Assembly: GCA_965223505.1 (NCBI GenBank) | Contig: CBDCWP010000036.1 | Location: 1-24,709 of the forward strand | Direction: 5' to 3' | Source: Planctomycetota bacterium | GTDB lineage: Bacteria > Planctomycetota > PLA2 > JAEUHO01 | Length of the DNA: 24,709 nt | Shown: positions 1-24,709 of the stretch, in pieces | How the letters are laid out: each line of letters opens with the position of its first letter | How positions within the stretch are numbered: position 1 is the stretch's first letter | Notes under the pieces: model-generated | What the model was told of the DNA's origin: nothing | What the model saw: only the letters and a program-made list of their open reading frames with translations | Databases searched by the model: none | Made by a program: the position numbers and the translations under genes

Positions 1-764
1 CGCGCCGTCGACGCCGAGGCGGGCGTGCGTCGCACGCGTGGGTCGTTCAGGCCGCGGACCTCGCGCTCGAGCGCCGGGTGCAGGGCGTCGTGACGGGCCC
101 CATTCACAAGGAGGCGTGGAACGCGGCGGGCGTCGACGTCCCGGGCCACACCGAGGTGCTGCGCGACCGAGCGCGGTGCGAGCGCGTGCTGATGCTTCTC
201 GTGGGCGACCGGTTGCGCGTCGCGCTTGCGACCGTCCACGTTCCGCTACGTAGCGTGGCGGATCGACTCGACGCGGACGGCCTGGAACGCGACATCACGC
301 TGCTTTCACGGGAGATCGCGCGCCGATTCGGCCCGGCGCACCCGCGCATCGCCGTGTGCGGGCTGAACCCTCACGCGGGAGAGGGCGGCCTCTTCGGTGC
401 GGAGGACGCGGACGTGATCGCGCCCGCGGTGGCGAGGGCGGCCGCAGCCGGCGTGAACGCGCACGGCCCCCTTCCGGCCGACGGCTGCATCCCGTCGGCG
501 GCACAGGGGGGCTACGATGCGGTCTTGGCGATGTACCACGATCAGGCGCTTCCGGCGGTCAAGGCGATCGCGCCGCGACGTTGCGTCAACGTGACGCTCG
601 GGCTGCCTTTCATCCGCACGTCCGTCGATCACGGAACCGCGTTCGACATCGCCGGAAGAGGGCAAGCGACGGCGGAGAGCTTCGACGCAGCCGTGCGCAC
701 GGCGGTGGCCATGTCAGCGCGCGCAGAAACGGGTCGTTTTCCGAGCGCCAACCTCAATCGGTGA
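1..764 (+). CDS. pdxA: 4-hydroxythreonine-4-phosphate dehydrogenase (PdxA family), 5' end outside window
   Basis: Motifs VTGPIHK, PGHTE, ATVHVPL, GLNPHAGEGG, AMYHDQ, NVTLGLPFIRTSVDHGTAFDIAG. The frame is open from position 3; the ORF-track start at 78 is internal. Confidence 0.95.
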   Translation, partial: RRRRRGGRASHAWVVQAADLALERRVQGVVTGPIHKEAWNAAGVDVPGHTEVLRDRARCERVLMLLVGDRLRVALATVHVPLRSVADRLDADGLERDITLLSREIARRFGPAHPRIAVCGLNPHAGEGGLFGAEDADVIAPAVARAAAAGVNAHGPLPADGCIPSAAQGGYDAVLAMYHDQALPAVKAIAPRRCVNVTLGLPFIRTSVDHGTAFDIAGRGQATAESFDAAVRTAVAMSARAETGRFPSANLNR

Positions 765-869
765 CGTCCCTCCTCCGACCTACCTTGATAAGCATCGAGG
801 GTCGTCTGCGCCACCGCCGCGTCAGCGGCATGGACCGCGATCCATCTTCACGTTGGGACTCGGAACGGC

Positions 870-1439
870 ATGGCGCGCAAGGCCACGGACATGCTCGACA
901 TCTTCCGCTTCGAGCCCGAGGACGGCGGCGACGGGCGCAAGCGTCCGAAGAAGGGCGCGGGCAAGCGCAAGCAGACAGCCAAGCCGCGCGCGACCAAGCG
1001 GAACGCCACGGCCGGGTCGCGCGGGGGCGCGTTCCCGATGCAGCGACGGCACATGATGCTCGGCGGATCCGTCGTCGGGCTGCTGCTGGTGCTGGCCTTC
1101 ACGCTCGGCCTGGCGGCCGGCAAGGGCGGCGGCACGACGACGCCGACGCTGAGCGCCGAGACGCAGATCTTCGTGCTGGGCAAGGTGCCGGAGCTCGACT
1201 GGCAGACCCAAAGCCGGACGAACCCGGAGCGGATCCGGCGCCTGCTGCGCAAGGAATTCGCGGTCGACGCGTCCCTCATCCGGCTCCAGACCAAGAACGG
1301 CGAGCACTGGATCTACCTGGGGCCGTTTCGCACGAAGGACGACGCGCGGCGGTACCTGGAGCGCAAGGGCCTGGATCAGGGCGAGATCGGGACGGGCTAC
1401 CCCTTCCGCAATCCCCAGTACCGGCAGATCCGGCCGTAG
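870..1439 (+). CDS. Bitopic membrane protein with C-terminal SPOR-like (peptidoglycan-binding) domain
   Basis: Basic N-terminal segment, one hydrophobic helix (MLGGSVVGLLLVLAFTLGLAAG), then HWIYLGPFRTKDDARRYL, resembling the SPOR signature (VxVGPFxxxxxA). Strong GC3 bias. Confidence 0.7.
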   Translation: MARKATDMLDIFRFEPEDGGDGRKRPKKGAGKRKQTAKPRATKRNATAGSRGGAFPMQRRHMMLGGSVVGLLLVLAFTLGLAAGKGGGTTTPTLSAETQIFVLGKVPELDWQTQSRTNPERIRRLLRKEFAVDASLIRLQTKNGEHWIYLGPFRTKDDARRYLERKGLDQGEIGTGYPFRNPQYRQIRP

Positions 1440-1565
1440 CGGGTCCCTGAACCCGGCCGTTTGTCAGGATCGTGCGCAGGCCGATTTCCTGGCGCGGGGC
1501 GGGGTCTCGGGGATACTGCCGCCTTGTTCGCCCGCACCCGGGCCCCGATTCGAGAGACCTGCGCC

Positions 1566-1805
1566 ATGTCGATCCACAAGAGCCTCAAGCTGAAGAACAC
1601 GCTGCAGCGCCAGCGCAGTGTCCTCACGCGTTGGGAGCGCATCGAGAAGCTGCAGGAGCAGGAGCGCTGGGAAGAGGGCGACTCCGTGCTGGGGCTGCCC
1701 AAGGTACGCACGAAGTTCAAGGTCCGCTCGCGCAAGGCCATCAAGAAGGCCGAGGCGGAGGCCAAGGCCGCCGGTGAGAGCGGCGAGGGCAACGGCGAGG
1801 CGTAG
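1566..1805 (+). CDS. PVC-superphylum small basic (signature) protein
   Basis: MSIHKSLK...RQRSVLTRWERIEKL...RWEEGDSVLGLPKVR matches the Chlamydiae/Verrucomicrobia/Planctomycetes small basic protein pattern. True start is likely ATG 1566, not 1461. Confidence 0.92.
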   Translation: MSIHKSLKLKNTLQRQRSVLTRWERIEKLQEQERWEEGDSVLGLPKVRTKFKVRSRKAIKKAEAEAKAAGESGEGNGEA

Positions 1806-1806
1806 C

Positions 1807-1837
1807 CTCGGAACGGCGATCAGAGCCGCCGACCGAG
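1807..1837. terminator. Hairpin between convergent genes (possible terminator)
   Basis: CTCGG-AA-CGGCG...CGCCG-A-CCGAG imperfect inverted repeat directly after the stop at 1805; no clear U-tract. Confidence 0.35.
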
Positions 1838-1858
1838 CATTCCTCGTAGACCGGCTGC

Positions 1859-3157
1859 TTAGTTCGAGCCGACGGCGCCGATGACGCGCCCCTTGCCGGA
1901 GCGACGCGGCGCGCGGCCCTTCGACTTCTTGGGGAAGTCCGGCAGGCGGTTCGCGTTCGCCGCGTACCACGCCAGCGCCTCGTCCTTCGAGCGCAGCGGC
2001 ACGTCGACGAGCTCGGACAGCGCCTTCGTCAGGATCGGCTCGATCCAGGTCTTGTTGATGCTCGTGCCCTTGACCTGGACGTCGAGGATCACGCCTTCGA
2101 GCAGCGTCGCGACGTCCGGGTTGGCGATGTTGCTGGCCTGGGCGATCTCGACGTCGTAGTCGCGCACGTACGAGACCTGGTTCAGGAACGCGACGTAGTT
2201 GCGCGTCGACGAGCCGTGGCTCGACAGGCGCTTGACGATGTAGCCGGCCGCGCGCTCGTCCTTGAGCTGCGCGAGCGCCTCGGCCGCGTTGGCCGCGATG
2301 CGCGGGTTCTCGGCGGTGAGCGCGCGTACGAACGGAACGGCGGTGTCGTCGTGACCGAACGACTGCGCCGCGGCGACGGCCTCGCGACGAACGGCGGGCG
2401 CCGCGTCGCGCGCGCCGGAGAAGATCAACGCGCGCAGGGCCGACTCGTCGCCGAGGTCGGAAAGCACCCGGCACGCCTCGATGCGAACCTCGGGCGTCTT
2501 GTGGAAGAGCGCTTGCTTCGCGGCGGCGACGAGGACGGTGTCGCTCGTCTGGGCCAGCGCGAGTCGCGCGGCGGAGCGCAGCGCGTCGTCGCCGGTGGCG
2601 AGCGTCTCGATCAGCTTCGCTGCGCGAATCTCGTCATCGGGAATCGCGAGGCGCGCCGTCGGCTTCTTGGCGGACGCGACCTCGATCTCGGCCGGCAGCA
2701 TCCATCGGCCGTCGAACAGCACGAGGCCCTTGCGGCGCTTGGCGTCCGCCGCGGAGATCCAGTCCGTGCCGACCTTCTCGTAGCCGAGCGCGCGGCGGGC
2801 GGCGAGGTGATCGCTCTCCTTGGCGAGGACGCGGCGGTAGGCGGCGTCGGCGAGGTCCTTCAGGCCCGCGGCTTCGGCCTCGAGCGCGAGCTTGTACTGG
2901 CCGACGACGTCCGTCGCCTCGACCTCCGCCGCCTTCTGCAGGAAGGCGGTGCGCGGGCCGACACCTTCGCGGTGCGCCTTGACGCGGTCGGGTGCGAGGT
3001 CGACGTTGCCGGCCTCGGTCTTGATGCGGTACCAGCCGTTGTCGAGACGGTCGACATCGCCTTCCAGGACGAGGCCGTCGTCGGTGGTGACGACGTCGGC
3101 GTAGGCGGCTCCGGAGAGCGACAGGACGCAGACGGAGCAAAGTACGAACAGCTTCAT
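1859..3157 (-). CDS. Exported HEAT-repeat protein
   Basis: Signal peptide MKLFVLCSVCVLSLSGAAYA-D (ATG 3157), small beta domain, helical ARRALGY segment, and HEAT/PBS-like repeats (PEVRIEACRVLSDLGD, PAVRREAVAAA, PRIAANAAEALAQLKD). Confidence 0.85.
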   Translation of the reverse strand: MKLFVLCSVCVLSLSGAAYADVVTTDDGLVLEGDVDRLDNGWYRIKTEAGNVDLAPDRVKAHREGVGPRTAFLQKAAEVEATDVVGQYKLALEAEAAGLKDLADAAYRRVLAKESDHLAARRALGYEKVGTDWISAADAKRRKGLVLFDGRWMLPAEIEVASAKKPTARLAIPDDEIRAAKLIETLATGDDALRSAARLALAQTSDTVLVAAAKQALFHKTPEVRIEACRVLSDLGDESALRALIFSGARDAAPAVRREAVAAAQSFGHDDTAVPFVRALTAENPRIAANAAEALAQLKDERAAGYIVKRLSSHGSSTRNYVAFLNQVSYVRDYDVEIAQASNIANPDVATLLEGVILDVQVKGTSINKTWIEPILTKALSELVDVPLRSKDEALAWYAANANRLPDFPKKSKGRAPRRSGKGRVIGAVGSN

Positions 3158-3239
3158 GGTGAACCCTCGCATGACCGGTATCCACCTTACCAACGCTGTT
3201 TCCAGGGCACGGAAGCGCGGAAATTGGTCCTTATTGGCG

Positions 3240-5045
3240 CTAGAAGGCGCAATCGCGCCGCTTCCAGCTCAGCAGCGCCGCCACCAGCAGCGCCGGGATC
3301 AACAGGTACAGCAGATAGAGCAGGAGCAGGTTGGCCTCGTCCGCCAACCGCGAGAAGTGGATCTTCGTGTAGAGCCGCACGGGGTAGATGCGGTCTTCGA
3401 TCAGCAGGACCGCTTCGTAGTCCCGCAAGGCCATGATCAGCACCAGCACCGCGCCCGCGAGAATCCCGCGCAACGAAGCCGGTCCCCAGATCCGCAAGGC
3501 CCGCGCGCCAGGACCGGCACCCAGCATCGCCGCCGACTCCTCGTGACCGCGCCGCACCGATCGAAGCGCGAGCCACGCTGCCAGCAATGCGAACGGCAGG
3601 TACTTGCCCGCCAAGACCAATGCCGGCTGCAGCACCGTTCGGTCGGCTTCGACACTGGTCCAGAGCAGCTTCGTTCCGACCGAGAGCACCAGGCCGGGCA
3701 CGGCCAGGGGAATCGCCCCCGCCAGGGCCGCGCCGAACATCGGCCAACGTCCGCCGCGCGTCGCGGCCCGCGCGAGCGGCACCGCGATCACCAGCGCGAG
3801 CAACGCCGCCGCGATGCTGATCTTGAACCAGCGCGTTCGTTGTTCGCGAATGCCCTCGGTCTTGTCCAGCGCCTTGGTGAACTCGAACAGCGAACCGCTG
3901 TCCTTCACGCGCTTCGCGTCGGCGCTCGTACCGCTCGCCGACGTCTCGCCGCTGGATGCCCACGACGCGATGCCGCCCAACGGAAGCCCGAGCGACAGGA
4001 ACAACACGAGTCCCACGATCGCGTACGCGCCCACCGTCTGAAGCGGCCCCAACGCGATGCGCGGGCGCGGGCGCCCGGCGTCCCCCGCCGCCAAGACGGG
4101 ACTGCGTCGCAAACACCACGCGCAGAGACCGATCAACAGGATCGTGACCACCAGGAACGGCGCGCCGGTCGCGACCGCGCGTCCGGCGTTGTCGCCGGCC
4201 TTCCACTGCAAGTACACGTCGGTCGCGTAGATGTGCGACGGCGTGCCGCCGGCCGGCAGCATGAACCCGAGCAGGTCCGGCACCGTGAAATCGGACACCG
4301 CGAACACGAAGCACAACACGAACGCACCGAGCACCGACGGCAGCACGGCCGGCAACACGACGTGCCGCCACGCGGCGCGGCGTCCGCCCAACATGCGCGC
4401 GGCCTCGACGGGGCCGGCGGGCACGGCCGCGAGCGCCGGCCCCACGAGCAGAACGACGAACGGGAAGAGCACGCAGCCGAACACGATGCTCGCGTTCCAG
4501 ATCTGCAGCGCGCCCGACGTCAGGCCGAAGCACTGGATCAGGAACGCCTGGATCGAGCGGGCGCCGCCCAACGCGATGAAGAACGGCGGCAGGATCGCCG
4601 GTCCGAGGCAGAGCGCGCCGAGCAAACGCGCGCCGGGAAGCGCCGTCCGCGCGAGCACCCACGCGACGGGCAGGCCGAACAACATGGCGAACAACGAACC
4701 GCCGAGCGCCATGAGAGCGCTGTTGCGCAACAACCCCACCGTGCGCGCGTCGCCGAACACGGTCTCGTAGTGGGTCGTCGAGAACACGCGCTCGACCCGT
4801 TCGTATTCGTCCTCGGCGAGCTGGATCGGCACGCGCGGCGCGCCTGGTCGGGCCTGGATCGAGAAGGCGATGCCGTTGGGCGTATCGACGACGTCCCCGG
4901 CGGCCTCGTAGACCGTGCCGTCGCTGGTGTGGACGTTCCACACCTGGAACGAACGCACGACCATCGTCGCGACGGGCACGAGCACGGCGAGGGCGAAGAG
5001 CAGCAGTGCGACCGGAGTCGGTGAAAGGAAACGGTGTAGCCGCAT
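3240..5045 (-). CDS. ABC transporter permease, duplicated-domain FbpB/ThiP (Fe3+/thiamine) type
   Basis: Many TM helices, LLRNS motif, and two EAA loops (VEAARMLGG, EESAAMLGA). Likely start ATG 5045 (MRLHRF). Confidence 0.88.
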   Translation of the reverse strand: MRLHRFLSPTPVALLLFALAVLVPVATMVVRSFQVWNVHTSDGTVYEAAGDVVDTPNGIAFSIQARPGAPRVPIQLAEDEYERVERVFSTTHYETVFGDARTVGLLRNSALMALGGSLFAMLFGLPVAWVLARTALPGARLLGALCLGPAILPPFFIALGGARSIQAFLIQCFGLTSGALQIWNASIVFGCVLFPFVVLLVGPALAAVPAGPVEAARMLGGRRAAWRHVVLPAVLPSVLGAFVLCFVFAVSDFTVPDLLGFMLPAGGTPSHIYATDVYLQWKAGDNAGRAVATGAPFLVVTILLIGLCAWCLRRSPVLAAGDAGRPRPRIALGPLQTVGAYAIVGLVLFLSLGLPLGGIASWASSGETSASGTSADAKRVKDSGSLFEFTKALDKTEGIREQRTRWFKISIAAALLALVIAVPLARAATRGGRWPMFGAALAGAIPLAVPGLVLSVGTKLLWTSVEADRTVLQPALVLAGKYLPFALLAAWLALRSVRRGHEESAAMLGAGPGARALRIWGPASLRGILAGAVLVLIMALRDYEAVLLIEDRIYPVRLYTKIHFSRLADEANLLLLYLLYLLIPALLVAALLSWKRRDCAF

Positions 5046-5150
5046 GTCAGCGTTCGTGCCGGAAACGGAGGGTATCCCGCGCGCCACGTTTCCGCCCGAT
5101 TCCGGCCGTGAACGCGCGTGCGCGGCGTACGTCCCGCGCACGGCGTGCCA

Positions 5151-6029
5151 TCAAGCGTGCGCTTCGGCGTCCGCGGCCGCCTCGAACAGCGCACGTACCC
5201 GCGTCGCCGTCGGACCGGCCTCGCCGGAGCCGACGTCGTGGCCGTCGATCGAGACGACGGGCAGGATGCCGCGAACGGACGAGGAGATGAACACCTCGTC
5301 CGCCGCGCGCAGGTCCGCGGGCGTCACGCGCTCCTCGCGCGCGTCGATCCCGTTCTCGGCGCACAGGTCCAGGATCCGCGTGCGCGTCGTGCCACGCAGG
5401 ATGCCGGCCTCCAACGGCGGCGTACGAAGACGACCGTCGGCGATCACGTAGACGTTGGCGGTCGTGGCCTCGGTGACGTCGCCGGACTCGTTGAGCATGA
5501 GCGCCTCGTCGGCGCCCTGAAGCCGTGCCTCGTGCAAGGCGAGCACGTTGTTGAGGTAGTTGCCCGTTTTCGCGGCCGGATCCAGCGCACGCGCGGAGTT
5601 GCGACGGCGTTCGACGAGCGCCGCCCGGAGTCCCTTCTCGAACTCCGCTCGTGTCGGACGGTTCGCAGGCGCCACGACGACGATGACGGTCAGCGGCGGC
5701 GCCTCCTCGAAACCGAGTCCCAACGGACCGGCGCCGCGCGTGACCATGAGGCGCACGTAGGCGTCGTCATCGCGGCCGACGCCGGCCGCCTCACACGTCG
5801 CATCGATCTGCGCGACGAGCGTGTCCCGCGGCACGTCGATCTCCAGATAGATCCGGCGACCCGACTCGCGCAGCCGGTCGAGGTGATCCTGCTCCTGGAT
5901 CAACGTGCCGTGGTGCCACCACAGCACCTCGTAGACGGAGTCGCCGTAGAGGAACCCGCGGTCGAGGACCGGCACGACGGCGTCCTCGGGCGCGGTGATC
6001 TTGCCGTTGACCGAGATGACCGTTTTCAC
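5151..6029 (-). CDS. PLP-dependent aminotransferase class IV (IlvE/Dat/PabC family)
   Basis: LDRGFLYGDSVYE, HLDRL, catalytic-Lys motif AKTGNYL, EATTANV, ILRGTTR, ADEVFISSS. Confidence 0.93.
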   Translation of the reverse strand: MKTVISVNGKITAPEDAVVPVLDRGFLYGDSVYEVLWWHHGTLIQEQDHLDRLRESGRRIYLEIDVPRDTLVAQIDATCEAAGVGRDDDAYVRLMVTRGAGPLGLGFEEAPPLTVIVVVAPANRPTRAEFEKGLRAALVERRRNSARALDPAAKTGNYLNNVLALHEARLQGADEALMLNESGDVTEATTANVYVIADGRLRTPPLEAGILRGTTRTRILDLCAENGIDAREERVTPADLRAADEVFISSSVRGILPVVSIDGHDVGSGEAGPTATRVRALFEAAADAEAHA

Positions 6030-6035
6030 GCGCGG

Positions 6036-6041
6036 ATTCTA
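6036..6041 (-). promoter_or_regulatory. -10 element (TAGAAT) for leaderless aminotransferase mRNA
   Basis: Minus strand reads TAGAAT-ccgcgc-GTG (start 6029); 6-nt spacing and no SD sequence. Confidence 0.6.
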
Positions 6042-6078
6042 GGCGCGACTTCGCTCCTCGGATCCCAAACGCGCGACG

Positions 6079-6103
6079 GGAAGATCGACGAGACCGCGCC
6101 GTT
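6079..6103 (+). promoter_or_regulatory. Candidate ECF autoregulatory promoter GGAA-N18-GTT
   Basis: GGAA 6079-6082 and GTT 6101-6103, ending 9 nt before ATG 6113; resembles SigR/SigH-type promoters. Short motif. Confidence 0.35.
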
Positions 6104-6112
6104 CGTCCGACA

Positions 6113-6727
6113 ATGGCGGTTGCGCACGGCTGCGCAGCCGACGACGATGACGCCATGACAGGCAGTGCCGGCGACGAATTCGAGCAGACCTGCCTGCCCC
6201 TGCTGCCGGACTGCTATGCGTTCGCGTTGTCGCTCACCCGGCGAAGCCACGACGCCGAAGACCTGGTCCAGGAGACGTTCGTCCGAGCGCAACGCGCGTT
6301 CGCTTCCTTCACGCTCGGCACGAACGCGAAGGCGTGGCTGTTCACGATCCTCCGGCGCCTGCACATCGATCAATTCCGCCGCGCGCGCATCCGGCCCTCG
6401 ACCCTGCCGGAGGAGGAGCTGACGGACATGGCCGTCGGCGCCGCGGAAGACGCGGCGGAAGACACGCAGGAAGAGCTGCCGTGGGACGATCTTTCGCTCG
6501 AGACGCTGCGCGCGGCGATGGAAGCGATTCCGGAGCCCTTTCGCCTCGCCGTGAGGCTGCGGGACCTCGACGGGTTCAGCTATCGCGAGATCGGCGAGAT
6601 CCTCGACGTGCCGCCGGGCACCGTCATGAGCCGCCTGCACCGCGGGCGGGAATACCTCCGGCGGACCCTCGTTTCCCAGACGGAGCGGCCTCGCTCGGTT
6701 TCCGAGCGCCCGCCCGAGGCTCCATGA
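6113..6727 (+). CDS. ECF RNA polymerase sigma-70 factor, SigR/SigH-like (alternative start ATG 6155)
   Basis: Region 2 LTRRSHDAEDLVQETFVRA...FTLGTNAKAWLFTIL; region 4 LRDLDGFSYREIGEILDVPPGTVMSRLHRGR. Confidence 0.95.
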   Translation: MAVAHGCAADDDDAMTGSAGDEFEQTCLPLLPDCYAFALSLTRRSHDAEDLVQETFVRAQRAFASFTLGTNAKAWLFTILRRLHIDQFRRARIRPSTLPEEELTDMAVGAAEDAAEDTQEELPWDDLSLETLRAAMEAIPEPFRLAVRLRDLDGFSYREIGEILDVPPGTVMSRLHRGREYLRRTLVSQTERPRSVSERPPEAP

Positions 6728-7524
6728 TGGCGAACGAAGGGAACCGCTGGCACGACGACCCGCTCGAGGTGGACCGCTATCTCGACGGAGAGTGCACCGA
6801 CGACGAGCGCGCCGCGCGCGCTGCCGATCTCGACCGCGACGCCGCGCTGCGTCAGCGCGTCGACGCCCGCCGCGCGTTCCTCGACGCGCTGTCGGCGCAC
6901 GGCGAAGCCCGGCGCGCGTCCCTGCGCGCGCGCATGCCGGCGGGCCTGCCCGACCGCGTCACGTCGGCGCTGCGTAGACCGCGCGTTCCGTGGATGCGCT
7001 ACGCGGCGGCCGCGGTGCTCGTTCTCGGCGTCGGTGTCGCGCTGTCGACGTTCGCCACCGACGACGTCGAGGCGATTCCGCCGGCCGTCCTGGATGCCGC
7101 GCGCATCGCCGAGGACGGGTTCGACGCGCGTGAGTGGGAAGAGCTGGGCTGCGTCGAGGGCGAGACGAACCCGTACACGTTCCCGCCCGTGCGGTTGGGC
7201 GAGCTGTCGGTCGGCGGATGCCGGATGCCCGGCAGCGACGACGGGAAGACGGCGGCGCGGTTGGAGATCGACCTCGGCGAGACGACGTCCGTAGGCTACG
7301 TCGCGGTGCCGGAGAAGGGCACACGGCAGAGCGCCGACGTCGGCAAGACCGTGTTGGGCGACGTCGTCGTCTACGACATCCTCTACGGGCGTACCCGCTA
7401 CTACCTGGCGGTGCGAGCCGACGTGGTGAAGGAGCGCGGAGACTGCGCCGCGTGCCACAACAAGTCGCGCGAGGGACAGAAGAACCCCCACCGGATCGAG
7501 CTGCGAGCCTGGCGCCGTCGGTGA
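6724..7524 (+). CDS. Transmembrane anti-sigma factor with C-terminal CxxCH motif
   Basis: ATGA overlap with the sigma stop; N-terminal anti-sigma domain (VDRYLDGECTDDE), TM helix (YAAAAVLVLGVGVAL), extracytoplasmic domain ending in CAACH (7444-7458). Confidence 0.85.
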   Translation: MMANEGNRWHDDPLEVDRYLDGECTDDERAARAADLDRDAALRQRVDARRAFLDALSAHGEARRASLRARMPAGLPDRVTSALRRPRVPWMRYAAAAVLVLGVGVALSTFATDDVEAIPPAVLDAARIAEDGFDAREWEELGCVEGETNPYTFPPVRLGELSVGGCRMPGSDDGKTAARLEIDLGETTSVGYVAVPEKGTRQSADVGKTVLGDVVVYDILYGRTRYYLAVRADVVKERGDCAACHNKSREGQKNPHRIELRAWRRR

Positions 7525-7543
7525 AGTTCTGATCCAGACACGG

Positions 7544-7549
7544 TAGAGT
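7544..7549 (+). promoter_or_regulatory. -10 element (TAGAGT) for probable leaderless larA-like mRNA
   Basis: TAGAGT then 7 nt then GTG 7557; no SD sequence. Confidence 0.45.
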
Positions 7550-7556
7550 CCGTGCC

Positions 7557-8810
7557 GTGGCATCCGTCCATCTTCGTACCGGCGCAGAGACTGTCACGGT
7601 CGAGCTTCCGGACGATCTCGAGGTGCAGGTCGTCGAGCCCGCGCCGGTCGCGGCGTCGGACGATCCGCTCGGCCTGGTTGCCGCGGCCCTCGACCGGCCG
7701 ATCGATGCCGCGCCCCTCGTCGACGCCGCGCGCAACGTACGCTCCGCAGCGATCGTCGTTCCGGATCACACGCGTCCCGCGCCGACGCGGATGCTCCTGT
7801 TGCCCATTCTGGCGCGGCTTGCGCGGGCCGGTCTCGTCCCTGCGCAGATCGCGATCGTCGTCGCGCGCGGCATCCACACCGCCGCGCCGCGTCCGCATAT
7901 CGAGGCGGCGCTCGGCGCCGACATCATGTCCGAGCTGCGCCCGATCCAATCGGCCCCGAACACGCCGGAGATGAACGAGGAGATCGCGGTCGACACCGAC
8001 ATCGGGTCGATCCGCATTCACCGCGCCGTCGCGCGCGCCGAGCTCGTCGTGCTGACGGGCGCGGTCGCGCCGCACCATCTCGCCGGGTTCGGCGGCGGCC
8101 CGAAAGCGCTGGTGCCGGGCGTCGCGCAAGCCGAGACGGTTCACGCGGCGCACCGCTTGACGCTGGACGCGTTGGTGCGTCCGGACGGGTCGATCCGTCC
8201 GCTCACCGGCGCGATGGAAGGCAATCGCTTCCGCAACGCATTGCTGCGGGTGGCGCGGACCTTCGGGCGCACGTGGCTTTGCAACGTCGTTCTCAACGCG
8301 GAGGGCGCCATCGCGGCCGCGCGAGCCGGCGACGTCCAGCACGCGCACGAAGCGGCGGCGCGTTGCTGGACCGAGCTTCACGGGCTACCGGAGCCGGCGC
8401 CGGCCGACCTGGTGCTGGTGGGGACACCGGCGCCGCGCGACGTGGATCTGATCCAGGCGCACAAGTCGCTGCTGAGCGCCCACGGCTGGGCGAAGCCGGG
8501 CGCGCCGATCGTCTGGATGGCGCGGGCGCCGAACGGTCCGGGGCACCCGGACTTCCTGCCGTGGTTCGAGGCGGGCAAGCTGCCGCGCCATCTCGCTTCG
8601 CTGCGCGAGCACTTCCATCCGTACGGTCTGACCGCCTACAGCATTCGGCGGCTCGCGAAGCAGGATCATCCGGTGCACGTGGTCAGCGAGGTCTCGCGCG
8701 ACATCCTGCGACCGATGGGTCTGCTGCCGTTCGACGATGCGCAGAAGGCCGTGGCGTACGCGCTCGCGAACAACGACGTGAAGACCGTGGCGGTGCTTCC
8801 GGCGGGGTAG
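7557..8810 (+). CDS. larA: LarA-superfamily nickel-pincer-dependent alpha-hydroxy-acid racemase/epimerase (DUF2088)
   Basis: IVVPDHTRP, ARGIH, PHHLAGFGGGPKALVPG, HAAH and DLIQAHK correspond to conserved LarA motifs. Substrate is uncertain. Confidence 0.85.
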   Translation: MASVHLRTGAETVTVELPDDLEVQVVEPAPVAASDDPLGLVAAALDRPIDAAPLVDAARNVRSAAIVVPDHTRPAPTRMLLLPILARLARAGLVPAQIAIVVARGIHTAAPRPHIEAALGADIMSELRPIQSAPNTPEMNEEIAVDTDIGSIRIHRAVARAELVVLTGAVAPHHLAGFGGGPKALVPGVAQAETVHAAHRLTLDALVRPDGSIRPLTGAMEGNRFRNALLRVARTFGRTWLCNVVLNAEGAIAAARAGDVQHAHEAAARCWTELHGLPEPAPADLVLVGTPAPRDVDLIQAHKSLLSAHGWAKPGAPIVWMARAPNGPGHPDFLPWFEAGKLPRHLASLREHFHPYGLTAYSIRRLAKQDHPVHVVSEVSRDILRPMGLLPFDDAQKAVAYALANNDVKTVAVLPAG

Positions 8811-8875
8811 CGCCCCCTTTGACACGCTCAGGCACGTCTTGTGGCGGCCCGTCCGGCGACGACGAGGCGTCGCGC

Positions 8876-11263
8876 CTACTTCGACGCCGACTCGACGTCT
8901 CTCGAGGTCGCGGGTTCGTCCGGACCCTTCAGAACGAGATCCAATCGTTCTTGCAGGGCTTCTGCCGACTTGTCTTCGTACCACTTGGTGACATCCGCTC
9001 CGCGGCGGATGTTGCCCTTGCGATCGATGAACACCATGAACGGCTGCCGGTTGAGCGGAATGCCGAGCGACTCGATGATCTCATTGTTGACCGGGTTGTC
9101 TTCCTTGCGTGACAGATCGATCTTGAGGCGCTCGATCTTCGAGAAGCCGAGCCGGAGGTCGTCGTCGTCGAGAATGACCTTGTCGTACTGTATGCACTTC
9201 GCACACCAGGTCGCGGTCACCTTCACGGCGGTGGGCCGACCTTCTTCGACCGCTTGATTGACCCGGGCCACGAGGTCGTCGGTGCCCTCGAGCTTGGTCC
9301 ACTTGAGGTTGTCCGGGATGTCCGGCGGGCGCGTGAAGAACGCCACGAGTCCTGTGGCCACGACGAACATCAGCGCCACCTTCGCGCCGCGCATGTTGGC
9401 TTCGCCGGACGACTCGCCTTCCTTCCTCTGCAAGTGCATGGAGACACCGAGCCACGCTAGCAACGCACCGGCGAATCCGACGATGAACAACGTCGCCGGC
9501 GTGATCAGACCATTGTTGGCGACGTAAAAGAGCGCGCCGCCGAACAGGATCATGCCGAAACCGTAGCGAACCCAGACCATCCACGGGCCCGGGCGCATGG
9601 CGAAGTTCAGCGAACCGAAGGCGAAGAACACGGCGCCCATGCCGAGGCCCATGCTCATGAACATCAGGAATCCCATCACGGCGTCGCCGGTTTGGGCGGT
9701 GAAGAGCGCCATCCCCACGATGAACGGACCCGTGCAAGGGCTCGCAATGACGGCGGCGAGCGCGCCGAGAAGGAATGCGCCGACGAATGAGCCGCCGCGT
9801 TGCTGTGCGCCGCCCTGTACCTTCATCAGCCACTGCGGCGGCTGCAACTCGACGATGCCGAGCATGCCGACCGACAACAAAGCGAAAAGCCCGCCGATGC
9901 TCCAGATCACCGCGGGGATCTGGAACGCCGTCGAGAGACTCGCGCCGGTGAACGCGGAGATGATCCCCACGGCTCCGAAGGCCAGCGCCAGGCCGGTGAT
10001 GTAGGTCAGGAGCAGACTTGCGACGCGGCTCTTCGGGAGATCAGTGCGGCCGCCGGTTACGACTGCGACGGTGATTGGAATGATCGGAAGCACGCAGGGC
10101 GTGAACGCGAGGAGCACGCCGAAGAGGAAGATCGGGCCGAGGAACCACCAGCCGAGCTTGTCGAAGAGCTTCTGAACCTCGCCCTCCTCAGCCACGACTC
10201 CGAGCTTGTCTCCCTCGATCACGGGCAGGATGAGCTCGGCCTTCGGACCCTCCGCGGGCGCCGGATCGCTGGGCTCCTTCGTGCCGCCACCGGCGGCATC
10301 ACCCCACGTGGCGACGAGTGTCGCCTCGGACGGCAGGAGACAGTTCTCGTCGTTGCACGACTGCCAACCGGCCTTGATCTCGATGCGCTCGACGGACGCA
10401 TCACGTTCGAACTCGACCTCGACGCTCACGACCTCGCGAATCTCCTTCGCACCGCCGCCGTCGATCGTGACCTTCCCCCATCGCACGCCTTCGGCCTCGA
10501 CGGGCTCAACGGAGATCCCGATGTACGGATCGTTTCCGGGCCAGTAGAGGTTGTGCCCGAAATCGGGAATGAACGTGACGATCGCCTTGCCGCCCTTCTC
10601 GTCGACCTTCAGGGTGGCGGTGGCGCCGTTCTCGTTGAAGCGGGCGATCTCATCCTCGCCGTCCTTCTTCGGCTTGCCCACAACAGGAGGTGCGCCGGGC
10701 GCGCCGTCGCCGAACGGGACGCCGAACGGATTCCCGGCGGAGCCGCCGGTCTCGGCGCCACCACCGCCGAGCTTCGTCATGGCCGCATGGCCTTCGATCC
10801 GCTGATAGCACTGCTCGTCCGTGCACCCGCTGTAGTCGAACGCGAGGCCGATGGCGGTACCTGGCTTGACGCTCTTGGCGAGGTCGACCTTCACGACGAG
10901 CTCGAACGCCTTCTCGTAGACCATGTACTTGTCGCCGAACGTCGGATCGACCAGCTCGTGCGGTGCGGGCGTCGGCTTCACACCGTCGACGTGGTAGGTG
11001 ACGCCGTCGGCCTCGACCGGCTTCCACACCATGCCCTTGTAGCCGCCGCCGTCCTCGGCGTAGATGTGCAGCTTCGGGAAGAGGGTTGCCTTGATCTTGA
11101 GCGTCCCGCTCTGCCCGGGCGCGAGATCGGCCGGCTCCAGGGTCGCGGTGAGCTCGATGCGGCCGTCGCTCTCGTCCGCCTGGGCCGCGGGGAGCCCCGC
11201 CCAAGCCATGACCGCGATCGCGGCGGCAATCGCCGCCCAACGCACACCGTGGACCGTACGCAT
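8876..11263 (-). CDS. dsbD: Thiol:disulfide interchange protein DsbD-like, with two N-terminal DsbD-alpha-type domains
   Basis: Signal peptide; CTDEQC and CNDENC domains; TM domain with FTPCVLP and ASPCTGP; C-terminal thioredoxin TATWCAKC; SD GGAGG upstream of ATG. Confidence 0.9.
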   Translation of the reverse strand: MRTVHGVRWAAIAAAIAVMAWAGLPAAQADESDGRIELTATLEPADLAPGQSGTLKIKATLFPKLHIYAEDGGGYKGMVWKPVEADGVTYHVDGVKPTPAPHELVDPTFGDKYMVYEKAFELVVKVDLAKSVKPGTAIGLAFDYSGCTDEQCYQRIEGHAAMTKLGGGGAETGGSAGNPFGVPFGDGAPGAPPVVGKPKKDGEDEIARFNENGATATLKVDEKGGKAIVTFIPDFGHNLYWPGNDPYIGISVEPVEAEGVRWGKVTIDGGGAKEIREVVSVEVEFERDASVERIEIKAGWQSCNDENCLLPSEATLVATWGDAAGGGTKEPSDPAPAEGPKAELILPVIEGDKLGVVAEEGEVQKLFDKLGWWFLGPIFLFGVLLAFTPCVLPIIPITVAVVTGGRTDLPKSRVASLLLTYITGLALAFGAVGIISAFTGASLSTAFQIPAVIWSIGGLFALLSVGMLGIVELQPPQWLMKVQGGAQQRGGSFVGAFLLGALAAVIASPCTGPFIVGMALFTAQTGDAVMGFLMFMSMGLGMGAVFFAFGSLNFAMRPGPWMVWVRYGFGMILFGGALFYVANNGLITPATLFIVGFAGALLAWLGVSMHLQRKEGESSGEANMRGAKVALMFVVATGLVAFFTRPPDIPDNLKWTKLEGTDDLVARVNQAVEEGRPTAVKVTATWCAKCIQYDKVILDDDDLRLGFSKIERLKIDLSRKEDNPVNNEIIESLGIPLNRQPFMVFIDRKGNIRRGADVTKWYEDKSAEALQERLDLVLKGPDEPATSRDVESASK

Positions 11264-11310
11264 GTCGGACCTCCGAGCCGCCCGCCCTCCGCGGGAAACA
11301 CCGGCCGTCG

Positions 11311-11316
11311 ATTGTA
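11311..11316 (-). promoter_or_regulatory. Candidate -10 element (TACAAT) of dsbD
   Basis: ATTGTA on the plus strand, about 48 nt upstream of the dsbD ATG; AT-rich hexamer in a GC-rich background. Confidence 0.45.
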
Positions 11317-11409
11317 GGGCAGGCCTCGGAGGGCGGGGCTGACCGTTAGACGGCTGGTGACGCGCCCGTGTTTCGGGTGTCTACGACCGTGCGAACGAGG
11401 GCTCGGGCC

Positions 11410-11451
11410 GAGGTGGAATCGACGTGCGCCCGGGCGCACACGTTCCGCCTC
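11410..11451. repeat. Inverted repeat with a perfect 16-bp palindrome core in the dsbD/queD divergent region
   Basis: GTGCGCCCGGGCGCAC (11424-11439) flanked by GAGGTGGAA...TTCCGCCTC. Confidence 0.6.
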
Positions 11452-11484
11452 TGCTTATCGGCGCTGCGCCGCGGCGCCGGTCGC

Positions 11485-11490
11485 TAGAAT
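11485..11490 (+). promoter_or_regulatory. -10 element (TAGAAT) for leaderless queD mRNA
   Basis: TAGAAT-ccgccg-GTG (start 11497). Confidence 0.6.
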
Positions 11491-11496
11491 CCGCCG

Positions 11497-11853
11497 GTGA
11501 TCGTCGCCCGCGAGTTCCGGTTCGAAGCCTCCCACCAGCTGCCCCGGCATCCGGGCCGCTGCAAGGACTTGCACGGGCACGGATACCGCCTCGAGGTGCT
11601 CTGTGAGGGCCCTGTGGACGCCGAGACGGGCATGGTCGTGGACTTCGCGCTCATCAAGCAGATCGTCCAGGAGCGCGTCCTGAGCCGCCTCGACCACACC
11701 CACCTCAACGACGTGATCGAGAACCCGACGGCCGAGGAGATCGCACGTTGGATCTGGCGCCGTCTCGAGGGGCAGGCGCTGCCGATCATCGAGATCCGCC
11801 TCCACGAGACGGCCACCTGCTACGTCGTCTACCGTGGCGAGGACGGTTCCTAG
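11497..11853 (+). CDS. queD: 6-carboxy-5,6,7,8-tetrahydropterin synthase (QueD/PTPS family)
   Basis: FEASH, CKDLHGHGY, GMVVDF, LDHTHLND, ENPTAEEIA, LHET motifs. Confidence 0.95.
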   Translation: MIVAREFRFEASHQLPRHPGRCKDLHGHGYRLEVLCEGPVDAETGMVVDFALIKQIVQERVLSRLDHTHLNDVIENPTAEEIARWIWRRLEGQALPIIEIRLHETATCYVVYRGEDGS

Positions 11854-12477
11854 GTGCGCCGCGACGCGCGCTTCGGGCAGATCCTGGACGCCGCGGCACG
11901 GGTCTTCTCGCAGCGCGGCTATCACGGCGCGACGATGCGCGAGGTCGCGCGCGAAGCGAAGGCGAGTCTGGCGAAGCTCTATCGCTACATCGGCGACAAG
12001 GAAGATCTGCTCTACCAGGTGCAACGGCGCATCCTCGAAGCTGCGGTCGCGTCGGCGCAGGCCGCCTTGGCCGCCCGCTCCGCCCGCGAGCGCCTGCGGT
12101 CGCTCGTGACCGATCACGTACGGCGTGTGATGGCGCGTCCGTACGAGGCGGAGATCATCCGCGGTGCGCCGTCGCCGCTGCCCGACAATCAGAAGAAACG
12201 CCTGGAAGAGCTGCGACGCAGCTACCTCGCGCTCGTGCGCGCCGCGGCCGACGCGACGCTTCACGATCCGGGCGGCCGGCGCAAGGAGGCGGAGAAGCGA
12301 ACGAGTCTCCTGCTCGGCATGGCCGACCGCGTGGCGCTGGAAGCCGCGTGGCAAGCGCCGCGGGCTCGCCCCGATCGTCTGGCAGCGCCGATCCTGCAAC
12401 TCTTCCAGTCGGGTGCGGCCGGCAGGAAGTCGAAGCGCAAGACCGCGCGCAAGCGATCACCGCAACGGCGCGCGTGA
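11854..12477 (+). CDS. TetR/AcrR family transcriptional regulator
   Basis: ILDAAARVFSQRGYHGATMREVAREAKASLAKLYRYIGDKEDLL helix-turn-helix. Confidence 0.92.
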   Translation: MRRDARFGQILDAAARVFSQRGYHGATMREVAREAKASLAKLYRYIGDKEDLLYQVQRRILEAAVASAQAALAARSARERLRSLVTDHVRRVMARPYEAEIIRGAPSPLPDNQKKRLEELRRSYLALVRAAADATLHDPGGRRKEAEKRTSLLLGMADRVALEAAWQAPRARPDRLAAPILQLFQSGAAGRKSKRKTARKRSPQRRA

Positions 12478-12990
12478 TCAGCCGTCCGACGCTTCCTTCT
12501 CCGGACCAGGCTCCTTGCGCAAGAGGATGTAGCCCCCCTGGTCCTCGGCCAGGTAGCCGGCGCGCCGCACCCACTCCGGAAACTCGCCGAGACGGTGCCG
12601 GTTGGCGTCGTCCGGCGGCTTCGGCAGGAACTGGTGCTTGCGAAACGCGCCCATCTCGGCCGCGCTCACGAACCGAATCGCGATGTGCTCGCTGACGACG
12701 TCGAGCAACACCTGCCCGGTGATCGGCCCGGTCCCTTCGGGCGCCTCGAAGCGGACGTCGCGCCACGCGTTCGGATCGTCGCTCGGATCCGGGAGCCGCC
12801 CTTCGCCCAAGACCCCCACGGCCTCGGCGGGCGCCGCGTTCATCTCGTTCACGGGCGCCGCGCCCGCGCGCTCGATCGGCGCATGCGTGTCGTCCTCGGG
12901 CCCCTCACCGTCTTCGTCGCGTAGGACGAACACGTAGAGCAGGCCCCCGGCAACGACGAGCAGAAGGATGACGGGGATCAGCGGTTTCAC
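12478..12990 (-). CDS. Hypothetical protein with N-terminal membrane anchor
   Basis: MKPLIPVILLLVVAGGLLYVFV TM segment, acidic/Pro linker, globular C-terminus; TAGAAT 12 nt upstream of the GTG start. Confidence 0.75.
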   Translation of the reverse strand: MKPLIPVILLLVVAGGLLYVFVLRDEDGEGPEDDTHAPIERAGAAPVNEMNAAPAEAVGVLGEGRLPDPSDDPNAWRDVRFEAPEGTGPITGQVLLDVVSEHIAIRFVSAAEMGAFRKHQFLPKPPDDANRHRLGEFPEWVRRAGYLAEDQGGYILLRKEPGPEKEASDG

Positions 12991-13051
12991 GACAGAGGTT
13001 CGATTCTACGGGGACGGCACGGGGGCGCCGCCGCCCTGACGGCGCGCGTCG

Positions 13052-13090
13052 AATTGAAGACGGGCCGGGCCCCGAAGGAGCCCGGCCCGC
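13052..13090 (-). terminator. Rho-independent terminator of the large lipoprotein gene
   Basis: Stem CGGGCCGGGC (13061-13070) / GCCCGGCCCG (13080-13089), followed on the minus strand by TCTTCAATT, about 20 nt after the stop. Confidence 0.75.
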
Positions 13091-13108
13091 TGATGGAACC
13101 TACGGCGT

Positions 13109-16100
13109 CTACCGACCCGACTTGAGGACCGAGAAGTTCGCGTTGCCGAGGCGAACGTGCGTCACGTTGCCCGTGGCCGGGTCGAAGTTGGCCTCGACGA
13201 GCTGCATGGCGTTGTTGTTGGTGGCGCCCGATCGGTACGCGTAGTAGTACTTCGTGCCACCGGTGTCGACCGCCATGCTGGCGCCCGCGCGACCGTTGTT
13301 GCCGTCGGACGTCTTCGAGTCCTGCGCGTTGTTGAAGCCGGCGCTGATCGCACCCGTCGTGGCGTCGAAGCCGATGTCACGAATGATGCCGATGCGCTCC
13401 CGGTCGTGGCGACGCGTCGAGCCGCCCGCGTTGTACTGGTAGATCATCCGCGTGCCGTCGTCGCTCACGATGATCGAGGTGACCGCCGTGCTCGACGTGC
13501 TGTTCAGGCTGGCAAGCCCGTCATGGTTCAGACGGGCGATCTCGCCGGCGACGTTCGGGTCGAACCCGAAGATCTGCCCGCCGCGGAAGCCCTCGTCAGC
13601 CCAGTAGGTCGCAGTCTCGGGACCGGACACCGCCGAGAAGCTGCTCGTACCGGTGAAGTTGTTGGGCCCGCGCCACTGGTAGTGAGCGGCGAAGAAGACC
13701 CACCCCGTGTCCTTCGCGACGACCTGTCGCGAGAACCCGGCCGAACGACCCGGCGCGTAGTACCGGAAGTCGAGCGCGTAGTGCGGGTAGTAGTGGTACC
13801 CCGGAAGGAAGCCGTACTGCTGCGGCCAACCGGTGAGCAGGAATCCACGGCCCGCCGTCTTCCCGTTGATGGAGGGACCCGTCAGCGAGGCGATGTTGAA
13901 CCCGATCAGCTGGTTGGCGGTCTGGTTCGAGCCCGAGACGGCGCTCATCGTGGTCACGTAGAAGAAGCGACCGTCGGTGGACTTGAAGCCGCCGATGGGA
14001 CGAATCACGCCCTTCGTGGTCGTGAAGTTCGTCGTCGCCGGGCTGAACGTGCTGGCGGTGTGGTTGCCGAGACCGCCGGAGATCGAGCTACCGCCCGCCG
14101 CCGTCGGCAGGGCGCCGAGCAACGTGTTGGAGTTGAAGTTCCACGAGAAGTACGTTCCCGAGAAGTGGAACGAGCGCTGGGGCGGATCGTTGCCCGACGT
14201 GCTCGCGCTCGTCGCGCCGCGGTTGCTGTACCCGGCCCAGAAGAGCAGCCCGTCGCCGTCCTTCGTGAACACCAGTGAGCCGAAGCGCCAGATGATGGCG
14301 CTTGCGAACCGGTTGGACGTGATATCGACTTCGGACGCGCTCGTCCAGCCGTTCGTCGTAGAGCACGCGAGGACCTTCTGGTCGTACGCCGCCCACGCGC
14401 TGGAGTTGCTGGGGCTCACGCTGGCCGTCGTGTCGTGGCAGACGAAGGCGATGCGATCGCCCTGCTCGTTGATCTCCAGACCCGGGGTGGGCCCGGTGTA
14501 GGTGCCCCAGTGGCGGTAGCTGTTCGGTCCGCGCGAGAGCCCGTAGCCGCGGCCGCCGCCCATCGTTGCGCGACGCGCCGTCGAGTTGGTGGACACCTGG
14601 CGGAAGCCGGCGCCGTTCGGATCCACCCACGCGTACATGCGGTAGAGCTCCACGGAGCTACCGGACGTCGTCGTCCGCGGACCGGCCAGCATGGCGCAGT
14701 GATCGCCGTTCCAGTTGATCCGGAACGGAGCCGGCGCCTGGTCGTTCTCCATGAAGTTCGCACCGTCGAACAGGTGCATCTCGTCGTTGGTCGTCGTGTT
14801 GAACGTCGTGCCGGACGAGCTGAACGAGGAGACCGTGCTGAACGCGGAGTCCCACTTGTGGAACGTCGTCTGCATCGGCGTCGTCGCGTTCTGCGTCCAG
14901 TTCGCACCGCTTCCCGGCGCCAGCGCGCCGGCAGCGACGCCGCTCAGGATCTCGTAGCGCATGATGAAGTGGTCGCGGTACGAGGCATGGTAGCCGTCGT
15001 AGCAGCCAATGAGGTAGTAGAGGTACTCGTTCGTCATCGCCATGGCGGTGGCGTACTGGATCTCGTCGCTCGTCGTCGAGACCACCGCCCCCGCGCCGGG
15101 CTCGATGATCACGTACGTCCGGCCGCCGGGGAAGACCGTCTCGCCCGTGAGCGAGAAGATGGCCATTCGCGTGCTGTTGGCGTGCTCGTCGCGGTAGCTC
15201 GTGCTGGTCGTCGGGGAAACGGTGTGCAGCTTGCACACGGCGAATCGACCGTCGGGGCTCACCGCGATCTGCAACATGCGCGTCGCACTGTGGCGGTTCG
15301 CCGCCTTCGTCTGGACCATCGAATCGCCGAAGGACTGGTAGGTCCCCTTGTCGATCGCGAACGGGACGTAGATCTTCGCGGTGTTGCGAATGATGAAGAA
15401 GCCGAAGCGATTGTTGCTCTCGAACGCGTAGAGATGACCGCCGTCCGCGTACACGCCGGACGCCTTGTTGAAGGTGCCCTTGGCGACGCCGGGAACGTTG
15501 TCCGCGTTCGGAAGGTCGACGCAACTCGTGCTCGGCTGGTAGTTGCCCGAGAACCTGTAGCCGTTGCCGATCCAGGTCCGACCGTGCTGCGAGTCGCCCT
15601 TCTGGGCCGGCCGGGCGGCGTTGGCGTTGACCGCCGACATGTCGTCCCAGCACCCGGTCGGGTTGACCGCGACGCGCAGGATGTCGATGTTCGGATCGCC
15701 GCCGGCCGCGCCGCTGATGAGCTTGCCGACGTCATACGGGCCGAGGCCCACGGCAGGAGGCAGCGTGCCGATCAGGTCGCCGCCGGCGGCCTCCGCCACA
15801 CCGTCGCTCAGGTTGTTGACCAGGCCCGCGCCGCCGATCACCTGCAGCTTGCGAACCCGCTGCTGGTACTCGTTCATCGTGTACTGACCGGCGCTGGTCG
15901 TCGTGGTCGCCGTGTCCGACGTGCTGCTCTCCGTGATGATCACGGTGTCCGGGCCGACGCTGAGGCCGAAGTGGCCGGACGTGATGTTGGTGCAACCACC
16001 GGGCCCCGTCGGAAGCTGCTGATCGGCGACTGTCAGCTCGATGATCTGGCGGCCCTGTGACTGCATGATGGCCTGGTTGACGACGGCGAGGACGCCGGAG

Positions 16101-17704
16101 TCGAAGCCGCCGGGCGAAACGAGGTCGATGCCGGGCGGCTGCGAAGAGCCGGCCGCGGGCGGCGTCGGATCCCAGTCGACGGTCCAGCTGTAGAGGCCCG
16201 TCGGCTCGCCGTTGACGAACACCTGGCTGAGCAGGGGACCGTCGCTCACGCCGTCGTACGGAACGCCGCCGCGGCAGAGCAGTTGCAGGCCCTGCGGTCC
16301 GTGGGTCGCGATGTCCGGGTTGTAGATCTGGCCGACCTCGAACTCGGGCAGCGTGTTGTACTTCGGGCCGCCCACCTGGACGCCCTCGCTCGTGAACGCG
16401 TAGTCGATGCCGAACGGATCCGGCGGCAGCGGAAGCGGGAGCGCGTCCTCGCTCTTGCAGATCTGGAAGGTGTAGTCCTTGAAGGCGTGCTGGCCGCGCT
16501 CGTTCGGAACGAGCGAGCTATACGCATGGACGTAGATCGTGAAGGTGCCTACCCGGCGCGGAATGCCGCTGAACGTGCCGAGGGCCGGACCGAAGTCGCC
16601 CATCGCCAGACCTTCCGGCGGGAAGGGCGCGTAGTTCGGGCCGAGGTCGGCCGGCGCCGGATAGGTCGCCGGGCTGCCGACGCCGAGCACGTTGCTCGCC
16701 AGGCCCGTCGCGTCGATCGAGAAGCCGGTGCCGTTCAGGTCGGCGTTGATCGTCGGCGCAAGCGGCGAGTTGAACGAAATGTTGTCGAGCGGATCCGGTA
16801 CGTCGTCCGTCAGGTCGAACAGGAACGGCGGGACGCCGTCGACGAGCTGGATCGGCTCGGAGTAGATCGTGCCGGCGCGGCCCTTGGGCAGCGTCTCGGT
16901 CGCGATGATGATCGGGGGCGTGTCGACCTTCCACTGGAGCTTGCGGGTCGAGGAGTTGCCGATCGAGTCCGTGATCTGGAACGTGAACCGGAACGGCGCG
17001 CCGCCGGGGCCGACCTGGCCGGGCTGGCCGACGAGGCTGCAGGAGCCGGGCGGGTTCACGACGCCCAACGGAAGCGTCGCGCTGTCGAACTGATCGAGCG
17101 GATCGTCGATGAGGTCGCAGGAGTACGGCGGAACGCCGCCGGCGCCGATCAGGTCGATCGCGGCGAACTGGCCGAAGACGACGGTCTCGAGCGCGTCGGC
17201 GTCGTTGAACTTCTGCGGGTCGGTGTAGTCGGCCACCGGAATGATCGCCGGGCTCGCCGCGACGATCTGCACCGGACCGATGCCCACGTCCATCACGAAG
17301 GGCATGGTCGTCGTCAGGAACGGGGTGCAGCTCGTATCGGTGATCTGAATGACGAACTCGAAGTGTCCGTCCTCGAGGAAGATCCCCGTCAGGTGGTGAC
17401 GGTGGTTGTTGCCGACCGGATCCGCGGTGTCGTCCGTCGCGATGCCGTCGGGCATGCCGCCGTTGACGCCGGGCGAGATCACCTGGACCACGTACGGGCC
17501 GCCGCATCCGCCATCGATCGGGATCTCGAAATCGAACTGCTGGCCGGACTCGAGTCCGGGAGGCAGGCTCGCGCTCGTGATGACCAGCGGGTTCAGCGCT
17601 GCGCGGAACCCCTTCCCGCTACCACAAGCCGGCAACGCAATCAGCGTGACGGCGATCAAGCCGACCCACGCGAATTTCAATGTGCTCTTGGTGAAATTAG
17701 GCAT
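13109..17704 (-). CDS. Large (1531 aa) lipoprotein with about four putative-Ig (He_PIG-like) domains and a beta-rich C-terminal region
   Basis: Lipobox LPA-C27; repeats ITSASLPPG..GGCGGPY, GAGGVPPY, IATETLPKG..DGVPPF, LPEFEVG..RGGVP; propeller-like motifs (AVSPDGRF, FTKDGDGL, STDGRFFY, VSDDGTRM); SD GGAGAGG. Confidence 0.85.
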   Translation of the reverse strand: MPNFTKSTLKFAWVGLIAVTLIALPACGSGKGFRAALNPLVITSASLPPGLESGQQFDFEIPIDGGCGGPYVVQVISPGVNGGMPDGIATDDTADPVGNNHRHHLTGIFLEDGHFEFVIQITDTSCTPFLTTTMPFVMDVGIGPVQIVAASPAIIPVADYTDPQKFNDADALETVVFGQFAAIDLIGAGGVPPYSCDLIDDPLDQFDSATLPLGVVNPPGSCSLVGQPGQVGPGGAPFRFTFQITDSIGNSSTRKLQWKVDTPPIIIATETLPKGRAGTIYSEPIQLVDGVPPFLFDLTDDVPDPLDNISFNSPLAPTINADLNGTGFSIDATGLASNVLGVGSPATYPAPADLGPNYAPFPPEGLAMGDFGPALGTFSGIPRRVGTFTIYVHAYSSLVPNERGQHAFKDYTFQICKSEDALPLPLPPDPFGIDYAFTSEGVQVGGPKYNTLPEFEVGQIYNPDIATHGPQGLQLLCRGGVPYDGVSDGPLLSQVFVNGEPTGLYSWTVDWDPTPPAAGSSQPPGIDLVSPGGFDSGVLAVVNQAIMQSQGRQIIELTVADQQLPTGPGGCTNITSGHFGLSVGPDTVIITESSTSDTATTTTSAGQYTMNEYQQRVRKLQVIGGAGLVNNLSDGVAEAAGGDLIGTLPPAVGLGPYDVGKLISGAAGGDPNIDILRVAVNPTGCWDDMSAVNANAARPAQKGDSQHGRTWIGNGYRFSGNYQPSTSCVDLPNADNVPGVAKGTFNKASGVYADGGHLYAFESNNRFGFFIIRNTAKIYVPFAIDKGTYQSFGDSMVQTKAANRHSATRMLQIAVSPDGRFAVCKLHTVSPTTSTSYRDEHANSTRMAIFSLTGETVFPGGRTYVIIEPGAGAVVSTTSDEIQYATAMAMTNEYLYYLIGCYDGYHASYRDHFIMRYEILSGVAAGALAPGSGANWTQNATTPMQTTFHKWDSAFSTVSSFSSSGTTFNTTTNDEMHLFDGANFMENDQAPAPFRINWNGDHCAMLAGPRTTTSGSSVELYRMYAWVDPNGAGFRQVSTNSTARRATMGGGRGYGLSRGPNSYRHWGTYTGPTPGLEINEQGDRIAFVCHDTTASVSPSNSSAWAAYDQKVLACSTTNGWTSASEVDITSNRFASAIIWRFGSLVFTKDGDGLLFWAGYSNRGATSASTSGNDPPQRSFHFSGTYFSWNFNSNTLLGALPTAAGGSSISGGLGNHTASTFSPATTNFTTTKGVIRPIGGFKSTDGRFFYVTTMSAVSGSNQTANQLIGFNIASLTGPSINGKTAGRGFLLTGWPQQYGFLPGYHYYPHYALDFRYYAPGRSAGFSRQVVAKDTGWVFFAAHYQWRGPNNFTGTSSFSAVSGPETATYWADEGFRGGQIFGFDPNVAGEIARLNHDGLASLNSTSSTAVTSIIVSDDGTRMIYQYNAGGSTRRHDRERIGIIRDIGFDATTGAISAGFNNAQDSKTSDGNNGRAGASMAVDTGGTKYYYAYRSGATNNNAMQLVEANFDPATGNVTHVRLGNANFSVLKSGR

Positions 17705-17936
17705 GGCCTCTCCCAGGCTGTTCTGGCTCCCGCGCCCTGTGGGAACCTCGAGAAACCCCAGGACGCGATCAAATCTAGAGCCATCCTACCGACCCACGGT
17801 GTCGCCCCGCAGGGATCACACGACGACGCCGATCCGATAGGAAGCTCGAAGGGCAGAGCGTACCGGCACCTGCCCACGGCGGCTAGATCCAACCAGCAAT
17901 TACGCCCGGCTGGAGACCGTCCGCCCGACGCTCTAG

Positions 17937-17952
17937 TGCAACCCCCGAACCG
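17937..17952 (-). promoter_or_regulatory. Candidate sigma54 -24/-12 promoter of the lipoprotein gene
   Basis: Minus strand CGGTTCGGGGGTTGCA has GG-N10-GC spacing with a canonical TTGCA; the -24 half deviates from TGGCAC. Confidence 0.45.
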
Positions 17953-18197
17953 ATGGACGGGAAGAGGGCGTTTTTTGGCGTAACTTACTTTTGTGAAACG
18001 CCTTACAGCACCGCATGCGGGCGCATCCGCAGCGTCGGATTCCTCACCGCCGCCGCGGGCCGTGCGAAACCGCACAGCGGCCCGTTCGGAGGCTGGGACG
18101 AAGTGCTATCCGAGCGACACAGGCGCGGTCGATCACGCATGCGTAGAAACGCCGGCGACGCGCGGATGGAACCACGATTCGGCGACGGTCGCGCCGA

Positions 18198-19769
18198 CTA
18201 GGGAAGCACCCCGAGCGCCTGCGCCGCGTCGTGCGCCCAGTCGAAGAAGGGCGGCATGAAGACGCCCATGACCAGCATGCCCACGATCCCGACCCAAAGC
18301 ACCGTCTTCGCCGAGGCGGGAATGCCGATCGGTTGCAGCTCGTGCTCGTCTTCCGGAGACGCGAAGTACATGTCCTTGATCCACACGAGATAGAAGTAGA
18401 GCGAGATGACGACGCCGATCGCGCCGACGATCGCCAACGTGTACAGCCCCTTGTCCACCGCGGCGTTCAGCAGCAGGAACTTCCCGAAGAAGCCCGACAT
18501 CGGCGGCACGCCGGCGAGCGAGAGCAGCGAGAGCGCCATCGCCAACGCGAGGAACGGCGAACGCTTCCAGAGACCGTGATACGCCTGCGACTCGTGCGTG
18601 CCCATGACGCCGCCCACGAGCATGACGACCGTGAAGGCGGTGACCGACGTGACGATGTACGCCATGAGGTAGAAGAGGATGGCACTCGTGCCCGTCACGG
18701 CTTCGCCGAGGGGCGTCGCGCCGTCGCCGGCCCCCTGCGCGATGGCGGCGAAGCCCATGAGCAGATAGCCGGCGTGGCCGATCGACGAGTAGGCCAGCAT
18801 GCGCTTGATCGAACGCTGCGGCAGCGCGCCGAGCGTGCCGAACAGCAGCGTCACGATCGCCGCCGCGCCGAGCAGCGGCACCCAGCTCGTCAGGCTCTCC
18901 GGATTCGCGGCGAGCGCGGGCATGACCGCGGCCTGCATGAGCCGCAGCATCAGGATCAGGCCGGCGCCCTTCGACGCGGTGGCCAGGAACGCGGTCACCG
19001 GCGTGGGCGCGCCCTGATACACGTCCGGAATCCAGACGTGGAACGGAACGCCGCCGATCTTGAAGAACAGGCCGACGAACATCAGGCCCAGGCCCGCGAT
19101 CAGCAGCGCGTCGACCGCGCCGTCGGTCGCGACGACGCGCGAGAGCACCTCGAAGGACAGGCTGCCCGTCGCGCCGTAGGTGAACGCGATGCCCAGCAGC
19201 AGCAATGCCGTGGAGACGGCGCCGATGACCAGGTACTTGAGCCCGGCCTCGGTCGACTTGAGATCGTTGCGCTTGAACGCCGCGAGGATGTACGCGCTGA
19301 TCGTGACGAGCTCCAGGCAGATGAACAGCGTCAACAGGTCCGACACGCCCGAGACGAGCATGACGCCCGCCAGCGCGAACATCAGCAGCGCGTAGAACTC
19401 GCCGTGGCCCTTGTCCATGCGGCGCGTGTAGCCCATCGAGAGCAACACGAGCAGCATGCCGCCGGCGACGGTGAGGACGCGGCAAAAGATCGAGAAATCG
19501 TCCGAGCGCCAGCCGGTCAGCTGGGTGCCGTCGTCGGCGTCCGTGACGAGCATGGCCACGCCGGTCATCTGCTCGACCGGCATGAAGACGAGCAGGAGGA
19601 ACGCGATCGCGAGCCCGGCGAGACAGGACGTCGCCGTCGCGACGGCGCGGCGGCCGGCCGGCAGCATGAGCTCGGTGACGACGGCGCCCAGGCCGGCCCC
19701 GATCACGATGAACTCCGGCAGGAGCAGGCGCAGGTTGAGGTTGTCGGTGATGTGGGCCAGGAACGTCAC
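18198..19769 (-). CDS. nuoN: NADH-quinone oxidoreductase subunit N
   Basis: LFICLEL, STEAGLKY, FKIGGVPFHVWIPDVYQGAPTPVTAFL, KRMLAYSSIGHAGY, SLAGVPPMSGFFGK. Confidence 0.96.
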   Translation of the reverse strand: MTFLAHITDNLNLRLLLPEFIVIGAGLGAVVTELMLPAGRRAVATATSCLAGLAIAFLLLVFMPVEQMTGVAMLVTDADDGTQLTGWRSDDFSIFCRVLTVAGGMLLVLLSMGYTRRMDKGHGEFYALLMFALAGVMLVSGVSDLLTLFICLELVTISAYILAAFKRNDLKSTEAGLKYLVIGAVSTALLLLGIAFTYGATGSLSFEVLSRVVATDGAVDALLIAGLGLMFVGLFFKIGGVPFHVWIPDVYQGAPTPVTAFLATASKGAGLILMLRLMQAAVMPALAANPESLTSWVPLLGAAAIVTLLFGTLGALPQRSIKRMLAYSSIGHAGYLLMGFAAIAQGAGDGATPLGEAVTGTSAILFYLMAYIVTSVTAFTVVMLVGGVMGTHESQAYHGLWKRSPFLALAMALSLLSLAGVPPMSGFFGKFLLLNAAVDKGLYTLAIVGAIGVVISLYFYLVWIKDMYFASPEDEHELQPIGIPASAKTVLWVGIVGMLVMGVFMPPFFDWAHDAAQALGVLP

Positions 19770-21409
19770 TTCGCGTCCCCCTCGGCGCCGGTCTCCTCGA
19801 GCGGGCGCGCGACGTCCCCCATCTCCAGGACCACGCCGGACTTACGCGTGTCGGTGAGCTCGGGCGGGTCGTCGAGCCGGTCCATGAGCGGCGTCGTGCC
19901 CTGCTCGATGACGTCGATCATCGGCTGCGGGTAGAAACCGAAGAAGACGAGCACCGCGATCAAGATCACGTACGGCGCCTTCTCGACCGGCGTGCGCGCG
20001 TCCTTGAGCTTCTCCCAGCGCGGCGAGATCTCACCGAACCAGGCGTCCTTGACGGCGCGCAGCAGGTAGACACCGGTGATGACGAGGCCCCAGACGGCGA
20101 GGATCGCCGGCACCTTCGTGATCAGCGTCGTGCTCTCCCACGCCGCGATGATCACCATCAGCTCGCTGGCGAAGTTCGCGAAGCCCGGCAGGCCGGCCGA
20201 CGCCATCGACGCGATGATGAAGCACGTACCGGCGAACGGCATCACCTTCATCAGGCCGCCGAGGTCGTCGAGCATGCGCGTGTGCGCCTGGTCGTAGAAC
20301 CAACCGATGAGCGAGAAGGCCAGGGCCGTCATGATGCCGTGCGCGAACATCAGGAACACGGCGCCTTCCATACCGATGGCGGTCATGGAGGCGATGCCGA
20401 GCAGCACGTAGCCCATGTGGCTCGACGACGAGTAGCCGATGATCAGCTTCATGTCGCGTTGCGACACGGCGACGAGGCCGCCGTAGACGATGTTCATGCA
20501 GCAGATCAACCCGACGTACGGCAGGTAGAACTCGGCCGCGTGCGGGAAGTAGGTGAGCGCGATGCGCAGGATACCGAAGGCGCCGAGCTTCATGAGCACG
20601 CCCGCGTGCAGCATCGAGACGGCGGCGGGCGCCGCGGCGTGGCCCGCCGGGCTCCAGGAATGCAGCGGCCACATCGGAACCAGGCTGCCGAAGCCGATGA
20701 AGATCACCGGGAACCACAGCATCTGGAAGCTCGCGTCGAAGTCGACGGTCTCCAGAAGCACCATGTTGAAGGTGCCGTAGCCGAGCGCGCTCGCGGACTC
20801 GGTGTAGGTCGCGATAAGGCCGACGAGCGCGAACACGGCGCCCGTGCTCAGCAGCAGCACCAGCTTCATGGTCGCGTACTTCTGATCGACGGTGCGGGTG
20901 GTGCTGCCCCAGATCCCGATCAACAGGAACATGGGGATCACGGCCAGCTCGTAGAAGAAGTAGTAGAAGAACAGATCGAGCGACATGAAGACGCCGAAGA
21001 CGCCGGTCACCAGCGCCATCAGCGAGATGTAGTACTCCTTGACCCGCGTTCGGATCGTGTAGGAGACCATCACGCCGCAGAATATGATGAACGCCGTCAG
21101 CAGGACCATCGCCATGCCGATGCCGTCCACGCCGATGAAGAACGACAGGTCCAGGACGTCGCGGTCGATCCACTGGATCTTCTGCGTGTGCTTGTAGACG
21201 TGCTCGACGCCCGAGGCCGACGAGACGACGCCGTCTGCGCCGGGCGGCGCGTCGTGGAAGCCGATGAACAGCACCAGCGACGTCACGAGCGCGATGCCCG
21301 TCGCGACCGTGCAGATCGCGCGCACCAGGCGGTCGTTGCCGTCCTTGACCCAAAACAGCAGGAGGGCCGCGATCGCGGGCGCCAGAAGGATGATCAGCAG
21401 CGGACTCAT
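19766..21409 (-). CDS. nuoM: NADH-quinone oxidoreductase subunit M
   Basis: GVDG, FFYELAVIPMFLLIGIWG, PLHSW, AGVLMKLG, YSSSSHMG, GLPGFANFASE; 4-nt overlap with nuoN. Confidence 0.95.
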   Translation of the reverse strand: MSPLLIILLAPAIAALLLFWVKDGNDRLVRAICTVATGIALVTSLVLFIGFHDAPPGADGVVSSASGVEHVYKHTQKIQWIDRDVLDLSFFIGVDGIGMAMVLLTAFIIFCGVMVSYTIRTRVKEYYISLMALVTGVFGVFMSLDLFFYYFFYELAVIPMFLLIGIWGSTTRTVDQKYATMKLVLLLSTGAVFALVGLIATYTESASALGYGTFNMVLLETVDFDASFQMLWFPVIFIGFGSLVPMWPLHSWSPAGHAAAPAAVSMLHAGVLMKLGAFGILRIALTYFPHAAEFYLPYVGLICCMNIVYGGLVAVSQRDMKLIIGYSSSSHMGYVLLGIASMTAIGMEGAVFLMFAHGIMTALAFSLIGWFYDQAHTRMLDDLGGLMKVMPFAGTCFIIASMASAGLPGFANFASELMVIIAAWESTTLITKVPAILAVWGLVITGVYLLRAVKDAWFGEISPRWEKLKDARTPVEKAPYVILIAVLVFFGFYPQPMIDVIEQGTTPLMDRLDDPPELTDTRKSGVVLEMGDVARPLEETGAEGDAK

Positions 21410-21417
21410 CTACCTCC

Positions 21418-23475
21418 CTAGTGCGTCACGACCTGGATGAGCACGAGGCACAGGACCACCGCGGCCCCGAGCACGAACGACGTCACGTAGCCGTTCAACC
21501 GGCCCGTCTGCGCGCGGCGCAGGCTGTCGCCTCCGACGCGGAAGAGCTGCGCGGTGCCGTTCACGAGCGCCTGGATGACGACCCAGCGCTCGAACCACCA
21601 GCACACCTTCGCGATGCCCTGCTGCACGCTCTTCACGAGCCAGAGATAGAACGTGTCGATGTAGTACAGCCGGTCCCACAGCGTCCACAGCGGACCCAGT
21701 TTCGTCTTGAGCGGGTCGTCCTCGAGGGACGGCGCTCGGTAGTACACCACGTACGCGAGCGCCAGCCCGGCCAGCGCGACCACGGTCGAGATCAGCGCCA
21801 CCGACATGTGGAACTCGGCCGGTCCGCCGACGTGCCACGCGTGCAGGAAGTGCTCGAAGCGGTTGTTCTGTCCAGGAATGCCGACGAAGCCGATGAACAC
21901 GCTGAAGATCGCGAGGACCCACAGCGGGACCGTCATGACCTTCGGGCTCTCGTGCACGTCCGCATGGCCGCGGTAGTCGCGGAAGAACGTCAGGATCCAC
22001 GCGCGGCCCATGTAGAAGGCCGTCATGCCGGCGACCAGCGTGCCGAGGCCCCAGAGCGGCATGGCGCCCCAGACCTGGTTGCTGTTCTGAACCGCGCCGA
22101 GGATCTCGTCCTTCGACCAGAATCCCGCGAGTGGGAAGATGCCGCACAACGCCAGCGTGCCGATCGCCCACGTCAGGTGCGTGGACTTCATCTTCGTGCG
22201 CAGGCCGCCCATCTGGAACATGTCCTGCTCGTGGTGGCAGCCGTGGATGACGCTGCCGGCGCACAGGAAGAGCAGCGCCTTGAAGAAGGCGTGCGTCGTC
22301 AGGTGGAACATCGCGGCGGTGTACGAGCCGGCGCCGAGCGCCATCGCCATGTAGCCGAGCTGCGAAAGCGTCGAGTAGGCGAGCACCTTCTTGATGTCGC
22401 GCTGGGTGATCGCCATCGTCGCGGCGATGAACGCCGTGATGCCGCCGAGCCACGCGAGCAACGTCGGCGCCCACGACACGTTGTCGAAGAGGAAGTAGCA
22501 GCGGATGATCATGTAGATGCCGGCCGCGACCATGGTGGCGGCGTGCATCAGCGCGGAGACGGGCGTCGGGCCTTCCATGGCGTCGGGCAGCCACACGTGC
22601 AGCGGGAACTGGGCGCTCTTGCCCATCGCGCCGCAGAAGACGAGCGCGGCCGCGATCGCAGCCCAGACGGCGCCGTCGAACAAGACCGTCGGCTCCCAGC
22701 TCTGAACGGCGCTGCCGATCACGCTGAAGTCGAACGCGCCGTACTTCGAGATCGCCGGCGCGAGCGCGGCGACCTTGTCGGCCCCGAGCTCGGCCACCCG
22801 CGCGGCGTCCGTGACGTCGAGCAGCCCTCCCACGGCCGCCCACACCATCAGGATGCCGAGCAGGAACCCGAAGTCGCCGACGCGGTTCGTGAGGAACGCC
22901 TTCTTGGCGGCCTCGCCCGCGGAGTGCTTCTTCCAGTAGTAGCCGATCAGCAGGTACGAAGACGCGCCCACCAGCTCCCAGAAGATGAACGTCTGGAAGA
23001 AGTTGGGCGAGAGCACGATGCCGAGCATCGAGAACACGAAGAGCGAGAACTTGGCGAAGAAGCGGCCCTCGCTCGGGTCGCCGTGCATGTAGCCGCGCGC
23101 GTAGACGAAGATCGCCAGCCCGACACCGGTGACGACGAGCGTCATGTTGAGCGACAGCGCGTCCAGGCGGGTGCCGAACGTGATCTTCAGGTCGTCGCCG
23201 ACCACGATCCAGTTGACGATGTACTCGTACACGTCGCCCGCGGCGGCGCCGCCCGTCAGGTGCGGCACGAAGTAGTAGAAGAACGTGATGCAGAAGCCGA
23301 GCGCGACGCCGCCGATGGCGAGCAACCCGGCCAACGAGTTGTTCTTGCGCAGCGCCGGCAGGCAGGTGATGAGCACCGCGACGAACAGCGGCGTGAACAG
23401 CACGAGCCACGGCGCCCAGGACGCGAAGCCCTCGGTCACGAACGTGCCCGCGTCGGCGGCCAGGAAGGACGGCAT
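21418..23475 (-). CDS. nuoL: NADH-quinone oxidoreductase subunit L
   Basis: FIFWELVG, KAFLTNRVGDFG, GKSAQFPLHVWLPDAMEGPTPVSALMHAATMV, DIKKVLAYST. Confidence 0.97.
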   Translation of the reverse strand: MPSFLAADAGTFVTEGFASWAPWLVLFTPLFVAVLITCLPALRKNNSLAGLLAIGGVALGFCITFFYYFVPHLTGGAAAGDVYEYIVNWIVVGDDLKITFGTRLDALSLNMTLVVTGVGLAIFVYARGYMHGDPSEGRFFAKFSLFVFSMLGIVLSPNFFQTFIFWELVGASSYLLIGYYWKKHSAGEAAKKAFLTNRVGDFGFLLGILMVWAAVGGLLDVTDAARVAELGADKVAALAPAISKYGAFDFSVIGSAVQSWEPTVLFDGAVWAAIAAALVFCGAMGKSAQFPLHVWLPDAMEGPTPVSALMHAATMVAAGIYMIIRCYFLFDNVSWAPTLLAWLGGITAFIAATMAITQRDIKKVLAYSTLSQLGYMAMALGAGSYTAAMFHLTTHAFFKALLFLCAGSVIHGCHHEQDMFQMGGLRTKMKSTHLTWAIGTLALCGIFPLAGFWSKDEILGAVQNSNQVWGAMPLWGLGTLVAGMTAFYMGRAWILTFFRDYRGHADVHESPKVMTVPLWVLAIFSVFIGFVGIPGQNNRFEHFLHAWHVGGPAEFHMSVALISTVVALAGLALAYVVYYRAPSLEDDPLKTKLGPLWTLWDRLYYIDTFYLWLVKSVQQGIAKVCWWFERWVVIQALVNGTAQLFRVGGDSLRRAQTGRLNGYVTSFVLGAAVVLCLVLIQVVTH

Positions 23476-23937
23476 CTAGGCGTTCCCTCCCTCGAGCGCG
23501 TCGAGCGCGGCCGCCACGCCCTCGGCGTGCTCGTCTTCCGGCCTTGGCTCTTCGTCGTGGTGGTGGTCCTCGCCCTCCAGCTTGAGCGTGGGCACGGGGC
23601 CGTAGTCGACCTCGTGCAGCTCGCGCGCCTCGTTGACGTCCGTGGTCTGCCGCAGGCGGAAGACGGCGATGACGATCGCGAGCCCGACCGCGACCTCGGC
23701 GGCGGCGACGGTCATCGCGAAGAAGACGAACACCTGGCCGTCGAGGTTGGCGTGCACGCGCGAGAAGGCGACCAGCGCCAGGTTCGCCGCGTTCAGCATG
23801 ATCTCGACGGACAGCAGCATGATCAGGATGTTGCGGCGGCAGGTCACGCCGACGAGCCCGACGGCGAACAGCGCGATGGCCAGGGCGACCACGCGCTCGA
23901 GCGGCACGGTCGTCGCGAGACTGAGCAGCGCGGCCAT
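23476..23937 (-). CDS. nuoK: NADH-quinone oxidoreductase subunit K with C-terminal extension
   Basis: [20 protein letters not shown] and [11 protein letters not shown]; start ATG 23937 overlaps the nuoJ stop. Confidence 0.94.
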
Positions 23938-24509
23938 CACGTCAGCCTCCGCTTCGTGAGGATGACGGCGCCGAGGATCGCCCCGAGCAGCAGGATCGAG
24001 GTGACCTCGAACGACAGCAGCCACGTCTCGAAGATCTGCTCGCCGATGGCCTCCGCGCCGCCGTCGAGCTCCGCGCCGGCCGTGGCCTTGGCGAAGTGCT
24101 GCGGCTCGACGACGCCTGTCTCGGGCGGGTTCGGCTGCGCCGCGTCGACGAGCCGTTGGTCGTCGGCGCCGACCGCGGTGATGAGCGCGTACATGCCCAG
24201 CACGAGCAGCGCGCCGGAGGCGATCACGCCGAGGACGGGCACCCGCGGCGCCGGCGCGTCCTCGAGAGACTCCTTGCGCAGGTCCATCAGCATGATCACG
24301 AAGAGGAACAGCACCATGATGGCGCCCGCGTAGACCAGGACCTGCACGACGGCGACGAAGTACGCCTCCAACAAGACGTAGTTGGCCGCCAGTCCGAAGA
24401 ACATCAGGACGAGCCAGAGCGCCGACACGACGACGTTCTTCCGTGTCACCGCCAGGACGGCGGCGGCCAGCGAAGCGAGGCCGAAGACATAGAAGAGAAT
24501 CGTCGTCAT
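23937..24509 (-). CDS. nuoJ: NADH-quinone oxidoreductase subunit J
   Basis: [19 protein letters not shown] and FEVTSILLL. Confidence 0.95.
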
Positions 24510-24543
24510 TGCACTCTCGAGGCGGCGTCTGCGAAGGCGCCGG

Positions 24544-24709
24544 CTACTTGTTGCTCCACTTCTTGATGGGATCCGGGCGCACGCCGCCCAGCTTGTACAG
24601 GACTTCCTTGTCGTAGATGAGTTCCGCCCGGGTCGCTCCCCAGATGGAGTGTTCCTTCGACATGAAGATCGCCTCTTCGGGGCACGCCTCTTCGCAGAGC
24701 GCGCAGAAG
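24544..24709 (-). CDS. nuoI: NADH-quinone oxidoreductase subunit I, C-terminal fragment (not in ORF track)
   Basis: Manual translation FCALCEEACPEEAIFMSKEH...IYDKEVLYKLGG...KKWSNK*; part of a 4Fe-4S motif, located directly upstream of nuoJ. Confidence 0.92.
   Translation of the reverse strand, partial: FCALCEEACPEEAIFMSKEHSIWGATRAELIYDKEVLYKLGGVRPDPIKKWSNK

Follow-up and report, generated by a model that had tools for sequence, protein, structure and literature searches.

A predicted periplasmic heme-c anti-sigma factor paired with a SigH/SigR-like ECF sigma factor in one family of Planctomycetota

A two-gene locus of a planctomycete was found to encode a form of class I anti-sigma signalling that is real, new and confined to one lineage. 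A SigH/SigR-like ECF sigma factor is followed by a membrane-anchored anti-sigma factor in which the ligands of the usual zinc motif are replaced and a heme-c attachment motif (CxxCH) is invariant in a predicted periplasmic domain. The locus lies in the window, i.e., the whole analysed stretch of 24,709 nucleotides, which is contig C36 of a genome of 5.15 Mb (92% complete). The sigma ORF (6113-6727) overlaps the anti-sigma ORF (6724-7524, 266 aa) via ATGA. Both ORFs, as well as the residues and motifs listed in an earlier sequence-only reading of this DNA, were found where claimed when ORFs and translations were checked. The features of the locus, all on the forward (+) strand, are:

6120..6148, +, predicted housekeeping sigma70-type promoter of the sigma gene (-35 TTGCGC, 17 nt, -10 GACGAT)
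6155..6727, +, ECF sigma factor, SigH/SigR-like, 190 aa (ORF open to 6113; Pfam Sigma70_r2 and r4_2)
6724..7524, +, membrane-anchored anti-sigma factor, 266 aa (57-row family alignment; sigma directly upstream)
6745..6975, +, cytoplasmic class I anti-sigma domain, approximately residues 8-84 (fold, complex model, hhalign)
6826-6849, +, former zinc-ligand positions D35/D39/L42 (hhalign to ZAS relatives)
7003..7053, +, single transmembrane helix, residues 94-110 (hydropathy and positive-inside rule; N-terminal side basic)
7066..7074, +, Val-Glu-Ala 115-117, candidate signal-peptidase-I site-1 motif ([AVTS]-x-A conservation)
7075..7521, +, predicted periplasmic alpha/beta domain with Cys143 and Cys166 (AF2 pLDDT 89.6, pTM 0.86)
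7444..7458, +, CAACH heme-c attachment motif, C241/C244/H245 (invariant in 57/57)
7483..7491, +, NPH, with His256 as candidate distal heme ligand (P255 and H256 invariant in 57/57)

The likeness of the sigma factor to SigR and SigH, which had been read from the sequence before, was borne out by profile searches: the top NCBIfam match is TIGR02947 (SigH_actino) with 147 bits at a cut-off of 251.55, and the top PDB match is SigH of M. tuberculosis (E 7.7e-41). Within the genome it is the strongest match to TIGR02947 (146.7 bits vs 103.5 for the next), and no other predicted gene combines a GTNxKAWL-type with a GTVMSRLHRGR-type motif. Judged by these scores the protein is SigH/SigR-like, yet it falls below the curated TIGR02947 cut-off and hence is not a member by it. 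Its start, formerly placed at 6113, is likelier to be 6155, because a sigma70-type arrangement TTGCGC-17-GACGAT-6-ATG recurs in the orthologues. With the predicted -10 element GACGAT only 6 nt ahead of the ATG at 6155, the sigma mRNA is likely leaderless. A -10-like hexamer was present 6-8 nt ahead of an in-frame start at 16/19 orthologous sigma loci, eight of these 16 with TTGCnn at 16-17 nt in the -35 position, and genome-wide a TAnnnT peak was observed 6 nt before starts (146 genes vs about 10 at neighbouring positions). Because of these recurring hexamers and the genome-wide peak, the sigma gene looks as if it were driven by the housekeeping sigma factor. Inspection of the orthologous loci revealed no conserved ECF-type site upstream of the sigma gene, so that autoregulation is not supported.

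The second protein is almost certainly an anti-sigma factor, an identity that had been proposed from the sequence and is now carried by fold matches, by a modelled complex with the sigma factor and by profile alignment to ZAS anti-sigma factors. Pfam yielded no match with the protein as query and no family present in more than 5/57 of the family members. The AlphaFold model (pLDDT 89) was used for a structural search, in which the N-terminal part matched RslA (rank 1; Z 6.0, rmsd 4.9, 62 aligned), RsiW (rank 3; Z 5.3, rmsd 5.1, 69 aligned) and RskA (rank 9; Z 4.6, rmsd 8.4, 72 aligned), values of Z 6.0-4.6 being modest for helical domains. Co-folding of the sigma factor with anti-sigma residues 5-90 gave a score of 0.76 against 0.00 for the best control, a pass that may stem from resemblance to ECF complexes already solved; the mark applied is reached by 116/157 solved pairs and by 2/215 mismatched pairs. 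Contacts agreed to at least 91% between runs and the partner had a pLDDT of at least 86, and the model supports binding of the sigma factor by the anti-sigma factor. Synteny with an ECF gene, a check that the sequence-only reading had asked for, was complete: the sigma gene is located directly upstream of the anti-sigma gene in 20/20 loci with upstream DNA, and three more loci start at contig ends.

The anti-sigma factor has YLDGE at residues 19-23 and DLDRDAAL at residues 35-42, and the latter had been described as standing in the place of HxxxCxxC. This replacement holds for the entire family. In an hhalign comparison of the family with the ZAS anti-sigma factors of the nearest sigma relatives (probability 94%, E 1.1e-7), D35, D39 and L42 sit on the H, C and C of HxxxCxxC, with the homology running through the membrane helix, and HxxxCxxC was found in the first 100 residues of 0/57 family rows.

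A membrane helix is present in 53/57 rows, the other four being fragments of the outer domain; the AF2 helix comprises residues 89-110. A single helix was counted in 51 of these 53 rows, and an excess of positive charge on the N-terminal side likewise in 51. Because of the single helix and the positive-inside pattern in 51/53 rows, CxxCH is predicted to be periplasmic in an N-in/C-out protein, in accordance with the single helix and external C-terminus assumed earlier.

For the family alignment, three homologue searches were combined into 74 distinct proteins, 56 of which were aligned with the query to give 57 rows. The 18 proteins left out were the self-hit, five short C-terminal fragments, four N-terminal fragments and eight weak N-terminal-only matches of other types; all five short C-terminal fragments carry CxxCH...PH. 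The residues C166, G207, D218, C241, C244, H245, P255, H256 and R261 are invariant in the 57 rows and C143 is kept in 56/57. The conservation of CxxCH, on which the idea of a heme had been staked, is thus complete in the alignment, and the motif is also found in 23/23 genome-derived members, a set overlapping the 57 rows. Homologues chosen by similarity favour cysteine motifs, yet identity to the query drops to 25% (range of the aligned homologues 25-54%). About 2.6e-4 CxxCH motifs would be expected by chance in a 155-aa domain of the analysed genome. We consider a covalent c-type heme on the periplasmic domain probable.

In the model, the outer domain is built from a helix followed by a sheet of six strands, the CxxCH helix, the NPH loop and a last strand. 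The two further cysteines lie in LGCVE (C143) and GGCRMP (C166) and are likely joined by a disulfide. CAACH occupies residues 241-245 and NPH residues 254-256, and the spacing of the two histidines amounts to 11 (48 rows), 13 (eight rows) or 9 (one row). Two residues had been named as candidates for the distal heme ligand. The His of NPH keeps this status with H256 invariant in 57/57 rows, and a bis-His ligation by His245 and His256 is likely on these grounds. The Met of CRMP (M168) is not conserved and was discarded as a family-wide ligand. Since His256 is the likely sixth ligand, sensing of O2 or NO is less likely than sensing of redox state or heme occupancy. A gas sensor, in which NO or CO would displace His256 and thereby release the sigma factor, could draw on the position of this His within a loop of 11 residues close to the C-terminus and on periplasmic c-heme sensor domains of signalling proteins, for which a passage in PMC12889525 describes NO-sensor properties. 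The NO-binding example in that paper lacks a protein sixth ligand, whereas the second His is invariant here, and no Cache or Tll0287 chain was among the best 50 structural-search matches listed; we regard gas sensing as unlikely.

Absence of cytochrome c maturation genes would have spoken against the heme from the outset. The genome contains System II: a ResB-like and a CcsA-like gene with a WWD-type motif adjoin on contig C7, and PF05140 and PF01578 both score above cut-off at these adjacent genes. Moreover, 70 predicted genes with CxxCH comprise 168 motifs compared with approximately 2.3 expected, and ten control motifs gave 5-25. A CcsA-like gene occurs in 39/40 genomes of the class, including 22/23 with the anti-sigma gene; because it is present in 39/40, its co-occurrence with the anti-sigma factor does not discriminate. 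Maturation genes and CxxCH richness permit the attachment of heme, without proving it. Of the refuting conditions named in the sequence-only reading, those open to computation all failed to materialise.

The same cysteines could serve another chemistry. Cys241 and Cys244 might form a disulfide, or build a Zn, Cu or Ni site together with His245 and His256, and the domain would then sense thiol redox state or a metal rather than carry heme. A Cys/His zinc anti-sigma factor as the ancestral type fits this idea, as do the conserved neighbours of the pair, a DsbD gene and a LarA-like gene of the nickel-pincer family, and the lack of any matched cytochrome fold. Genomes lacking the pair nevertheless retain these neighbours, and the LarA-like gene is equipped with a -10-like hexamer of its own; the exact spacing of CxxCH is invariant, the motif is on the predicted outer side and the genome is rich in c-type cytochromes. 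An alternative without heme appears clearly unlikely in comparison with the c-type heme. DsbD, the LarA-like gene and an aminotransferase were not counted among the parts of the system, given their persistence without the pair, and by eye the orthologous loci showed no conserved ECF site ahead of dsbD.

The fold of the outer domain was approached by several routes. The top structural match is the C-terminal domain of MucB/RseB (Z 5.5, rmsd 4.0, 92 aligned), a modest score, and a further RseB/MucB C-terminal domain matched with Z 4.6, rmsd 3.8 and 88 aligned, the identities of the two being 8-12%. Both RseB and MucB act as stand-alone proteins of the periplasm and lack a heme motif. Foldseek at E 0.001 returned no match for either of the two anti-sigma models, no cytochrome c or Cache chain was among the best 50 structural-search matches listed, and a PDB profile search with the anti-sigma factor gave only designed helical proteins (E >3). 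The PF11845 profile matched only one of the 57 members (E 0.009), and hhalign against 26 planctomycete PF11845 members aligned only 12 columns around the motif. Two assignments were rejected: local likeness to a Tll0287-like protein encoded in the genome (E 0.013) shrank to the motif alone, and similarity to COG5662, presumably the RsiW/PrtR-like domain, was not significant. Longer, fused forms of the domain were not found among 8000 candidates, which is weak evidence. In the ESM Atlas, an Acidobacteriota cluster appeared at 0.92, and DUF3379 and anti-sigma fragments at 0.79-0.86.

The 2682 leader genes were scanned with the SigH-type promoter pattern at nine spacers, each giving 3-9 matches. 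At the 18-nt spacer seven of the 2682 leader genes matched, three of them multiheme (Fisher p 1.6e-4 with 46 leaders carrying CxxCH, this being one of nine spacers). These three multiheme genes were put to orthologue comparison. In the family of C21:59620-62277 (886 aa, five CxxCH, TPR repeats) GGAAT-16/17-CGTT stands upstream in 16/17 full-length orthologues, and in the family of C39:27667-29751 (695 aa, four CxxCH) in 4/4, compared with 23/42000 shuffled windows. G or C follows GGAAT in 20/20 of these conserved sites, in keeping with the SigR consensus GGGAAT(G/C)-16-(C/G)GTTG as quoted in a passage of PMC3489674. The multiheme gene at C44:2541 was ruled out as a target, its site being present in only 1/25 orthologues.

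The sites largely follow the pair. Sixteen genomes with the pair encode full-length C21 orthologues, as does one further genome (G018, 86% complete), in which the pair and the LarA-like neighbour were not found, yet target sites are present. A gene encoding a HEAT-repeat membrane protein (C30:244354-245898) has the site in 12/17 genomes with the pair and in 0/4 without, plus G018; five genomes with the pair are without the site, one of them with only 94 nt upstream. Within one genus the site of this gene is present in the two members that kept the pair (G010 and G011) and missing in G012, which is missing the pair: in this genome (94% complete) the flanking genes are separated by about 310 bp that contain no sigma and no anti-sigma gene, whereas the two congeners retain both. 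Distant paralogues showed site-like matches within 1500 nt in 3/6 loci from genomes with the pair vs 1/14 from genomes without. The genomes compared are kin, and counts of sites are not independent. Genome-wide the promoter pattern is not enriched (34 matches vs 30-53 for wrong spacers), and the regulon is small for this reason. Nine sites are intergenic, and the three of these that were taken to the orthologue comparison held. Recognition of GGAAT(G/C)-CGTT sites by the sigma factor of the pair is likely, since conserved sites track the pair, and there is a high probability that it controls the predicted regulon including the multiheme cytochrome genes.

How the signal might pass the membrane is suggested by the linker following the helix. 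[AVTS]-x-A was found at 115-117, in one aligned register, in 48/55 rows with letters, while no other triplet in positions 105-134 reached more than 11 rows; among the zinc-motif relatives the loose motif occurs in 4/20. The genome encodes signal peptidase I and an M50 protease. Cleavage of RsiV at site 1 by signal peptidase, with the anti-sigma factor itself being the sensor, is described in a passage of PMC4183432, and PMC8844934 contains a further precedent for site-1 cleavage of an anti-sigma factor by signal peptidase (RsiP). On the other hand, the motif is mostly followed by a hydrophobic residue, whereas D, E or G prevails at this position in the signal-peptide-like N-termini of the genome, and by eye Ala-x-Ala also follows the helix in at least 3/12 further anti-sigma-like proteins encoded in it. 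Because of the atypical +1 residue and these similar triplets the motif may be structural rather than a cleavage site. Gating of the anti-sigma factor by signal peptidase, argued by analogy, is a serious possibility to which we give slightly less than an even chance.

A related alternative holds that the heme is structural, or that the domain is constitutively cut off as a small soluble cytochrome, and that the signal enters via a separate protease or partner as in RseB/MucB with DegS. The resemblance to the C-terminal domain of MucB/RseB, a protein-binding module, the Ala-x-Ala motif in the linker joining two helices of the AF2 model and a passage in PMC7406223, according to which zinc motifs of membrane-bound anti-sigma factors may be structural, are compatible with such a role. 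Constitutive cleavage would likely leave the sigma factor permanently free, though, relatives of similar architecture are without the periplasmic motif (0/20), and the predicted targets are c-type cytochromes themselves, which fits heme-linked sensing; the structural or released heme is a fairly unlikely explanation.

We favour, by a little better than an even chance, a heme-gated proteolytic switch that reads the redox state or the loading of the heme and controls multiheme cytochrome genes. The anti-sigma factor would hold the SigH/SigR-like sigma factor at the inner face of the membrane, and the System II synthase would attach heme to CAACH, motif and machinery being encoded in the genome. 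The holo bis-His domain would be folded and shield the linker past the membrane helix. A changed oxidation or ligation of the heme, or failed heme loading, would loosen the periplasmic domain, upon which signal peptidase I or another site-1 protease could cut near Val-Glu-Ala 117 and the M50 protease would then cut the stub; motif and protease genes are present, and cleavage and its direction are modelled on RsiV and RsiP. The released sigma factor would read GGAAT(G/C)-15/16-CGTT promoters, the sites themselves being conserved and their assignment to this sigma factor presumptive, in front of two families of membrane-anchored cytochromes with 4-5 hemes and of the HEAT-repeat membrane protein. 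Taken in its most specific form the proposal is tentative, with less than an even chance: the anti-sigma factor would be a mono-heme c-type cytochrome that has traded the zinc switch for a periplasmic bis-His heme, would be cut by signal peptidase only upon a change of the heme, and would read periplasmic redox state or the success of cytochrome c maturation in a feedback loop from a SigR-type sigma factor to multiheme cytochromes.

Several known systems share parts of this architecture. SigR/RsrA of Streptomyces coelicolor and SigH/RshA of mycobacteria and corynebacteria are the best matches of the sigma factor and have the anti-sigma gene at +1 as well, and the consensus quoted for SigR fits the conserved target sites of the planctomycete pair. 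In contrast to the SigR/SigH systems, the predicted planctomycete targets encode cytochromes instead of thioredoxins, and a site of this type was not seen ahead of the sigma gene. ECF12 anti-sigma factors are described in a passage of PMC7826278 as having a zinc finger and being 96% soluble, whereas the planctomycete protein differs from RsrA and RshA by the lack of HxxxCxxC (0/57), a membrane helix and a CxxCH domain. The single-helix class I anti-sigma factors RslA, RsiW, RskA, MucA, ECF206/207 and the planctomycete ZAS+TM partners are alike in the N-terminal fold; in the planctomycete form described here other residues stand in for the zinc ligands, and the C-terminal part additionally bears CxxCH...PH. 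RsiV of Bacillus subtilis and RsiP of Bacillus thuringiensis are analogous to the planctomycete protein in that a motif of the signal-peptidase type directly follows the membrane helix on its outer side, but respond to lysozyme or a beta-lactam signal. RseB/MucB share the modest top structural match of the periplasmic domain.

To our knowledge, no ECF system is known to sense via heme covalently bound to the anti-sigma factor itself. Full-text literature searches for a heme-c or CxxCH anti-sigma factor found none among the papers listed, in line with the earlier remark that no characterised anti-sigma factor has such an architecture. None of the nine mentions of cytochrome in the supplement of PMC7826278 concerns an anti-sigma domain, and CxxCH is absent from the available part of this source. 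Extracytoplasmic mono-heme CxxCH on a sensor scaffold is found in sCache_heme/Tll0287-like proteins (PF11845) and in Geobacter GSU0582/GSU0935 (PMC12889525). The output of the PF11845 heme-c sensors covered in the available part of PMC12889525 is different, i.e., kinases, chemoreceptors and c-di-GMP enzymes instead of a sigma factor, and the word sigma is absent from the main text on heme-c Cache sensors as available. If the reading is true, a heme-c input is added to ECF signalling, with one protein as readout of periplasmic redox state or heme maturation, and the pair would be an undescribed link from extracytoplasmic heme or redox status to gene expression. With the predicted target promoters the system can be tested in a laboratory host, and the organism itself need not be cultured; the promoters also give a handle on the stimuli of uncharacterised planctomycete multiheme cytochromes.

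The distribution of the pair is narrow. A full-length anti-sigma gene was detected in 23/40 genomes of the class, all of one Planctomycetota family, where 22/28 relatives within the family carry it compared with 0/11 in the sister family, and the outer-domain profile matched in 9/301 genomes of the phylum, all of the same family. For the search of sigma relatives outside the family the same 301 genomes were used, and loci were obtained for 22. The downstream gene of these nearest relatives encodes HxxxCxxC in 22/22, the choice of ORFs at these loci having favoured those with the zinc motif, and 20/22 are long membrane-type proteins; CxxCH outside the zinc motif occurs in none of the 22. In a quick tree of 51 sigma factors, 19 sigma factors of the family (support 100) and the 22 relatives (support 98) join at an unsettled fork. 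Compared by hhalign with the ZAS+TM relatives, the strands of the outer domain align in order at a level that is not significant (E 0.08-0.16). The simplest reading of these data would be that the zinc ligands were lost and the heme motif was gained. The proposed shift away from a cytoplasmic ZAS sensor stands as far as the lost ZAS ligands are concerned, but not with regard to a soluble RsrA as its start: because 20/22 of the nearest sigma relatives pair with membrane-bound ZAS anti-sigma factors, a change from ZAS+TM to heme+TM is the likely origin.

Two genes predicted to be targets of the pair's sigma factor (the SigH/SigR-like ECF sigma encoded with the CxxCH-bearing anti-sigma) belong to multiheme cytochrome families, and four further genes follow an intergenic match, seen in the source genome, to the GGAAT-16/17-CGTT pattern and may be candidate targets:

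C21:59620-62277, minus strand: predicted target
C39:27667-29751, minus strand: predicted target
C1:14709-16868, C12:19487-21436, C31:19158-20426 and C44:109114-112200: genes with a further upstream site

Both predicted target proteins possess hydrophobic N-termini bearing His, 4-5 CxxCH motifs and c554/c7-like matches, and one of the two contains TPR repeats. Near the N-terminus of the sigma factor itself (window 6191-6214, plus strand), the family consensus reads CLPxLPDCY, a Cys-x5-Cys pattern in which both Cys vary among members and which represents a possible thiol site.

Downstream of the pair, the window encodes the following features:

7557-8810, plus strand: LarA-like gene (nickel-pincer racemase superfamily), scoring below every NCBIfam cut-off
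8876-11263, minus strand: large 795-aa DsbD whose N-terminal region is extended
13109-17704, minus strand: exported-looking 1531-aa protein without a Pfam match
18198-24509, minus strand: series of hydrophobic ORFs, read by eye from the ORF list

The LarA-like gene adjoins the pair conservedly in relatives, yet it is retained in genomes lacking the pair. Locus comparison revealed that dsbD is convergent with it in most relatives, and DsbD is a likely reductant source for cytochrome c maturation. The 1531-aa protein is kept near the pair's locus in many relatives (30-45% identity), and the hydrophobic ORFs read like the NADH dehydrogenase membrane subunits NuoJ-K-L-M-N.

Many genes of the source genome, among them the aminotransferase IV and LarA-like neighbours of the pair, carry a TAnnnT hexamer 6-9 nt ahead of their start codon; genome-wide, 146 genes have it at 6 nt. 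Judged from this position, many genes appear leaderless. Examples in the window are:

5151-6029, minus strand
6155, plus strand
7557, plus strand

The sole Tll0287-like gene of the genome is located on contig C13 (267 kb), which may be foreign or mis-binned (GC 61% vs. 63-70% in other contigs). On contig C33, the gene immediately preceding another ECF sigma/single-TM anti-sigma pair encodes signal peptidase I:

C33:55846-57429, minus strand: signal peptidase I gene
C33:55062-55706 and C33:54461-55012, same strand: second sigma/anti-sigma pair
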